Shown here one piece after another: positions 1 through 64,000 of a stretch of DNA of 64,000 nt. This DNA comes from Candidatus Omnitrophota bacterium (GTDB lineage Bacteria; Omnitrophota; Gorgyraeia; Gygaellales; Profunditerraquicolaceae): contig JBFZAT010000026.1 in NCBI GenBank assembly GCA_041308845.1, positions 41,102 to 105,101 on the forward strand, given 5' to 3'. The notes beneath the pieces are model-generated. The model saw only the letters and a program-made list of their open reading frames with translations, had not been told where the DNA came from and searched no databases. Numbering within the stretch: position 1 is the first letter of the stretch; each line of letters opens with the position of its first letter. The translations under genes were made by a program, and so were the position numbers.

Positions 1-1052
1 GGAGAATCTCTCTTAAAGGTAATCTCAAACCGATTCTGGAGCTGGAATCAGGAAGCAATGATCCGATGGCGGTTTTTTTGACTATTGGCTGTCTGGGAAT
101 ATTAACTAAAACCAATTCTTCTGTGCTGGGCCTGTTGCCTTTATTTGTGTTGAATATGGGAGTGGGATTGGTAATCGGTTATTTGATGGCCAAGGTTAGC
201 CTGATAGTTATTAATAGGATCAAGCTTGAATACGAGGGTTTATATCCGGTTTTGACTATTGCCCTGATATTGCTAACTTATTCTGTCGCCACGATAATTA
301 AAGGGAACGGATTCTTAGCAGTTTATTTCTTGGGCTTAATGGTGAGCAAAGATCATTTTATACACAAAAAGTCGATTGTGCGTTTTTATGAAGGTGTAGC
401 TTGGTTAATGCAGATTACTATGTTTTTGTCTTTGGGCTTACTGGCTTTTCCCTCTCGAATTATTGCAATCATCGGGAGCGGTTTATTAATTGCCACTATT
501 CTTATCTTTCTGGCCCGTCCGATCAGTGTTTTTATATCTTTATTGCCTTTTAAATTTTCTTACCCAGAAAAAACCATGATCTCTTGGGTAGGGTTACGCG
601 GTGCGGTTCCGATTATTTTAGCCACCTTTCCGCTGCTAGCCGGAATAACTCAAGCCCATATGATATTTAATATAGTTTTTTTTGTGGTACTAACCTCTGT
701 ATTGATCCAGGGTACAACCATCCCTTGGGTATCGAAAATGTTGGGGGTAATCGCCCCGCTTGATGCGAAAAAGAGATATCCGATTGAGTTTGAACATTCT
801 GAAGATATCGATGCTTCGCTTACGGACTTGATTGTGCCATATAATTCTGCCGTGGTTGGAAAAACTATTGCTGCTATTAATATACCGCCCAAAGCTTTGG
901 TTGTTCTTATCTCTCGGGGAGAAAAATTTATTGTGCCCAATGGATCCACAATAATTGAAGAGGGCGATGTTTTATTGTTGCTAGCTAATGACGACGATTT
1001 GCGGTTATTGCACAGCAAATTATCAGTTCTTGGGTCTGCCGAAAGTTCCTAA
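1..1052 (+). CDS. K+/H+ (CPA1/NhaP2-like) antiporter, C-terminal portion with TrkA-C (RCK_C) domain; 5' end lies upstream of the window
   Basis: The reading frame is open from nt 3 to the ORF-track ATG at 66, so the gene is truncated by the window edge. Several TM helices are followed by a soluble tail (LIVPYNSAVVGKTIAAINIPPKALVVLISRGEKFIVPNGSTIIEEGDVLLLLAN) typical of RCK_C. Confidence 0.65.
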   Translation, partial: RISLKGNLKPILELESGSNDPMAVFLTIGCLGILTKTNSSVLGLLPLFVLNMGVGLVIGYLMAKVSLIVINRIKLEYEGLYPVLTIALILLTYSVATIIKGNGFLAVYFLGLMVSKDHFIHKKSIVRFYEGVAWLMQITMFLSLGLLAFPSRIIAIIGSGLLIATILIFLARPISVFISLLPFKFSYPEKTMISWVGLRGAVPIILATFPLLAGITQAHMIFNIVFFVVLTSVLIQGTTIPWVSKMLGVIAPLDAKKRYPIEFEHSEDIDASLTDLIVPYNSAVVGKTIAAINIPPKALVVLISRGEKFIVPNGSTIIEEGDVLLLLANDDDLRLLHSKLSVLGSAESS

Positions 1053-1166
1053 CTAAGGGCAAGGGGCTGATGAAAAAGCAGTGGGAGTATGTTTGTCATG
1101 CAGATTCCTGGTAAGTATTCACCAGGTAGAAAATTTAAGATTACCAGGAATTAAAAGAAGATCTAG

Positions 1167-2000
1167 TTGAATAATCAATCCAAAATATTAATGATTATGC
1201 TTAAAATAACTATTGTCGTATTAACCGCCTGCGGTTTATTGATTATATTTCTAAGATATATTGAAGTAAAGACGATTTTTTATCCAGATAAAGAGGTCAC
1301 TATTTTTCCTGATCAAGTTAAACTTGGATTCCAAGATGTTTTTTTTGAAACCTCTGATAATCTAAAAATTAACGCTTGGATGATCCTCAGCCGAAATGCA
1401 AAATATACAATTTTGTTTTTTCACGGAAACGCTGGAAATATTAGCCACCGCATTGAAAAGATCAAGTTTTTTAATGATTTAGAATGTAATGTTTTTATCG
1501 TTGACTATCGCGGTTATGGTAGGAGTCAGGGTAAGCCTTCTGAGGCGGGGCTCTATAAAGATGCCCAGGCAGCCTATGCTTATCTTGTATCAAAGGGCAT
1601 ATTGGCTAATCAAATCATCGGATATGGTGAATCCATAGGCGGGGCGGTAGTCGTGGATTTAGCTCGTCAGAAAAAGATGAAAGCTATAATTCTAGACAGC
1701 ACGCTTTCTAGTTTAAAAGATATGGTTAAATATTCATATCCGTTTATTCCTTACTGGGTATTCGCCAGCCGGTTTGATTCTGAGAGCAAAATTAAGGTAA
1801 TCAAAATCCCCAAGCTCATTATTCATAGCGTAAACGATGAAATTGTTCCTTTTATTTTCGGCAAAAAGCTTTATATAGCTACTCCTGAACCAAAGCAGTT
1901 TTTGCAGATACATGGAGGACATAACAGTAATTTTTACGAAGCTGTAGATATATTGAGAGAAGGAATCAGTGGTTTTATTAAGAATTTACCGAGTGAATAA
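1167..2000 (+). CDS. alpha/beta-fold hydrolase (BAAT / S9-like) with an N-terminal membrane anchor
   Basis: HGNAGN oxyanion motif and GESIGG nucleophile elbow; an Asp and a His lie downstream. TTG start at 1167 (alternative ATG at 1191). Confidence 0.65.
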   Translation: MNNQSKILMIMLKITIVVLTACGLLIIFLRYIEVKTIFYPDKEVTIFPDQVKLGFQDVFFETSDNLKINAWMILSRNAKYTILFFHGNAGNISHRIEKIKFFNDLECNVFIVDYRGYGRSQGKPSEAGLYKDAQAAYAYLVSKGILANQIIGYGESIGGAVVVDLARQKKMKAIILDSTLSSLKDMVKYSYPFIPYWVFASRFDSESKIKVIKIPKLIIHSVNDEIVPFIFGKKLYIATPEPKQFLQIHGGHNSNFYEAVDILREGISGFIKNLPSE

Positions 2001-2029
2001 TTTCTTTAATATTGAAGGGGATTGAATTT

Positions 2030-3175
2030 ATGTTATTAAGTAAAAAAAATATAAACAATAAGGTATGCGTACGCACTTTCGGATGTCAGATGAATGTCCG
2101 GGATTCGCAAGTAATTTCTGGCCTACTGCGGCAAGCCGGCTATCAAATTAGTGCTACGGATCAAGATGCCGATATAATTATTTTCAACACCTGTGTGGTG
2201 CGTAAACACGCTGAAGACCGGGTTTGGAGTTTAATCGGCAGCTATAAAGGTTCTAGAATTATTGGTTTAGTAGGATGTATGGCGCAATATTTTCAAGAGC
2301 GGGCATTTGAGCGCGATTCTAGTATTAGCTTTGTTGTCGGCCCGCAAGATATCCACAAGCTCCCGGAGATTCTCAAAAAGTTCAGAGTGAAGAATTTATT
2401 TGAGGCTAAGGTGTGGGAGACGCAAGGAACTGTACGGCCCGAAGAAATTTACCACACCGAGTTTTCTCCGACTGCTCAACATGCTTATGTAGTAATATCC
2501 GAAGGTTGTTCTAATTTTTGCGCATATTGTGTGGTGCCTTATGTTCGGGGAACTTTACGTCACCGCAAGCCGCAAGATATTTTAACAGAAATTAAAGAAG
2601 CGCTTAATCAAGGAGTAACCCAGGTTACCCTCTTGGGGCAGAATGTCAATGCTTATCAGGCGGATCGGGTAAATTTTACCCAGCTGCTCAGTAAGGTGAA
2701 TGCTTTAGTTGGCTTAAAGGAGTTTGATTTTTTTACTTCACACCCTAAAGATGCCAGTTGTGATTTATTTAAAGCTATTCGCGACCTGGATAAGCTAAAG
2801 AAACGGTTACATCTACCGATACAGTCCGGATCAGACCGTATCTTGAAACTGATGAATAGGGGGTATGGCGTAAAAGATTACTTGGCTTTAATTGATTCTT
2901 ATCGTAAAATTGTTAAAGCCGGGTGGTTAAGTACAGATATTATCGTAGGCTTTCCTACTGAAACTACCAAAGAATTTCAGGAAACTTACGCCCTAGTTAA
3001 AAAGGTCGGGTTTAATGCTGCTTATATTTTTAAGTATTCTTTACGGCCCGGCACGCAAGCGGCTAAACTGCCAGATCAACTTAAGCCCGAAGAAAAAAAT
3101 AAACGCCACCAAAGAATTTTAGATTTACAGAGGGAGATTTCTCAAACATTAAGGAGTCGGTTGAATAATGGCTAA
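2030..3175 (+). CDS. miaB: MiaB-family radical-SAM methylthiotransferase; appears to lack a C-terminal TRAM domain
   Basis: N-terminal MTTase motif FGCQMNVRDSQ and radical-SAM CSNFCAYC. AAGGGG RBS at 2015-2020 precedes the ATG at 2030; the ORF track starts at TTG 2012. miaA follows. Confidence 0.7.
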   Translation: MLLSKKNINNKVCVRTFGCQMNVRDSQVISGLLRQAGYQISATDQDADIIIFNTCVVRKHAEDRVWSLIGSYKGSRIIGLVGCMAQYFQERAFERDSSISFVVGPQDIHKLPEILKKFRVKNLFEAKVWETQGTVRPEEIYHTEFSPTAQHAYVVISEGCSNFCAYCVVPYVRGTLRHRKPQDILTEIKEALNQGVTQVTLLGQNVNAYQADRVNFTQLLSKVNALVGLKEFDFFTSHPKDASCDLFKAIRDLDKLKKRLHLPIQSGSDRILKLMNRGYGVKDYLALIDSYRKIVKAGWLSTDIIVGFPTETTKEFQETYALVKKVGFNAAYIFKYSLRPGTQAAKLPDQLKPEEKNKRHQRILDLQREISQTLRSRLNNG

Positions 3176-3926
3176 AACTAAATTTATATTAATTGTTTTA
3201 TTTTTGTTTGCCTGGCCGGGTTTTTCCAAGGCTGCCTCTTTAGATTCAATAAAGGCTGATTTTTTAAATGGCGACTATGCGCGGGTAATCGCAGAAGGCC
3301 AGGCTCAGCTTGGGCGGGCGCCGCGGGCTAATGCCGATGAGTTAAACTATATTTTAGGATTAAGTTATCTTAACCAGTCCAAATTTGATCTGGCTCGGGC
3401 CTGTTTTAAGAGTATTTTGAATAATTCAGACAGTAAATTTCAGGAAGAGTCATATTTAGCCTTGGGGGATACTTATTTAGTTTCTGGTCAGTTTGCTCAG
3501 GCTGAGCAGATCTACAATAAAATAATTGTTGATTATCCGAATACCCGACAAAAAGCTGCAGTTTTATATCGTTTAAGCCAGCTGGGTTTTAAACAGGGAG
3601 ATCAGCAAAAGGGTAACAATTATTGGTTGCAACTTAAGAGCGATTTTCCGTTTAGCCCGGAATTAAGATTAAACCAAGGGTTGGTTACGGCGAGCAATTT
3701 TGTAAGTTCGGATGATGAATATTCTGTACAAGTAGGTTTTTTTGAAAATAGCGCTAACGCCAACAATCTAAAAAATTCTTTATTGGGCAAGAATTACCCA
3801 GCCTACGTAGAGAGTTTTAACAATGGTTTCCGGGTTAGAGTGGGGAAATTTAAAACAAAGCATGAAGCGTTAGAATCAGCTAATAAGCTTTCCCAAGAAG
3901 GGTTGCAAACCAAAATTTATCCGTAG
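3168..3926 (+). CDS. TPR-repeat protein with a C-terminal SPOR (peptidoglycan-binding) domain, signal peptide
   Basis: N-terminal signal-like segment, TPR-like helical repeats, and a C-terminal YSVQVGFFENSANANNLKNSL...FRVRVGKFKTKHEA SPOR pattern. Confidence 0.55.
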   Translation: MAKTKFILIVLFLFAWPGFSKAASLDSIKADFLNGDYARVIAEGQAQLGRAPRANADELNYILGLSYLNQSKFDLARACFKSILNNSDSKFQEESYLALGDTYLVSGQFAQAEQIYNKIIVDYPNTRQKAAVLYRLSQLGFKQGDQQKGNNYWLQLKSDFPFSPELRLNQGLVTASNFVSSDDEYSVQVGFFENSANANNLKNSLLGKNYPAYVESFNNGFRVRVGKFKTKHEALESANKLSQEGLQTKIYP

Positions 3927-3932
3927 CATTCC

Positions 3933-4859
3933 ATGCAAAAGAAGAATATAATTTTTCTCCTGGGGCCGACTGGAATAGGTAAATCATCAGTAGCGGTAAG
4001 TTTAGCCAAAAAGATCAAAGCTGAGATTATTTCCTGCGATTCTATGCAGGTTTATCGCAAGATGGAGGTGGTTACCTGTCAGCTGAAGCCTCGGGAAAGA
4101 AAAGTAATCAAACATCACTTGATAGGGGTGCTTAAACCGCAACAAGAATACAACGCGGCAAGATACCGCCGGCAAGCGCTGGCGATCTGTGACCAGTTAT
4201 TTACTCAAGGCAAAATTCCCCTATTTGTAGGCGGGACCGGTCTTTATTATTCGGTGATTATTGACGGGCTATTTCCAGCTGTACCCCAGGATAAATTAAT
4301 TCGCGTTAAACTGGAAAAACAGCTTAAAACCAGGGGCAGCCAATATCTTTATCGCAGGTTATCTCAGTTGGATAGCCAAGCAGCCGCTAGAATTCACCCG
4401 CATGATTCTAGAAGGATAATTCGCGCCCTGGAAGTATACTTAAAAACCGGAACCAGGATTTCTCAGTTGCAGAAAAACCGGGTTGGTCTAAATAAAGATT
4501 ATAAGGTTAGAATTTTCGGGTTAAATGCAAACCGGGCGATGATTTACAACGCGATTGATCGCAGGGTTGATCAAATGTTTAACCAGGGATTGCTAAAAGA
4601 GGTCAAAGCTTTGCTTAAATATAAATTGAGTCGTACGGCTAAATGTGCGATAGGTATCCGGGAATTAAAGGGTTATTTTGACGGAAAATATTCTCTGGAT
4701 GAAGCCAGGCGGCTAATACAGCGTAATAGCCGCCATTATGCTAAACGCCAATTAACTTGGTTTAGGAAGGATAAGCGCATTCGTTGGATTAATATCAAGG
4801 TGGGGGATTCGCCGGTTACTGTGGCCAAGCGCATATTTAAATTTTTAGACTTAAGTTAA
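3933..4859 (+). CDS. miaA: tRNA dimethylallyltransferase
   Basis: P-loop GPTGIGKS and family-wide similarity; about 308 aa. Confidence 0.9.
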   Translation: MQKKNIIFLLGPTGIGKSSVAVSLAKKIKAEIISCDSMQVYRKMEVVTCQLKPRERKVIKHHLIGVLKPQQEYNAARYRRQALAICDQLFTQGKIPLFVGGTGLYYSVIIDGLFPAVPQDKLIRVKLEKQLKTRGSQYLYRRLSQLDSQAAARIHPHDSRRIIRALEVYLKTGTRISQLQKNRVGLNKDYKVRIFGLNANRAMIYNAIDRRVDQMFNQGLLKEVKALLKYKLSRTAKCAIGIRELKGYFDGKYSLDEARRLIQRNSRHYAKRQLTWFRKDKRIRWINIKVGDSPVTVAKRIFKFLDLS

Positions 4860-4965
4860 TTTACAGATACAGAATTTATGTTTTAGGTTAGTTAAAAGCT
4901 TGCGGAATTTTCCTTGTCAGGCAGTATTAAATACTGCTTTGTAATTTCACTTAGGATCCTATTAA

Positions 4966-6225
4966 ATGGAAAGAGCTCTACTGGTAAGTGTCCAATTAAA
5001 AACAGATAAACATCACTGGCGCATTGAAGATATCTCTGCGGAGTTAGAAGAGTTAGCTGCTTCTACTACGGTGGAGGTAATAGAGAACATTATTTGTATT
5101 TGTGATCGCGCTACTCCGAATTACCTGATTGGTAAAGGTAAGGTTGAAGAAATTGCTTTTATTGCTAATGCTGAAAAAGCAGAAGTAGTAATTTTTAGCC
5201 ATGATTTAAGCGGAACTCAACAACGCAACCTAGAAAAAGCTTTAGGAAGGAGAACTATTGACCGGACGCAGTTAATCTTAGATATTTTCAGTCGTCGAGC
5301 GCGCAGTCCTGAAGGTAAGATGCAAGTAGAATTGGCGCAATTAGAGTATTTGTTTTCGCGACTGGCGGGGAAAGGCATAGTCCTTTCCGATTTAGGCGGC
5401 GGTATCGGTACCCGGGGTCCGGGAGAAACTAAGCTGGAAATGGACCGCCGGCAGGTGCGCAGGAAAATTGATAAATTAAAATCTGATTTAAGAAATGTGC
5501 AATTACATCGTTTGGCTATGCGTAAAAAAAGGCAGAGTAATGATCTACCCGCGCTGGCCTTAGTTGGTTATACCAGCGCTGGTAAATCCACGCTGTTGAA
5601 TCTTTTAACCGCATCCGCCCAACCTACCTCAGAAAAATTGTTTACTACTTTGGATCCACTCTCAAAAAATTTAGTGTTGCCTAACGGTCAAAGTGTTATT
5701 GTTTCGGATACGGTAGGATTTTTACATGAACTGCCACATCATTTAATTGAGGCATTCAAAGCTACCTTGGAAGAAGTGAATCAAGCGGATTTATTAATTC
5801 ATGTTTTGGATGCCGCAGACAGTCGGCTGGAGCAGCATAACCAGGCAGTGTTGGATGTACTTAGGCAGCTGGGAGCAGGAGATAAGCCAATCTTAGTGGT
5901 TTTGAATAAAATCGATTTAATCGATGACCGCAGTTGGCTGGAAGTCCACCGGAAAGAATTCCCCGATTCAATCATTTTGTCTGCCAAAACCGGCGAGAAT
6001 TTAAAGCTGCTGTTGGCTAAAATTACCGAGCATTTTGCTGGGCTGATGCTTAGTTTGAGCATTGTTATACCGCATCATCGTATGGAGCTGGTAGATTTTT
6101 TTTACCGGCAAGCCAAGATAAAAAAGATTGATTATTCACAAAAGGGAATAAATATTAGATTGGATATCTCCCGGGCTATTTTTAATCGCATCCGGAAGGA
6201 CCAGGAGATAAAAATTATTTGTTAG
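4966..6225 (+). CDS. hflX: GTPase HflX
   Basis: HflX N-domain signature GTRGPGETKLEMDRR plus a G-domain (GYTSAGKSTL, DTVGF, NKID). Confidence 0.9.
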   Translation: MERALLVSVQLKTDKHHWRIEDISAELEELAASTTVEVIENIICICDRATPNYLIGKGKVEEIAFIANAEKAEVVIFSHDLSGTQQRNLEKALGRRTIDRTQLILDIFSRRARSPEGKMQVELAQLEYLFSRLAGKGIVLSDLGGGIGTRGPGETKLEMDRRQVRRKIDKLKSDLRNVQLHRLAMRKKRQSNDLPALALVGYTSAGKSTLLNLLTASAQPTSEKLFTTLDPLSKNLVLPNGQSVIVSDTVGFLHELPHHLIEAFKATLEEVNQADLLIHVLDAADSRLEQHNQAVLDVLRQLGAGDKPILVVLNKIDLIDDRSWLEVHRKEFPDSIILSAKTGENLKLLLAKITEHFAGLMLSLSIVIPHHRMELVDFFYRQAKIKKIDYSQKGINIRLDISRAIFNRIRKDQEIKIIC

Positions 6226-6252
6226 TTTATCTAACAAAAATAATTATTTTAC

Positions 6253-6281
6253 TTGACAAAATAAATTAGTCGTGGTAGTAT
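6253..6281 (+). promoter_or_regulatory. sigma70-like promoter TTGACA-N17-TAGTAT upstream of the MerR-like gene
   Basis: TTGACA 6253-6258, TAGTAT 6276-6281, AGGAGG RBS 6291-6296, ATG at 6304. Confidence 0.55.
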
Positions 6282-6303
6282 TGGAATGTCAGGAGGCGGG
6301 TAA

Positions 6304-6561
6304 ATGCCATTATTCAGTGTGAAGATTGCGCCTGAAGAGCCGGTGTATGTTATCAGTGTAGTTTGTAAGTTAGTGCGTATACCGATTTGGACCTTGCGCC
6401 AACTGGATAAAGCCGGAGTGGTACGCCCAAAGCGTTTAGGTAAGAAAAACCGGTTATATTCACTTAAGGATCTTAAAAAGCTTGAATATGTGCATTACCT
6501 GATGGAGGAAAAACATGTTAATATTCATGGTCTCAAAATTATTTTAGGAAAGGAGGAGTAG
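6304..6561 (+). CDS. small MerR-family HTH regulator (HspR-like) heading the heat-shock operon
   Basis: 85 aa with a MerR-type HTH (IWTLRQLDKAGVVRPKRL...YSLKDLKKLEYV). It lies immediately upstream of hrcA-grpE-dnaK-dnaJ. Confidence 0.55.
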   Translation: MPLFSVKIAPEEPVYVISVVCKLVRIPIWTLRQLDKAGVVRPKRLGKKNRLYSLKDLKKLEYVHYLMEEKHVNIHGLKIILGKEE

Positions 6562-6579
6562 ATTTTTTTTGGGCTTATG

Positions 6580-6606
6580 TTAGCACTCTAATGATTTAAC
6601 TGCTAA
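6580..6606 (+). promoter_or_regulatory. CIRCE-like inverted repeat (HrcA operator) TTAGCACTC-N9-AACTGCTAA
   Basis: Left arm matches the CIRCE consensus TTAGCACTC exactly. Right arm matches GAGTGCTAA at 7 of 9 positions. It lies between the MerR-like gene and hrcA. Confidence 0.6.
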
Positions 6607-6611
6607 TTTTA

Positions 6612-6639
6612 TTGACAAAATAGCAGATTGTGTTAAAAT
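6612..6639 (+). promoter_or_regulatory. sigma70 promoter TTGACA-N16-TGtTAAAAT for hrcA-grpE-dnaK-dnaJ
   Basis: TTGACA 6612-6617 and an extended -10 TGtTAAAAT 6631-6639, directly downstream of the CIRCE-like element. Confidence 0.6.
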
Positions 6640-6685
6640 TACGCTTCGGGTTTTAGCGTCGAGTAATCTAACAGAGGAGCAAAAG

Positions 6686-7420
6686 GTGTGTTCAGTAGAT
6701 TATAATTCCAGGAGAAAATCAGTCTTAAATGCAGCGATTAGTCGCTACATTAAGAATGCGCTTCCGGTGGCTTCCGATGATATCGCCGCGGAGTTTGATT
6801 TGAGTTCAGCGACTATCAGGAACATATTCTCTGAGCTTGATGAATCCGGATTTCTTAAACATCCTTACACTTCTGGTGGCAGGGTGCCTACTGACAAGGG
6901 GTACCGCTATTATGTGGATTTCCTAATTCAGCAAATGGAGCTGCTAGATGAAGAAAAGCAGCGTATCCTGAAGGAATGTAAAAGGAAGATTCGTCGGTTG
7001 GATGAAGCTTTGGAAAATACTTCGGAAGTAATCTCTGAAATTACACATTTTGCCGGTATTGTTTCATTTTTACAATGGCAGGACAAAATGTTCTATAAGG
7101 GTATCAGCCGGATAATCGACCAGCCGGAGTTTAAGGACGCCGATAAAATACGCCTGTTAATCAAGCTCATGGAGGACAAAAGTAAACTCCTGGATATTAT
7201 TAACCGGGATTTTTCGGGTAAAGTTAAAGTTTATATTGGAAGTGAATTGGGTTTTCCGGAGATGGAAAACTGCTCTTTAATTGTGTCCGGCTTTAAATTA
7301 AAAAATCAACCTTCGGGTAGATTGGCTGTGCTGGGGCCGATGCGTATGGAGTATGATCATATTATTCCAACGATGGAATATATTTCCGAGGTTTTAAACC
7401 AGATTCTGGAGGAATTTTAG
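6686..7420 (+). CDS. hrcA: heat-inducible transcription repressor HrcA (short form, 244 aa)
   Basis: N-terminal winged HTH and C-terminal GPMRMEYDH motif; gene order hrcA-grpE-dnaK-dnaJ. Confidence 0.85.
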   Translation: MCSVDYNSRRKSVLNAAISRYIKNALPVASDDIAAEFDLSSATIRNIFSELDESGFLKHPYTSGGRVPTDKGYRYYVDFLIQQMELLDEEKQRILKECKRKIRRLDEALENTSEVISEITHFAGIVSFLQWQDKMFYKGISRIIDQPEFKDADKIRLLIKLMEDKSKLLDIINRDFSGKVKVYIGSELGFPEMENCSLIVSGFKLKNQPSGRLAVLGPMRMEYDHIIPTMEYISEVLNQILEEF

Positions 7421-7424
7421 GCTG

Positions 7425-7976
7425 ATGGAAGAACATAAAAGTAACCAAAAAAATAATCAAGAGCATAAAGCCGCTCAAAAAAACGCAGAAGAAATTGTTA
7501 CCTTAAAGCAAGCGGAATATTTAGCGCTTTTGGAAGAGGTGAAAAAGGGTAAAGACAGCTGGGACCAGATGCTGCGCAACCAGGCTGATTTGGAAAATAC
7601 CCGTAAGCGCCTGGACCGGGAAAAGCAGGAGTTTATTAAATTTGCCAATGAGGGCCTGATTCTGGATTTGCTTAATGTACTGGATGATTTGGAGCGTACG
7701 GTGGATCTGGCCCAGACCGGTACAGAAGATCTATCCGCTTTTATAAAAGGGGTGGAAATGATCCTGGCGCATTTATACGAAATGTTAAAAAACCATGGGG
7801 TCAAACCGATCGAGGCGGAAGGCAAAATATTTGATCCTAATTTTCATGAGGCCTTGATGCAGGTTGAGAATAAAGAGTTAGCAGAGCATACGATTATTGA
7901 AGTATTGCAAAAAGGTTATTTAATTCACGGGCGGGTTTTAAGAACCGCTAAGGTCAAGGTTACTAAAAAACAATAG
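7425..7976 (+). CDS. grpE: nucleotide exchange factor GrpE
   Basis: GrpE family similarity and operon position. Confidence 0.9.
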   Translation: MEEHKSNQKNNQEHKAAQKNAEEIVTLKQAEYLALLEEVKKGKDSWDQMLRNQADLENTRKRLDREKQEFIKFANEGLILDLLNVLDDLERTVDLAQTGTEDLSAFIKGVEMILAHLYEMLKNHGVKPIEAEGKIFDPNFHEALMQVENKELAEHTIIEVLQKGYLIHGRVLRTAKVKVTKKQ

Positions 7977-8039
7977 GTTCTACACTTGGCGTCCAACTGA
8001 ATAGCGCCGGTGTTGTTTACGTAGACAAGGAGGTTTAAC

Positions 8040-9941
8040 ATGGCAAAGGTAATTGGTATTGATTTAGGTACATCTAACTCAGCAGCCGCGGTGATGGAAG
8101 GCGGCCGCCCGGTAATTATTCCTTCTGCTGAAGGGGCCGGAGTGGCCTCTGGGAAAGCCTTTCCGTCTTATGTTGCATTCACTAAAGATGGTCAGCGCTT
8201 GGTAGGTGAACCGGCTAGACGTCAGGCGGCGATTAATGCCGAAGGAACAATTCAGGCGGCTAAACGTAAAATGGGTACAGATTTTAAGTTCAAAGTTCAC
8301 GGCACAGATTACACGCCGCAACAAGTTTCGGCGTTTATCTTGCAAAAAATTAAGCAAGATGCTGAGGCTTATCTAGGGGATAAGGTAGAGAATGTAGTAA
8401 TTACCTGCCCGGCGTATTTCAATGATAATCAGCGTCAAGCAACTAAGGATGCCGGTGAAATTGCAGGTTTAAAAGTTTTACGTATAATTAATGAGCCAAC
8501 CGCAGCGTGTTTGGCCTACGGTTTGGAAAAAGCTGGTAAAGAACAAAGAATTATGGTTTTCGATTTAGGCGGAGGAACCTTGGATGTTACCATTATGGAA
8601 ATGGCCCAAGGCGTATTCCATGTTCAGTCTACCAGCGGAGATACGCAGTTAGGCGGGACCGATATGGACAGAGTATTGTTGGAGTATATTGTTGGCCAGT
8701 TTAAGCGGGAAACCGGGATTGATCTGATGAGTGATAAAATGGCGGTGCAAAGAGTTCGGGAAGCTGCAGAAAAGGCGAAAATTGAATTATCTTCTACCGT
8801 GAGCACGGATATCAATTTACCTTTTATTACTGCTGATTCTTCTGGCCCCAAGCATTTAACTATGAATATAACTCGGGCTAAGCTAGAAGATCTGGTGGCC
8901 CCGATTATTGAACGCTGTAAGCATCCGATGGAGCAGGCATTAAATGATGCCAAGCTCACCGCAAAAGAGGTGGATCGGATTATCATGGTTGGCGGGCCGA
9001 CCCGTATGCCGATTGTGCAGAAATTTGTAGAAGATTATGTTGGTAAAAAGATTGAGCGTGGTGTAGATCCTATGGAGTGTGTGGCCTTAGGGGCAGCAGT
9101 CCAGGCGGCAATTATCACCGGAGAAGTCAAGGATGTGCTGCTTTTGGATGTCACTCCGTTATCCTTAGGAATTGAAACCTTAGGCGGGGTGAATACAAAG
9201 TTAATTGAAAGAAACGCCTCTATCCCTACTCAAAAAAGCCAGGTATTCTCAACCGCTGCTGATAATCAGACCGCAGTGACTATCCGAGTTTTACAAGGGG
9301 AAAGACAATTGGCGGATGATAATGTAGAGCTGGGAAGGTTTGATTTGGTAGGGATTCCAGCTGCTCCTCGCGGGGTTCCGCAAATTGAAGTAAAATTTGA
9401 TATTGACCGGGACGGAATTGTGCACGTTTCCGCTAAGGATCTGGGTACTGGCAAGGAACAATCTATCCGGATCAGCGCTCCGAAGAAGCTATCTAAAGAA
9501 GAGATTGATAAAATGGTTAAGGATGCCGAAAAATTTGCTGCTGATGATGCCAAAAAGAAAGAAGAAATAGAAGCTATTAATCAGGCAGATAATTTGATCT
9601 ATGCTACCGAAAAATCATTGAAAGATTACGGTGATAAAGTTAGTCAGGCCGAACGTGCGGATATCGAAGCTAAGGCTAATGATTTAAAAAGCGCGATTAA
9701 AGATAAAAACATCGAGCGAATCAAGAAGGGCATGGAGGATCTCACTAAAGTTTCTCACAAGCTGGCCGAAGAGATCTATAAGCAGGCAGCTAGTGCCAAA
9801 CAGCAAAAGTCTCAAGGCTCAGCTGGGGAAGCTGCAGAGCAGAAACAAAACAATAGCGAAGAGGCCGCTGAAGCTGGTAAAAAAGACGAGGATATTATTG
9901 ATGCTGAATATAAAGAAGAGGATAAAGACGGTAAAAAATAA
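8040..9941 (+). CDS. dnaK: chaperone DnaK (Hsp70)
   Basis: Hsp70 signatures [16 protein letters not shown] and [11 protein letters not shown]-like, with an acidic C-terminus. Confidence 0.97.
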
Positions 9942-9943
9942 AA

Positions 9944-11107
9944 ATGTCCGTTAAAGGTGATTATTACCAAATCCTGGGAGTTTCCAAGACTGCGGGTCTG
10001 GATGAAATCAAAAAGGCTTATCGTGAAATGGCGCTTAAATTTCATCCGGACCGCGTTCCTGCCGAAGAGAAGAAAACTGCGGAAGAAAAGTTTAAAGGTA
10101 TCTCTGAGGCCTATGCTGTGCTCTCGGATTCTACTAAACGTAATCTGTATGATCAATATGGGCATTCTGGTATCGACCAGAAATATGCTCAGGAAGATAT
10201 TTTTAAAGGAGCGGATTTTAGCAGTATATTTAGGGAGATGGGCGGTGGTTTTGGTGGCTCAAGCAGTATCTTCGAAGAGCTGTTTGGCGATTTGGGGTTC
10301 GACGTATCGGGTTCCCGGCAATCCCGTTCGCAAACTGCCAGACGGCGCGGCCGGGATTTGCAAATTGCTATTGAAATATCCCTGGAGGAAGCTGCTGGCG
10401 GCGTAGAGAAAATTATTACCGTGCCCCGCTATGAAACTTGTGCGGTTTGTTCAGGTAGCGGCGCTAAACCCGGGACTAAAAAAACAGTTTGTCCTCAATG
10501 CAGGGGCGCAGGTAAAACAGTGGTTTCTAATGGATTTTTTCAATTAGCGCAGACTTGTTCGCGTTGCGGCGGAGAGGGTACGTTGATCGCAGCGGCTTGT
10601 GCTGAATGCCGGGGAGAGGGCAGAGTTAAGATTACTAAAAAAATTAAAGTTAAAATCCCGCCCGGAGTGGATAACGGTTCTCAACTGCGTGTTCGTTCCG
10701 AAGGGGAGGCTGGAGTAAATAGCCGGGGAGATTTATATGTAATTATTGAGCTTAAGGAACATGCTATTTTCGCCAGACATAATAATGATATTGCTACTTC
10801 GGTGAATATTAGCTTGGCCAGAGCGGTTTTAGGCGGGGAAGTTGAAGTTCCGGCTTTAGACGGGAAATTAACAATGAAGATTCCGGCAGGTACTCAATGC
10901 GGTAAAACTTTCCGTCTTAAGGGTAAAGGTATTCCGGATCTACACTCCCGGGAGATGGGGGATGAGCTAATCAGGGTAGATATTGAAATTCCCACCCGCT
11001 TGACTGCTCAGCAGAGGCAATTGATTGAAGAATTTGCGCGTTTAAACGGAGAAAATTTAGGAGCTAAGGAAAGCTTTACGGATAAGTTCAAGAAAACATT
11101 TCGTTAA
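9944..11107 (+). CDS. dnaJ: chaperone DnaJ
   Basis: J-domain HPD motif, a G/F-rich region and four CxxCxGxG zinc-finger repeats. Confidence 0.95.
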
Positions 11108-11247
11108 TTTAAGCTATTATGTTTAGGAATATAGCCAGATAGTTTGTGCTTAATAGTAAAATTAGTTTTCGGCGTAACTATCGGTTAGCAATCCGTGAAT
11201 TTTAAGTTGTATTGACTGATTTGACTAGATAATTAAAAGGAAAAAGA

Positions 11248-11514
11248 ATGCCTACTTATGAGTACGAATGTTTATCCTGCAAACATAAATTCGAAATTTT
11301 ACAGAGTATCACCGCCAAGCCTAAAACTAAGTGCCCGCATTGCGGTAAGAAGCTTAGGAAATTAATCAGTAGCACAGCCGGGTTTATCTTTAAGGGTACG
11401 GGTTTCTATGCCACTGATTACAAAAAGCCAAATAAATCGCCAGCTGCTTCTCCGGTTGGCGCATGTCCTAAAGCCAGCTCTGGTTGTGCTGGTTGTCCGG
11501 CCAAAAGTGAATAA
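11248..11514 (+). CDS. FmdB-family zinc-ribbon protein
   Basis: MPTYEYECLSCKHKFE...CPHCG matches the FmdB zinc-ribbon pattern. Extra Cys residues occur in the C-terminus. Confidence 0.65.
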   Translation: MPTYEYECLSCKHKFEILQSITAKPKTKCPHCGKKLRKLISSTAGFIFKGTGFYATDYKKPNKSPAASPVGACPKASSGCAGCPAKSE

Positions 11515-11594
11515 ATATATTTTAATTTATTGTTTTTAGTATATTATATGGTAAAATATTAGTTTAGAATAAATTAGATTCAGCTGGAATTTCT

Positions 11595-12884
11595 ATGAGC
11601 AAAACCAAAGCTTTTAAAGCGGTTGTCTATAATCCGGAAATAATCGGCGATCTTAAGCATGTTGTTTGCCCTCCGTACGATGTTATTTCACCTCAATCTC
11701 AGATTTTGTTTGCTGAGCGATCAGTGCATAATTTTATCCATATCCTTTTAGCTAAAGATTCCCCGCTGGATGATAAATACCGCCGTTCAGGAACGCTATT
11801 CCGTAATTGGCTTAAGGACGGGGTTTTGATGCAAGATGAAAAACCAGCTATTTATTTTTATAGTCAGCAGTATGTAATCCGGGGTGAAAAAAAGACCCGT
11901 TTGGGTTTTATCTCTTTGTTAAGATTGGGGGATGAAAAAAGTTCAGCTGTATTCGGCCATGAAAATACGCATAATGCTGCTAAACTAGACCGGTTTAAGT
12001 TGGTTAAGCAGGTTAAAGCTAACTTGAGCCCGATTTTTATAATTTTTATGGATAAGAAAAGGATTATCCAGCGTATCTTTCAGAAACAAATTCCGGCGCT
12101 GCAGCCTTTTATTGAGGTGACGGATGATGAAAAGACTACGCATAAGCTTTGGCGTTTGAATGATCCAGAGTTGCTGAAACTAGTGGAAACTAGTATGAAT
12201 AGCGAAAATATGTTTATTGCCGATGGACATCATCGTTATGAAGTTTCTTGCGCTTACCGGGATATGCAGCGGGAAAAACTGGGTGCCCAATTTACTGGGG
12301 ATGAAGATTTTAATTACTGCTTAGCTTATTTTACCAATACGGATTATCGGGGATTATCCATTCTCCCTATTCACCGTCTGCTTAAGTTGGATGCAGAGTT
12401 AGATCTGGATGATTTCCTAACTAAAGCTAAAGAGTATTTTGATATTGACCAGTTCAAGGATCGCACGCGTTTTTTCTTTTTACTGGAAAAAGCCGGTTGC
12501 GCCGAGCATCTGTTAGGATTTTATGCGGATAAGAAATATTTTCTTTTACGCTTAAAGAATGTCAAAATGCTGGATAAGTTGATTGCGGATAAGCCTAAAG
12601 AGTACCGGATACTAGATGTAGCGATACTGAATTACTTGGTTCTTAAAAATATTCTTCAATTGGACTTACACAATTTAACTACGATTGAGTACAATCCGGA
12701 TCCTTACGCATTAATGGCAGAAGTGGATAATGATCCTTTAAAAGTTGCCTTTTTCTTAAATCCGGTTAAAATTCAGCAGATAATTAATATTGCTATTAGC
12801 GGTAATAAAATGCCTCCCAAATCTACTTATTTTTATCCTAAGGTGCTTTCTGGACTGGTGGTGAATAAATTCGAAAAGGAATGA
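11595..12884 (+). CDS. DUF1015 (COG4198) family protein of unknown function
   Basis: About 430 aa with the conserved N-terminal PPYDVIS motif typical of DUF1015. Confidence 0.55.
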   Translation: MSKTKAFKAVVYNPEIIGDLKHVVCPPYDVISPQSQILFAERSVHNFIHILLAKDSPLDDKYRRSGTLFRNWLKDGVLMQDEKPAIYFYSQQYVIRGEKKTRLGFISLLRLGDEKSSAVFGHENTHNAAKLDRFKLVKQVKANLSPIFIIFMDKKRIIQRIFQKQIPALQPFIEVTDDEKTTHKLWRLNDPELLKLVETSMNSENMFIADGHHRYEVSCAYRDMQREKLGAQFTGDEDFNYCLAYFTNTDYRGLSILPIHRLLKLDAELDLDDFLTKAKEYFDIDQFKDRTRFFFLLEKAGCAEHLLGFYADKKYFLLRLKNVKMLDKLIADKPKEYRILDVAILNYLVLKNILQLDLHNLTTIEYNPDPYALMAEVDNDPLKVAFFLNPVKIQQIINIAISGNKMPPKSTYFYPKVLSGLVVNKFEKE

Positions 12885-13726
12885 GCATGGCTTTATTTGG
12901 TAAACCGAAATATACCATTGTCCGCTTAAAGAAAAAAGAAATTCCCGATGGTTTATGGACTAAGTGCGAGGAATGCTCTGAAACTCTCTATAATAAAACC
13001 CTGGAAGAAAATTTCAGGGTTTGTCCTAAATGTAATTATCATTTTAGCTTAACTGCTTATGAAAGGATAAATCTATTGCTGGATGAGGGGACTTTTAATG
13101 AATTCGACAAAGAGATGGTTTCAGCGGACCCACTCGATTTTAAAGGCCCTAAGACTTATAAAGATAAAATAAAACAGGATCAGGAACATACTGGGTTAAA
13201 GGATGCTGTAATTTCCGGGGAAGGTAAGGTTCAATCCCGGCCGGTAGTAGTAGCGGTTACCGATTCGCGTTTTATTATGGGGTCGATGGGGTCGGTAGTC
13301 GGGGAAAAAATCACCCGGGCGATTGAGTACGCTACAAAAAATAAGCTTCCGATGATTATCGTTTCTGGTTCCGGAGGAGGGGCGCGTATGTATGAAGGTT
13401 TATACAGTTTAATGCAGATGGCCAAGACTTGCGCTGCTCTAACTTACCACCGGAAAGCCAAGTTAGCCTATATTTCGGTTCTTACTAATCCTACTATGGC
13501 TGGAATCATGGCTTCTTTTGCCGGAGTAGGGGATATAATTATGGCTGAGCCTAACGCTCTTATTGGTTTTACTGGCCCCCGGGTTATTGAACAGACCATC
13601 CGGCAGAAGTTACCCGCTGGTTTTCAGCGTTCGGAATTCTTATTAGAGCACGGTTTGATTGACATGATTGTGCATCGGAAGAATATGAAAATAGTTTTAA
13701 GTCAATTGCTTGACTATTTTTCTTAA
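12881..13726 (+). CDS. accD: acetyl-CoA carboxylase carboxyltransferase beta subunit
   Basis: N-terminal zinc ribbon CEEC...CPKC and a carboxyltransferase domain. Confidence 0.9.
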   Translation: MSMALFGKPKYTIVRLKKKEIPDGLWTKCEECSETLYNKTLEENFRVCPKCNYHFSLTAYERINLLLDEGTFNEFDKEMVSADPLDFKGPKTYKDKIKQDQEHTGLKDAVISGEGKVQSRPVVVAVTDSRFIMGSMGSVVGEKITRAIEYATKNKLPMIIVSGSGGGARMYEGLYSLMQMAKTCAALTYHRKAKLAYISVLTNPTMAGIMASFAGVGDIIMAEPNALIGFTGPRVIEQTIRQKLPAGFQRSEFLLEHGLIDMIVHRKNMKIVLSQLLDYFS

Positions 13727-13737
13727 TTTTGTATAAT
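13710..13737 (+). promoter_or_regulatory. strong sigma70 promoter TTGACT-N16-TATAAT (TG directly upstream of the -10)
   Basis: TTGACT 13710-13715 overlaps the accD 3' end; TATAAT 13732-13737. It is positioned to drive the ABC ATPase gene at 13812. Confidence 0.55.
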
Positions 13738-13811
13738 AATAAAAGTTTATTTTAATTATCAGCAGAGTTAATTCTTAATAACCAGCATGCAAGCCTACAG
13801 GGAGTAAGGAA

Positions 13812-14915
13812 ATGGCCCAGGTAAGTTTAAGAGATGTCTGTAAGGTTTTTCCGGGTAATGTGACTGCGGTAAATAAAGTGAATTTAGGGATTGAAAATAA
13901 AGAGTTTATGGTGCTGGTCGGGCCCTCTGGTTGTGGTAAATCTACTACCTTAAGAATGATTGCAGGTTTAGAGGAAATCAGCTCTGGGGATGTTTATATC
14001 GGGAACAAACGGGTTAATGATGTCCCGGCTAAAGACCGGGATATTGCCATGGTTTTTCAAAACTACGCTCTTTATCCACACATGACGGTTCAGGAAAATA
14101 TGTCATTCGGTTTAAGGCTTAGGCATTTATCCAGGCAGGAAATTAACCAACGGGTAAATGAAGCGGCTGAAATTCTAGGAATTAAAAGATTATTAGACCG
14201 TAAGCCCCGCGAGCTTTCCGGAGGGGAGCGCCAGAGAGTAGCTGTCGGAAGGGCAATCGTCAGAAAGCCGATGGTTTTTTTATTCGATGAACCTTTAAGT
14301 AATTTGGATGCCAAAATGCGCGTGCAGATGCGCACCGAAATACATAAATTACATATTCGCCTGCAGACTACTATTATTTATGTCACTCATGATCAAGTGG
14401 AAGCTATGACGATGGGTGATCGTATTGCCGTGATGAAGGATGGATTGATTGCGCAACTTGGCGATCCAATCGATGTTTATGACCATCCGAAGAATAAATT
14501 TGTTGCTAGTTTTATTGGTTCCCCCCCGATGAATTTTATGCAGGGCAAAATTATTAAAAAAGAGGGGAAGTTATATTTTGATGAAGGTAAAATTCAGGTT
14601 AAGCTGGTAGAGGATATGTTCAAGAAGATGGCTAACTATGTTGAGCGGGAGGTTTTCTTTGGTATCCGCTCTGAAGATATCTATGATAAATTATTTGTTT
14701 CCCAGGCTCCTCCGGAAAATATTGTCCGGGTTAATTGCGAGGTTTTTGAGCCGATGGGGTCTGAGGTTTATCTCTACTTGAATACGGGTAAGCATACCTT
14801 TATTGCCCGGGTCAGCGCGCATGACCGTCCCAAAGTGAACCAGGAAATGGATGTGGTTTTTGATATGAGTAAGGTGCATTTCTTCGATAAAAATACCGAA
14901 GAAACAATCTGTTAA
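13812..14915 (+). CDS. ABC transporter ATP-binding protein, MalK/UgpC/MsiK type (sugar importer ATPase with C-terminal TOBE-like domain)
   Basis: Walker [13 protein letters not shown] signature LSGGERQRV, Walker [12 protein letters not shown], and a ~120-aa regulatory C-terminus. Confidence 0.85.
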
Positions 14916-14945
14916 GGCCGCAACACCTTCTTAGTTAAAAGCTCT

Positions 14946-16229
14946 ATGCAGCAAAATATTACCCGCAAAAAATTCTGGTTGTATTTATTATCCTTGGCCG
15001 GGTTGCTTTTGATCGGTAGTTTCGTTTTCTTCCCACAAAAAATTTCTCCGTTTCTTTTTCTCGTATTTATTCTGATCAACGTTTTTATTTCTATTTTCCT
15101 GCTTAAGTTTTATTCGGATAAAATTCAACTGAACCAGTCCCGCTGTGAACATGATCAAGAAGCAATCAATATTGTACAAGTCGTAAATAAAAAAAGCCAA
15201 GAGTATAATCTGGCTTTAAAATCGAAAATCCAGCGTTACAATAATTTAAAAAAATTAATCGAGGATCTTAACCTGAGCTTGAAGCTAGATATCTTAATCC
15301 GGGTTTTAAGCTCAACCGTTTACACGTTGATCTCCGATAGTACTGGTTTGGCATTATTTTATTTATTGGACAATCATCGTCAAAAGCTTAATCTGGTCTA
15401 TTCAATCAAAGAGCAAAGTGATCTGGTAGTATTGGCTAAAGAAGGGGATATTTTTGATCAATGGGTTTTGAGGCATTCTAGCCAGCTATTAATCGAAAAT
15501 CTAAAAAGTGATTTTCGTTTCGATGCCGGTAGCATCCGCAGTCAGGAAATGCGCGAAGTTGCATCTTTAATTAGTTCGCCGTTGGTCAGTAATAATTCTT
15601 TACTGGGATTGTTGCGGCTAGAAAGCAGAAATGATAATTTTTTCAACCAGGATGATCTGCGCTTTCTTTCTTTGGTAGCAGATTTAGGGTCAGTGGCTCT
15701 GGAGAACAGCCTACTTTTTCAGAAGACGCAGGATTTGGCTATCCATGATGACCTCACCGCTTTATACACCCGTAATTATTTTATTGATCGTTTACGAGAG
15801 GAGGCTAAGCGCTGCCAGCGCTTGGATCAGCATTTGTCGCTTATGATGATCGATATTGATTTTTTTAAACAGTACAATGATAAATTTGGTCATATTGCCG
15901 GAGACTTGGTGTTAAAACATCTGGGAATATTATTAAAGAATGAATTGGCGGCATATAATCCTTTAATCTGCCGCTTTGGGGGGGAAGAATTTTTAGCGAT
16001 GTTTTCCGGAATAGATAAAAAGAGATCGTTAACCATCGCGGAGGCTTTACGGCAGAGGATTCAAAAAGAAAAAATTACTCTGCGCCGGCAAGATACGCAG
16101 ATAACCGTTTCTATTGGAGTGGCTAGTTTACCTTTGGACACCAAAGATGAAGATGAATTAGTCCAGAAAGCGGATAAGTCGATGTACGCCGCTAAGGGAA
16201 AAGGCAGAAATCAAGTATGTTCAATATAA
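14946..16229 (+). CDS. membrane-anchored GAF-GGDEF diguanylate cyclase
   Basis: Two N-terminal TM helices, a GAF-like middle, and a GGDEF domain with an intact RFGGEEF active site. Confidence 0.8.
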   Translation: MQQNITRKKFWLYLLSLAGLLLIGSFVFFPQKISPFLFLVFILINVFISIFLLKFYSDKIQLNQSRCEHDQEAINIVQVVNKKSQEYNLALKSKIQRYNNLKKLIEDLNLSLKLDILIRVLSSTVYTLISDSTGLALFYLLDNHRQKLNLVYSIKEQSDLVVLAKEGDIFDQWVLRHSSQLLIENLKSDFRFDAGSIRSQEMREVASLISSPLVSNNSLLGLLRLESRNDNFFNQDDLRFLSLVADLGSVALENSLLFQKTQDLAIHDDLTALYTRNYFIDRLREEAKRCQRLDQHLSLMMIDIDFFKQYNDKFGHIAGDLVLKHLGILLKNELAAYNPLICRFGGEEFLAMFSGIDKKRSLTIAEALRQRIQKEKITLRRQDTQITVSIGVASLPLDTKDEDELVQKADKSMYAAKGKGRNQVCSI

Positions 16230-17212
16230 TTTTATATTTAATTATTACTTTGGCTATTAGTTTATTACTAAGAGAATTTTTTGTGAGCCAAATAAGAGAG
16301 CAACAGAGGCATGTCCTTGATTTAACCGATGAGCTTAAGCGTTCCAACCTTTCAAATGAACAATTAAATTTAGAAAATAGTTTACTGACTAAAAAGCTTG
16401 AAGACACATTAGCCCTTTATGAGTTAACTAAAGATATATGCCGGAGTTTAGATGAAGAAAAAGTGTTTGCTATTTTTAAGCAAAATTTAGATAAACATTT
16501 GGGGCCGGGTGATTACCGCTATATTAAAAATAGTTCGGATTTGATAAAATATACAAATTATACTGTTTTACCTTTAAAGTTAGAGGGTGATCAAATCGCC
16601 GGCTATTTGGCAGTGGATAGAATCTTAGAAACCGATAAGGAAAAGTTCGGAATTTTGGTCCAGCAATTTATGATTGGCTTAAGAAGGGCATTACTTTATC
16701 AAAAGGTCCAAGCTTTAACGATTATGGACGTTTTAACCGGGGTTTATTGCCGCCGGTACTTTTTAGAGCGTTTTAGCGAAGAACTTAAACGCGCAAAAAA
16801 GAATAAATTGGCTTTAGCTTTTCTGATGATTGATATAGATAATTTTAAGCAATTCAATGACCGTTACGGGCATCTGGTTGGGGATGCGATATTACGCCAG
16901 GTTTCTAAGACCATCCGGGATGCGGTCAGACAGATTGATTTTATCGGCCGTTACGGAGGTGAAGAAATAGTCGTAATTTTAGCCGAAACCGGTAGGGAGC
17001 AGGCTAATTTTGCCGCTGAGCGTATCCGGCAGGCAATTACTGCCGAAGTAATCAGGGTCTATGATGAAGAAATTAGAGTGACTGTTAGTATCGGGGTAGC
17101 TACTTTTCCGGACAATGCTCTGAATATGCAAAATTTGATTGAACTGGCGGATCAGGCTTTATATTTAGCCAAGGAAACCGGCAAGAACAGGGTGTGTTTT
17201 TCTCCGGCCTAA
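16217..17212 (+). CDS. GAF-like-GGDEF diguanylate cyclase
   Basis: N-terminal TM and coiled coil; GGDEF domain with RYGGEEI. Overlaps the previous DGC by 13 nt. Confidence 0.8.
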   Translation: MFNIILYLIITLAISLLLREFFVSQIREQQRHVLDLTDELKRSNLSNEQLNLENSLLTKKLEDTLALYELTKDICRSLDEEKVFAIFKQNLDKHLGPGDYRYIKNSSDLIKYTNYTVLPLKLEGDQIAGYLAVDRILETDKEKFGILVQQFMIGLRRALLYQKVQALTIMDVLTGVYCRRYFLERFSEELKRAKKNKLALAFLMIDIDNFKQFNDRYGHLVGDAILRQVSKTIRDAVRQIDFIGRYGGEEIVVILAETGREQANFAAERIRQAITAEVIRVYDEEIRVTVSIGVATFPDNALNMQNLIELADQALYLAKETGKNRVCFSPA

Positions 17213-17375
17213 TTACTCGCCTTAATAGCAGGGGTATGAACAATCTTATTTAGGCTGTAGTAATCAGAAATAATTTTAGTTTTCGGCAGCGCATAGAGGC
17301 ACCAGTGGATATTTCTGGTAAGGCTTGATCGCGCTCAGTGATATTTGTTTATAAGCCAAACGTTCATTAAATCCC

Positions 17376-17404
17376 TTGTAAATCCTTATGTTTTAAGATA
17401 AAAT
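17376..17404 (+). promoter_or_regulatory. sigma70-like promoter TTGTAA-N17-TAAAAT; the predicted TSS is at or near the glk ATG
   Basis: TTGTAA 17376-17381 and TAAAAT 17399-17404; ATG at 17412. No SD-like purine tract lies between them (sequence is acctccc). Confidence 0.45.
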
Positions 17405-17411
17405 ACCTCCC

Positions 17412-18338
17412 ATGGTTAAAAGATTCATAATTGCAATTGATCTAGGTGGTACTAATCTAAAGTGTGCTTTATTGGATTCCAGGTTAAAGATTAAGGCCAG
17501 AAGTTCTTTAGACACAAAGAGTTTTAACAATAAGTCTAAGCTGATTACTGGGATAACCGATTCAGTAGCGGCTTTTATTCTAAATCAAGGATTAAATCGA
17601 TCGGTTATTGCGGGGGTAGGTATCGGCGTGCCTGGTCCAGTGAATACTTTAAAGGGCATTGTGCATTTTTTACCGAACATCCCAGGGTGGAAGGAAGTCA
17701 ATCTGAAAGCAATCTTAGAAAGAAGAACCGGGTTGCCGGTTTTTATTGATAATGATGCCAAATTAATGACTCTAGCTGAACATAAAACTGGAGCAGCCAG
17801 GAATTATAGAAACGCATTATGCTTAACTTTGGGTACAGGGGTTGGAGGAGGCTTGGTAATTAATAATTCAATCTACCGAGGTTCCGATAATGCTGCTGGT
17901 GAACTCGGGCATTTTCCGCTTAATCCTAAAGGTCCGCTTTGCGGCTGCGGGGCGCGGGGGTGTTTAGAAACTTATGTTGGTAACCAGCGCATTATTAAAC
18001 AGGCTCGCAAGCTGTTCGGTCCGCGTATCAGCTTAGAAAGAGTAACCCAAATGGCCGCAAAGAATAACTTTCAAGCTATAAAATTTTGGAGTCAAGTGGC
18101 TAGAAAACTGGGGATAGCTTTAAGCGGAATTATTAATTTGCTTAATTTAGATGTGGTGGTTATCGGCGGCGGGGTCTCGGGGGCCGGTAAAGTTTTATTT
18201 AAAAATATTAAAAGCACTGTTTTTCAGCAGGCTATGCGGGTGCAGGCCAGAAGAGTAAAGATTGTTAAGGCTAAATTAGGTAAAGACGCTGGTATTATCG
18301 GAGCCGGCTATTTAGTTAAGGAAAGGTTAAGTCAATGA
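17412..18338 (+). CDS. glk: ROK-family glucokinase
   Basis: [10 protein letters not shown]-terminal motif and the ROK zinc motif [10 protein letters not shown]. Confidence 0.8.
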
Positions 18339-18994
18339 AAATCTTTATCGATACAGCGAATGTTAACGAAATAAAGCAAGCCTGTAATCTAGGGTTAATC
18401 GACGGAGTAACTACTAATCCGACATTGATGGCTAAGGAAGGGCGGAATCCTGAGCAGGTGCTCAAGGAGATCTGTGCTTTAGTTAATGGCCCGGTCAGTG
18501 CCGAGGTGATCAGTTTGGATTCTGCCGGCATGCTCAAAGAAGCGCGCGGATTGACTAAGCTGGCCAAGAATATTGTTGTTAAAGTGCCGTTAACTATTGA
18601 GGGTTTAAAAGCTGTAAACATTTTAGCGGCCGAAGGTATTAAAACTAATGTTACGCTTTGTTTTTCCCCGGCCCAGGCATTATTGGTAGCTAAGGCTAAA
18701 GCAACCTATGTCTCTCCTTTTATCGGCCGCCTGGATGATATTGCCCAGGAGGGGATGCAGTTAATCGCGGATATTAAGAAAATATATATGAATTATGATT
18801 TCGAAACTCAAATTATCGTTGCTTCCGTGCGCAATCCGGTGCATGTAGTTAATGCCGCTTTAATCGGGGCGGATATTGCTACTATTCCTTATGCGGTAAT
18901 CGAACAATTGGTTAAACATCCTTTAACTGAAACTGGCATCAACAGATTTCTACAGGATTATAACAAAATTTCTCAATTGAATAATGATAAATAG
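18335..18994 (+). CDS. transaldolase / fructose-6-phosphate aldolase (short TalC/FSA family)
   Basis: 219 aa, [13 protein letters not shown]...GVTTNP, with the Schiff-base Lys region characteristic of the FSA/Tal subfamily. Confidence 0.8.
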
Positions 18995-21206
18995 AATAGA
19001 TATATACTTTCGGGGTATACAGCTGAGCTTGGTTTTGATCCTGGTTTGTATTCTAGGGACGGGTTTGTTGTTTGCCCAGCCTGTCAAAGATTCGCCGATG
19101 ATTATTAACGGTGATAATGTTGAATATTCCGCTGATAGCCAGGAGGTAGTGGCGACTGGGAATATTGAGGTGATTTACAAAGGAACTAAATTAACTTGCA
19201 ATAGATTAAAAGTAAATATGCAGACCAAAGAAGCTTTGGCTGAAGGAAATGCTCGGATCCAGGATGCTCGGGGTATTGTAACTGGAGAAAAAATTATTTA
19301 CGATTTTACGAATAAAACCGGAATTATCTATAATGCTGATTTTCGTGCTAATCCCTATTTCGGGAAAGCCAGGAAGCTGCAGAAAGTCAGTGAAAGCGAA
19401 TTTATATCCAAACATGGTTATTTCACTACCTGTAATTTAGAACATCCTCATTACCGCTTTGCGACTAAAAAAATTAATATGTTCCCCGAGGATAAAGTGC
19501 AGGCAAAAGAAACCACGCTTTATCTGTGGAACATCCCTTTAGTCTATCTACCGCGGTTGAACTACTCGATGAAAGAGCCAATTATGCATGTTCAGGTAAA
19601 ACCCGGCAGGCGCAAGGATTGGGGTCCTTTTATCTTAAGTGCTTGGCGTTATAATCTGACGGATAATTCAAACCTGAGAATTTTCCTAGATTACCGTACT
19701 AAGCTAGGTATAGCTGAAGGTTTTGATTTAAACTACCGTTCTCCGTCCACCGGCAGGGGCGATTTTAAATTTTATTATACCAATGAAAAAACGGATGATT
19801 TGCCGGCTGGGGCACCTAAAGAATTTCAACGTTATTTCTTGCGTTGGCGTCATAAATGGGATATTGGCCCGCGGACTAATTTGATTGCTGAATTTTATAA
19901 AATTTCTGACGCCCGGCGTAAATATGAAAATTTCCCGGCCCCTAATCTTAACGCGCATAACATTCTACAGGATTATTTTTTCCGAGAATACGAAAAAGAT
20001 TCTCAGCCGCTGACCTATGCTTTATTTCACCATGCTTTTGACTATTCTAGCTTGGATGTGTTTTTACAGAAGCGTACTAATCATTGGTTTGATCAGTTAG
20101 ATAAACTTCCGGAGATCAATTATAATTTGCCTAGTTTACGCCTTGGGCAAACCCCGTTGTATTTCGATCATTCCAGCCAATTCGGGATTTATAATAAGAA
20201 GGCCGAAACCGCGCCGCTTAGCGCTGACGATGTTACGCTCACCCGCTTAGACATTACCAACCGGGTATCTTTACCGATGAAGTTGGGTTTTTTACAATTT
20301 AAACCCTTTGTTTCTTCCCGGCAAACCCTTTATGATAAGGGAGCCAACGGTCAAAGTCAGATTGTGCGTTCGGTATTCTATAGCGGTGTGGATATGAGCG
20401 CTAAATTTTACCGGTTGTTCGATGTCCAGACTGACCTTCTGGGTTTAGGTCTAAATGGTTTACGCCATATAATTACTCCTACTCTAGGTTATCTGTATAC
20501 TCATGCCCCGAGTATCCCGATCAGTAATCTTAGGCAAATAGATGCAGTAGATGCGATTAACCGCGGGAATACTTTAACCTTTAGCCTATCAAATAAATTG
20601 CAAACTAAGCGCAATGGTCAAAGCGTAGATTTCCTGGATTTTTTGATTACCAGCGAATATATCTTGGATCCTAAGACCGGGGACAATGCCTTATTAATTC
20701 CTCGTACCGGTGAAAAATTGAAAAGCGATTTTTCGGATATTATCTTTAAATTAAAAGTGTTACCGTATTCCTGGTTGAGGCTGGAATCGGAACTTACCTT
20801 TGAGCATTCTGATCAGAGCAATGCCAATTATAATAAATTTGCCTTGGTTAATTACAATTTGATTTTTGATTTAGGTAAAGAACGCGCATTTTCCATTGGC
20901 CAGCGTTATGAACGAAAAGGCTATAATGAAGTTACCGCTGCTTTTAACTGGCGGATCAGTCCGAAATGGAAATTTGGTATTTATCAGCGTTATAACTTTA
21001 AAGAATCTTCTACTTTAGATAAAGGCTTTCAAGAGCAGGAGTATACTTTAACTCGCGATCTGCATTGCTGGGATTTCGATATTAGCCTGAACAGAAAAGA
21101 GGACACCGGAACCACGCTCTATTTTACCTTCCGGCTTAAAGCTTTCCCCGAGAATGAATTCGGATTCGATCAGAAAATGAGCGAAAAAAGATCCGGAGCG
21201 CAATAA
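18984..21206 (+). CDS. lptD: LPS-assembly outer-membrane protein LptD (OstA)
   Basis: Signal peptide, N-terminal OstA-like domain ([15 protein letters not shown]...GNIEV) and a large C-terminal beta-barrel region; 740 aa. Confidence 0.75.
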
Positions 21207-21224
21207 ATCTAAAGGTATAAACCA

Positions 21225-22523
21225 ATGAATATTTCTATTATCGGTTCCGGGTATGTAGGGTTAGTTTCCGGAGCTTGTTTTGCCGAATTAGGCAATCAGG
21301 TTATTTGTGCTGACCATGACTTAAATAAAATTAACCGGCTCAAAAAAGGAAAATGCCCAATCTATGAGCCTGGGTTACAGGAATTAATTGCCAATAATCT
21401 TAAGAACAAACGGCTTAAATTTACTAATAGTATTAAAGAAGCGGTTCGGGGCAGTGAAGTAATTTTTATTGCGGTGGGCACTCCAGTTTCTGGAAATGGA
21501 GAAGCGGATTTAACCGGGATCGAACTTGTTGCTCGCAGCATCGCCCGCAATATGGATGGTTATCGCTTGATTGTTGAAAAATCTACGGTGCCGGTAGAAA
21601 CCTGTGCTTGGGTTAAGAAGACTATTGCCACTTACGTCAAAAAAAATATAAAATTTGATGTTGTTTCTAATCCGGAGTTTCTCCGGGAAGGTTCGGCGAT
21701 CAACGACTTTAACCGTCCTGACCGGATTGTGTTGGGTTTGGAAGGGGCGAAAGCTAAGCAGATCATGACTGATTTGTATCGCTCATTGAACCGTCCGATT
21801 TTAATCACCAGCATAAAATCTGCGGAGTTGATTAAGCATGCTTCTAATGCTTTCCTGGCGACAAAAATTTCATTTATTAATGCTTTGGCCAGGATTTGCG
21901 ACCGGGTCGGCGCAGATGTTAAGGAAGTGGCGCAGGGGATGGGCTTAGATAATCGTATCGGGAGGTATTTTTTACACGCCGGAATTGGCTATGGTGGCTC
22001 CTGTTTTCCTAAAGATCTAGAGGCTTTTATCGCGATAACCGAAAAATTAGGTTGTGATTTCCAGATCTTGAAAGCGGTGAGAAGCACGAATCAAGAACAG
22101 AAAGATTATGTTTTAAGGAAAATAAAAGATGCATTATGGGTAATTCAAGATAAAACAGTGGCAGTTCTGGGCCTTTCTTTTAAGCCGAATACCGATGATT
22201 TAAGGAGCTCTCCGAGTATTGCTTTAATCCAGGCTTTGATTGAAGCTGGAGCAAAAATTAAGGCCTATGATCCTCAGGCAATGGGCAAAGCCAAACAAGT
22301 TTTGAAAAATGTGGTTTTTTGTAAAGATGCTTATAAAGCCTGCAGCGGGGCTGACTGTTTGATTGTGGCTACGGAATGGAATGAGTTTAAAGAGTTAGAT
22401 TTTAAAAAAGTTAAAAAACTGCTCAAACGTGCCTTGATTATTGACGGCAGGAATATTTATGAACCTAAACTACTGACTAGTCTAGGTTTTACTTATATCG
22501 GCGTGGGGCGCGGAAATGGATAA
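21225..22523 (+). CDS. ugd: UDP-glucose 6-dehydrogenase
   Basis: N-terminal Rossmann IGSGYVGLV, catalytic Cys region GGSCFPKD, and a C-terminal UDP-binding domain. Confidence 0.9.
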   Translation: MNISIIGSGYVGLVSGACFAELGNQVICADHDLNKINRLKKGKCPIYEPGLQELIANNLKNKRLKFTNSIKEAVRGSEVIFIAVGTPVSGNGEADLTGIELVARSIARNMDGYRLIVEKSTVPVETCAWVKKTIATYVKKNIKFDVVSNPEFLREGSAINDFNRPDRIVLGLEGAKAKQIMTDLYRSLNRPILITSIKSAELIKHASNAFLATKISFINALARICDRVGADVKEVAQGMGLDNRIGRYFLHAGIGYGGSCFPKDLEAFIAITEKLGCDFQILKAVRSTNQEQKDYVLRKIKDALWVIQDKTVAVLGLSFKPNTDDLRSSPSIALIQALIEAGAKIKAYDPQAMGKAKQVLKNVVFCKDAYKACSGADCLIVATEWNEFKELDFKKVKKLLKRALIIDGRNIYEPKLLTSLGFTYIGVGRGNG

Positions 22524-23826
22524 AGTGTTAGCTCAATTAGAAAAAAAAATCAAAGCTAAACAATTAGAAATTGCGGTAGTTGGTTTGGGCTATGTGGGGT
22601 TTCCTCTGGCTTTAGAATTTGCCAAAAAAAAAGTTAAAGTCACCGGCATTGAAATCGATACTGATCGCTTAAAGTCTATTGCGCAGCAAAAATCATATAT
22701 TACCGATATCAGTAACCAGGAGCTAAAGTCTTTGTTAGCTGGCGGGTATTTCCGGGCTAGCTCCGATTTTGCGGATATAGCGCAATCTGATGCAGTACTT
22801 ATCTGTGTTCCCACTCCTTTGAAGGGTAAATATCTTCCTGATATTTCTTTCATTAGAACTGCCGTTAGGCAAGTCAGGCGGCATTTAAAAATAGGAGCGC
22901 TGGTCATTTTAGAGAGCACTACTTATCCGGGGACTACCGAAGAAGAGATTTTGCCGATTTTTGAAGAGCAGGGATTTAAACACGGTCAGGATTTTTACCT
23001 GTGTTTTTCTCCAGAAAGAATTGACCCGGGCAATAAAAATTTTCCGGTACAAAAAATTCCTAAAGTTATCGGTGGTATCAGTGAGCAGGCGAGCCGACTG
23101 GCGATGGCTGTTTACCGGGTGATCATTCAGCAGGTAGTATTGGTGAGTAGTTGCCGGGCGGCCGAAACAGTCAAGCTACTGGAAAATACCTTTCGTTTGA
23201 TTAATATCGGGTTGATTGATGAGTTATCCATGATGGCCCATAAAATGAAGATTGATATTTGGGAAGTAATAGCCGCTGCCAGTACGAAACCGTTTGGTTT
23301 TATGCCCTTTTTTCCCGGTCCGGGGGTGGGTGGGCATTGTATTCCCAAAGATCCTTTATATCTGCATTGGAAAGCGAAAAGTTTTGGTTTTCATTCTCGT
23401 TTTATAAAACTGGCTTCCGGGGTGATAAGTGATATGCCCGAATATATCGTAAAAAGGGTGGCAGAGGGCCTACAGCGGACTGGTAAAAATTTGGCCAGAG
23501 CGAAAATATTGGTGGTCGGGGTAACTTATAAGAGAGATATTAAGGATTTACGTAAGTCTCCGAGTATTGATGTGATAAATAGCTTAAAAAAGCAAGGGGC
23601 TGAAGTTTCTTATACTGACCCGTTAATTCCTTTTCTTCAGCTAAAAGGGATTAACTTGAAGTCCGTGCCGCTGAAACCAGAAAAGATCCAGCGCTTTGAT
23701 TGTTGTTTGATCAGTACAGATCACAGCCAGCTTAATTATGAAATAATATTAAAAAATTCCAGATTTATTTTTGATGCCCGGAATGTTTTTAAGGGTAAGC
23801 ATATTGAGAAAGTGGAGAGGCTATGA
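22516..23826 (+). CDS. nucleotide-sugar dehydrogenase, UDP-GlcNAc/ManNAc 6-dehydrogenase type (WbpO/WecC-like)
   Basis: VVGLGYVGFPLA Rossmann and GGHCIPKD catalytic-Cys motif. It sits directly upstream of a WbpP-like epimerase. Confidence 0.75.
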   Translation: MDKVLAQLEKKIKAKQLEIAVVGLGYVGFPLALEFAKKKVKVTGIEIDTDRLKSIAQQKSYITDISNQELKSLLAGGYFRASSDFADIAQSDAVLICVPTPLKGKYLPDISFIRTAVRQVRRHLKIGALVILESTTYPGTTEEEILPIFEEQGFKHGQDFYLCFSPERIDPGNKNFPVQKIPKVIGGISEQASRLAMAVYRVIIQQVVLVSSCRAAETVKLLENTFRLINIGLIDELSMMAHKMKIDIWEVIAAASTKPFGFMPFFPGPGVGGHCIPKDPLYLHWKAKSFGFHSRFIKLASGVISDMPEYIVKRVAEGLQRTGKNLARAKILVVGVTYKRDIKDLRKSPSIDVINSLKKQGAEVSYTDPLIPFLQLKGINLKSVPLKPEKIQRFDCCLISTDHSQLNYEIILKNSRFIFDARNVFKGKHIEKVERL

Positions 23827-24758
23827 GTAAATTTCTAGTTACCGGGGGTGCGGGTTTTATTGGTTCTCATATTGTAGAAGCGCTAGTTCAACAGGGGCAA
23901 AAGGTGCGGGTTTTAGATAATTTTTCCAGCGGTAAAATAAATAACCTTAAAGGTCTTGAGAAAAAAATTGATTTAATTAGAGGGGACATTTGTTCTAAAG
24001 CTACTTGTTTTAGAGCCACCCGTGGTATTGATTACGTTTTGCATCAGGCTGCCTTAAGAAGTGTGCCTAAGAGTATGCTTGAGCCACATGCTTATAACCG
24101 GGTGAACATTGACGGCACCCTCAATATGTTAGAGGCTTGTAGCCGGAATAAAGTAAAACGTTTTGTTTTTGCTTCATCCAGTTCTGTCTATGGCGAGGTT
24201 GAAAACTATCCACAGAAGGAAAATTTTCTACCCCGGCCCATTTCTCCCTATGCGTTAAGTAAGTTAACAGGCGAGCATTATTGCAATATATTCAGCCTGC
24301 ATTTTGGTTTATCTACAGTGGCCTTACGTTATTTTAATGTTTTTGGCCCGCGTCAAGCTTTAGATGATGATTATGCAGTAGTGATCCCAAAATTTATCAA
24401 TTGTTTACTTGGTAATCGGCCTACTCCGATTTTTGGCACCGGCCGGCAATCCCGGGATTTTACTTTTGTCCAAAATGTGGTCTCGGCTAATTTGCTTGCC
24501 GCCAGTAGCTACAAAGGTTTATTCGGTATTTTTAATATTGCTGCGGGTAAGAATATCACAATTTTAGAACTAGTTAAAATTTTGAATAAACTGATGGGCA
24601 AAGCTATCCAGCCGAAATTGTTACCCGTCCGGCCAGGGGATGTATTTAAGACCCTGGCGGATATTTCTTCTGCCAAAAGATTATTGAACTTTGAGCCTAG
24701 CGTTGATTTTATTGAGGGTTTAAGAATTACTCTAAATTATTGGAAGAAAAATGCCTAA
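23823..24758 (+). CDS. NAD-dependent nucleotide-sugar 4-epimerase (WbpP / UDP-GlcNAc(A) 4-epimerase-like)
   Basis: [10 protein letters not shown] and YxxxK (YALSK); extended SDR epimerase family. Confidence 0.7.
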
Positions 24759-25701
24759 GCAGACTATTTTGATTACCGGCGGAGCGGGTTTTATCGGCTC
24801 CCATCTATGCCAGCGGTTTTTAGAAAAAAATTATAAAGTTATCTGCCTAGATAATTTAATTACCGGTCGGCGGGAGAATTTAAAATCAGCCTCTAAAGAC
24901 AAAAATTTTCGTTTAGAGGTCTGCAATGTTTCCGAACGTATTAAGATTCCTGGTAGGTTGGATTATGTATTACATTGTGCTTCTTTAGCTTCTCCTAAGG
25001 ACTATTTAGACTTTCCAATTCAGACCTTAAAAGTTGGTTCCTTGGGGACACATAATGTGCTAGGTTTAGCTAAGCAAAAGAAGGCTGTTTTTATGCTCTT
25101 TTCTACTTCGGAAGTTTACGGAGATCCGCGTGAGCGTCCGCAAAAGGAGAGTTATTGGGGCCATGTCAATCCAGTGGGCCCACGTGGTTGTTATGATGAG
25201 TCTAAGAGATTTGCTGAAGCTATAACCATGGCCTATCATCGCGTACATAAGATAGATACTAAAATCGTACGTATTTTTAATACTTATGGGCCCCGGATGC
25301 GTCAAGACGACGGCCGGGTAGTTCCCAATCTCATCAGCCAGGCTTTAGCAGGTAAACCGCTTACGGTTTACGGAAAAGGGCAGCAAACTAGAAGTTTTTG
25401 TTATATTGATGACATGATTGAGGGATTGGTTCGTTTAATGCTTTCTGGTGAGCATATGCCGGTTAATTTGGGCAATCCGGATGAATATACGATCATGGAT
25501 TTGATAAAAATAATTTTAAGATTAACTGGATCCCCAAGTAAGATAGTTTTTAAAGCGCTGCCTCAAGATGATCCACAGCAACGTCAGCCGGATATCGAAA
25601 AAGCCAGAAAGCTTTTAGCTTGGCAACCGTTTGTCTCACTTGAGGATGGACTAAAGCGCACCATCGCTTGGTTTAAGGAAGAATTTAGGTCTCTTGCTTG
25701 A
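24751..25701 (+). CDS. uxs: UDP-glucuronate decarboxylase (UDP-xylose synthase)
   Basis: [20 protein letters not shown], and YDESKRFAE containing the YxxxK; overall UXS-type extended SDR. Confidence 0.85.
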
Positions 25702-25726
25702 CAATCTAACTGGATATATGTTATAC
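25698..25726 (+). promoter_or_regulatory. candidate sigma70 promoter TTGACA-N17-TTATAC upstream of the cvpA-like gene
   Basis: TTGACA 25698-25703 overlaps the uxs stop region; a -10-like hexamer at 25721-25726. Confidence 0.35.
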
Positions 25727-25794
25727 TTTTTGATAAATAAAAATAATCCCGATTCATCCCGGTTCCAGCCATAATAATTACTTAGGTGTAATTT

Positions 25795-26376
25795 ATGATT
25801 ATCGACATCGTTGCCCAGTTTAATTTTCTGGATTTTATTATTATAATTCTTTTATTCAGAATATGTTACATTGCAGCTAAAATGGGCTTATCCGTAGAGA
25901 TCTTTAAGCTCTCGGGGGTTATATTTTCTACCTATATTGCCTTACACTACTATACCATTATTTCTGATTTGATTCAGCGTAAGTTTCTGCCGAAAGCCAT
26001 GCCGTTGGAGTTTATGGACTTCATCGTTTTCCTGCTGTTAATTACCGTTGGTTATTTGTGTTCTATCGGTTTACGCAGCTTACTTTACCGTTTTATTCAA
26101 CTCAATGCATTGCCACGGATTAATCAATTGATCGGGTTATTTTTGGGGATTGTTCGAGGTTTTTTGATTATTGGGCTATTGGCCTACGCTTTGGCTATTT
26201 CCAGTGTTAATTATTTCAGTAATTCGGTCAAGCGTTCTTATTTTGGCATCCGAGCAGTGAAGATTGCTCCAGGTACCTACGACTGGATCTGGAATAATAT
26301 TTTTTCTAAATTCTCCGGTCAGGAAAAGCTCAATTCTACAGTTATCGAAGCTATGGAGAAACTAAATCGCAAATGA
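25795..26376 (+). CDS. CvpA-family membrane protein
   Basis: 193 aa with four predicted TM helices and a CvpA-like N-terminal pattern. Confidence 0.5.
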   Translation: MIIDIVAQFNFLDFIIIILLFRICYIAAKMGLSVEIFKLSGVIFSTYIALHYYTIISDLIQRKFLPKAMPLEFMDFIVFLLLITVGYLCSIGLRSLLYRFIQLNALPRINQLIGLFLGIVRGFLIIGLLAYALAISSVNYFSNSVKRSYFGIRAVKIAPGTYDWIWNNIFSKFSGQEKLNSTVIEAMEKLNRK

Positions 26377-27257
26377 AATTGATTAGTTTTTATAATCAAA
26401 TGGTACGCTTAGGCCGCCTGGCTGATCCGCGCAGAGATAAAACTGCGATTAAATCTTTCCCGGATTCGGCAATTCTTTTCGGTCAGCCTAATTTAGAGAT
26501 AAATAAAATTATGGTGGGTATCGATATTGAAGTGGCTGAGCTTTTATTGGCTGACCGTATTCGTCAAAAGGAAGGATTGGATTTAGTTCTAGCTCATCAT
26601 CCTGAAGGCAAGGCTTACGCCGGCTTACATGAAGTGATGCGCCTGCAAATAGATCTCTTAATCCGAGCCGGAGTTGCCCAACAGACTGCTCGGCGGTTAT
26701 TAGAAGAGCGGATGGCTGAAGTAGAGCGCAGGGTACTGCCTCAAAACCATACCCGCCCGGTAGACGCAGCCAGGTTATTGAACATTCCGTTTATGAATAT
26801 GCATACGCCGGCTGATAATCATGTTTACCGCTACCTGGAAGCTATCTTTCGGAAAAAATCAACCATTCCGGTCCGGGTAGAGGATGTAGTGACAGTATTA
26901 AATACTATTCCTGAATATCAGCTGGCCCGGAAATTTAATACCGGTCCGCGGATTATTTTGGGCAATCCTAAGCGGCCGGTAGGTAAGATACTTTTGGAGA
27001 TGACCGGAGGCACTGAGGGGTCTAAAGATGTTTTTGATAAATTATATAAAGCCGGGGTAAGGACTTTGGTGTCGATGCATCTAAGTGAAGAGCATTTTAA
27101 AAAGGTCAAAGACGCCAATTTAAATGTAGTTATTGCTGGCCATATTTCTTCGGATACCCTGGGACTAAATCTGCTTTTGGATAACATCGAAAGATCTGCT
27201 GGTCAGGAATTTCAAGTGGTTGCTTGCTCTGGTTTCACCCGCATTAAAAGAAAGTAG
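26373..27257 (+). CDS. Nif3-like (YqfO/YbgI family) dinuclear-metal-centre protein
   Basis: LVLAHHP and a C-terminal AGH motif with NIF3-like spacing. Its position upstream of dnaG-rpoD is conserved in many bacteria. Confidence 0.5.
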   Translation: MKLISFYNQMVRLGRLADPRRDKTAIKSFPDSAILFGQPNLEINKIMVGIDIEVAELLLADRIRQKEGLDLVLAHHPEGKAYAGLHEVMRLQIDLLIRAGVAQQTARRLLEERMAEVERRVLPQNHTRPVDAARLLNIPFMNMHTPADNHVYRYLEAIFRKKSTIPVRVEDVVTVLNTIPEYQLARKFNTGPRIILGNPKRPVGKILLEMTGGTEGSKDVFDKLYKAGVRTLVSMHLSEEHFKKVKDANLNVVIAGHISSDTLGLNLLLDNIERSAGQEFQVVACSGFTRIKRK

Positions 27258-27261
27258 AAAG

Positions 27262-29028
27262 ATGACTGGAAGGATTCCCGAAAACTTTTTAGAAGATATC
27301 CTGGGGCGGATAGATATCGTTGAGGTTATTTCCGGTTATATCCCGCTTAAAAAAGCCGGAGCGAACTTTAAAGCGAATTGCCCGTTTCATCATGAAAAGA
27401 CTGCCTCTTTTATGGTTTCTCCGGAGCGTCAAATTTACCATTGTTTTGGCTGCGGTGAATCCGGCAATGCATTTAAATTCCTGATGCGTCATGAACGGAT
27501 GGAATTTCCCGAAGCAGTAGAAATCTTGGCAAAGAAATGCGGGGTCAACCTTCCGGATCAGCATAAACCGGGATTAGAGCGGACCGCCAGTTTAAATAGC
27601 CAGTTATATAAAGTGAATGAATTGGCGCTGGGATTTTATGAAAACAGCTTACAGTCCGTCGATTCCCAGGCAGCTAGGGATTATTTGCTTAAGCGTGGAG
27701 TTAAGCTGGTAACGATTAAAGAATGCCGTTTAGGCCTAGCTACATCGGGTTGGGATAATTTGATTAATTTTTTACGTTCTCAAGGCATAAATTTAGCCTT
27801 GATGGAGCAAGCGGGCTTAATTCTGCCTAAAGATACAGGAGGTTATTACGATCGGTTTCGTAACCGGATTATCTTCCCTGTATTTGACTTACGTAGCCGT
27901 TTGATTGGATTTGGAGCTCGGGTACTAGATGATAGTTTGCCTAAATATGTAAATTCACCGGAAACCCCGGTTTATAGTAAGGGTAAAAATCTCTTCGGTT
28001 TTAATCTATCCAAAGATTTTATCCGTCAAACAGATAGCGTGGTCATTGTGGAAGGTTATCTGGATTTCATTATTCCGTATCAAGAAGGTTTAAAAAATAT
28101 TGTTGCTTCGCAAGGAACCGCTTTAACTATAGAGCAGATAAGATTAATCAAACGATATACCCATAATGCAGTTATGGTATATGATGGTGATACCGCTGGG
28201 CAGCTGGCTACCTTAAGAAGTTTGGATTTGTTGATTGAGGAAGGGCTGGATGTAAAAATTGTTCCTTTACCTAAGGGTGTTGATCCTGATGTTTTAGTTC
28301 GCCAAGAGGGGGTCGATACTTTAAAAAATCGGGTGCGCCAGGCAGTAAGCTTTTTCGATTATAAATTGGAGGTGTTAAAGAGTCTGCATGACATAAGAGA
28401 TGCCCACGGTAAAACTAGGATTGCTCAAGAGATGCTTTTGACGATAAATAAATTTGAAAATGCTATTTTGAGAGGGGAATATATTAAAAGATTATCTGAT
28501 CAGATGCGCATACCGGAGCCCTACATTTTGGAGGAGTTGCATAAATTAAAACCTGCTTTTTATCGGTCCGTCGATCAACCGGCTACTCCTACGCCTAAAC
28601 CTTTAGCGATCAATCCGGCCGAGAAGCTTTTAATCAAATTTATGTTGGAAGGTAATGAGGCAATCGAAAGAATCATGAGTGAACTTTCACTCTCTGACTT
28701 TCAGGATGCCCGGACAGCTAAAATTGTTGCCTTGATGCAGGAATTAGTCCTACAAGGTAAAAGTATTTCACCCAGTATTTTGATGAATTATTTTAATGAA
28801 GATGATGCTAGCCAATTAGTTTGCGAAACAATGTTTATGCCGGCGCTGAGCGATCAGAGCAGGGAAAAAGCGGTTAATGATTGTATTGCGCGAATTAAGG
28901 TACAAAGGCTTAAATCAAGACGCGAACATCTTCATATACAGATTAAAAGTGCCCAATCCTTAGGTGACCAGGATCGGTTAAGTAGTCTTATTCAAGAATT
29001 TCATAACCTCATAAAGAAAGGCGATTAA
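27262..29028 (+). CDS. dnaG: DNA primase
   Basis: Zinc-binding [11 protein letters not shown]...CFGCG and a TOPRIM domain. The ATG at 27262 follows the upstream stop at 27257; the ORF-track start at 27220 overlaps that gene. Confidence 0.9.
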
Positions 29029-29030
29029 TC

Positions 29031-30590
29031 ATGAAGAAAACCCCGCAGCAACCCACTAAAGATATGGAGAAACTGATTGCCCTGGGTAAACAAAAAGGTT
29101 TCCTTACTTACGATGAGGTTAATGATTTACTGCCGGAGGATCTTTCTAGTACCGTAGCTATTGATCACCTTTTTGAACTTTTGGGTAATGAAGATATCCA
29201 GGTGGTGGAAGGCGAAACTGATGCTGGTTTATCGGCTAACCGGGCTTCTCAGCAGGATAAGCAGAATTTAGTTCAACAGCGCGAAGAACTGTTGAGTGAA
29301 CAATTAAAAAGCGAAGAACGATTTATGCCTTTAGATGATCCGGTTAAAATGTACTTAAAGCAGATGGGTTCGATCTCTTTATTGAGCAGGGAGAATGAAA
29401 TTGAGCTGGCTAAAAAAATTGAGGATGCCGAAGATAAGTTTAAACGCGCCAGTTTAGTTACCAAATTTGTCAGAAATGAAGTTTTAGTGGTAGCTGCTAA
29501 TATCCTCGAGGATAAAATCAATATGGAAGAGGTGGTCAAGGAAGATATCCATATTAAAAAAAGTAGTTTATTGGGTAGATTTAAGCGAATTTTAGGGAAA
29601 ATTAAGCAAACGCGGAGTGAAAGTAACGCGATAAATTTAATTTTACAGCTTAATTTCACTACTTCGGTTATTGAGGCTGCGGTACGTAAATTAAGCCTGC
29701 AGCTACGGGAGTTGGAGCATCAGCGCCGGATGAATAAACGGGCTAACCTGCGCAGCCGGCAGATATTAAAAGATTTTGGGCAGCCCTACAGTAAAATCAA
29801 AGAACAAATAAAAGTTATTAAATCCGCCCATCTTAAATTCAGCCGGACAAAAAAGAAGTTAGTAGAAGCCAACCTTCGTTTAGTAGTGAGCATTGCTAAA
29901 AAATATACTAACCGTGGGCTTTCTTTTCTAGATTTAATTCAGGAAGGTAATATTGGTTTGATGCGGGCGGTAGAAAAATTCGAATATAAGCGTGGTTATA
30001 AGTTTTCCACCTACGCTACTTGGTGGATCCGGCAGGCGATTACCCGTTCTATCGCTGACCAGGCCCGGACTATCCGAATACCTGTACATATGACTGAGAC
30101 AATTAATAAAATCATCCGTTTCTCACGTGTTTTCGTACAAAAGAATGGCAGGGAGCCTACCCCGGAAGAGATCGCGCATAAAATGCGTTTTCCTCAAGGC
30201 AAGATTAAGTCTATATTAAAGATTGCCCAGGAGCCGATTTCCCTGCAAATGCCTATTGGTGATGAAGGAGATACGCATTTCGGTGATTTTATACAGGATA
30301 AAAAAGCAGTTTCCCCGGCTAATGAAACAGTGCGTTCAATGTTAAAAGATGAAATGAATTCAGCCTTGGGCACTTTAACCGAACGAGAGAAAAAGATTTT
30401 AGTTTTACGTTTTGGTATTCAAGATGGGTCTGCGCGTACCCTAGAAGAAGTCGGTAATGTTTTTAAGGTCACCCGGGAAAGGGTCAGGCAGATTGAGGCT
30501 AAAGCTTTAAAGAAACTCAGGCATCCTTCACGCTCGCGCCGCTTAAGGACGTTTATGGATATGACTTTAGCGCACCAGAGGGAATATTAA
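29031..30590 (+). CDS. rpoD: RNA polymerase sigma factor RpoD (sigma70)
   Basis: Regions 1.2 to 4.2 are present, including the [19 protein letters not shown] rpoD box. Confidence 0.95.
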
Positions 30591-30652
30591 GTTACTGATT
30601 ATTAAGTTGCTAATTAAGGAAGATTAAATGGTTTATTGGAAAAATGGGTCTG

Positions 30653-30690
30653 GGCAACTACTTAAATTTAAGCAGCTGCCTTTTTGTTTG
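30653..30690 (+). terminator. rho-independent terminator after rpoD
   Basis: Imperfect stem GGCAACTACTT / AAGCAGCTGCC with loop AAATTT, followed by TTTTTGTTTG. Confidence 0.55.
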
Positions 30691-30715
30691 TAGGTTGATT
30701 AGTTGTTGACTAAAA

Positions 30716-33700
30716 ATGGAAAATCATAAAAAACAAAATTTTGAAACCACTTTAGCCAAGCTGCGTAAGGTAGAATTTCAGCAGAAAGCAATCTTGGATA
30801 ATATTCCGGATATCGCCTGGCTTAAAGATCTTCAAGGTAGATTTATTGCGGTCAATCAGCCTTTTGCTAAAGCCTGTGGTTTTAAAGTCGGAGAAATTAT
30901 TGGTAAGACGGATTTGGAAATCTGGCCTAGAGAATTAGCGCTTAGTTATATTGCTGATGACCGGGAGGTCATCGAAAGTAAAAAACGTAAGTGTGTTCAG
31001 GAACGGTTGATGTATCAGGAAGGTGGCGAGCAGTGGATTGAGACTATCAAGACCCCGTTTTTTGATGATCACGGAGATGTCATCGGCACTACCGGGATTG
31101 CCAGAAATATTACTTTGCACAAAAGTGAAGCCGAAAGGTTAAAAGAAATCCGTGCTGAGCTTGAACTTAGAGTTAAGGTGCGCACTTCGGAGCTAGCCAG
31201 TTTTAACGAAGCCTTACGTAAAGAAATGCGGGTAACTCAAGAAGCTCAAAAAGAACTCGCCAGCCTGGGCAACTTTCTTACTAATGTTTTTAATAGTATC
31301 CAAGACGGGTTATCGGTTCTGGATAATAAGATGAATATTGTGCGGGTTAACCCGACAATGGAGAAGTGGTATGCATTTAACATGCCGCTTATCGGAAAGA
31401 AATGTTATCAGGCTTATCATCAGCGCAGCAAACCTTGCGAAGTTTGTCCGGTAGCGGAAACTTTCAAGACGCATCAAGCTGCGCATTTTATTAATCCAAT
31501 GGATGATAAGGATGGAAAAACAATCGGATATTTTGATTTATATAGTTTTCCCATGTTTGATGAAAATACTAAAGAATTAATCGGAGTGATTGAATATGTA
31601 CGAAATATCACCGAGCAAAAATTTGCCCAGGAGGCTTTACGATTAAGTGAAGAAAAATTTAAAAGCATCTTTGAATATTCTAATCTTGGTTTATTAGTTT
31701 TAGATGCGCAAACCCGCAAATTTATTTTATGCAACCGTATAATTCAAAAGATGCTCGGTTATAGGCAAGAAGAGCTTCTACAGATGAAAGTCTCCGATAT
31801 TCATCTTCAGAATGATTTATCCCAGCTAAACGCTCATTATGAGGGCTTAAAAAATAGCGGCCAAGTTTATTTACATTTCTTCCCGGTTAAAAGAAAAGAT
31901 GGCGGTATTTTTTATGCCGATATTAATGCTACCAAGCTGGTTTTAGATGGTAAGGAATGCGTTTTAGCTAATTTTGAAGATGTTACCGCGCAGAAGGAGA
32001 ATGTAGATAAATTAGCCAGGGCTGAAGAGCGCTACCGTTTAATTACGGAACAAACCGGCCAGTTGATTTATGATCTAGATATGTCAACCCAAAAAATTAT
32101 CTGGGGCGGATTAATTGAGAATATTACCGGCTTTAGCCAAGAGGAGTTTAGTCAGGTTGATCTTAAGCGTTGGGAGGAGATGATCCATCCCGATGACCGT
32201 AAAAACGCTGTGGATTTATTGAATCAATCTATAAAATCCGGCCAAGCATATAAGGCGGATTACCGTCTTTTACATAAAAACGGTTCATATATATATATGG
32301 GTGATCGGGGTGCATTCTTAAGGGATAATAATGGTGTCGTTTATCGTATGTTAGGCTGTATGGAAGATGTTAGTAAAAACCTAGAATATGCCAATGAGCT
32401 TAAGATATATCGGGAGAAGTTGGAAACATTAGTTGAACAGAGGACAAAATCTTTGGAATTAGAAATTGCTACGCGTAAAGAAATGGAAGAAAAAGCGGGT
32501 ATTTTACATCAACAGCTGGAGTTTATCTTAGGGGTTACTAAAACCGGGCTGGATATTATTGATCAAGATTATAACTTACGTTATGTTGATCCGGCTTGGG
32601 CGAGTAATTACGGTGAATGGAAAGGCAAGAAGTGTTATGAATATTTTATGGGCCGTAATAGTTCCTGTGCCAACTGTGCTATCGAAGAAGCTTTTAGAAC
32701 CAAAAAAACCGTAATCAGCGAGGAGATTTTAACCAGAGAAGGCAATCGGCCGATTCAGGTCACAACGATACCTTACCAGGATAAGAATAATGATTGGTTG
32801 GTAGCCGAAATTAATCTCGATATTACTCAGAAAAAAATAATTGATGAAGAGCTCAAGCGTTACCGTAATGATTTAGAGGCCCTGGTCGGTGAACGGACTC
32901 GTGATCTTTTGGAGGAAACTAATCGTTATAAAGCTGCGGAATTGGAGAAAAGTAAGCTTAATCGAGAGCTAATTAAGGTTAACGAAAAATTAAAAAGCAT
33001 TTCACTGATTGACGCGCATACGGGTTTATACAACTATCGTTATCTGCAGGAAGCTATTGAAGTGGAGTTTCATCAAGCCAGAAGGTATGCCCAAAATTTA
33101 TCGATTATCATGCTGGATGTAGATTATTTTAAATCGATTAATGATGTTTACGGAATAGTTTTCGGAGACCTGGTTTTAAAGCAGCTGGCCAAACAACTGA
33201 AACGTATGGTGAGGCGTTACGATATCCTTGTCCGTTACAGCGGCGAGGAATTTATTATCATCTCTCCCCGCTTAAACCGCAGTACGGCTTTTAATATGGC
33301 TCAAAGATTATTGGATTCTTTAAATTTCATTAATTTCGGTAATAAAAAACATAGTGTTAAATTAAAAATCAGCCTTTCGGTTGTTTCTTTTCCGGAAGAC
33401 CGAGCAAAAAACGGCATGGATTTAATTAATTTAGCCGATTTATTATTAAGCCGGGCTAAAGAAAGCGGTGGTAACCGCGTCTATTCATCTCTGGATATGA
33501 AAAACTCGCTGACTAAAGGGATGGAAAGAATTTCTAAATCCGTGGGAATAAAAACTTTAAAGAATACCATTAGTAAGCTGAACAAGCAATCTAAGCAAGG
33601 GCTTAGTGAATCAATCTTTGCTTTTGCTAAGACCCTGGAATTAAAAGATCATTATACTGGTGAACATGTTGAAAACACGGTGCATTTTGCTACCGGTGTG

Positions 33701-34156
33701 GCTAAAGAACTGAATCTGCCGAAAGAGGAAGTAGAACTAATTAAGCAGGCGGCTATGCTGCACGACCTGGGTAAAATCGGTATCAGCGAAAATATCCTGC
33801 TTAAAAAAGGAAAGCTTAACAAAAAAGAATTCGAAGAGATAAAAAAACATCCGCAGATTGGTGCTGATATTATCCGTCCGATCCAATTTTTGCACGACCT
33901 GATCCCTTTTATTTTTTATCACCATGAGCGTTGGGATGGTAAAGGTTACCCTAGTGGAATTAGGGGTGAAGACATCCCTTTGGGTGCCCGAGTAATCGCG
34001 ATTGCTGATGTTTATCAAGCTTTGATTAGTGATCGGCCGTATCATAAAGCATTTACTAAGAGCGCAGCCATTGAAATCATCAAAAAAGCCTCCGGAACGC
34101 AATTCGATCCCCGTATTGTCAGCGTTTTTCTTAAGGTGATCGGAGAAGAAAAGTAA
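30716..34156 (+). CDS. multidomain c-di-GMP signalling protein: about 5 PAS domains, a GGDEF with a degenerate site (SGEEF), and an HD-GYP phosphodiesterase
   Basis: Repeated PAS cores; GGDEF region RYSGEEFIII; C-terminal HD-GYP motifs HD..GK and HHERWDGKGYP. Two PAS domains carry a C-X10-C-X2-C triad. Confidence 0.85.
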   Translation: MENHKKQNFETTLAKLRKVEFQQKAILDNIPDIAWLKDLQGRFIAVNQPFAKACGFKVGEIIGKTDLEIWPRELALSYIADDREVIESKKRKCVQERLMYQEGGEQWIETIKTPFFDDHGDVIGTTGIARNITLHKSEAERLKEIRAELELRVKVRTSELASFNEALRKEMRVTQEAQKELASLGNFLTNVFNSIQDGLSVLDNKMNIVRVNPTMEKWYAFNMPLIGKKCYQAYHQRSKPCEVCPVAETFKTHQAAHFINPMDDKDGKTIGYFDLYSFPMFDENTKELIGVIEYVRNITEQKFAQEALRLSEEKFKSIFEYSNLGLLVLDAQTRKFILCNRIIQKMLGYRQEELLQMKVSDIHLQNDLSQLNAHYEGLKNSGQVYLHFFPVKRKDGGIFYADINATKLVLDGKECVLANFEDVTAQKENVDKLARAEERYRLITEQTGQLIYDLDMSTQKIIWGGLIENITGFSQEEFSQVDLKRWEEMIHPDDRKNAVDLLNQSIKSGQAYKADYRLLHKNGSYIYMGDRGAFLRDNNGVVYRMLGCMEDVSKNLEYANELKIYREKLETLVEQRTKSLELEIATRKEMEEKAGILHQQLEFILGVTKTGLDIIDQDYNLRYVDPAWASNYGEWKGKKCYEYFMGRNSSCANCAIEEAFRTKKTVISEEILTREGNRPIQVTTIPYQDKNNDWLVAEINLDITQKKIIDEELKRYRNDLEALVGERTRDLLEETNRYKAAELEKSKLNRELIKVNEKLKSISLIDAHTGLYNYRYLQEAIEVEFHQARRYAQNLSIIMLDVDYFKSINDVYGIVFGDLVLKQLAKQLKRMVRRYDILVRYSGEEFIIISPRLNRSTAFNMAQRLLDSLNFINFGNKKHSVKLKISLSVVSFPEDRAKNGMDLINLADLLLSRAKESGGNRVYSSLDMKNSLTKGMERISKSVGIKTLKNTISKLNKQSKQGLSESIFAFAKTLELKDHYTGEHVENTVHFATGVAKELNLPKEEVELIKQAAMLHDLGKIGISENILLKKGKLNKKEFEEIKKHPQIGADIIRPIQFLHDLIPFIFYHHERWDGKGYPSGIRGEDIPLGARVIAIADVYQALISDRPYHKAFTKSAAIEIIKKASGTQFDPRIVSVFLKVIGEEK

Positions 34157-34191
34157 CTCCTTCGCCGTCTTTAATTTAAACAATTTTTAAC

Positions 34192-34220
34192 TTGCCAAAA
34201 ATCCCTAAAAATAGTAATAT
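34192..34220 (+). promoter_or_regulatory. sigma70-like promoter TTGCCA-N17-TAATAT upstream of the tRNA cluster
   Basis: TTGCCA 34192-34197 and TAATAT 34215-34220, about 40 nt before the tRNA. Confidence 0.5.
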
Positions 34221-34260
34221 ATAGTATTATTTTAAGATATGATTATCCGTTAAATTAGCG

Positions 34261-34334
34261 GGGCCCATAGCTCAGTCGGTTAGAGCAGTTGACTCATAAT
34301 CAATTGGTCCGGGGTTCGAGTCCCTGTGGGCCCA
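34261..34334 (+). tRNA. tRNA with anticodon CAT; features favour tRNA-Ile2 (lysidine) over elongator Met
   Basis: Manual cloverleaf: acceptor GGGCCCA/TGGGCCC, D-arm GCTC-AGTCGGTTA-GAGC, anticodon stem GTTGA/TCAAT with loop CTCATAA, T-arm CGGGG-TTCGAGT-CCCTG. C4-G69 and C5-G68 in the acceptor and a TTGGTC variable loop resemble tRNA-Ile(LAU). Confidence 0.85.
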
Positions 34335-34450
34335 TTTATATAATTATTTGCGCATAGCGGCCACCCGGACCAAAAGGGGTGCGGGGAAAAGATCCCCGCG
34401 AATTCGGGGTAACAGCAAGCGCCATAGGGGCAGAGCCATTTGGAAATATA

Positions 34451-34478
34451 GTCCGGGGTTCGAATCCCTGTAGGCCAA
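34451..34478 (+). repeat. degenerate direct repeat of the tRNA(CAT) 3' end (T-arm plus acceptor 3' strand) with no matching 5' half
   Basis: GTCCGGGGTTCGAATCCCTGTAGGCCA here versus GTCCGGGGTTCGAGTCCCTGTGGGCCC at 34308-34333. No complementary 5' acceptor strand or anticodon arm could be built. Confidence 0.5.
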
Positions 34479-34570
34479 TTTTAGAATGCCATCCGGGGCA
34501 TGGTGTGGCCTGCGAACCTGGCAGGAATATACAGTTTAGTTTTGACAAGGTGGTTAAATAAAACGGTTAT

Positions 34571-34644
34571 GGGCGATTGGCTCAGTTGGTTAGAGCGCTA
34601 CATTCACATTGTAGATGTCAGAGGTTCGAGTCCTCTATCGCCCA
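34571..34644 (+). tRNA. tRNA-Val (anticodon CAC)
   Basis: Manual cloverleaf: acceptor GGGCGAT/ATCGCCC, D-arm GCTC-AGTTGGTTA-GAGC, anticodon stem CTACA/TGTAG with loop TTCACAT, T-arm AGAGG-TTCGAGT-CCTCT. Confidence 0.85.
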
Positions 34645-34675
34645 TTAAAATATCTCAACAGAGAGATTTCCTGAC

Positions 34676-35386
34676 ATGGATTTAAAAACTCAGCTTATTG
34701 GTTTAGTCAAGTTGCAGGAATTAGACAGCGAAATTTATGCTTTGGGGAATGAATTGGCAGCTAAACCTGAAGAAATTAAACTGCTAGAGGCGGGTTTTGC
34801 AGCTAAAAAACAGGGATTAACGCTTTTAGAGAAAAAATCATTAGATTTACAAAAACAGCGTAAAGAGCAGGAGCTTGAGCTGGCGACTAATGCCGAAGGA
34901 GTCAGAAAGCTCAGCGGTCAGCTGTTTTCTTTAAAAACTAATAAAGAATTCCAGACGATGCAGCAGCAGATCGCCGATGCAAAAGCGGATGCAGCGGTGA
35001 TCGAAGAGAAAATCCTGATTTCTTTCGAAGAATCAGATAAGATTAAAGCTCAGATAGATGCTGAGAACCTAAAACTTAAGGATGAAGAAAAGCTCTTTCT
35101 TCAGCAGAAGAAAAGCGTAGAAATGCGTATTCAAGAGATTGGCGACCGGTTACGCCAGCTGGATGCACAAAGAAAGCAGCTTATCCCTGGTATCGACCCT
35201 AAGATGCTACAGGAATATGAAAGAATTTTATCCAGCCGGGGCGGTTTGGCTATTGTTACGGTCAAGGATAATTCTTGTGGCGGATGCCATATGTTAGTGC
35301 CTCCACAGGTAATTAATTTAATTAAGATGTACGAACATATTGTCACTTGTGAAGTCTGTAACCGTATTCTTTATATTAAAGAATGA
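34676..35386 (+). CDS. COG1579-type coiled-coil protein with a C-terminal C4 zinc ribbon
   Basis: Long coiled coil, then CGGCHMLVPPQ...CEVCNRILY. This family commonly accompanies rnhA and rnpB. Confidence 0.7.
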   Translation: MDLKTQLIGLVKLQELDSEIYALGNELAAKPEEIKLLEAGFAAKKQGLTLLEKKSLDLQKQRKEQELELATNAEGVRKLSGQLFSLKTNKEFQTMQQQIADAKADAAVIEEKILISFEESDKIKAQIDAENLKLKDEEKLFLQQKKSVEMRIQEIGDRLRQLDAQRKQLIPGIDPKMLQEYERILSSRGGLAIVTVKDNSCGGCHMLVPPQVINLIKMYEHIVTCEVCNRILYIKE

Positions 35387-35799
35387 ACCATTTAGAGGTT
35401 TATATTGACGGGGCGTCTCAGGGTAATCCCGGGCATAGTGGAGTAGGGATCGTAATTTTTCATCATGGTTTACGGATTAAGAATATCTCAAATTATATCG
35501 GCAAGGCAACCAATAATGTCGCCGAATATACTGCTTTGATTTATGCTTTGGAAGAAGCGTTATTGCTGAAAGCTAAAAGCCTGAAAATTAATACCGATAG
35601 CCAACTCTTAGCCCGGCAGTTAAATAAAATTTATAAAGTTAAACATGCCGGGATAATAGGTTTATTTAACCGGGCGACTCATCTCTTAACCGGTTTTGAA
35701 AAAGTTGTAGTTAACCATATCCCCCGGGAAGAAAATAAGCTGGCGGATAAATTGGCCACCCAGGCGATTAATTCTTTTCTGGGAAAATCTTTGATTTAA
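35383..35799 (+). CDS. rnhA: ribonuclease HI
   Basis: 138 aa: DGASQGNPG (catalytic Asp), E in EYTALIYALEEA, TDSQ, and a C-terminal D in ENKLADKLA. Confidence 0.8.
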   Translation: MNHLEVYIDGASQGNPGHSGVGIVIFHHGLRIKNISNYIGKATNNVAEYTALIYALEEALLLKAKSLKINTDSQLLARQLNKIYKVKHAGIIGLFNRATHLLTGFEKVVVNHIPREENKLADKLATQAINSFLGKSLI

Positions 35800-36203
35800 G
35801 CAGGCAGAGTGTGGCTGCCCGCCACTATATCAGTGGCGGGAGGAAAGTCCGGGCTCCAGAGGGTAGCGTAACGGATAATGTCCGTCCTGTATAGTTAATA
35901 TGCAGAGGATCCCCGTTTAAAATCTAGCGGGGCCGCCATTTTCGGCGAAAGAGCCACAGAGACGAGTAACCGCTTTTAAAAGCGGCGAAGTGAAACGCGG
36001 CAATCTCTACGCGGAGCAAAGTAGAATAGGAGATGAGCGCTGATCCGGCGCGCTTTCCGCCTCGGCGGAAAACAATCTCGGGTAAACTGCTAAAGTTCTC
36101 GCGGTAACGCGGAAATTGAGAGGAATAGCCACTGCGATGTAGCATGCGCCTGCCTTGCCGGCAGGCGGGCATCAAGACAAAACCCGGCTTATTCTGCCTG
36201 CTT
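35800..36203 (+). ncRNA. rnpB: RNase P RNA (bacterial type A-like)
   Basis: Universal motifs GGGAGGAAAGTCCGGGCTCCA near the 5' end and ACAAAACCCGGCTTA near the 3' end; P1 pairing GCAGGCAGA (35800-) with TCTGCCTGC (-36201). ORF-track entry 35924..36175(-) lies inside it and is spurious. Confidence 0.85.
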
Positions 36204-36280
36204 TAATCTTAGACTGAACGATATATAATTTATCGGTAGATTACCGTATTAAACATCAATTAAACATTAAAGGAGGATTT

Positions 36281-37036
36281 ATGTCAGGTCATTCTAAGTG
36301 GAAAACAAATAAAGGGAAAAAAGGTATTGCCGATGCTAAGCGCGGGGCAACCTTTACTAAAATTATTAAAGAGTTGGTGGTGGTGGCTAGAGACGGGGGA
36401 GGGAATCCTGATACTAATCCGCGTCTGCGAGCTATTATGCAAAAGGCTAAAGAGGCTAATATGCCTTCGGATAATGTCAAGATGGCGATTAAGCGAGGAA
36501 CCGGTGAATTACCTGGGATAGTCTACGAGGCGGTAATGTATGAAGCCTATGGTCCGGGGGGAGTGGCCATTTTGATTGACTCCTTGACTGATAATAAAAA
36601 CCGGACTACCGCTGAAATACGGAATATTATGTCTAAAAAAGGCGGTAACATGGCCGGAGCAGGTTCAGTTAGTTGGATGTTTGTGCAAAAGGGCTATATT
36701 TCGGTGGCTAAAGATAAAATCAAGGAAGACGAATTGATGAATATCGTTCTGGATGCCGGAGCCGAGGACATGAAACATGAAGCCGATGTTTATGAAATTT
36801 TTACTGCCATTCAGGATTTAGAGAAAGTTAAGCAGGCCCTTATGGATAAAGGGATTAAGTGGGAGGATGCCGAATTAACGATGATTCCTTCTTCTACAAT
36901 TAAGGTGACCGGGCACGAAGCTAAGCAGGTTTTAGCTCTGATTGAAACCCTGGAAGACCATGACGATGTGCAACAGGTTTATGCAAATTTTGATATTCCG
37001 GATGAAATTTTGGATGAGGTGGCTGCCGAAGAATGA
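36281..37036 (+). CDS. yebC: YebC/PmpR-family transcriptional regulator
   Basis: MSGHSKWKT...KRG N-terminus diagnostic for the family. Confidence 0.9.
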   Translation: MSGHSKWKTNKGKKGIADAKRGATFTKIIKELVVVARDGGGNPDTNPRLRAIMQKAKEANMPSDNVKMAIKRGTGELPGIVYEAVMYEAYGPGGVAILIDSLTDNKNRTTAEIRNIMSKKGGNMAGAGSVSWMFVQKGYISVAKDKIKEDELMNIVLDAGAEDMKHEADVYEIFTAIQDLEKVKQALMDKGIKWEDAELTMIPSSTIKVTGHEAKQVLALIETLEDHDDVQQVYANFDIPDEILDEVAAEE

Positions 37037-37515
37037 TTATTGTAGGAATTGATCCGGCATTAGCCGTTAGCGGTTATGGGGTAATTCAGGTACATAAATC
37101 TTCTCTGTCTTTAATTGAGGCCGGTATAATTAAGACTACGGTTAAAGATGCTCTGCCCGGACGTTTAGATAAGATTTATCGCGGCGTACTCAAATTAATT
37201 AGTGATACACAAGCGGATTGTTTAGTCTTGGAAAAAATATATGCGCATTACAAGCATCCGGCTACGGCTTGTATTTTAGGACAGGCCAGAGGAGTGATTT
37301 GTCTGGCAGCTTTTAGCGCAAAAATTTCGTTTTTTGAGTATTCGGCTACCCGTATAAAAAAAGCAATTGTCGGAAAAGGTCTGGCTTCTAAAGCCCAGGT
37401 ACAAAGAATGGTTACTCACACTTTAGGGTTAAGAACCTTAACTCCTTATTTGGATGTTACAGATGCTTTAGCCTTGGCGATCGCGCATAGCTCTATTATG
37501 AAAGTAAAACTATGA
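37033..37515 (+). CDS. ruvC: Holliday junction resolvase RuvC
   Basis: IVGIDPALAVSGYG start and gene order yebC-ruvC-ruvA. Confidence 0.9.
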   Translation: MIIVGIDPALAVSGYGVIQVHKSSLSLIEAGIIKTTVKDALPGRLDKIYRGVLKLISDTQADCLVLEKIYAHYKHPATACILGQARGVICLAAFSAKISFFEYSATRIKKAIVGKGLASKAQVQRMVTHTLGLRTLTPYLDVTDALALAIAHSSIMKVKL

Positions 37516-38135
37516 TTGCTCGAATTAGCGGTTTAGTTAAAGAAAAAGGGGCCAATTATCTGATTCTGGATTTAGGCGGGTTGAGCTATGAGGTCTTAAT
37601 TCCTGCCTGCGTGATGCAGAATTTAGAGGTATCTATCCAGCAAGAAAGCAGGATCTCGTTATTTACTTATCATTATTACCAAGTTGATCAAACTAAGAGT
37701 ATTCCCGTTTTAATCGGGTTCTTAAATCAGGTGGAAAAAGATTTTTTCGAGGTTTTTATTACGGTTTCTGGTATCGGTCCGCGGGGGGCTTTAAGAGCTT
37801 TAAATAAACCCATCTCTTTAATCGCTAAAGCTATCGATGAAGCAGATCTGGTTACTCTTAAATCTTTACCGGGAATTGGCGAGCAAAGAGCTAAAGAAAT
37901 TATTGCTAAACTGCAGAATAAGGTAGGTAAATTCGGTCTAATCCAAGATCGCCATATTCCAGAGAAGAGTTTACCTAAGAATATGGCCGAAGAGGCCTTG
38001 GAGGTATTGTTACAGTTGGAATATAAAAAAGCAGAGGCCCTGGGGATGATTAAAAAAGTTTTAGAATTCAATTCCCAGGTTAATTCAACCGAAGAATTAT
38101 TGAACTTGGTGTATAAACAAAAAAGGACCGGTTAA
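37512..38135 (+). CDS. ruvA: Holliday junction branch-migration protein RuvA
   Basis: MIARISG N-terminus, OB fold, HhH motifs LPGIGEQRAKEII, and a C-terminal domain. Confidence 0.85.
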   Translation: MIARISGLVKEKGANYLILDLGGLSYEVLIPACVMQNLEVSIQQESRISLFTYHYYQVDQTKSIPVLIGFLNQVEKDFFEVFITVSGIGPRGALRALNKPISLIAKAIDEADLVTLKSLPGIGEQRAKEIIAKLQNKVGKFGLIQDRHIPEKSLPKNMAEEALEVLLQLEYKKAEALGMIKKVLEFNSQVNSTEELLNLVYKQKRTG

Positions 38136-38141
38136 GTCAAG

Positions 38142-38753
38142 ATGGAAGACAATAATTTAAAATCTGCGGTAGAAGCTTTAATTTTTGCATCGGAAAGACC
38201 TATTACTACAGAACAAATCAAAAAAGTTTTAGGCGCGTTGGATACGCCCGGAGTCAATAAAATAATCGCGGAATTAAAAACTGAGTATGAAACACAAAAT
38301 CGGGGTATACGTTTAATTGAGATTGCTGGCGGTTTCCAGATGATTACTAGCAGTAATTTTGCCCCCTTTTTAAAAAAACTTTTTAAAAATCGTTATAACG
38401 ATAAATTATCCAAACCGGCTTTGGAATCCCTGGCCATTATTGCCTATAAACAACCTTTGACCAAAGCCGAAATCGAGTCTTTAAGGAATGTCAATGTAGA
38501 TGGAGTAATGAAAAGTCTACTGGAAAAAAATTTGATACGTATTTGTGGTAGAAAAAAGATTCCCGGCCGTCCATTTGTTTTTGGCACAACCCGGGAATTT
38601 CTTGAGCATTTTGGTTTAAAATCCCTGGCTGAACTGCCGAAAATGGAGGATTTTGCGGTGTTGGCAGAAGAGCAGGAAGGCGCTAAAAGTGGCGTTGAAC
38701 CGGTCAGTCCAACAGATTTGGAGGCTAAACATGAGTCTGAGCAAATTGCGTAA
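38142..38753 (+). CDS. scpB: segregation and condensation protein B
   Basis: Tandem winged-helix pattern (ALIFASERPIT...; LESLAIIAYKQPLTKAEIE...). Confidence 0.8.
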   Translation: MEDNNLKSAVEALIFASERPITTEQIKKVLGALDTPGVNKIIAELKTEYETQNRGIRLIEIAGGFQMITSSNFAPFLKKLFKNRYNDKLSKPALESLAIIAYKQPLTKAEIESLRNVNVDGVMKSLLEKNLIRICGRKKIPGRPFVFGTTREFLEHFGLKSLAELPKMEDFAVLAEEQEGAKSGVEPVSPTDLEAKHESEQIA

Positions 38754-39792
38754 AAAAATCGATGCTTTAGATAAAAAAATAATTAATTTATTAAATTTAC
38801 GCGCAGCAACGACCAAAGATATTGGTAGGCTTAAAATCAATTCCGGTAAATATATTTATGTGCCGGAAAGAGAGATGCAGGTTTTAAGCAGAATTTCTAC
38901 ACTCAATAAAGGGCCGCTTAGAAAAAGCGCTTTGCAGGCTATTTATCGCGAAGTGATGTCAGCGAGTTTAGCTTTGGAAAAACCGTTGAAGATCGCCTAT
39001 TTGGGGCCGCAAGCCAGTTTTACTAACCTGGCGGCGATAAAAAAATTCGGTTCTCAAGTAAGTTATGTTGCCTGCAATAGTATTGCTGAAGTTTTTCTGG
39101 AAGTGGAGAAGGCTAGTGCGGATTATGGAGTGGTGCCGATAGAAAATTCAATTGAGGGAGCAGTTAGCCACACCCTGGATGTTTTTGTGGATTCAGATTT
39201 AAAAATCTGTGCCCAGATAATTTTAGAGGTGACGCATAATTTACTGGCTAATTGTATGAAACCGAAAATTCGTTATGTTTATTCTAACCCTCAGGTATTT
39301 GGCCAGTGCCGGATCTGGCTGCAGAAAAATCTTGGCGCTGCTACGCTAGTTGATGTTTCCAGCACGACGCGCGCTGCCGAAATGGCAAAAAAAGAAAAAA
39401 ACACCGCGGCGATCGCTTCGCTGCTAGCATCTAAGGTTTACGGGTTAAAAGTTTTGGCCAGTGGTATTCAGGATTCTGCGCATAATATTACCCGTTTTTT
39501 AGTAATCGGTAGAAATATCGCTGCCCGTACGGGCAAAGATAAAACCAGCTTGTTTTTTTCGATTAAAGACCGGGTGGGTGCTTTATATGAGATGCTCCTG
39601 CCATTTCGTAAATACGCGGTTAATCTGACTAAAATTGAATCCCGCCCTTCAAAAAAGAAAGCCTGGGAGTATTATTTCTTTGTGGATATTCTTGGGCATC
39701 AGGATGATATTTTAATTAAGAAGGCCTTGCATGAATTAGAATCTAAGTGCAGTTATCTAAAAATATTAGGTTCTTATCCAATTGGAGAATAA
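38731..39792 (+). CDS. pheA: bifunctional chorismate mutase / prephenate dehydratase (P-protein)
   Basis: N-terminal CM helix LRKKIDALDKKIINLL..R, a PDT domain, and a C-terminal ACT. The ATG at 38731 overlaps the scpB end; the ORF-track start at 38653 is an overextension. Confidence 0.85.
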   Translation: MSLSKLRKKIDALDKKIINLLNLRAATTKDIGRLKINSGKYIYVPEREMQVLSRISTLNKGPLRKSALQAIYREVMSASLALEKPLKIAYLGPQASFTNLAAIKKFGSQVSYVACNSIAEVFLEVEKASADYGVVPIENSIEGAVSHTLDVFVDSDLKICAQIILEVTHNLLANCMKPKIRYVYSNPQVFGQCRIWLQKNLGAATLVDVSSTTRAAEMAKKEKNTAAIASLLASKVYGLKVLASGIQDSAHNITRFLVIGRNIAARTGKDKTSLFFSIKDRVGALYEMLLPFRKYAVNLTKIESRPSKKKAWEYYFFVDILGHQDDILIKKALHELESKCSYLKILGSYPIGE

Positions 39793-39794
39793 TT

Positions 39795-40895
39795 GTGCAA
39801 CCATTAATTCGTAAAAGTATTTTAGCGGTCAATCCCTATCAGCCGGGCAAACCCATTGAAGAGACCAAACGCCAACTGGGGTTAAAAAAGGTAATCAAAT
39901 TGGCCTCTAACGAAAACCCTTGGGGCCCTTCCCCTAAAGCGGTGAGCGCGGTTAAAAAAGCCCTGGGCACAGTTAACCGGTATCCGGATGCGCAGGGTTA
40001 TTATTTAAAAAAGCGCCTGGCTAAATTTTATGGATTGTCTTCCGGGAATTTCGTCCTGGGTAATGGTTCGGATGAATTGATTGATGTAGTGATTAAAACT
40101 TTCATGGAAGCAGATGAGAATATCGTGACTTCTGAAGGGACTTTTTTAGAGTACGAGATCATCGCCCAGGTTAATGATCGTAAAGTTAAAAAAGCGCCTT
40201 TACGTTATTTCAAATATGATTTGACGGCCATACTAAGATTAGTTGATAAAAAGACCAAGCTGATTTTTATTGCCAATCCGAATAATCCTACCGGTACCTA
40301 TGTTACTAGCGCTGAAGTTAAAGAATTTATCAGCGCTTTACCGCAGGAGGTAGTGGTAGTATTTGATGAGGCTTATGATACTTTCATCAGTGTTAATGAT
40401 TATCCAGATTCTTTGGGTTATCTGAGAAAGAAAAAAAATATTATTATTCTGAAAACTTTTTCAAAGGCTTATGGTCTAGCCGGATTGCGTTTGGGTTATG
40501 CGATTGCTCCTTTGGAAATAGCTGCTTATCTGGAGCGTATCCGCCAGCCATTTAATGTTAATCTTCTGGCCCAGGTTGCCGGTTTAGCCGCCTTAGAGGA
40601 TAAAGCTTTCTTAAAAAAGACCCGGCAGATGACTTTAAGCGGGAAAGATTTTGTTTATCAAGAACTTTCCCGGATGGGGTTAGGGTATGTGCCTTCGGAG
40701 GCTAATTTTATTTTGATCGATGTAGGCAGGGATAGCCAGGAATTATTTAAAGCTTGTCTTAAATTCGGGGTGATTGTCCGGGAGATGAGCCAATATGGGC
40801 TAAAAAATTTTATCCGCTTGACTATTGGTACGCCAAAAGAAAACCGAAGGTTTTTAAGGGTCCTTAAGAAGGTAATCCAGGAGAAGAAAACATGA
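39795..40895 (+). CDS. hisC: histidinol-phosphate / aromatic aminotransferase (class II PLP)
   Basis: NPYQPGKP...KLASNENPWGPSP N-terminus and a PLP Lys region FSKAYGLAGLRLGY. GTG start at 39795 follows the pheA stop. Embedded in an aromatic amino-acid gene block. Confidence 0.75.
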   Translation: MQPLIRKSILAVNPYQPGKPIEETKRQLGLKKVIKLASNENPWGPSPKAVSAVKKALGTVNRYPDAQGYYLKKRLAKFYGLSSGNFVLGNGSDELIDVVIKTFMEADENIVTSEGTFLEYEIIAQVNDRKVKKAPLRYFKYDLTAILRLVDKKTKLIFIANPNNPTGTYVTSAEVKEFISALPQEVVVVFDEAYDTFISVNDYPDSLGYLRKKKNIIILKTFSKAYGLAGLRLGYAIAPLEIAAYLERIRQPFNVNLLAQVAGLAALEDKAFLKKTRQMTLSGKDFVYQELSRMGLGYVPSEANFILIDVGRDSQELFKACLKFGVIVREMSQYGLKNFIRLTIGTPKENRRFLRVLKKVIQEKKT

Positions 40896-41920
40896 TCATT
40901 GTTTTAAAACCCGATGCCAGCCCTGAACAAATTGAGCATATTATTGCCAAGGTAAAGCTTTTAGGTTTAGTGCCGCATTTGTCTAAAGGCGCGCAGAGAT
41001 CGATTATCGGCGTAATTGGGCCGGAAGATGTTTTACGGGTTACTCCCCTTGAGGTATTTCCGGGAGTAGAAAATGTGATACCGGTGCTTTCGCCTTTCCG
41101 CCTGGTTTCGCGTGAGTTTAAGCCGGAAGATTCGGTTATTGATTTGGGCAAGGGGGTAAAAATCGGAGGGGAAGAAATCGTCATGATGGCCGGCCCCTGT
41201 ACTATTGAAAGTCTAGATAGTCTGTTGGCGATTGCCCGGGAGGTTAAGAAAGCCGGGGCCACGGTATTACGCGGTGGCGCTTTTAAGCCGCGTACTTCTC
41301 CGTATAGTTTCCAAGGTCTGGGCAAGGCGGGTTTAGAAATGTTGCGGGAAGTCGGCCAAGAGTTAGGTTTAGTTACCGTTAGTGAAGTGATGGACAGTCG
41401 GGATGTGGCTTTAGTGGCTGATTACGTTGATGTTTTGCAAATCGGTTGCCGGAATATGCAAAATTTTAATCTTTTAAAAGAAGTGGGAGCAACAAAGAAA
41501 CCGGTGGTTCTAAAGCGGGGGATGGCTTCTACGGTTAAAGATATGTTGATGTCGGCTGAATATATTTTAAGCGGAGGTAATTTTTCGGTTATCCTTTGCG
41601 AAAGAGGAATCCGTACTTTTGAAGATGCTACGCGAAATACCCTAGACATTAGCGCCGTGCCGGTAGTTAAGCAGCTCTCGCATTTACCGATTATTATTGA
41701 TCCTTCGCATGCTGCCGGAAAATGGAGCTGGGTGCCGGCTTTATCTAAAGCCGCGATTGCTGCTGGCGCCGACGGTCTAATTATTGAGGTGCACAACCAT
41801 CCGGAAGATGCGGTTTCTGATGGAGCTCAATCATTAATCCCGGAGAAATTTTTAAAACTGTCAGGGGAGCTGAAAGCAGTCGCCCGGGCCGTAGGAAGGC
41901 AAATGCATGATAATGTTTAA
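40892..41920 (+). CDS. 3-deoxy-7-phosphoheptulonate (DAHP) synthase, class I-beta with an N-terminal ferredoxin-like regulatory domain
   Basis: A Thermotoga-type N-terminal regulatory domain followed by a KDO8P/DAHPS TIM barrel (GPCTIES, KPRTSPYSFQG). Confidence 0.8.
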   Translation: MIIVLKPDASPEQIEHIIAKVKLLGLVPHLSKGAQRSIIGVIGPEDVLRVTPLEVFPGVENVIPVLSPFRLVSREFKPEDSVIDLGKGVKIGGEEIVMMAGPCTIESLDSLLAIAREVKKAGATVLRGGAFKPRTSPYSFQGLGKAGLEMLREVGQELGLVTVSEVMDSRDVALVADYVDVLQIGCRNMQNFNLLKEVGATKKPVVLKRGMASTVKDMLMSAEYILSGGNFSVILCERGIRTFEDATRNTLDISAVPVVKQLSHLPIIIDPSHAAGKWSWVPALSKAAIAAGADGLIIEVHNHPEDAVSDGAQSLIPEKFLKLSGELKAVARAVGRQMHDNV

Positions 41921-42737
41921 TAAAGTAGTAATTATCGGTACCGGATTAATCGGAGGGTCTCTGGGCTTAGCTTTAAAAAAACAGCGCCTGGCGGTTGAAG
42001 TGGTTGGTTTGAGCCGGCATTTGCAGAATGCCAGAATAGCTAAAAAGATGGGCGCAATTGATTTTGTTGGCAGGTCTTTAGCGGTCGTGGCGGATGCAGA
42101 CCTGGTCATCTTAGCCACCCCGGTTAATACCATTATTGAAATCGCGGTAAAAATCGCCAAAAAGATAAAAAAAGACTGTGTAGTTATTGACGTTGGCAGC
42201 ACTAAAAAGCAGATTGTTACTCAGCTCGAATCATTGATTCCTAATTTTATAGGCACGCATCCTTTGGCCGGCTCGGAAAAAAAAGGAATTCTCAACTTAG
42301 ATGCGCATATTTTTAGGGGTTCGGTTTGTATTATTACTCCTGGAGTAAAAACAGCTAAAAAAGCTTTAGCACAGGTTGAAATGCTTTGGCAGGCTTTGGG
42401 GGCGCAGATCGTTAAGTTTTCGGCTGCTCAGCATGACCAAGTATTGGGGTTGACCAGCCATTTGCCGCATTTGGTAGCCTTTGCATTGATTGATGCCATT
42501 CCCGAGCGCTACTTAAAGTTTAGTGCTAACGGCTTAAGAGATACTACGCGTATTGCCGGTTCGGATACTCAGCTTTGGAATCAAATCTTTATGAGTAATC
42601 GGGGTAATTTATTAGCCGGGTTAAAGATTTTTCAGATTAAGCTTTCCGCTTTGATGCTTGCCTTAAAAAATAAAGATAAAACCCGCTTGGCTAAGATTCT
42701 TCTTCGGGCCAAAACAAAAAGAGACAAATTAGGATGA
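41907..42737 (+). CDS. tyrA: prephenate dehydrogenase
   Basis: VVIIGTGLIGGSLG Rossmann and a TyrA dimerisation/catalytic domain (HPLAGSE). Confidence 0.8.
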   Translation: MIMFNKVVIIGTGLIGGSLGLALKKQRLAVEVVGLSRHLQNARIAKKMGAIDFVGRSLAVVADADLVILATPVNTIIEIAVKIAKKIKKDCVVIDVGSTKKQIVTQLESLIPNFIGTHPLAGSEKKGILNLDAHIFRGSVCIITPGVKTAKKALAQVEMLWQALGAQIVKFSAAQHDQVLGLTSHLPHLVAFALIDAIPERYLKFSANGLRDTTRIAGSDTQLWNQIFMSNRGNLLAGLKIFQIKLSALMLALKNKDKTRLAKILLRAKTKRDKLG

Positions 42738-43396
42738 TTATTGCTATTGATGGTCCAGCCGGCGCAGGTAAGAGTACGGTAGCTAAACTTTTGGCTAAAC
42801 GGCTAGGTTTTCTTTATATTGATACCGGGGCAATGTACCGGGCCCTGACATTAAAGGCCTTAGAGAATAATATCCCCATTGATGATGAAGCCGGGCTGGT
42901 AGGTTTAGCTAATGAGATTAAATTAGAATTGCATAATAACCCGGATGGTTCCTTAACGGTAATGCTAGACGGAGAAGATGTGTCTTTAGCTATCAGACAA
43001 GCGCGGATCACTCAGTTTGTTTCAGATGTAGCAAAAATTAAAAAGGTGCGCCAGGTACTGGTAAAATTGCAAAGAGCGCTTGGCCAAAAGGGAAATTGTG
43101 TTTTAGACGGTCGGGATATTGCCACAGTAGTTTTTCCAGACGCGCAGAAAAAATTCTTTATCGATGCTTCAGCCCAGGAACGCACTCGCAGGCGGTTTAA
43201 AGAATTAACCGGTTTAGGCCAAAAGGTAGCTGAAGCTGATGTGGCTAAAGATTTGGCTAACCGTGACCAGATTGATTCTACCCGAGAAGCCTCTCCACTG
43301 CGCCAGGCTCCGGATGCAATTTATATTGATACCACTGATCTTTCCATAGAGCAGGTGGTAGATAAGATGTATAACTTATGTAAAACAAATGGATAG
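42734..43396 (+). CDS. cmk: cytidylate kinase
   Basis: IAIDGPAGAGKST and Cmk family similarity. Confidence 0.9.
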   Translation: MIIAIDGPAGAGKSTVAKLLAKRLGFLYIDTGAMYRALTLKALENNIPIDDEAGLVGLANEIKLELHNNPDGSLTVMLDGEDVSLAIRQARITQFVSDVAKIKKVRQVLVKLQRALGQKGNCVLDGRDIATVVFPDAQKKFFIDASAQERTRRRFKELTGLGQKVAEADVAKDLANRDQIDSTREASPLRQAPDAIYIDTTDLSIEQVVDKMYNLCKTNG

Positions 43397-45188
43397 GTCG
43401 CGGCTGAGAAATTTCTCGATTATTGCCCATATTGATCACGGTAAATCTACTTTGGCTGACCGGATTTTAGAGATCACCGGAGCGGTAGATCGCAAGCATA
43501 AAGGCGATCAGCTTTTGGATGACATGGAATTAGAAAAGGAGCGCGGGATCACGATTAAGGCTTCAATGGTCAGGTTAAACTATTTTTCCAAAAAATTTAA
43601 TCAGGAATATATTCTAAATTTAATTGATACTCCCGGACATGTAGATTTTACTTATGAAGTATCTAAATCTTTAGCGGCTTGTGAGGGCGCGGTGCTAGTT
43701 GTAGATGCCGGGCAGGGTATTGAAGCGCAAACGGTAGCCAATTATTATTTAGCTTTAGAAAATAATTTACATGTTATTCCGGTGATTAATAAAGTGGATT
43801 TAATTTCTGCGGACGTGCCGCGGGTGAAGGCTCAAGTGGAGACGGTTTTGGGGTTCAAAGAAGAAGAAATTATCCTGGCTTCGGCTAAAGAAGGCCAGGG
43901 TGTGATAGAAATTCTAGACCGGATTATTGAGACTATTCCGGCTCCCGGCGGACAGATCGACAGCCCTCTGAAGGCTTTGATTTTTGACTGTCGTTTTGAT
44001 CCTTTCAAAGGCGTGGTTGTTTTTATAAAGATTATTGACGGTCAGGTCACCCCTAAAACCCAACTAAAAATGTTTCACACCGGTAAAGTTTATAAACTGG
44101 AAGAATTGGGTGTTTTTAAAGATTTAAAATATTCCGCCGCCGATAGCCTGGTATGTGGTGAAGTAGGGTATTTTACGGCAAATTTACGTGATCCGCGGGA
44201 TGTGGTGATCGGGGATACGATCACCGATCCGAAAAACCCCTGTAATCAAGCTTTACCCGGATACCGTAAAGTTAGACCGCTAGTTTTTTGTGGAATTTAT
44301 CCGGTTAACCCGGCGGATTTTCCAGAATTGCGTGACGCGATGGATAAATTAAAACTTTCCGATGCTTCTTTTGTATTTGAACCGGAAAATTCGCAATCAT
44401 TCGGCGCAGGGTTTCGCTGCGGTTTTCTTGGATTGTTGCATATGGAGATTGTCCAAGAAAGGCTGGAGCGTGAATATAACTTGAATTTAATCCTTACTGT
44501 GCCTAATGTAGTCTATCGGGTAAAGACTAAGTCTGGTGAATTATTGGAGGTGGATACACCGATGAAGTTGGGCGCCTCTGGCGACATTCAAGAGGCGCAA
44601 GAACCATTTGCTGATCTATTGATGATTGTTCCGGTTGATTCTATCGAAGCAGTTTGTGATTTTACTAAATCCCGCCGTGGGGTGTTTGTTGCTAATGAAT
44701 ATTTAGGTGAAGACCGGGTAAAAATAATTTTTTCCATACCGCTTTCTGAAATCATTGTGGATTTTTATGACCGGATGAAATCGATTACCCGGGGTTACGG
44801 TTCTATGGATTATGAAGTTAAAGAATATCGCCCAACCAGATTGGTTAAGCTGGACATACTTTTAAACGGTCAGATTTGTGATGCTTTTTCATCTTTGATG
44901 TTTAAAGAAAAGGCTACGGGCCGGGCGCATCTCCTGGTTTCCAAGCTTAAAGAATTAATTCCTCGGCAGCTTTTTGAGGTGACCGTACAGGCGGCGGTCG
45001 GCAGCCAGATTCTCGCTTCTGAAAGAGTGCGTTCGGTAGGTAAAAATGCCACCAGTAAATGTTCCGGAGGGGACATTACCCGTAAGCGTAAACTTTGGGA
45101 GACACAGAAGAAAGGTAAACAGCGGCTAAAGCAGTTTGGTAAAGTTGAGATACCGCAGGAGGCTTTTTTGGAGGTTCTAAAAATATGA
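43389..45188 (+). CDS. lepA: elongation factor 4 (LepA)
   Basis: IRNFSIIAHIDHGKSTLADR and the unique LepA C-terminal domain. Confidence 0.95.
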   Translation: MDRSRLRNFSIIAHIDHGKSTLADRILEITGAVDRKHKGDQLLDDMELEKERGITIKASMVRLNYFSKKFNQEYILNLIDTPGHVDFTYEVSKSLAACEGAVLVVDAGQGIEAQTVANYYLALENNLHVIPVINKVDLISADVPRVKAQVETVLGFKEEEIILASAKEGQGVIEILDRIIETIPAPGGQIDSPLKALIFDCRFDPFKGVVVFIKIIDGQVTPKTQLKMFHTGKVYKLEELGVFKDLKYSAADSLVCGEVGYFTANLRDPRDVVIGDTITDPKNPCNQALPGYRKVRPLVFCGIYPVNPADFPELRDAMDKLKLSDASFVFEPENSQSFGAGFRCGFLGLLHMEIVQERLEREYNLNLILTVPNVVYRVKTKSGELLEVDTPMKLGASGDIQEAQEPFADLLMIVPVDSIEAVCDFTKSRRGVFVANEYLGEDRVKIIFSIPLSEIIVDFYDRMKSITRGYGSMDYEVKEYRPTRLVKLDILLNGQICDAFSSLMFKEKATGRAHLLVSKLKELIPRQLFEVTVQAAVGSQILASERVRSVGKNATSKCSGGDITRKRKLWETQKKGKQRLKQFGKVEIPQEAFLEVLKI

Positions 45189-45760
45189 GCGTGCGCAAGA
45201 AATCCGTTATTCGTGATTGGGCGGAATCGATTATTATTGCTTTTTTATTGGCTTTAGTTATCCGGGCTTTTCTGGTGCAGGCCTTTAAAATTCCTACCGG
45301 ATCAATGCGTATGACTTTGATCGAAGGCGACTTGATCCTGGTTAATAAATTTATTTATGGTGCTAAAATTCCTTTTACCAATTTACGGTTACCGGCGGTC
45401 AAGGTGCCCAAGCGCGGGGATGTTATTGTATTTATCTACCCGGAAGATAAAAAGAAAGATTTTATTAAGCGGTTAGTCGGTCTACCCGGGGATGTTATTG
45501 AAATCAAGGGCGGATCGATCTATATTAATGGCAAGCCCGCTCCGGAAAAAATTTTTAATCAGATCTATTATTATAACCGGGGACAATTAGGACTTGCGGG
45601 TGAGAAACTCGTAGTACCGTCAGACAGTTATTTTGTTCTCGGGGATAATTCAGCTACTTCCCAAGATAGCCGTTATTGGGGATTTGTGCCGAAGAATAAT
45701 TTACTCGGGCAGGCGATGGTAATTTATTGGCCGCCGCAGCGTATCAGGGTGATTAAGTGA
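45185..45760 (+). CDS. lepB: signal peptidase I
   Basis: Catalytic GSM (Ser) and KRLVGLPGD (Lys) boxes. Confidence 0.85.
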   Translation: MSVRKKSVIRDWAESIIIAFLLALVIRAFLVQAFKIPTGSMRMTLIEGDLILVNKFIYGAKIPFTNLRLPAVKVPKRGDVIVFIYPEDKKKDFIKRLVGLPGDVIEIKGGSIYINGKPAPEKIFNQIYYYNRGQLGLAGEKLVVPSDSYFVLGDNSATSQDSRYWGFVPKNNLLGQAMVIYWPPQRIRVIK

Positions 45761-46320
45761 ACATCGCAAATAAAATTTCTACTTTTAGGATCCTAAGCGT
45801 GCCTTTTTTTATCGCTTGTTTAGTGTATTATGCTCCGGGTAAAGAATATCTGCAGAGCTTAGCTTTGGTGATTTTTGTGCTGGGGGTTATTTCTGACGGT
45901 TTAGACGGTTATATTGCCAGAAAAACTAAGATGCAATCCAAGGCCGGGTTAATCTTGGATCCGCTGGGGGATAAACTTTTACTTATGAGCGCTTTCGTTT
46001 TTTTATCGCCGATCTGCCGGTTGATTTTAAAATTCCCGCTTTGGGTAAGTTTCATCGTTATATCCCGCGATTTGATTATCATTATGGGAGCGGTGGTTAT
46101 TTATATGGTTAAACAGAATTTAGACTTACGACCGACTAGATGGGGAAAGCTTACTACTACCTTTCAGATGCTTTCGGTGATTTTAGTTTTATTACAGTGG
46201 AATCTGGCACAAACCTTCTGGTGGCTGGCGGTAATTTTTACGGTGATTTCGGGTTTTGATTACGTAAGGAAAGGTTTTAAAATTTTATATGCTACTGACA
46301 ATCGTCGCGCTATTAATTAG
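45757..46320 (+). CDS. pgsA: CDP-alcohol phosphatidyltransferase (PgsA-like)
   Basis: DG..AR...........G..LDP..DK CAPT motif (DGLDGYIARKT...GLILDPLGDK). Confidence 0.7.
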   Translation: MNIANKISTFRILSVPFFIACLVYYAPGKEYLQSLALVIFVLGVISDGLDGYIARKTKMQSKAGLILDPLGDKLLLMSAFVFLSPICRLILKFPLWVSFIVISRDLIIIMGAVVIYMVKQNLDLRPTRWGKLTTTFQMLSVILVLLQWNLAQTFWWLAVIFTVISGFDYVRKGFKILYATDNRRAIN

Positions 46321-46930
46321 TTATCTTATCGGTTCGTTACCTACTGCCTACCTTTTTGGGATCTGGCTGAAGGGAATCGACATTCGTAAAATCGGCTCTG
46401 GTAATGTGGGCGCTACTAATGCTTTACGGGTCCTAGGTAAGGGGCCGGGGATTACTGTTTTATTATTAGATATCTTGAAAGGATTCCTGACAGTAGTTTT
46501 TTTGGGCGATTTATTTTCTTATCAGCCAGTTAATTTATCCGCGGAAAATTTGCGTATAATTATGGGCCTGGTTTGTATTTGTGGTCATAATTGGCCGGTA
46601 TTTTTACAGTTTAAAGGGGGTAAAGGAATTGCCACTTCTTTTGGCGTTTTGCTCGGCTTGTCGCTGAAGATTCCCGGTTTGCATTTAGTGATCGGTTTAT
46701 TGATTCTGGTTTGGTTTTTAGTTTTTTTCCTTTTTCGAATCGTGTCTTTAGCGTCGATTTGCAGCGCTATTGCTTTTCCTTTTTTTTCCTGCCTATCTAA
46801 GCTGCCCGCAATATTTATTTATTTAAGTCTAGCACTTTGTTTTTTTGTGCTTATCCGACATAAATCTAATCTGTTCAGAATTTTCTCCGGACAGGAACCC
46901 CGGTTAGATTTTAAAAAAACCGGTCGCTAA
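46289..46930 (+). CDS. plsY: glycerol-3-phosphate acyltransferase PlsY
   Basis: GSGNVGATNALRVLG motif and five TM helices. Confidence 0.85.
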   Translation: MLLTIVALLISYLIGSLPTAYLFGIWLKGIDIRKIGSGNVGATNALRVLGKGPGITVLLLDILKGFLTVVFLGDLFSYQPVNLSAENLRIIMGLVCICGHNWPVFLQFKGGKGIATSFGVLLGLSLKIPGLHLVIGLLILVWFLVFFLFRIVSLASICSAIAFPFFSCLSKLPAIFIYLSLALCFFVLIRHKSNLFRIFSGQEPRLDFKKTGR

Positions 46931-46962
46931 TCTCATACCAAGCAAACGCTTTCTTTTTTAGG

Positions 46963-46990
46963 CCAAATCGTATTGATTTGGTATTTTTTT
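46963..46990 (+). terminator. rho-independent terminator after plsY
   Basis: Perfect 7-bp stem CCAAATC / GATTTGG with loop GTATT, followed by TATTTTTTT. Confidence 0.7.
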
Positions 46991-47000
46991 AGAGTCATAC

Positions 47001-47345
47001 TTGAGTATGAGAAATTTACTCTATAAAAACCTGACTTTTCCTAAACGCGGCCGTAAAATTATTGCCAGCAGCGAGGTAGCTGATAAAGAAGGTATCCATA
47101 GCGTGGTGCGCCGCCATTTTACTTACATGGTTAAGCCGGTTCCCAGAACAGGAGTAATTTCAGCGCAACCGTATCTATATGTATTAAAGCAAAGGGATAA
47201 CAAACAAAGACGTGAACATTTTTTTTGTAAAGTTAAAGGCAGCGTGCTGGCGGTAAGCCATGGAAACTTCTTTCAAGTTCTATTTGTGCACACTTTGACT
47301 ATTGATTTGACTTCAGCGGTCAAGCTCAGCGAACAGCTTGGTTAA
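47001..47345 (+). CDS. hypothetical protein (doubtful), 114 aa, TTG start
   Basis: ORF only. It has no recognisable motif, starts inside an inverted repeat right after the plsY terminator, and lies in a convergent intergenic region. Confidence 0.2.
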   Translation: MSMRNLLYKNLTFPKRGRKIIASSEVADKEGIHSVVRRHFTYMVKPVPRTGVISAQPYLYVLKQRDNKQRREHFFCKVKGSVLAVSHGNFFQVLFVHTLTIDLTSAVKLSEQLG

Positions 47346-47357
47346 TCCTGCCCGTAG

Positions 47358-50300
47358 TTAGCTTAAATAAATATCGATTTTTTTAATTTCCCGCGATCTG
47401 ACTGCCTGGGCATAAGGTGGAGGAATTACCGCGCCCTCTAACTGCACGGATTGTTTTTTATCCTGGAGTACGATCCTGTTGATTATGGCGGCTTGCCGGC
47501 CGAAAGTGTTTTTTCTTTTAGGGTTATGGTAGGTTACCCGGACCTGACTTAAAAAATTAAAAGTATATTCCCCGTTTTTGTTAAATAACCAGCCGGGTAA
47601 ATTTGGCTTAAAAATTAAGTTTAGCTGTCCGGTTTTGTTTAGGGTAAAAGGAGTAATCCCTGCGTGCATGATTAACCAAATCTGCAAGAATTCAGCAGTT
47701 GAACCGGAAAGCCTGGCTACAAACCCATTGCCATGCAATTTTTTGTCTGCGAATGCGCTGCTGACTAAAAAAGAAGAATTTTCTAGAATACTGCGTCCGT
47801 AGACCTGCGGGTTCTGAAAAGGGATTAAAACTTGTTTAAATTCGGTATAAAATTCTTCGACCAATCCAGCCTTGAGCAGTTCTAGAATATACTTGTACTC
47901 CATATGCAACCAAATAGATTCGTTCTCCAGCCAGCCTGGGCTAAAGATTCTGCAACGGCCGATTTCTTCCGGCATGCTGGTTAGAGAGGCGGTTACTTTA
48001 TACATTTTAAGTTTTTTATCAAAAAGCGCACTGTTTTTGGTTGCTTGGTGCAGGGCTAATTTCTGTTGCGGTTCATCTGCCAACCTTAATGCATGCATCT
48101 GGCCCTCCAGGAATAAAGGGAGGGGTTTTTGAATGAATTTTTTAGGCTTTAAAAAGTGGTCCCGGATTAAATCATACTCTACAACTTCATTAATAAAATA
48201 TGAATGGTAAACTCCTTTTTTACTGTCGAGTGCCTTATTTAGGCCTGCTTCTACTTTGTTCAGCCCCGCTTCAAGAAAAAGGTTTAGTTTATCTACAGAA
48301 AGATTTAATAGGCGTCCGGAAAACCCCAAACGAGTTTTGTGCCGGAAATTTTCTTTCAAGGTATTGCTTTTATCCCAATAAGAAAAAGCTGTATCTGTAA
48401 ATATCGGCAAGAGTTCTTCAATAAACACCGCTATTTCTTCGGGCATTTCTACTTCTCCGGATGCGGAGAGCTTTAAAGCTTGTTTAGTCATTTTAAGCAA
48501 GCGCTTTAATTCAAATGTTTCGCAGGCCGATGATCCAAAAAGAGCTGGCAATCCGTTAAGCGAATCAAACCAGTTTGGTTTATTAGCCTCCATTTCAATG
48601 CCCACTCCGCAGGCATCCAGTGAAGCCAGTTTATTCACTGCTAAGCATAAAAGTTTTACCATTAGGCTGGTATAATAGATCTGGCCTTCTCCGTTCAGCA
48701 TTCTGAGAGCATGCGGGTTAACCTTGCGCCGGCGCAGGAGCTCTTTTTTATGGCTGTCAAGCGTAAGGGAATGTAGTTGACGAGGTTGTCCGTTATACAA
48801 TATGTATTTTTCACTACGCGGTCGAACGGTCTCGGGATTATCAAAAAACGAAAAAACTTTCCGGGTCCAAAAGAGTTCTTTTGCTTTTTCCGGGAATAAC
48901 TCTAGGTAGCGATCAATTAAATCTAGATTATACGTCCAGTGGTCAGTCCAGAACCCTTCTCCGTGTTCAGCCTCGTGAATTTTTAAGGCATGAGAAAGGA
49001 TAATATCCAGGAACTCATCATAGGAGGAGTTGATTTTAATTTTGTTTTCTTCGATAAAAAAGATCAGCTCGCCCGGGCTAAAAGGCTTTTTCAGAAAAAC
49101 GCAAAGTTTATCCTTATCGGTTTCTTGGCTGACGGTTTCCAAGAGTTCATGCTTATCCAGATTTTCCTCAACCAGAAAACTCTCCGGTTTGACCACTAAG
49201 GGATTGAAGCCATCCGCTTGGATTAAATTCATAAAGAAAACAATGTTTTCATCTTGAATATCCGGATTAAACCAGGGGTCATTACGGCGGTTTTGGTTGG
49301 TGTCCCGGTAATTGCCGTTGCCTTGGGAAAGATAAGTAGGCTGTAACTGAAATTTATTATAATCTCTTTCCAGGTCTCCGTGTTTACGCGAATAAAGATA
49401 AAAAACTACCCCGGATTTAAAAACTTCAGGATATCCTCCGCGCATAATGTTGTCCAGGTAAGTCTGGCCGGAGTATAAGTTGAATTCAGCGCTGCTGCTT
49501 TTAGTTAAAATATTATTTTTTAAACTTTCAATGAGCGCCAGATTTTGCAGCGCTTTTTCTTCGATATACCCGGGGGCAATAATTTTTTTTACCGATTGAT
49601 TTAAGGTCTCTGGATTACGTGCCTGTCCGCTTACTGCGTAAAATAGCTCCGCCTGGGCAGGTTTTAATTCTAAATTTAATAAGAGCAAAGCACTGGGAGT
49701 TTTGCTTTGCTTGAGTTGCTGTCTGGGATAGGAAAATTTATTAGTAGAAAGAAAAGTGGCTGGATAAGAAAAATCGGTCACCGGACCAAAGACTGCTTGT
49801 GGATCAACAATTGGTTTTATTATTAGATTTTTCCCTCTTTGCTTGCTGAATCCCAGGTAGAAGTTTCCTGGTTCAATATGCACTACTTCCGGACGGTCAG
49901 CCGGATCAACCTGGAGCCTGTAAAAGGGCACGGAGTTTTCTAGGTTGTCAACTGTCATCCAGGCTTCAATGGTGCGCCCGAGTTTTTTAAGGAAGAAGTT
50001 ATTTGTCCCGAAGGGGACGGTTTGCACTAGCCCGTCGATTAGCTGTAGGGATTTGATTTTCCTGCCGGTATTTTCGATACTTACTGTCCGGCTTAAGCCG
50101 GCGTAGTTATCATTAGGGATATTAAAATATCTTACTTGGATTTTTATCCCTAGAGTATGATTTTCTTCTTCCAAGATTAATTCTTGCGAAGCGATGCGCA
50201 GGCGGTTGCTGATTTGGTATTTAAGATTATTATAGCCATTATGGAAAGGTTCATAATAAATCGGTTCGGATTTCTTGTCCTGGAGTTTAATGAATGTGCG

Positions 50301-50555
50301 GAAGCCATGGCTTGTAGATAATTGCCAGGCCTTATTGGCCGGAAAGAATTCTAGGATCGCATGGTCTTTGTCTTTAGTTCCGAAGCTGCAAATACATTGA
50401 CCGCGGTTGACATAGAAGACCCACATCGGGATCCCGTATTTACCGGCTATTCCCGGGAAGAAATTAGCAAAGGGCTTGGCGTAATTATAATTTTCAATAA
50501 CAAATTCACCTTGCGGGTTGAGATAATATTTGGGTTTTAATTGTCGGTTTGGCAT
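47358..50555 (-). CDS. GH94-family glycoside phosphorylase-like protein (size and architecture resemble 1,2-beta-oligoglucan / cellodextrin phosphorylases)
   Basis: 1065 aa. The N-terminal beta-sandwich resembles the cellobiose-phosphorylase N-domain (EFVIENYNYAKPFANFFPG versus the EYVITTPHTPYPWINYLG pattern). An (alpha/alpha)6 region carries a G.G.RD.NQ phosphate-site-like motif (QGNGNYRDTNQNR). It is the only minus-strand gene in the window. Confidence 0.55.
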   Translation of the reverse strand: MPNRQLKPKYYLNPQGEFVIENYNYAKPFANFFPGIAGKYGIPMWVFYVNRGQCICSFGTKDKDHAILEFFPANKAWQLSTSHGFRTFIKLQDKKSEPIYYEPFHNGYNNLKYQISNRLRIASQELILEEENHTLGIKIQVRYFNIPNDNYAGLSRTVSIENTGRKIKSLQLIDGLVQTVPFGTNNFFLKKLGRTIEAWMTVDNLENSVPFYRLQVDPADRPEVVHIEPGNFYLGFSKQRGKNLIIKPIVDPQAVFGPVTDFSYPATFLSTNKFSYPRQQLKQSKTPSALLLLNLELKPAQAELFYAVSGQARNPETLNQSVKKIIAPGYIEEKALQNLALIESLKNNILTKSSSAEFNLYSGQTYLDNIMRGGYPEVFKSGVVFYLYSRKHGDLERDYNKFQLQPTYLSQGNGNYRDTNQNRRNDPWFNPDIQDENIVFFMNLIQADGFNPLVVKPESFLVEENLDKHELLETVSQETDKDKLCVFLKKPFSPGELIFFIEENKIKINSSYDEFLDIILSHALKIHEAEHGEGFWTDHWTYNLDLIDRYLELFPEKAKELFWTRKVFSFFDNPETVRPRSEKYILYNGQPRQLHSLTLDSHKKELLRRRKVNPHALRMLNGEGQIYYTSLMVKLLCLAVNKLASLDACGVGIEMEANKPNWFDSLNGLPALFGSSACETFELKRLLKMTKQALKLSASGEVEMPEEIAVFIEELLPIFTDTAFSYWDKSNTLKENFRHKTRLGFSGRLLNLSVDKLNLFLEAGLNKVEAGLNKALDSKKGVYHSYFINEVVEYDLIRDHFLKPKKFIQKPLPLFLEGQMHALRLADEPQQKLALHQATKNSALFDKKLKMYKVTASLTSMPEEIGRCRIFSPGWLENESIWLHMEYKYILELLKAGLVEEFYTEFKQVLIPFQNPQVYGRSILENSSFLVSSAFADKKLHGNGFVARLSGSTAEFLQIWLIMHAGITPFTLNKTGQLNLIFKPNLPGWLFNKNGEYTFNFLSQVRVTYHNPKRKNTFGRQAAIINRIVLQDKKQSVQLEGAVIPPPYAQAVRSREIKKIDIYLS

Positions 50556-50579
50556 CTGTAAAATTAAGTTAATTGAATT

Positions 50580-50608
50580 ATTTTACACATTTTATTCCGA
50601 TTTGTCAA
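50580..50608 (-). promoter_or_regulatory. sigma70 promoter TTGACA-N17-TAAAAT on the minus strand for the GH94-like gene
   Basis: The reverse complement of 50603-50608 is TTGACA and of 50580-50585 is TAAAAT. The start codon at 50555 gives a very short leader. Confidence 0.55.
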
Positions 50609-50661
50609 CTTATAAGGGGATTTAGGGCAGCAGGGGAAACAATAATCTTAAAGTAGTAATG

Positions 50662-50690
50662 TTGACTTTTGGGAAGAAAGGTGTTAAAAT
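50662..50690 (+). promoter_or_regulatory. sigma70 promoter TTGACT-N17-TGtTAAAAT for gatCAB (divergent from the GH94 promoter)
   Basis: TTGACT 50662-50667 and an extended -10 at 50682-50690; GGAGGGG RBS before the ATG at 50711. Confidence 0.6.
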
Positions 50691-50710
50691 GCTAAAAATT
50701 TGGAGGGGAA

Positions 50711-50998
50711 ATGTCCATTGATCAGGAAACCATTAAACATGTGGCGCATTTAGCGCGTATCGAATTGCGGTCTAACGAGTTAGAGGAGTTATCCGGCCAA
50801 CTGCATGAAATCTTGGATTTTATCGATAAACTTAAAGATTTAAATGTTGATCAAGTTAAACCTGCCAGCCATATTTTACCAATAAGCAATGTTTTGCGTG
50901 AAGATCAGCCGCAGGTTTCTTTAACCCCAGCCCAGGCTCTGGAAAATGCCCCGAGTAAGCAAGGGAATTTCTTTAGTGTCCCGCAAATACTGGAATAA
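50711..50998 (+). CDS. gatC: Asp/Glu-tRNA amidotransferase subunit C
   Basis: 95 aa with a GatC pattern; gatA and gatB follow. Confidence 0.85.
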
Positions 50999-51000
50999 AT

Positions 51001-52431
51001 ATGGAATTAAATCAACTTACTGCCCACGCATTATTGGAAAAGATTAAAAACCAAGAAACCACTCCGAATGCGGTCTTAGAATCCTTAGGCCTGCGTATTA
51101 AAAATACCGATGGTAAAATTAAAGCTTATGTTAGGAATCCGGGATTGATTGATTCCGTTTTTGATTATCCTACAGGCTTCCTTAAAGGGTTACCGATTAC
51201 GGTTAAAGATAATATTTGTACCGCAGGATTAGTTACTGAGTGTTGTTCAAAAATTTTACAGGGTTTCTGCCCGCCTTATGATGCTACAGTAATCAAAAAA
51301 CTCAAAGCCAGTGGCGCAGTAATTTTCCCATTAAAGGCTAATATGGATGAGTTTGCTTTTGGTTCTTCTACGGAAAATTCTTATTTTGGGCCTACGCGTA
51401 ATCCTTGGAATTTGGATTGTGTGCCTGGTGGCTCCTCGGGGGGAAGCGCTGCTGCCGTAGCCGCAGATGAAGCAATCTGGGCTTTAGGTAGTGATACCGG
51501 TGGCTCTATCCGTCAGCCGGCAGCTTTTTGCGGGGTAGTCGGCTTAAAACCGACTTATGGCCGGGTCTCGCGTTTGGGATTGATCGCATTTGCTTCTAGC
51601 CTTGATCAGATTGGACCGATTACCAAAGATGTCCAAGACGCGGCAATTTTAGCCGGAGTGATCTGTGGTTATGACCCCGCTGATTCAACTTCGGTTAATC
51701 AGAGCGTTCCGGATTATACTCAAAGCTTGGGTATGGATATTCGGGGAGTAAAGATCGGTATACCCGATGAATATTTTGTCACAGGCATGGATCCAGAGGT
51801 TAAGTCTATTATCGAAGAGGCAGTTAATAAACTTAAAAGTTTAGGCGGGGTCACTGACCGTGTATCATTACCCCATACGCAATACGCCGTGCCGGTTTAT
51901 TATATTATCGCTACGGCAGAGGCCAGCTCAAATCTGGCCAGGTTTGATGGGGTACAATACGGTTACCGCGCCGCTTTCGATAATTTGATCCAGATGTATA
52001 AAATGACCCGCGCCCAGGGGTTTGGCGCGGAGGCTAAACGCCGCATTATATTAGGTACCTTTGCTTTATCCCATGGATATTACGATGCCTACTATTTGCG
52101 TGCTTTAAAGGTGAGGACTTTAATTAAAGAAGATTTCGATGCAGTTTTTCAGGATTATGATTGTATTGTTACCCCGACTTCTCCGACCAGTGCCTTTAAA
52201 ATCGGTGAGCGGATGCAGGATCCGTTGAAGATGTACCTTTCTGATATCTATACGATTTCCGTAAATTTAGCGGGGATCCCGGCGATTTCTATCCCCTGCG
52301 GTTTTACCAAAGCAGGATTACCCGTAGGATTACAGATTATGGCAAAACCATTCAATGAGCAAATGCTTTTTAGGGTGGCGCACGCTTTCGAGCAGCATAG
52401 CGATTGGCATAAACTTAAACCCCGGCTATGA
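51001..52431 (+). CDS. gatA: Asp/Glu-tRNA amidotransferase subunit A
   Basis: Amidase signature [12 protein letters not shown] and a Ser-cisSer-Lys triad region. Confidence 0.95.
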
Positions 52432-53861
52432 AATACCAAACTGTTATCGGCCTTGAAGTTCACCTGCAATTAAATACAAAAACCAAAGCTTTTTGCGGTT
52501 GCTCAACAGATTTCGGCAAGGCGCCTAATTCTAATGTTTGCCCGGTTTGCCTGGGGTTACCCGGTGCACTTCCGGTTTATAACCGTCAGGCTCTTAATTT
52601 TGCAATTAAATTGGCTTTAGCCTTTAGTTGCCAGATCCAGGCGTATACCAAATTTGATCGTAAAAATTATTTTTATCCGGATTTACCGAAAAACTATCAG
52701 ATTTCTCAATTCGATCTACCGCTATCGCGCCAAGGTTTTTTAGATATTCCCAGCCAGAATAAAATTAAGCGCATCGGGATTACTCGTGTACATTTAGAAG
52801 AAGACGCCGGTAAATTAATCCATGCCGAAGGGGTCAGCTTAGTGGATTTTAATCGCACCGGGATTCCTCTGTTAGAGATTGTGAGCGAGCCGGATCTCAA
52901 CAGCCCGCAGGAAGCTTTTGAGTACCTGACCAGTTTAAAGAATGTTATCGAATATTTGGACGTCTCGGATTGCGATATGGAAAAGGGTTCTTTGCGCTGT
53001 GACGCTAATATTTCTTTGCGCCTCCAGGGAGCCCAAGAATTAGGGGTAAAAACTGAACTTAAGAATATGAATTCTTTTAAAGGGGTTAAAGATGCTTTGA
53101 CTTATGAGGTAGGGAGGCAAACTCAGCTTTTAGAATCAGGGCAGAAGCTGATTCAGGAAACGCGGCTTTGGGATGTGGAAAAAGGGGTGACCGTGGCTAT
53201 GCGGACCAAAGAAGGGGCAAAAGATTACCGCTATTTTCCGGATCCGGACCTGACCGTTTTTACCATTGATCAACCTATGATTGAGCGGATTAAGGCTGAG
53301 TTACCGGAACTACCCCAGGAAAAAGTGCGGCGGTTGGTTAAAATTTACGGGTTAACCGAATATGACGCTAAGATTCTTTCTGTTTCTAAAAAAGATGCGG
53401 AATTCGCCGAGAGCTGTATTCAGAATTATCCGGCCAAAGATAAAAAGGAAATCGTCAACTGGCTGATTGGACCGTTGATGTCCGAGGCTAACTTGCGTAA
53501 AGTGCAGTTACACCAGTTGAACCTTAGCCAAAAAGAATTAATCAGTTTGATTGGTTTTGTACAAAGCCAGGAGATTTCCCATCTTTCGGCTAAAGGCGTG
53601 TTAACCCAGTTAATCGATACCCAAAAATCAGCCCAGGAGTTGATCCGTCAAGGTAATCTTGAGCAGATATCTAATGTTGATATGCTCACTCAGGTGATTG
53701 AATCGGTAATTAGCGAGAATGCTAAATCCGTTAATGACTTTAAAGCGGGTAAGGATAATGCATTAATGTATTTAGTCGGCCAGGTAATGAAGAAAAGTTC
53801 AGGTAAAGCTAATCCTAAAATAGTGGGGGAATTAATCAGACGGAGGTTCTTTGATGCGTAA
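52428..53861 (+). CDS. gatB: Asp/Glu-tRNA amidotransferase subunit B
   Basis: [13 protein letters not shown]-terminus and a GatB/YqeY C-terminal domain. Confidence 0.95.
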
Positions 53862-55128
53862 GTTTGTCGGTTTATCAATTCTATTTTTTCTGCTGATCTT
53901 TTTGGGGGCCCAGCGGGGTTTCTCTGAAAGTAAAAAGAAAAATTCTGACCAGCTCTATAAGCAGGTAGAATTATTTTCTGATTCTTTAGCGATTATTCAA
54001 AGCGAGCATGTGCAAGAGGTAAAAACTAAAGATTTAATTTACGGAGCGCTTAAGGGTATGTTAGCTTCTCTGGATGCGCATAGTCAGTTTATGGATCCGC
54101 AGACCTACGAAGAGTTAAAAGTTGATACTCAGGGTAAATTCGGGGGGTTAGGGATTGAAATTACGACCAAAGATGGTTTATTAACCGTTATTACTCCGAT
54201 TGAAGATACTCCGGCCTGGAAAGCCGGGATTAAAGCCAATGATCATATCGTTAAGATTGATGAGGTCTTGACTCGTGATATGCCGCTTAGCGAAGCAGTC
54301 AGAAAAATGCGCGGTAAGCCCGGAGAAGCGGTGAGTCTTACTATTTTAAGAGATAGCGAAAAGAAGCTGATCGATTTTAAAATCATCCGGGATATGATTA
54401 AAATTACCGATATAAAACACGTGCGTATCCTAGAATCCGGGATTGGTTATATCCGTTTGACTGAATTCCGCGAAACCACCTTTGCGGAATTAAATAATGC
54501 TTTAAGTAATCTTTCTAAACAGGGGCTCAAGGCTTTGATTATTGATTTGCGTAATAATCCTGGTGGGCTGCTGGATGTAGCGGTTAAAGTGACAGGAAAA
54601 TTTTTAGGGCCGAATAAATTAATTGCTTATACCAAAAGCCGGCACAAAGAGCAGGAGCTAGAATTTTTCTCCGAAGCTAAACATGCCAGACTAGAGTTAC
54701 CGTTGGTGATTCTGATTAATGAGGGCTCAGCTTCCGGTAGCGAGATTGTCGCCGGAGCCCTGCAGGATTACAAGCGCGCTATAATTATCGGCCAGAAATC
54801 TTTTGGTAAGGGGTCGGTACAAACAGTGATTCCTTTAGGGGATGGCTCGGCTTTACGCCTGACTACCAGCCATTATTTTACGCCTTCCGGAAAGATTATT
54901 CAAGGCCGGGGGATCACTCCGGATATTCTGGTGTCGGATAAGCTGTCTGGGCAGGGTAAAGCCGATGGGCTAGAAAGCAGAAAAGCCGAAGAAATATTTG
55001 ATGAAATCGAAAATAAAACGCCGATTAACCAACCGGATAAAAACGGTTTTAATTATAAAACTGACCTCCAGCTTATGCGTGCTGTAGATACATTAAAAGC
55101 CATTGAAATCTACAAACAAGTTAAATAA
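53851..55128 (+). CDS. ctpA: carboxy-terminal processing protease (S41)
   Basis: Signal peptide, PDZ domain, and S41 catalytic Ser/Lys region (GSASGSEIVAG...K). Confidence 0.85.
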   Translation: MMRKFVGLSILFFLLIFLGAQRGFSESKKKNSDQLYKQVELFSDSLAIIQSEHVQEVKTKDLIYGALKGMLASLDAHSQFMDPQTYEELKVDTQGKFGGLGIEITTKDGLLTVITPIEDTPAWKAGIKANDHIVKIDEVLTRDMPLSEAVRKMRGKPGEAVSLTILRDSEKKLIDFKIIRDMIKITDIKHVRILESGIGYIRLTEFRETTFAELNNALSNLSKQGLKALIIDLRNNPGGLLDVAVKVTGKFLGPNKLIAYTKSRHKEQELEFFSEAKHARLELPLVILINEGSASGSEIVAGALQDYKRAIIIGQKSFGKGSVQTVIPLGDGSALRLTTSHYFTPSGKIIQGRGITPDILVSDKLSGQGKADGLESRKAEEIFDEIENKTPINQPDKNGFNYKTDLQLMRAVDTLKAIEIYKQVK

Positions 55129-55930
55129 AAAGAAGGCTAATTTTAATTCCGCCCCGCTAAGTCCTAAAACTTTTAAGCTGTTGGGCATTGTTTTCCTTTT
55201 GTTGGTGTTCATCGCTTTAATTATTTCCCCATTGCATAAGACAAAAACTCCGGTTGTAAAAATACCTCTCTGGCGCGGACGGATAGCGATTGTGGTTGAT
55301 GATTGGGGGTATAGTTTAAATAACTTATCAGTGATTAATCAAATAAAACAACCTTTGACCTGCGCTGTACTTCCTGGCCTGAAAAATTCTACTCTGGTGA
55401 TGAATAAGCTCAACAGCCTAGGTTTCGAGATAATCTTGCATTTACCAATGGAACCCAAGGAAAAGCTTAATCTGGAGGCGGATACAGTTATGGTCGGCAT
55501 GGGGCCTGAAAAAATTCGTAATATTTTCGAGCAAGCACTGAGTAGTGTTTATTTGGCTAAAGGAATATCGAATCATATGGGTTCGAAAGTGACCGAAGAT
55601 GCTAGAACGGCTACCTTAGTGATGAGCGAAGCAAAAAAACGTAAATTATATTTTTTTGATAGTTATGTAACTGCTGGTTCGGTTTGTCCGCAACTAGCCG
55701 AGAAGATCGGGATCAGGTTTACCAAAAGAGATGTCTTTTTGGATAATCAGGATGATCCTGGGTATATCCGGGGACAGTTAGCCAAGTTGAAAGCTCTAGC
55801 TAGAAAACAAGGTACAGCTATCGGTATCGGCCATGACCGCAAAAATACTATGTTGGTATTAAAAGAAGTACTGCCGGAATTAGAAAAAGAAGGGTATAAA
55901 TTTATTTTTCTTTCGCAGGTGGGGCAATGA
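55103..55930 (+). CDS. divergent polysaccharide deacetylase family protein (YibQ-like)
   Basis: N-terminal TM, IAIVVDDWGYS and HLPMEP motifs of the PF04748 family. Confidence 0.6.
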   Translation: MKSTNKLNKKKANFNSAPLSPKTFKLLGIVFLLLVFIALIISPLHKTKTPVVKIPLWRGRIAIVVDDWGYSLNNLSVINQIKQPLTCAVLPGLKNSTLVMNKLNSLGFEIILHLPMEPKEKLNLEADTVMVGMGPEKIRNIFEQALSSVYLAKGISNHMGSKVTEDARTATLVMSEAKKRKLYFFDSYVTAGSVCPQLAEKIGIRFTKRDVFLDNQDDPGYIRGQLAKLKALARKQGTAIGIGHDRKNTMLVLKEVLPELEKEGYKFIFLSQVGQ

Positions 55931-56934
55931 TCGTTTTAGGTATTGAAAGTTCCTGCGATGAGACTGCCGTGGCGCTGGTTAAAAATGGTAAAATCATCCT
56001 GTCTAATGTGGTGGCTACCAGCTTGAAGTTACATAGCCGCCACGGCGGGGTAATCCCGGAGATTGCTTCACGTATGCAGTTAGAAAGTATAGCTCAGGTA
56101 TTTAAACAAGCGCTGAGGCAGGCAAAGATAAAATCCGGGCAGATTGATTTAGTGGCGGTGACTACTCATCCGGGGCTGCCCGGTTCGCTTATGGTGGGCG
56201 TGGCTTTCGCCAAGGCATTAGCTTTAAGTTTATCCAGGCCGTTACTGGGGGTTAATCATATTTACAGCCATGTTTACGCCAATGTCCTTAGTCATCGGGC
56301 ACTTAAGTTACCGGCGGTAGCCTTGGTGGTTTCTGGCGGTCATACCTCTTTATTTTATATCCCTCATTTTTCTAGAATCCAGACCTTAGGGGAAACCCGG
56401 GATGATGCTTGTGGAGAGGCTTTTGATAAAGTAGCTAAGATTATGGGTTTAGGATATCCCGGAGGTCCATTAATTGAACGATTGGCTAGGAACGCAAATA
56501 ACCATAAGATTCGCTTTTGCTGTTCAGGTACTCAGAATAGGCTGGATTTTAGTTTTAGCGGTATAAAAACCGCAGTTTTATACTATTTAAAGAAGAATAA
56601 GCTGGATGCCAAACTAAAAGCTGACTTGGCTGCTTCATTTCAGGAAAGCGTTCTGGAAGTTTTAGTGAAAAAATCTTTTTTAGCCTGTAAACAAAAAAAA
56701 GTACATCGGTTAATCGTCGGTGGTGGAGTAGCGGCGAATCAGGCTTTACGGCAGAAATTTATGCGGAATGCAAAGATCGCAGGGGTGGAATGTTTTTTTC
56801 CGGAGGTTCCTTTATGTATGGATAACGCTGCGATGGTTGCTGGTTTCGGAGGCTGTCTTTATAAGGCTAAGGCGGGGACAACTCTTAATTTCAACATTCA
56901 GTTAAAAGAGGAGGGCAAATGCCTACAGATCTAG
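55927..56934 (+). CDS. tsaD: tRNA N6-adenosine threonylcarbamoyltransferase
   Basis: MIVLGIESSCDET N-terminus, His metal site HRHGGV, and the Kae1/TsaD fold. Confidence 0.9.
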   Translation: MIVLGIESSCDETAVALVKNGKIILSNVVATSLKLHSRHGGVIPEIASRMQLESIAQVFKQALRQAKIKSGQIDLVAVTTHPGLPGSLMVGVAFAKALALSLSRPLLGVNHIYSHVYANVLSHRALKLPAVALVVSGGHTSLFYIPHFSRIQTLGETRDDACGEAFDKVAKIMGLGYPGGPLIERLARNANNHKIRFCCSGTQNRLDFSFSGIKTAVLYYLKKNKLDAKLKADLAASFQESVLEVLVKKSFLACKQKKVHRLIVGGGVAANQALRQKFMRNAKIAGVECFFPEVPLCMDNAAMVAGFGGCLYKAKAGTTLNFNIQLKEEGKCLQI

Positions 56935-57365
56935 AGATGATTATGCGCCTGTTGCTAACTTTAGTACTAAGCGGTTTAATTGGCTTAGAAAGGCAGGTCC
57001 ACCGCAGGGATGCTGGTTTGCGTACGCATATACTAGTGGCGCTGGGTAGTTGTCTTATCATGTTGACATCTTTGTATGTTTTTGATATATATAAAGATCA
57101 GGTATCTCTGGATCCGGTACGTATTGCTGCCGGTGTAGTTACCGGAATTGGTTTTTTAGGAGCCGGCACAATCATTCGCGAATCTGATGGAGTCAGAGGT
57201 TTAACTACAGCGGCCAGCCTTTGGGTGGCAGCCGGAATTGGCTTAGCGGTAGGGACGGGTTTTTGTAAAATTGCTATCTATACTACGGTTTTAGTTTTAA
57301 TTGTACTGCATTTTTTACGCTATTTAGAAGTACCACTTTCCAAGGAGGGTAAACATGGCCTTTAA
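56919..57365 (+). CDS. MgtC/SapB-family membrane protein
   Basis: 148 aa with four TM helices and LIGLERQVHRRDAGLRTHILVALGS matching the MgtC N-domain. Confidence 0.7.
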   Translation: MPTDLEMIMRLLLTLVLSGLIGLERQVHRRDAGLRTHILVALGSCLIMLTSLYVFDIYKDQVSLDPVRIAAGVVTGIGFLGAGTIIRESDGVRGLTTAASLWVAAGIGLAVGTGFCKIAIYTTVLVLIVLHFLRYLEVPLSKEGKHGL

Positions 57366-57858
57366 AAAGAATCTGGAAGAAAAAACTCTGGATGTTGATG
57401 CGGCAATGCAGGGGACGTTAACTTTTAAGGACCCGGTTAATCTGCGTATTAACGGTAAATTTGAAGGTAATCTGGATACGCGGGGCAATTTAACCATTGG
57501 TACTACAGCCGTTATTAATGCCGATATACTGGGAGATAATATTATTATCGGCGGGCGGGTTAAGGGTAAAATTACGGCTAAAGAAAGATTGACCTTGCTG
57601 CCCCAGGCAATTGTAGAAGGGAATATTTACCCGGCTAAACTTAACATTACTGAAGGCGCAGTTTTTGAGGGTCATTGTACGATGCTGCATGATTTCCTTA
57701 ATTCCGAACAGTTATCCAAGTATCTGGAAGTAGAGTTGAGTTCGATTATGGAATGGGCTAGTTCCGGCAAAGTACCAGCGACTAAAGAAAATAACGATTG
57801 GAAATTTGAGCGTAAAGCGATTGATTCCTGGGTAGCTTCAGGGAAAATCGCCAAATAA
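57355..57858 (+). CDS. bactofilin with a C-terminal excisionase/MerR-type HTH (HTH_17-like) extension
   Basis: Beta-helical bactofilin core (GNLDTRGNLTIGTTAVINADILGDNIIIGG...EGAVFEG), then KYLEVELSSIMEWASSGKVPATKENNDWKFERKAIDSWV. Confidence 0.65.
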   Translation: MAFKKNLEEKTLDVDAAMQGTLTFKDPVNLRINGKFEGNLDTRGNLTIGTTAVINADILGDNIIIGGRVKGKITAKERLTLLPQAIVEGNIYPAKLNITEGAVFEGHCTMLHDFLNSEQLSKYLEVELSSIMEWASSGKVPATKENNDWKFERKAIDSWVASGKIAK

Positions 57859-57862
57859 AAAT

Positions 57863-58174
57863 ATGACCGAAGAAAAAATGCTCACCGTCAGGGATGTTGC
57901 GGTTATGCTCGGAGTTACGGAGAAAGATGTCTTAGACCTTACCGAGCAGGGTAGGATTCCGGGGTATAAGGTGGGAGGAGTATACCTAAGGTTTAAGAAA
58001 GATCAAGTAGAGCAGTATAAAAAACAGCAGAGCCTGTTAGATCCTAAACCGGTTAAACCCGGGGCTGACGGTTTGGGCAATAAAGTTTTCGATTTTTTTT
58101 ATTTTAACGATTTTTATATTTTCGCTTTAATTTTAATTTGCCTTTTAGGGTATCTGGTTTACCGGGGTTTATAG
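57863..58174 (+). CDS. small HTH_17-like protein with a C-terminal transmembrane anchor
   Basis: LTVRDVAVMLGVTEKDVLDLTEQGRIPGYKVGGVYLRFKKDQV HTH, then the hydrophobic helix FYIFALILICLLGYLVY. It lies 4 nt after the bactofilin gene. Confidence 0.5.
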   Translation: MTEEKMLTVRDVAVMLGVTEKDVLDLTEQGRIPGYKVGGVYLRFKKDQVEQYKKQQSLLDPKPVKPGADGLGNKVFDFFYFNDFYIFALILICLLGYLVYRGL

Positions 58175-58178
58175 AGCG

Positions 58179-58850
58179 ATGGCCGCAGGCAAGGGATTTT
58201 GCGATTTGGGATTTGCTAAGATTGATACCGACCGCCAGAAACGCAAAGGATTTGCAGAGGTTATCTATTGCCCGGGCAAAGACCGCCAGCATTTAAAGGA
58301 TATTGCTAAAAAAATTATTACAGCTAGGCAGGACCTGTTATTAACTAGGCTGGATAAAACTACCTTTTCCTTTTTAAAAAAAGCCATCCCGGTTCTCAAG
58401 TATAATTCTTTGGCTAAAATCGGCTATTATTCTGTTAAGGCTAAATCTACCAGAGGCGGTTTAGTGCTGGTGGTTTCTGCCGGTACTGCAGATATTCCGG
58501 TAGCCGAAGAGGCGGTGCAGACTTTATCGTTGATGGGTAACCGAGTAGAGAAGTTATATGATGTCGGTGTCGCCGGAGTGCACCGGCTGATGAATAATCT
58601 GGATAAACTTAGGTCTGCGCAGGTGATTGTTGTCGTAGCTGGCATGGAAGGGGCTTTAGCTAGCTTAATCAGCGGGTTGGTTAAAGCGCCGATTGTGGCA
58701 GTGCCCACCAGTTGTGGATACGGATCAAGTTTTTCCGGATTGGCTGCGCTTTTAACGATGCTAAATGGTTGTTCGCCTGGGGTGGGCGTAGTTAATATTG
58801 ATAACGGTTTCGGAGCAGGCTATTTGGCTAGTTTAATCAACCAAAAATAA
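58179..58850 (+). CDS. larB: nickel-pincer cofactor biosynthesis protein LarB (PurE-like P2CMN synthase)
   Basis: AEVIYCPGK, VVVAGMEGALASL..G....PIVAVPTSCGYG and VVNIDNGFGAG motifs of LarB / PurE class. Confidence 0.75.
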   Translation: MAAGKGFCDLGFAKIDTDRQKRKGFAEVIYCPGKDRQHLKDIAKKIITARQDLLLTRLDKTTFSFLKKAIPVLKYNSLAKIGYYSVKAKSTRGGLVLVVSAGTADIPVAEEAVQTLSLMGNRVEKLYDVGVAGVHRLMNNLDKLRSAQVIVVVAGMEGALASLISGLVKAPIVAVPTSCGYGSSFSGLAALLTMLNGCSPGVGVVNIDNGFGAGYLASLINQK

Positions 58851-58852
58851 TC

Positions 58853-60184
58853 ATGGGGCTTTCAGGTTTAGATATCTATAAATTATTACCTAAGACTAAT
58901 TGCCGTGAATGCGGATTAGCTACTTGTTTAGCTTTTGCTATGCAACTGGCCAAGAAAACATTACCTATTGAAAAATGTCCTTTTATTTCTGCTGAGGCAA
59001 AATCTGCCTTGGAGGCCCAGGCTTTAGCACCGATTAAGTTGATTACGTTAGGTAATACCGATACGAAATTCCAGGTGGGTAACGAAACAGTGATGTTTAG
59101 GCATGAAGAAAAATTTCGTAATCCCACAGGCGTAGGTTTTATAATCGAGGATACGCTTAGCGATAGCCAGATTAAAGAGCAGCTGGGAAAAATCAATCAG
59201 TTAAAATTCGAACGCGTCGGCCAGGAGCTCAGCGTTAATCTGGTTAGTCTAAGGCAGAATAAAGATGCTGTTCGGTTTCTGCAGGCGGCGAAGATACTTT
59301 TAGATAATACTTTGCTGCCGATAATGTTGATGAGCAGTGATTTATTAGCTTTACAGCAGGCGGCCGCCCTCTGCCGGGGAGTTAAACCATTACTTTACTG
59401 TGCTGACCAGGCAAACTTTGTTCAACTGGCTGCGCTGGCTCAAGAATTTCAGCTTCCGCTGGTTGTAGCCGCTCAGGATATAGATCAGCTCAGCCGGCTA
59501 ACTCAAGAGATCAACCGTTTAGGCCTCAGCGAGTTGATACTAGATACCGGCATCAAGCCTCTGGCAGATAAGCTCTGGGATTTAACCCAAATCCGCCGGC
59601 AGGCCTTAAAAAGATCCAATCGCGCGCTGGGTTATCCTGTACTGGCCATTGCTGAACAGGCCGATCCTTATCAAGAAGCTATAGAGGCTAGCGCTTATAT
59701 TGCTAAGTATGCGGGTATTGTTTTAATTAAAGGTTTTTCTACTTGGGAAGTTCTTTCTATATTAACCTTAAGACAGAATATCTATACCGATCCGCAGAAA
59801 CCTCTGCAAATTGACCCTCAACTTTACGCTATCGGCAAGGTAGGCCCGGATTCGCCGGTTTTGGTCACTACTAACTTTTCTCTGAGTTATTATACTGTTT
59901 TAGGGGAAGTAGAAGCCAGTAAAATACCGGTTTACATCTTAAGCGTTGATACTCAAGGGATGTCTGTGCTGACTGCCTGGGCCGCTGAGAAATTCAACCC
60001 CGAAGCAATTACTAAATCACTGGATACTTTTAAAGTCAGGGAAGTGGTTAAGCATAAGAATTTGATTATTCCCGGTTATGTGGCGATGATCAGCGGTGAA
60101 TTGGAAGAGCAGTCAGGATTCAGAATTATTGTGGGCCCTAAAGAAGCTGCCGGAATTCCCGCTTTTTTAAAAAATCTTAATTAA
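58853..60184 (+). CDS. acsC: corrinoid iron-sulfur protein large subunit (acetyl-CoA decarbonylase/synthase gamma)
   Basis: N-terminal [4Fe-4S] motif NCRECGLATCLAFAM...CPF almost identical in pattern to Moorella AcsC; 443 aa. Confidence 0.85.
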   Translation: MGLSGLDIYKLLPKTNCRECGLATCLAFAMQLAKKTLPIEKCPFISAEAKSALEAQALAPIKLITLGNTDTKFQVGNETVMFRHEEKFRNPTGVGFIIEDTLSDSQIKEQLGKINQLKFERVGQELSVNLVSLRQNKDAVRFLQAAKILLDNTLLPIMLMSSDLLALQQAAALCRGVKPLLYCADQANFVQLAALAQEFQLPLVVAAQDIDQLSRLTQEINRLGLSELILDTGIKPLADKLWDLTQIRRQALKRSNRALGYPVLAIAEQADPYQEAIEASAYIAKYAGIVLIKGFSTWEVLSILTLRQNIYTDPQKPLQIDPQLYAIGKVGPDSPVLVTTNFSLSYYTVLGEVEASKIPVYILSVDTQGMSVLTAWAAEKFNPEAITKSLDTFKVREVVKHKNLIIPGYVAMISGELEEQSGFRIIVGPKEAAGIPAFLKNLN

Positions 60185-60200
60185 GATAAAAAATTAATAT

Positions 60201-62126
60201 ATGCGGAAATTTAAAGTTAGATTTCTACCCGATAATCTGGTGATTATGGTAGAAGAGAATAAAACCATTCTTTCTGCGGCGATATCCGCAGGCATTTATC
60301 TGAACTCTAATTGTTCTGGTGAAGGTACTTGTGGAAAATGTAAAGTGGTGATCAAGCAGGGGACAGTTAAAACTCGACCTAACGGAATGATCAGCGAGCA
60401 AGAAAAAAAGGATAATGTATATTTAGCTTGTTTGACTACTGTTCAAGGGGAGCTGGAAGTTTTAATCCCGGAGAGCTCCCGGTTTGATTTTGATCAACTT
60501 ACACCCGAGCAGTTACAAGAACGCTTAGTAGGTTTATACGCTCAGGCTGAGGAGCTCCCGCTAGAAAATCCGAAATTTGAAGATGAAATTTTTCAGCATT
60601 CGCCTTTTTCCAGGAAAGTATATTTAGAACTGCCGAAACCTACACTTAATGATAGCATTAGCGATTTAGAAAGGTTATACCGCAGCTTGCGTAATCTGGA
60701 GAATTTTCCGGTCATCTCAACCGGGATATTTAATATTCGCCAGTTAGGTGAGTTATTACGTAATTATGATTGGAAGGTTACTGTAACTTTGACCCGGCGT
60801 CACGATGCAGTGGAGATTGTATCCATTGAACCCGGTGATACTAGTGATAAGAATTTCGGGTTTTGTTTTGATATCGGTACGACTACAATTTCCGGTCAAT
60901 TAGTAAACCTGAATACTAACCAGGTTATTGGGACTAAGGCTGCTTCTAATCCGCAGGCGGCTTTTGGCAGCGATGTCATCACCCGGATTGTTTATGCCGC
61001 TCAAGTTGCAGGGTTAGAGAAATTGCACCTGATGGTCTCAGATACGATGAATCGGATTATTCAGGATTTAACCGCTGAGTATCAAATTGCTCTCAATGAC
61101 GTTAATTGTATTGTTTGTTCGGGTAACACCACGATGATTCATTTACTTTTACGCATGGACCCTCAACATATTCGTCGGCATCCCTACATTCCTACGGCAA
61201 ATTACATCCCGGTTCTACCAGCTAAGGAAGCGGGAATTAAAATTAATCCGCGCGGGTTTATGCGTTGCGTTTCCGGGGTAGCTAGTTATGTTGGCGGAGA
61301 TGTTACTGCCGGCGTTTTGTCCAGCCGGATATATAAGCAGACAGATCCTTGTATTTTGATCGATATCGGCACAAACGGGGAAATTATATTGGGGAATCGG
61401 GATTTCTTAGTAGCTGCTGCGGCTTCTGCCGGGCCGGCTTTTGAAGGCAGCGGAGTAACCAGCGGTATGCGCGCCGCCAGCGGAGCGATCCAAAAAGTAA
61501 GAATTGATAAAAAAGATTTAAACGTTCAATATAGCACGATCCAGGATAAGTTACCCCGTGGAATCTGCGGTTCGGGTTATATTGATTTATTGAGTGAAAT
61601 GTTAAGTTCCGGGGTAATTGACAAGGCCGGGAAAATTAAGGTTCAGGGCCGGCGTGTCCGTCCTAGCGCTAGCGGTTTAGAATTTGTAGTTTGTTTTAAG
61701 GAAGATATCCAAGCCCAGGCAGATATTGTAATTAACGAAGCAGATATCGAAAATCTCAAGCGCTCTAAAGCCGCTATTTATTCTGCTACGGCAATTTTGA
61801 CTAGGCATTTAGAGCTAAGTTTCTGCAATATCTCTAAAATATTTATTGCTGGCGGATTCGGGACGTATCTGGATGTCCAAAAGGCAATCAGTATAGGGTT
61901 ATTACCGGATTTACCGCTTAATAAATTTATCTTTATCGGAAATAGTTCTTTAGCCGGAGCCCGGGAAATTCTTTTATCCCAACAAGCAATGGTAATGGCC
62001 GATACACTGGCGGCTAAAATTACTTATTTTGAATTATCTGTAGACCCGGCTTACATGGATGAATACGGGCAGGCATTATTCTTTCCGCATACAGATTTAA
62101 CTAAGTTTCCCCGGGTGAGCTTTTAA
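60201..62126 (+). CDS. acsV: reductive activator of CoFeSP (RACo): [2Fe-2S] ferredoxin domain plus ASKHA ATPase domain
   Basis: N-terminal plant-type ferredoxin CSGEGTCGKCKV; 641 aa; a C-terminal ASKHA fold. It sits between acsC and cooC as in Moorella orf7. Confidence 0.75.
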   Translation: MRKFKVRFLPDNLVIMVEENKTILSAAISAGIYLNSNCSGEGTCGKCKVVIKQGTVKTRPNGMISEQEKKDNVYLACLTTVQGELEVLIPESSRFDFDQLTPEQLQERLVGLYAQAEELPLENPKFEDEIFQHSPFSRKVYLELPKPTLNDSISDLERLYRSLRNLENFPVISTGIFNIRQLGELLRNYDWKVTVTLTRRHDAVEIVSIEPGDTSDKNFGFCFDIGTTTISGQLVNLNTNQVIGTKAASNPQAAFGSDVITRIVYAAQVAGLEKLHLMVSDTMNRIIQDLTAEYQIALNDVNCIVCSGNTTMIHLLLRMDPQHIRRHPYIPTANYIPVLPAKEAGIKINPRGFMRCVSGVASYVGGDVTAGVLSSRIYKQTDPCILIDIGTNGEIILGNRDFLVAAAASAGPAFEGSGVTSGMRAASGAIQKVRIDKKDLNVQYSTIQDKLPRGICGSGYIDLLSEMLSSGVIDKAGKIKVQGRRVRPSASGLEFVVCFKEDIQAQADIVINEADIENLKRSKAAIYSATAILTRHLELSFCNISKIFIAGGFGTYLDVQKAISIGLLPDLPLNKFIFIGNSSLAGAREILLSQQAMVMADTLAAKITYFELSVDPAYMDEYGQALFFPHTDLTKFPRVSF

Positions 62127-62878
62127 TGGGATACCTGATTGCTTTAGCCGGCAAAGGAGGCACGGGTAAGACTACGCTCGCTGCTTTACTTATCCGTATT
62201 TTAAAAGAAAAAAAAATGGGCTCAATCCTGGCCATTGACGCTGATCCCAATAGCAATCTGGGTGAAGTTCTAGGAGTTAAGGTAACCGATAATGTTGGCG
62301 CGATCCTGGATCAGATTACTTCTAGTCCGGAAAAGATACCGGCGGGTATGGCCAAAGAACGTTTTATCCAACATCAGGTGCAAGCGGCGATTTATGAAGC
62401 GGATGGTTTTGATTTATTAAATATGGGTAAACCCGAAGGTCCGGGTTGTTATTGTTACGTAAACAACATTTTACGCGGTCTGATCTCTAAATTGATCCAG
62501 GATTATGAATTTGTGATCATGGATAATGAAGCTGGATTAGAGCATTTGTCGCGGCGCACCAGCCGCTTGGCGGATATTTTAATTGTGGTTTCTGATCCTT
62601 CTTGTGTAGGTTTAAGTTCGGCCCAGCGGATCAGTGAACTTGCTGAGGCTTTAAAATTCGAAATTAAGAAGAAGGTGCTGTTAGTTAACCGTTATAACCG
62701 TGTTCTGCTTGAAGATAAAATTCAAGAAACTGGCTTAGAACTTTTAGGTAGCCTGCCTTTTGAGGCTCAACTACAGGAATTAAGTTTTAACGGCGGATCA
62801 GTTTTTGATTTAAATTCAGATGCGCAAATTCTAAAGGCACTTAATTCGTTAGGAGGCCGAATATGGAACCACAACTAA
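62126..62878 (+). CDS. acsF: CooC-type nickel-insertion ATPase (MinD/ParA family)
   Basis: Deviant Walker A GKGGTGKTT and a CooC-like CxC region (GPGCYCYV). Confidence 0.8.
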   Translation: MGYLIALAGKGGTGKTTLAALLIRILKEKKMGSILAIDADPNSNLGEVLGVKVTDNVGAILDQITSSPEKIPAGMAKERFIQHQVQAAIYEADGFDLLNMGKPEGPGCYCYVNNILRGLISKLIQDYEFVIMDNEAGLEHLSRRTSRLADILIVVSDPSCVGLSSAQRISELAEALKFEIKKKVLLVNRYNRVLLEDKIQETGLELLGSLPFEAQLQELSFNGGSVFDLNSDAQILKALNSLGGRIWNHN

Positions 62879-63798
62879 TCCTTGAAAAATGGCCGGGAGT
62901 AATTTCTACAGTGTCAATCGGAGCTAGCCCCGGCGCGGGCGTATCCGGCAGTCCGGCTTTATCAATCGGTGGCCAGACGGGTATGCCTTTATTATTTAAA
63001 GAAGGTTTAATGCCTAACCCGCCAAAGATTGCCTTCGAAATATGGGATATTGCTCCGTTTGATCTTGATCAAGCATTGCTTACTGTTTACGGTTCTTGCT
63101 TGAAGGATCCTATAGCCTGGGCAGAGCATTGTGTTTATGAATATAAAGCCCAGTTGCTCTGTTTAAAGATGCAGGGAGCGCATCCTGATTTTGGTGATAA
63201 GACTCCCCAACAGTCTGCTGAGTTTGTTTCCAAGTTATTAACTAAGCTTAAGGTGCCTTTAATTATTGTCGGCAGCGGGGATAACGCTAAGGATAATTTA
63301 ATTATGCCGGCTTGCTCGGAGGCAGCTAAAGGCCAGCGTTGTTTGATCGGTAGCGCAGTCCAGGATAATTACAAAACTTTGGTTGCCAGCGCTCTAGCTG
63401 ATGGCCACAGTATTATTGCTGAAAGTCCGATTGATATTAATATTGCCAAGCAATTAAATATACTAATCTCTGATATGGGATTAAGTTTAGAGCGCATTGT
63501 CATGGATCCGACCATCGGAGCTTTAGGTTATGGTTTAGAATATGCCTATTCAATTATGGAAAGGGCTAGATTAGCGGCTTTGTCCGGGGATAAAACCTTA
63601 GCTTGTCCGTTTATTTGTTTTGTCGGCCAGGAGGCCTGGAGGACTAAAGAAGCCAAAGTATCCTCGGAGCAGGGAATTATCTGGGAAACATTGACTGCCA
63701 CTAGCTTAATTCAGGCCGGAGCTGACCTTTTGGTAATGCGCCATCCGCAAGCCGTTGAGCAAGTACGGAATTTTATAAAACTTTTGTTTAAGGAGTAA
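62863..63798 (+). CDS. acsD: corrinoid iron-sulfur protein small subunit (acetyl-CoA decarbonylase/synthase delta)
   Basis: 311 aa TIM-barrel protein of AcsD size; position between cooC and acsE. Confidence 0.75.
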   Translation: MEPQLILEKWPGVISTVSIGASPGAGVSGSPALSIGGQTGMPLLFKEGLMPNPPKIAFEIWDIAPFDLDQALLTVYGSCLKDPIAWAEHCVYEYKAQLLCLKMQGAHPDFGDKTPQQSAEFVSKLLTKLKVPLIIVGSGDNAKDNLIMPACSEAAKGQRCLIGSAVQDNYKTLVASALADGHSIIAESPIDINIAKQLNILISDMGLSLERIVMDPTIGALGYGLEYAYSIMERARLAALSGDKTLACPFICFVGQEAWRTKEAKVSSEQGIIWETLTATSLIQAGADLLVMRHPQAVEQVRNFIKLLFKE

Positions 63799-63800
63799 GG

Positions 63801-64000
63801 ATGTTTATTGTCGGTGAATTAATTAATGGGATGTATGCGAATATTGCTTTAGCGCTTAAAGAGCGGAATAAGAGTATTGTGCAAACCTGTGCTTTAGAGC
63901 AAATTGCCGCTGGGGCAGATGCTTTGGACCTTTGCTGTGGGCCGGCTTCTTTAAATCCGTTAGTGGATATGCCTTGGCTGGTGGAAACAGTGCAGGAGGT
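63801..64000 (+). CDS. acsE: methyltetrahydrofolate:corrinoid/iron-sulfur protein methyltransferase, N-terminal 66 aa (3' end beyond the window)
   Basis: MFIVGELINGMYANI...ALDLCCGPA matches the AcsE/MeTr N-terminus (ERINGMF...ALDLNVGPA). Confidence 0.7.
   Translation, partial: MFIVGELINGMYANIALALKERNKSIVQTCALEQIAAGADALDLCCGPASLNPLVDMPWLVETVQE

Follow-up and report, generated by a model that had tools for sequence, protein, structure and literature searches.

The 64,000-nucleotide stretch of Omnitrophota DNA analysed here (the window) closes with genes for the corrinoid branch of the Wood-Ljungdahl pathway. Directly before them stands larB, which codes for pyridinium-3,5-biscarboxylic acid mononucleotide synthase, the enzyme of the first step of nickel-pincer nucleotide (NPN) cofactor synthesis. 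In the acs cluster of Moorella thermoacetica, whose order is acsA-acsB-acsC-orf7[RACo]-acsF/cooC-acsD-acsE, this position belongs to acsA and acsB. Does the juxtaposition signify a functional union of NPN synthesis with the corrinoid genes, or is it a matter of inherited gene order?

Gene content of the locus

A sequence-only reading of this DNA had recognized larB, acsC, RACo, cooC, acsD and the start of acsE at the end of the window. All these open reading frames are present on the forward strand where it had placed them, and each identity is upheld by profile searches and by matches to sequences of PDB entries, with E-values from 1e-84 to 1e-190 that exclude chance for the assignments. With the two genes upstream, they are:

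57355..57858, + strand: bactofilin fused to an HTH_17 domain, 167 aa (Pfam PF04519, 88 bits; PF12728, 33 bits)
57863..58174, + strand: small HTH_17 (excisionase/MerR-like) protein, 103 aa (Pfam PF12728, 43.6 bits)
58179..58850, + strand: larB, 223 aa (NCBIfam NF033503, 282.5 bits; cutoff 175)
58853..60184, + strand: acsC, corrinoid iron-sulfur protein (CFeSP) large subunit, 443 aa (NF003195, 544 bits; PF04060 and PF03599)
60201..62126, + strand: acsV/RACo, 641 aa (Pfam PF00111, PF17650, PF17651, PF14574)
62126..62878, + strand: mid-cluster CooC/AcsF-type nickel-insertion P-loop ATPase, 250 aa (best PDB match CooC1, 3kje, 92 bits)
62863..63798, + strand: acsD, CFeSP small subunit, 311 aa (NF003376, 372 bits; cutoff 280; PF03599)
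63801..64000, + strand: acsE, methyltetrahydrofolate:CFeSP methyltransferase, truncated after 66 codons at the end of the window (translation MFIVGELINGMYANI...)

The first two are backbone genes upstream of larB and lie outside the acs module: the bactofilin/HTH_17 fusion keeps the same position in all related Omnitrophota loci, and the gene for the small HTH_17 protein, which has a hydrophobic C-terminal tail, lies 4 nt before larB and is syntenic in the relatives.

The corrinoid module

AcsC and AcsD together form the CFeSP, AcsE loads it with the methyl group of methyl-THF, and RACo/AcsV is the ATP-driven reductive reactivator of the oxidised Co(II) corrinoid. In the window AcsC, an N-terminal four-cysteine motif is followed by a CdhD TIM-barrel domain and, at the C-terminus, by a domain that binds corrinoid; Cys17, Cys20, Cys25 and Cys42 constitute the [4Fe-4S] motif (PF04060), residues 319-441 resemble the corrinoid domain of HgcA, and the match to the CFeSP large subunit 2h9a is full-length (448 bits). 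AcsD belongs to the CdhD family. RACo displays a [2Fe-2S] ferredoxin domain (Fer2), a linker, a middle domain and an ASKHA domain in that order, with three RACo Pfam domains besides Fer2. It aligns with structure 3zyy over residues 1-639 (527 bits) and scores 644.8 bits against the NCBIfam AcsV 'exception' model NF040756, under the cutoff of 800. The CooC-type ATPase possesses a deviant Walker A P-loop (GKGGTGKT, residues 9-16) and a Cys-x-Cys motif (C108-Y-C110) that aligns with the CxC of CooC1 (3kje); its identity is 38-45% to the mid-cluster ATPase of canonical Omnitrophota clusters and about 30% to their cooS-adjacent paralogue. The acsE gene recurs in identical form on another assembly, where it runs to 262 aa and contains the Pterin_bind domain (PF00809).

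The acs clusters of M. thermoacetica and Carboxydothermus hydrogenoformans have these five genes in identical order, and the metal-binding motifs are conserved in the matches to the C. hydrogenoformans CFeSP, RACo and CooC1. As judged from these likenesses, the window encodes the methyl/corrinoid half of the Wood-Ljungdahl pathway, namely the CFeSP, its methyltransferase, the reactivator and a nickel-insertion ATPase. Full-length homology and conserved motifs suggest that these proteins should work as they do in Moorella and Carboxydothermus.

An intact LarB without lar partners

The window LarB is a genuine LarB: the alternative that it is a divergent PurE is ruled out by a score of only 31.4 bits against the purE model TIGR01162 (cutoff 149.6), as compared to 282.5 bits for NF033503. 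Its residues 3-222 align with the Lactiplantibacillus plantarum LarB structures 7mj0/8soq (231 bits). In the L. plantarum enzyme, Cys221 was reportedly found to be catalytic, and Glu180 to have a functional role, by Rankin et al. in 2021. The corresponding window residues are Cys198 and Glu157, the latter aligned with the glutamate of the AGMEGALAS motif, and their equivalents are invariant in 38/38 LarBs of the clade. The dN/dS of larB, 0.03-0.11, equals that of its neighbours, the values being rough as dS is saturated in most pairs. Hence, by the measure of its sequence, the window larB codes for an intact LarB under purifying selection, which would presumably feed the normal NPN pathway.

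Comparison with the lar operon of Lactiplantibacillus (larA-larB-larC1-larC2-larD-larE, represented among our loci by L054) shows that the two LarBs are 49% identical across an alignment of 220 residues and share the catalytic Cys and Glu; a helix of about 25 residues at the N-terminus of the Lactiplantibacillus protein is missing from all LarBs of the window lineage, the window LarB included. Whereas that operon also contains larA, larC and larE, no homologue of LarA, LarC or LarE was detected in the 64-kb window, and neither larC nor larE adjoins larB, so that the window presents no lar-cluster arrangement. Downstream of acsE there is a gene for a PP-loop protein, for which LarE was considered as an identity and rejected, as the gene is tilS.

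Separation of the module from the CODH/ACS genes

The sequence-only reading had remarked that the order acsC-RACo-cooC-acsD-acsE is that of Moorella and that an acsC module parted from the CODH/ACS genes would be atypical. Both points are borne out: the order is identical in the 30-odd canonical clusters retrieved, and the split proves to be a trait of an entire lineage represented by about 55 loci. In the window, acsAB and cooS are neither upstream of acsC nor immediately downstream of acsE, which is followed by tilS after about 400 bp. A tblastn search of the window, and of up to 10 kb on either side of the ~55 lineage loci, found no match to AcsB or CooS. In contrast, acsB lies directly upstream of acsC in 32/32 canonical loci, including those of other Omnitrophota. 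Likewise, acsA/acsB adjoin acsC in Moorella and Carboxydothermus, where the genes form a dedicated C1 cluster with fhs/folD/metF, whereas the window module is embedded in a housekeeping array with larB upstream, tilS downstream and no adjacent cooS.

The closest point of comparison is offered by other Omnitrophota (Gorgyraia GCA_001804165.1, our locus L170, and loci L169, L171-L173 and L175), whose AcsC-AcsE proteins are 47-57% identical to those of the window. Their clusters have the same internal acsC-acsE order and nearly identical protein lengths. They read fhs-fchA-folD-(metF)-cooC-cooS-fdx-oxidoreductase-acsB-acsC... and have no lar genes in their vicinity, whereas in the window lineage the acsC-acsE part is detached and sited after larB(-larC). 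The module includes a nickel-insertion ATPase, which implies an ACS/CODH; these would therefore be encoded elsewhere in the genome. This lineage thus furnishes a well-supported example of streamlined Omnitrophota in which the corrinoid/methyl module is detached from ACS/CODH throughout. For the annotation of metagenome-assembled genomes, it follows that a short contig with acsCDE but without acsB is to be expected here and does not by itself point to faulty binning or incomplete sequence.

The housekeeping backbone and a proposed history of the larB-acsC junction

In the relatives, the region has a co-directional backbone, gatCAB-ctpA-tsaD-mgtC-bactofilin/HTH-HTH-larB[-larC] ... tilS-ftsH. The gap between larB and acsC in the window is merely 2 nt (TAA tc ATG); yet this says little about coupling, because 37/54 same-strand junctions in the window are at most 5 nt (median -4). 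The forward strand carries 56/57 annotated ORFs and GC skew is positive throughout. The unbroken tight array begins at gatC, 7.5 kb upstream; as this 13-kb array leaves no room for internal signals, larB and acsC are probably co-transcribed. A search for Rfam elements yielded neither a nickel riboswitch nor anything else, and the genes stand too close together to accommodate an operator. Mining of lar neighbourhoods has recently yielded new NPN-dependent enzymes, and the present case calls for caution in such guilt-by-association, for adjacency and 2-nt gaps say little in long co-directional arrays.

Across the lineage, larB is found upstream of acsC in 47 loci with the same tsaD-mgtC-bactofilin-HTH context, and the adjacency is kept in about 55 contigs with AcsC identities of 48-100%. 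A gene of the FmdE family lies between larB and acsC in 29 loci and a full larC in seven; in the latter, larB and larC overlap by 4 nt, and larC and acsC are 2-4 nt apart. The backbone also occurs without acs genes, with larB-larC in two loci (L176/L177) and with larB(-larC-like) genes in five (L051, L007, L025, L009 and L013). Conversely, locus L114 has lost larB and kept the acs module, and in L108 the module sits elsewhere, after trp genes. Outside the lineage no lar-acs adjacency was encountered in ~75 other LarB loci or in 32 canonical acsB-acsC loci. Thus, the notion of the sequence-only reading that larB heads the acs module, or is functionally glued to it, finds no support: tight gaps are the norm in the window, larB is anchored in a housekeeping backbone that exists without acs genes, another gene intervenes in most relatives, and the adjacency, confined to a single lineage among the loci compared, is dispensed with in L114 and L108.

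In a quick neighbour-joining tree of AcsC, a single protein for which outgroup rooting had no visible effect, the window falls within a monophyletic subclade of 12 tips lacking fmdE, which is nested in an fmdE-bearing grade, and the state with larC is the deepest among the lar-adjacent loci. The apparent direction of events, that is, whether the acs module was gained at this site or lost by the acs-less relatives, would rest on this tree. We propose, with a probability of roughly 0.75, that the module became detached from acsB/cooS and was slotted in after backbone lar genes, and that its adjacency to larB is inherited order in a streamlined genome rather than functional coupling. Under this proposal, the five-gene module, separated from acsB and cooS in the lineage, would occupy a variable slot of the co-directional housekeeping array right after the lar genes, with larB, and ancestrally also larC, belonging to the backbone and not to the module. 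The apparent succession would run from larB-larC-acsC through larB-fmdE-like-acsC to larB-acsC, the 2-nt junction of the window being the likely product of the deletion of the intervening gene in its subclade. The gene order is undescribed and probably neutral, and the module itself is an ordinary pathway module.

Alternative explanations

We consider it unlikely that adjacency and co-transcription of the lar genes with the acs module are maintained in order to switch on NPN synthesis and ACS maturation jointly, whenever nickel is available or the Wood-Ljungdahl pathway is active. Selection for co-expression would yield the same persistence across deep divergence (about 55 contigs, AcsC identity down to ~48%), and the nearly gapless or overlapping, translationally coupled junctions of larB with larC, of larC with acsC and of larB with acsC in the window accord with it. 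Moreover, LarC and CooC-type proteins are established to handle nickel (PMC13524815), and as LarC and CooC/AcsF both insert it, shared nickel-dependent expression is plausible. Nevertheless, the arrangement has a single evolutionary origin, with no recurrence in the ~75 LarB and 32 canonical acs loci, and the unrelated tsaD, mgtC, gatCAB, tilS and ftsH hold their positions equally well. Furthermore, larC has been lost from the site and larB from L114, the module is absent from the L176 backbone and relocated in L108, and neither a nickel riboswitch nor operator space accompanies the genes. Quite improbable, in our estimate, is the claim that the NPN and corrinoid genes of Velamenicoccia constitute a selected unit, be it through nickel-responsive co-expression or with LarB, later joined or replaced in the slot by an FmdE-family protein, aiding C1/corrinoid/ACS metabolism; such a unit would explain why larB stayed beside acsC after larC left the site. 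If true, it would tie NPN biosynthesis to acetogenic C1 metabolism, a link of which we know no instance.

The persistence of larB beside acsC once larC had vanished would also be explained if the LarB of this subclade acted independently of LarC and LarE, with its P2CMN product or its carboxylase/hydrolase chemistry serving C1/corrinoid metabolism. This we hold to be highly improbable, even though the flanks (up to 10 kb per side) of the window subclade and the fmdE grade lack larC and larE, the catalytic Cys and Glu are retained under the low dN/dS, and none of the best 120 LarC homologues lies on a contig that matches the apparent source contig of the window in length (107,352 bp). Against it, a lone larB is common, as about 38 of the 80 LarB loci, taken over all phyla, have no larC/larE within 10 kb; larB, larC and larE occur together in some Omnitrophota genomes; and L114 retains the acs module without larB. 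Finally, the chance that a chimeric contig, born of assembly or binning, joined two separate loci, one lar and one acs, is next to nil. The source is indeed a metagenome-assembled genome, and a second assembly of the organism is heavily fragmented, but the larB-acsC junction recurs with 100% identity on the independent assembly L002 and is also present on 45 more contigs, which stem from many different samples and studies; this effectively refutes an artefact. Our preferred reading remains that of inherited order.

Host lineage

The host is a small-genome Omnitrophota bacterium of the class Velamenicoccia; one member of the clade, QZM4_2.bins.442, is classified as Velamenicoccia; Gygaellales; Profunditerraquicolaceae. 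Passages of Seymour et al. 2023 (PMC10066038) already report partial or complete Wood-Ljungdahl pathways in Velamenicoccia, and describe a partial one in Velamenicoccus archaeovorus and the Profunditerraquicolaceae, which represent the same class- or family-level lineage as the window. The searched passages and supplements of that study, which scored gene presence/absence, make no mention of larB, of a physical split of acsB from acsCDE or of lar adjacency. They list AcsB-E as present and AcsA/CooS as absent from some species but not from others (PMC10066038), a patchiness that would fit a module whose physical link to CODH has been lost.

Genes of the lar-acs segment

The final 5.8 kb of the window consists of six closely packed open reading frames on the + strand, exactly as placed by the sequence-only reading, whose gene identifications are likewise all borne out by family models, matches to solved structures and metal motifs.

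Genes in the final 5.8 kb of the window
58179-58850, +, larB: NCBIfam equivalog model, 282.5 bits (cutoff 175)
58853-60184, +, acsC: strong family match; full-length match to the solved Carboxydothermus protein
60201-62126, +, RACo/acsV: strong family match; full-length match to the solved Carboxydothermus protein
62126-62878, +, CooC-type ATPase: best solved match CooC1 (92 bits, residues 5-231)
62863-63798, +, acsD: strong family match
63801 onward, +, start of acsE: the identical copy on a second assembly has 262 aa with a pterin-binding domain

The metal motifs comprise Cys17/20/25/42 in AcsC, four N-terminal cysteines in the ferredoxin domain of RACo, and a P-loop together with C108-Y-C110 in the CooC-type ATPase. 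All these genes are new members of known families. On the second assembly (GCA_041308905.1) a PP-loop gene lies ~400 bp after acsE; it is TilS (TilS model 181 bits, cutoff 94), the alternative of LarE being rejected at 31 bits vs a cutoff of 150. As tilS comes after acsE, the CODH/ACS genes are not immediately downstream, and with larB on the upstream side the earlier claim that no acsAB genes adjoin the module stands. With tblastn, the RACo gene of the nearest species-representative relative (L029:9791-11428) is recovered as two overlapping pieces, pointing to a frameshift or an error of assembly.

The earlier proviso that larB might prove to be a divergent PurE is settled in favor of LarB, as the protein scores 31 bits on the PurE model vs 282.5 on the LarB equivalog. 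Its residues 3-222 align with the solved L. plantarum LarB (231 bits), such that Cys198 and Glu157 correspond to Cys221 and Glu180 (AGMEGALAS motif) of the latter. The roles of these two residues, Cys221 being catalytic, are reported in Rankin et al. 2021. The catalytic residues are invariant in 38/38 full-length LarBs of the lineage (the group within the Omnitrophota class Velamenicoccia with a lar-adjacent acs module), and the dN/dS of larB, 0.03-0.11 from the few pairs in which synonymous sites were not saturated, matches the values that these genome pairs give for tsaD, acsC, RACo and acsD. Hence, larB is alive in this lineage. Unlike the Lactiplantibacillus enzyme, the window's LarB (223 aa) lacks the N-terminal helix; given that the short form is common to the larC-bearing relatives (224-229 aa), this is not a truncation peculiar to the window's genome. 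A larB gene with neither larC nor larE within 10 kb is seen in ~38 of 80 LarB loci. The phylum survey lists at least two Omnitrophota genomes that encode larB, larC and larE and no larA (Seymour et al. 2023, PMC10066038), larBCE without larA is a known class found in ~15% of genomes (PMC11796402), and users of the NPN cofactor other than LarA have recently been found (PMC13524815).

Comparative gene order

The comparison covered 80 loci of LarB, taken from species-representative genomes, and 80 of AcsC, taken from metagenomes, along with further contexts from homologue look-ups. The nearest relatives of both proteins come from MAGs labelled Omnitrophota; the relative at locus L005 (QZM4_2.bins.442) is assigned in the phylum survey to Velamenicoccia; Gygaellales; Profunditerraquicolaceae (PMC10066038). 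In 47 loci from many samples larB lies upstream of acsC-RACo-cooC-acsD-acsE, and therefore the arrangement is no isolated case and no product of faulty assembly. These 47 loci share tsaD-mgtC-bactofilin/HTH-HTH upstream, and usually display tilS(-ftsH) a few kb downstream.

In most loci of the lineage another gene separates larB from acsC. In 29 loci the 400-560-nt interval between them holds no relic of larC and is instead filled by an intact, tightly packed gene of the FmdE family (PF02663, 59-73 bits; 133-163 aa), which is absent from the window and bears the conserved motif FHGHLGPYLVLG...CLIDGLQLSTG, also given as FHGHLGPYLVLG...KPKSCLIDGLQLSTG.

Examples of the FmdE-family slot gene in relatives
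L003:7913-8314
L109:9594-9998
L005:8618-9037
L122:9493-9900

The same slot is occupied by a full-length larC (PF01969, 314 bits in L131) in 7 loci belonging to the lineage's most divergent part, where larB runs 4 nt into larC, and the latter either ends 2-4 nt before acsC or overlaps it. In a neighbor-joining tree of AcsC the larC-bearing loci branch deepest, the fmdE-bearing loci form a paraphyletic grade, and the window falls in a monophyletic subclade of 12 tips without an intervening gene; the slot gene has been lost independently a few times elsewhere (L119, L116, L112). Thus, the 2-nt larB-acsC junction of the window is a derived deletion state. A metal-handling role for the FmdE-family gene, or a displacement of larC, is pure speculation. 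A Clostridiaceae MAG also has an FmdE-like gene (L055:7473-7751) immediately ahead of larE-larB-larC.

The lar genes are part of the housekeeping backbone and not of the acs module. Two relatives (L176, L177) possess the array pdxA-ksgA-gatCAB-ctpA-deacetylase-tsaD-mgtC-bactofilin/HTH-HTH-larB-larC ... tilS-ftsH, its slot being free of acs genes. In Omnitrophota further removed (L051, L007, L025, L009, L013), larB occurs without acs and often has larC-like ORFs after it; all except the short L025 contig show tsaD-mgtC-bactofilin upstream of larB. Within 10 kb, acs genes were found at 0 of ~75 LarB loci outside the lineage, and lar genes at 0 of 32 canonical acsB-acsC loci.

Whereabouts of the CODH/ACS genes

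Wherever enough upstream sequence is available, all AcsC relatives outside the lineage have acsB directly upstream of acsC, commonly preceded by cooC-cooS. The clusters of other Omnitrophota read fhs-fchA-folD-(metF)-cooC-cooS-fdx-oxidoreductase-acsB-acsC-RACo-cooC-acsD-acsE, with AcsC-AcsE proteins that share 47-57% identity with those of the window. Flanking sequence of up to 10 kb on each side yielded neither AcsB nor CooS at any of the ~55 lar-adjacent loci; therefore, the atypical arrangement noted earlier, with CODH/ACS not adjoining the module, is real and lineage-wide.

The CooC-type Ni-insertion ATPase has been retained within the module under constraint (dN/dS ~0.09), and Profunditerraquicolaceae and their neighbors are described in the phylum survey as having partial or complete Wood-Ljungdahl pathways, with AcsB-E with or without CooS (PMC10066038). 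Taken together, these suggest that ACS is likely to be encoded elsewhere in the genome. A locus of the kind expected for the other half is seen at L174:8665-13041 (GCA_964460615.1, CAYWPX010000004.1), where an Omnitrophota-like acsB (731 aa) lies between a Prismane-family ORF, whose 409 aa match only part of the CODH/HCP model, and a cooC-type ATPase. No acsC, acsD or acsE lies within 10 kb of this acsB, and the GC content (0.40) and dense packing of the locus are similar to those of the window. The ACS half is detached here, and it may correspond to the corrinoid half that stands alone in the window.

AcsB genes are apparently interrupted by inserted sequence in the proteins P0144 (1185 aa) and P0286 (1260 aa), both with two extra precomputed Pfam domains, PF14528 and PF14890, which we take to be intein/homing-endonuclease families, and at L153:3564-8972, a 1802-aa ORF with its AcsB similarity split over three blocks. 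In a canonical Omnitrophota-type cluster (L175:17473-21490), acsD and acsE are ~4 kb apart, separated by a Peptidase_S74 gene and HicAB and PemK toxin-antitoxin genes, in what looks like a mobile insertion within the operon.

Origin of the lar-acs adjacency

The best-supported reading is that a corrinoid module, which by homology would work as its Moorella/Carboxydothermus counterparts do, became detached from acsB/cooS and came to sit within a conserved housekeeping array of co-directional genes, in a slot whose content varies; larB would be a normal LarB belonging to that array, and its tight junction with acsC would have arisen by loss of the intervening gene. The main rival, which is less probable, holds that co-expression of two nickel-related gene sets, lar and acs, has been selected. 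The adjacency is indeed old and the junctions tight, as this rival would have it, but the linkage goes back to a single evolutionary event, unrelated genes are equally syntenic in the same lineage, and the linkage has been broken in several members, such as L114, where acsC directly follows the HTH gene and larB is gone, and L108, where the acs module comes after trp genes with no lar genes. The findings do not support the earlier proposal of a special unit joining nickel-cofactor synthesis and carbon fixation.

The 2-nt larB-acsC gap, which had been read as evidence of gluing, is typical of the window, where 37 of 54 same-strand junctions measure <=5 nt (median -4) and an unbroken run of tight junctions begins at gatC (50711), 7.5 kb upstream of larB. 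Co-transcription of larB and acsC through read-through is likely, though it says little because the same applies to gatCAB, tsaD and mgtC upstream. Shared nickel regulation had also been suggested; however, there is no intergenic room upstream of larB for a NikR operator, an Rfam scan of the window yielded no regulatory RNA near the cluster, whether a riboswitch for nickel or cobalamin or an element of another kind, and matches to promoter and terminator consensus were at the background (shuffle) level. No structured RNAs were detected in the window other than three that lie far upstream of the cluster.

Structured RNAs in the window
34261-34334: tRNA-Met(CAT)
34570-34645: tRNA-Val(CAC)
35798-36207: RNase P RNA class A, 158 bits

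A literature search recovered no report of the lar-acs linkage and no description of the gene order, which is probably neutral.

Genomic surroundings

The remaining 58 kb of the window, which hold no lar, acs or coo genes, carry ordinary housekeeping genes, among them miaAB, hflX, hrcA-dnaKJ, accD, an lptD-like gene, UDP-sugar enzymes, dnaG-rpoD, ruvCA, aromatic amino-acid genes, lepA-lepB, gatCAB, ctpA and tsaD. The GC skew is positive all along, and 56 of the 57 annotated ORFs lie on the + strand; the sole exception (47358-50555, - strand, 1065 aa) has no Pfam match at E <= 1e-5. Between dnaJ and accD lies a DUF1015 protein (11595-12884, 429 aa, 262 bits) without an NCBIfam assignment. The order pdxA-ksgA-gatCAB-ctpA-deacetylase-tsaD-mgtC ... 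tilS-ftsH is kept across relatives with only ~50% protein identity. Directly upstream of larB come a fusion of a bactofilin domain with an HTH_17 DNA-binding domain (57355-57858), which looks unusual, and then a second, small HTH_17 protein whose C-terminal tail is hydrophobic (57863-58174); this pair is kept in the same position across Omnitrophota.
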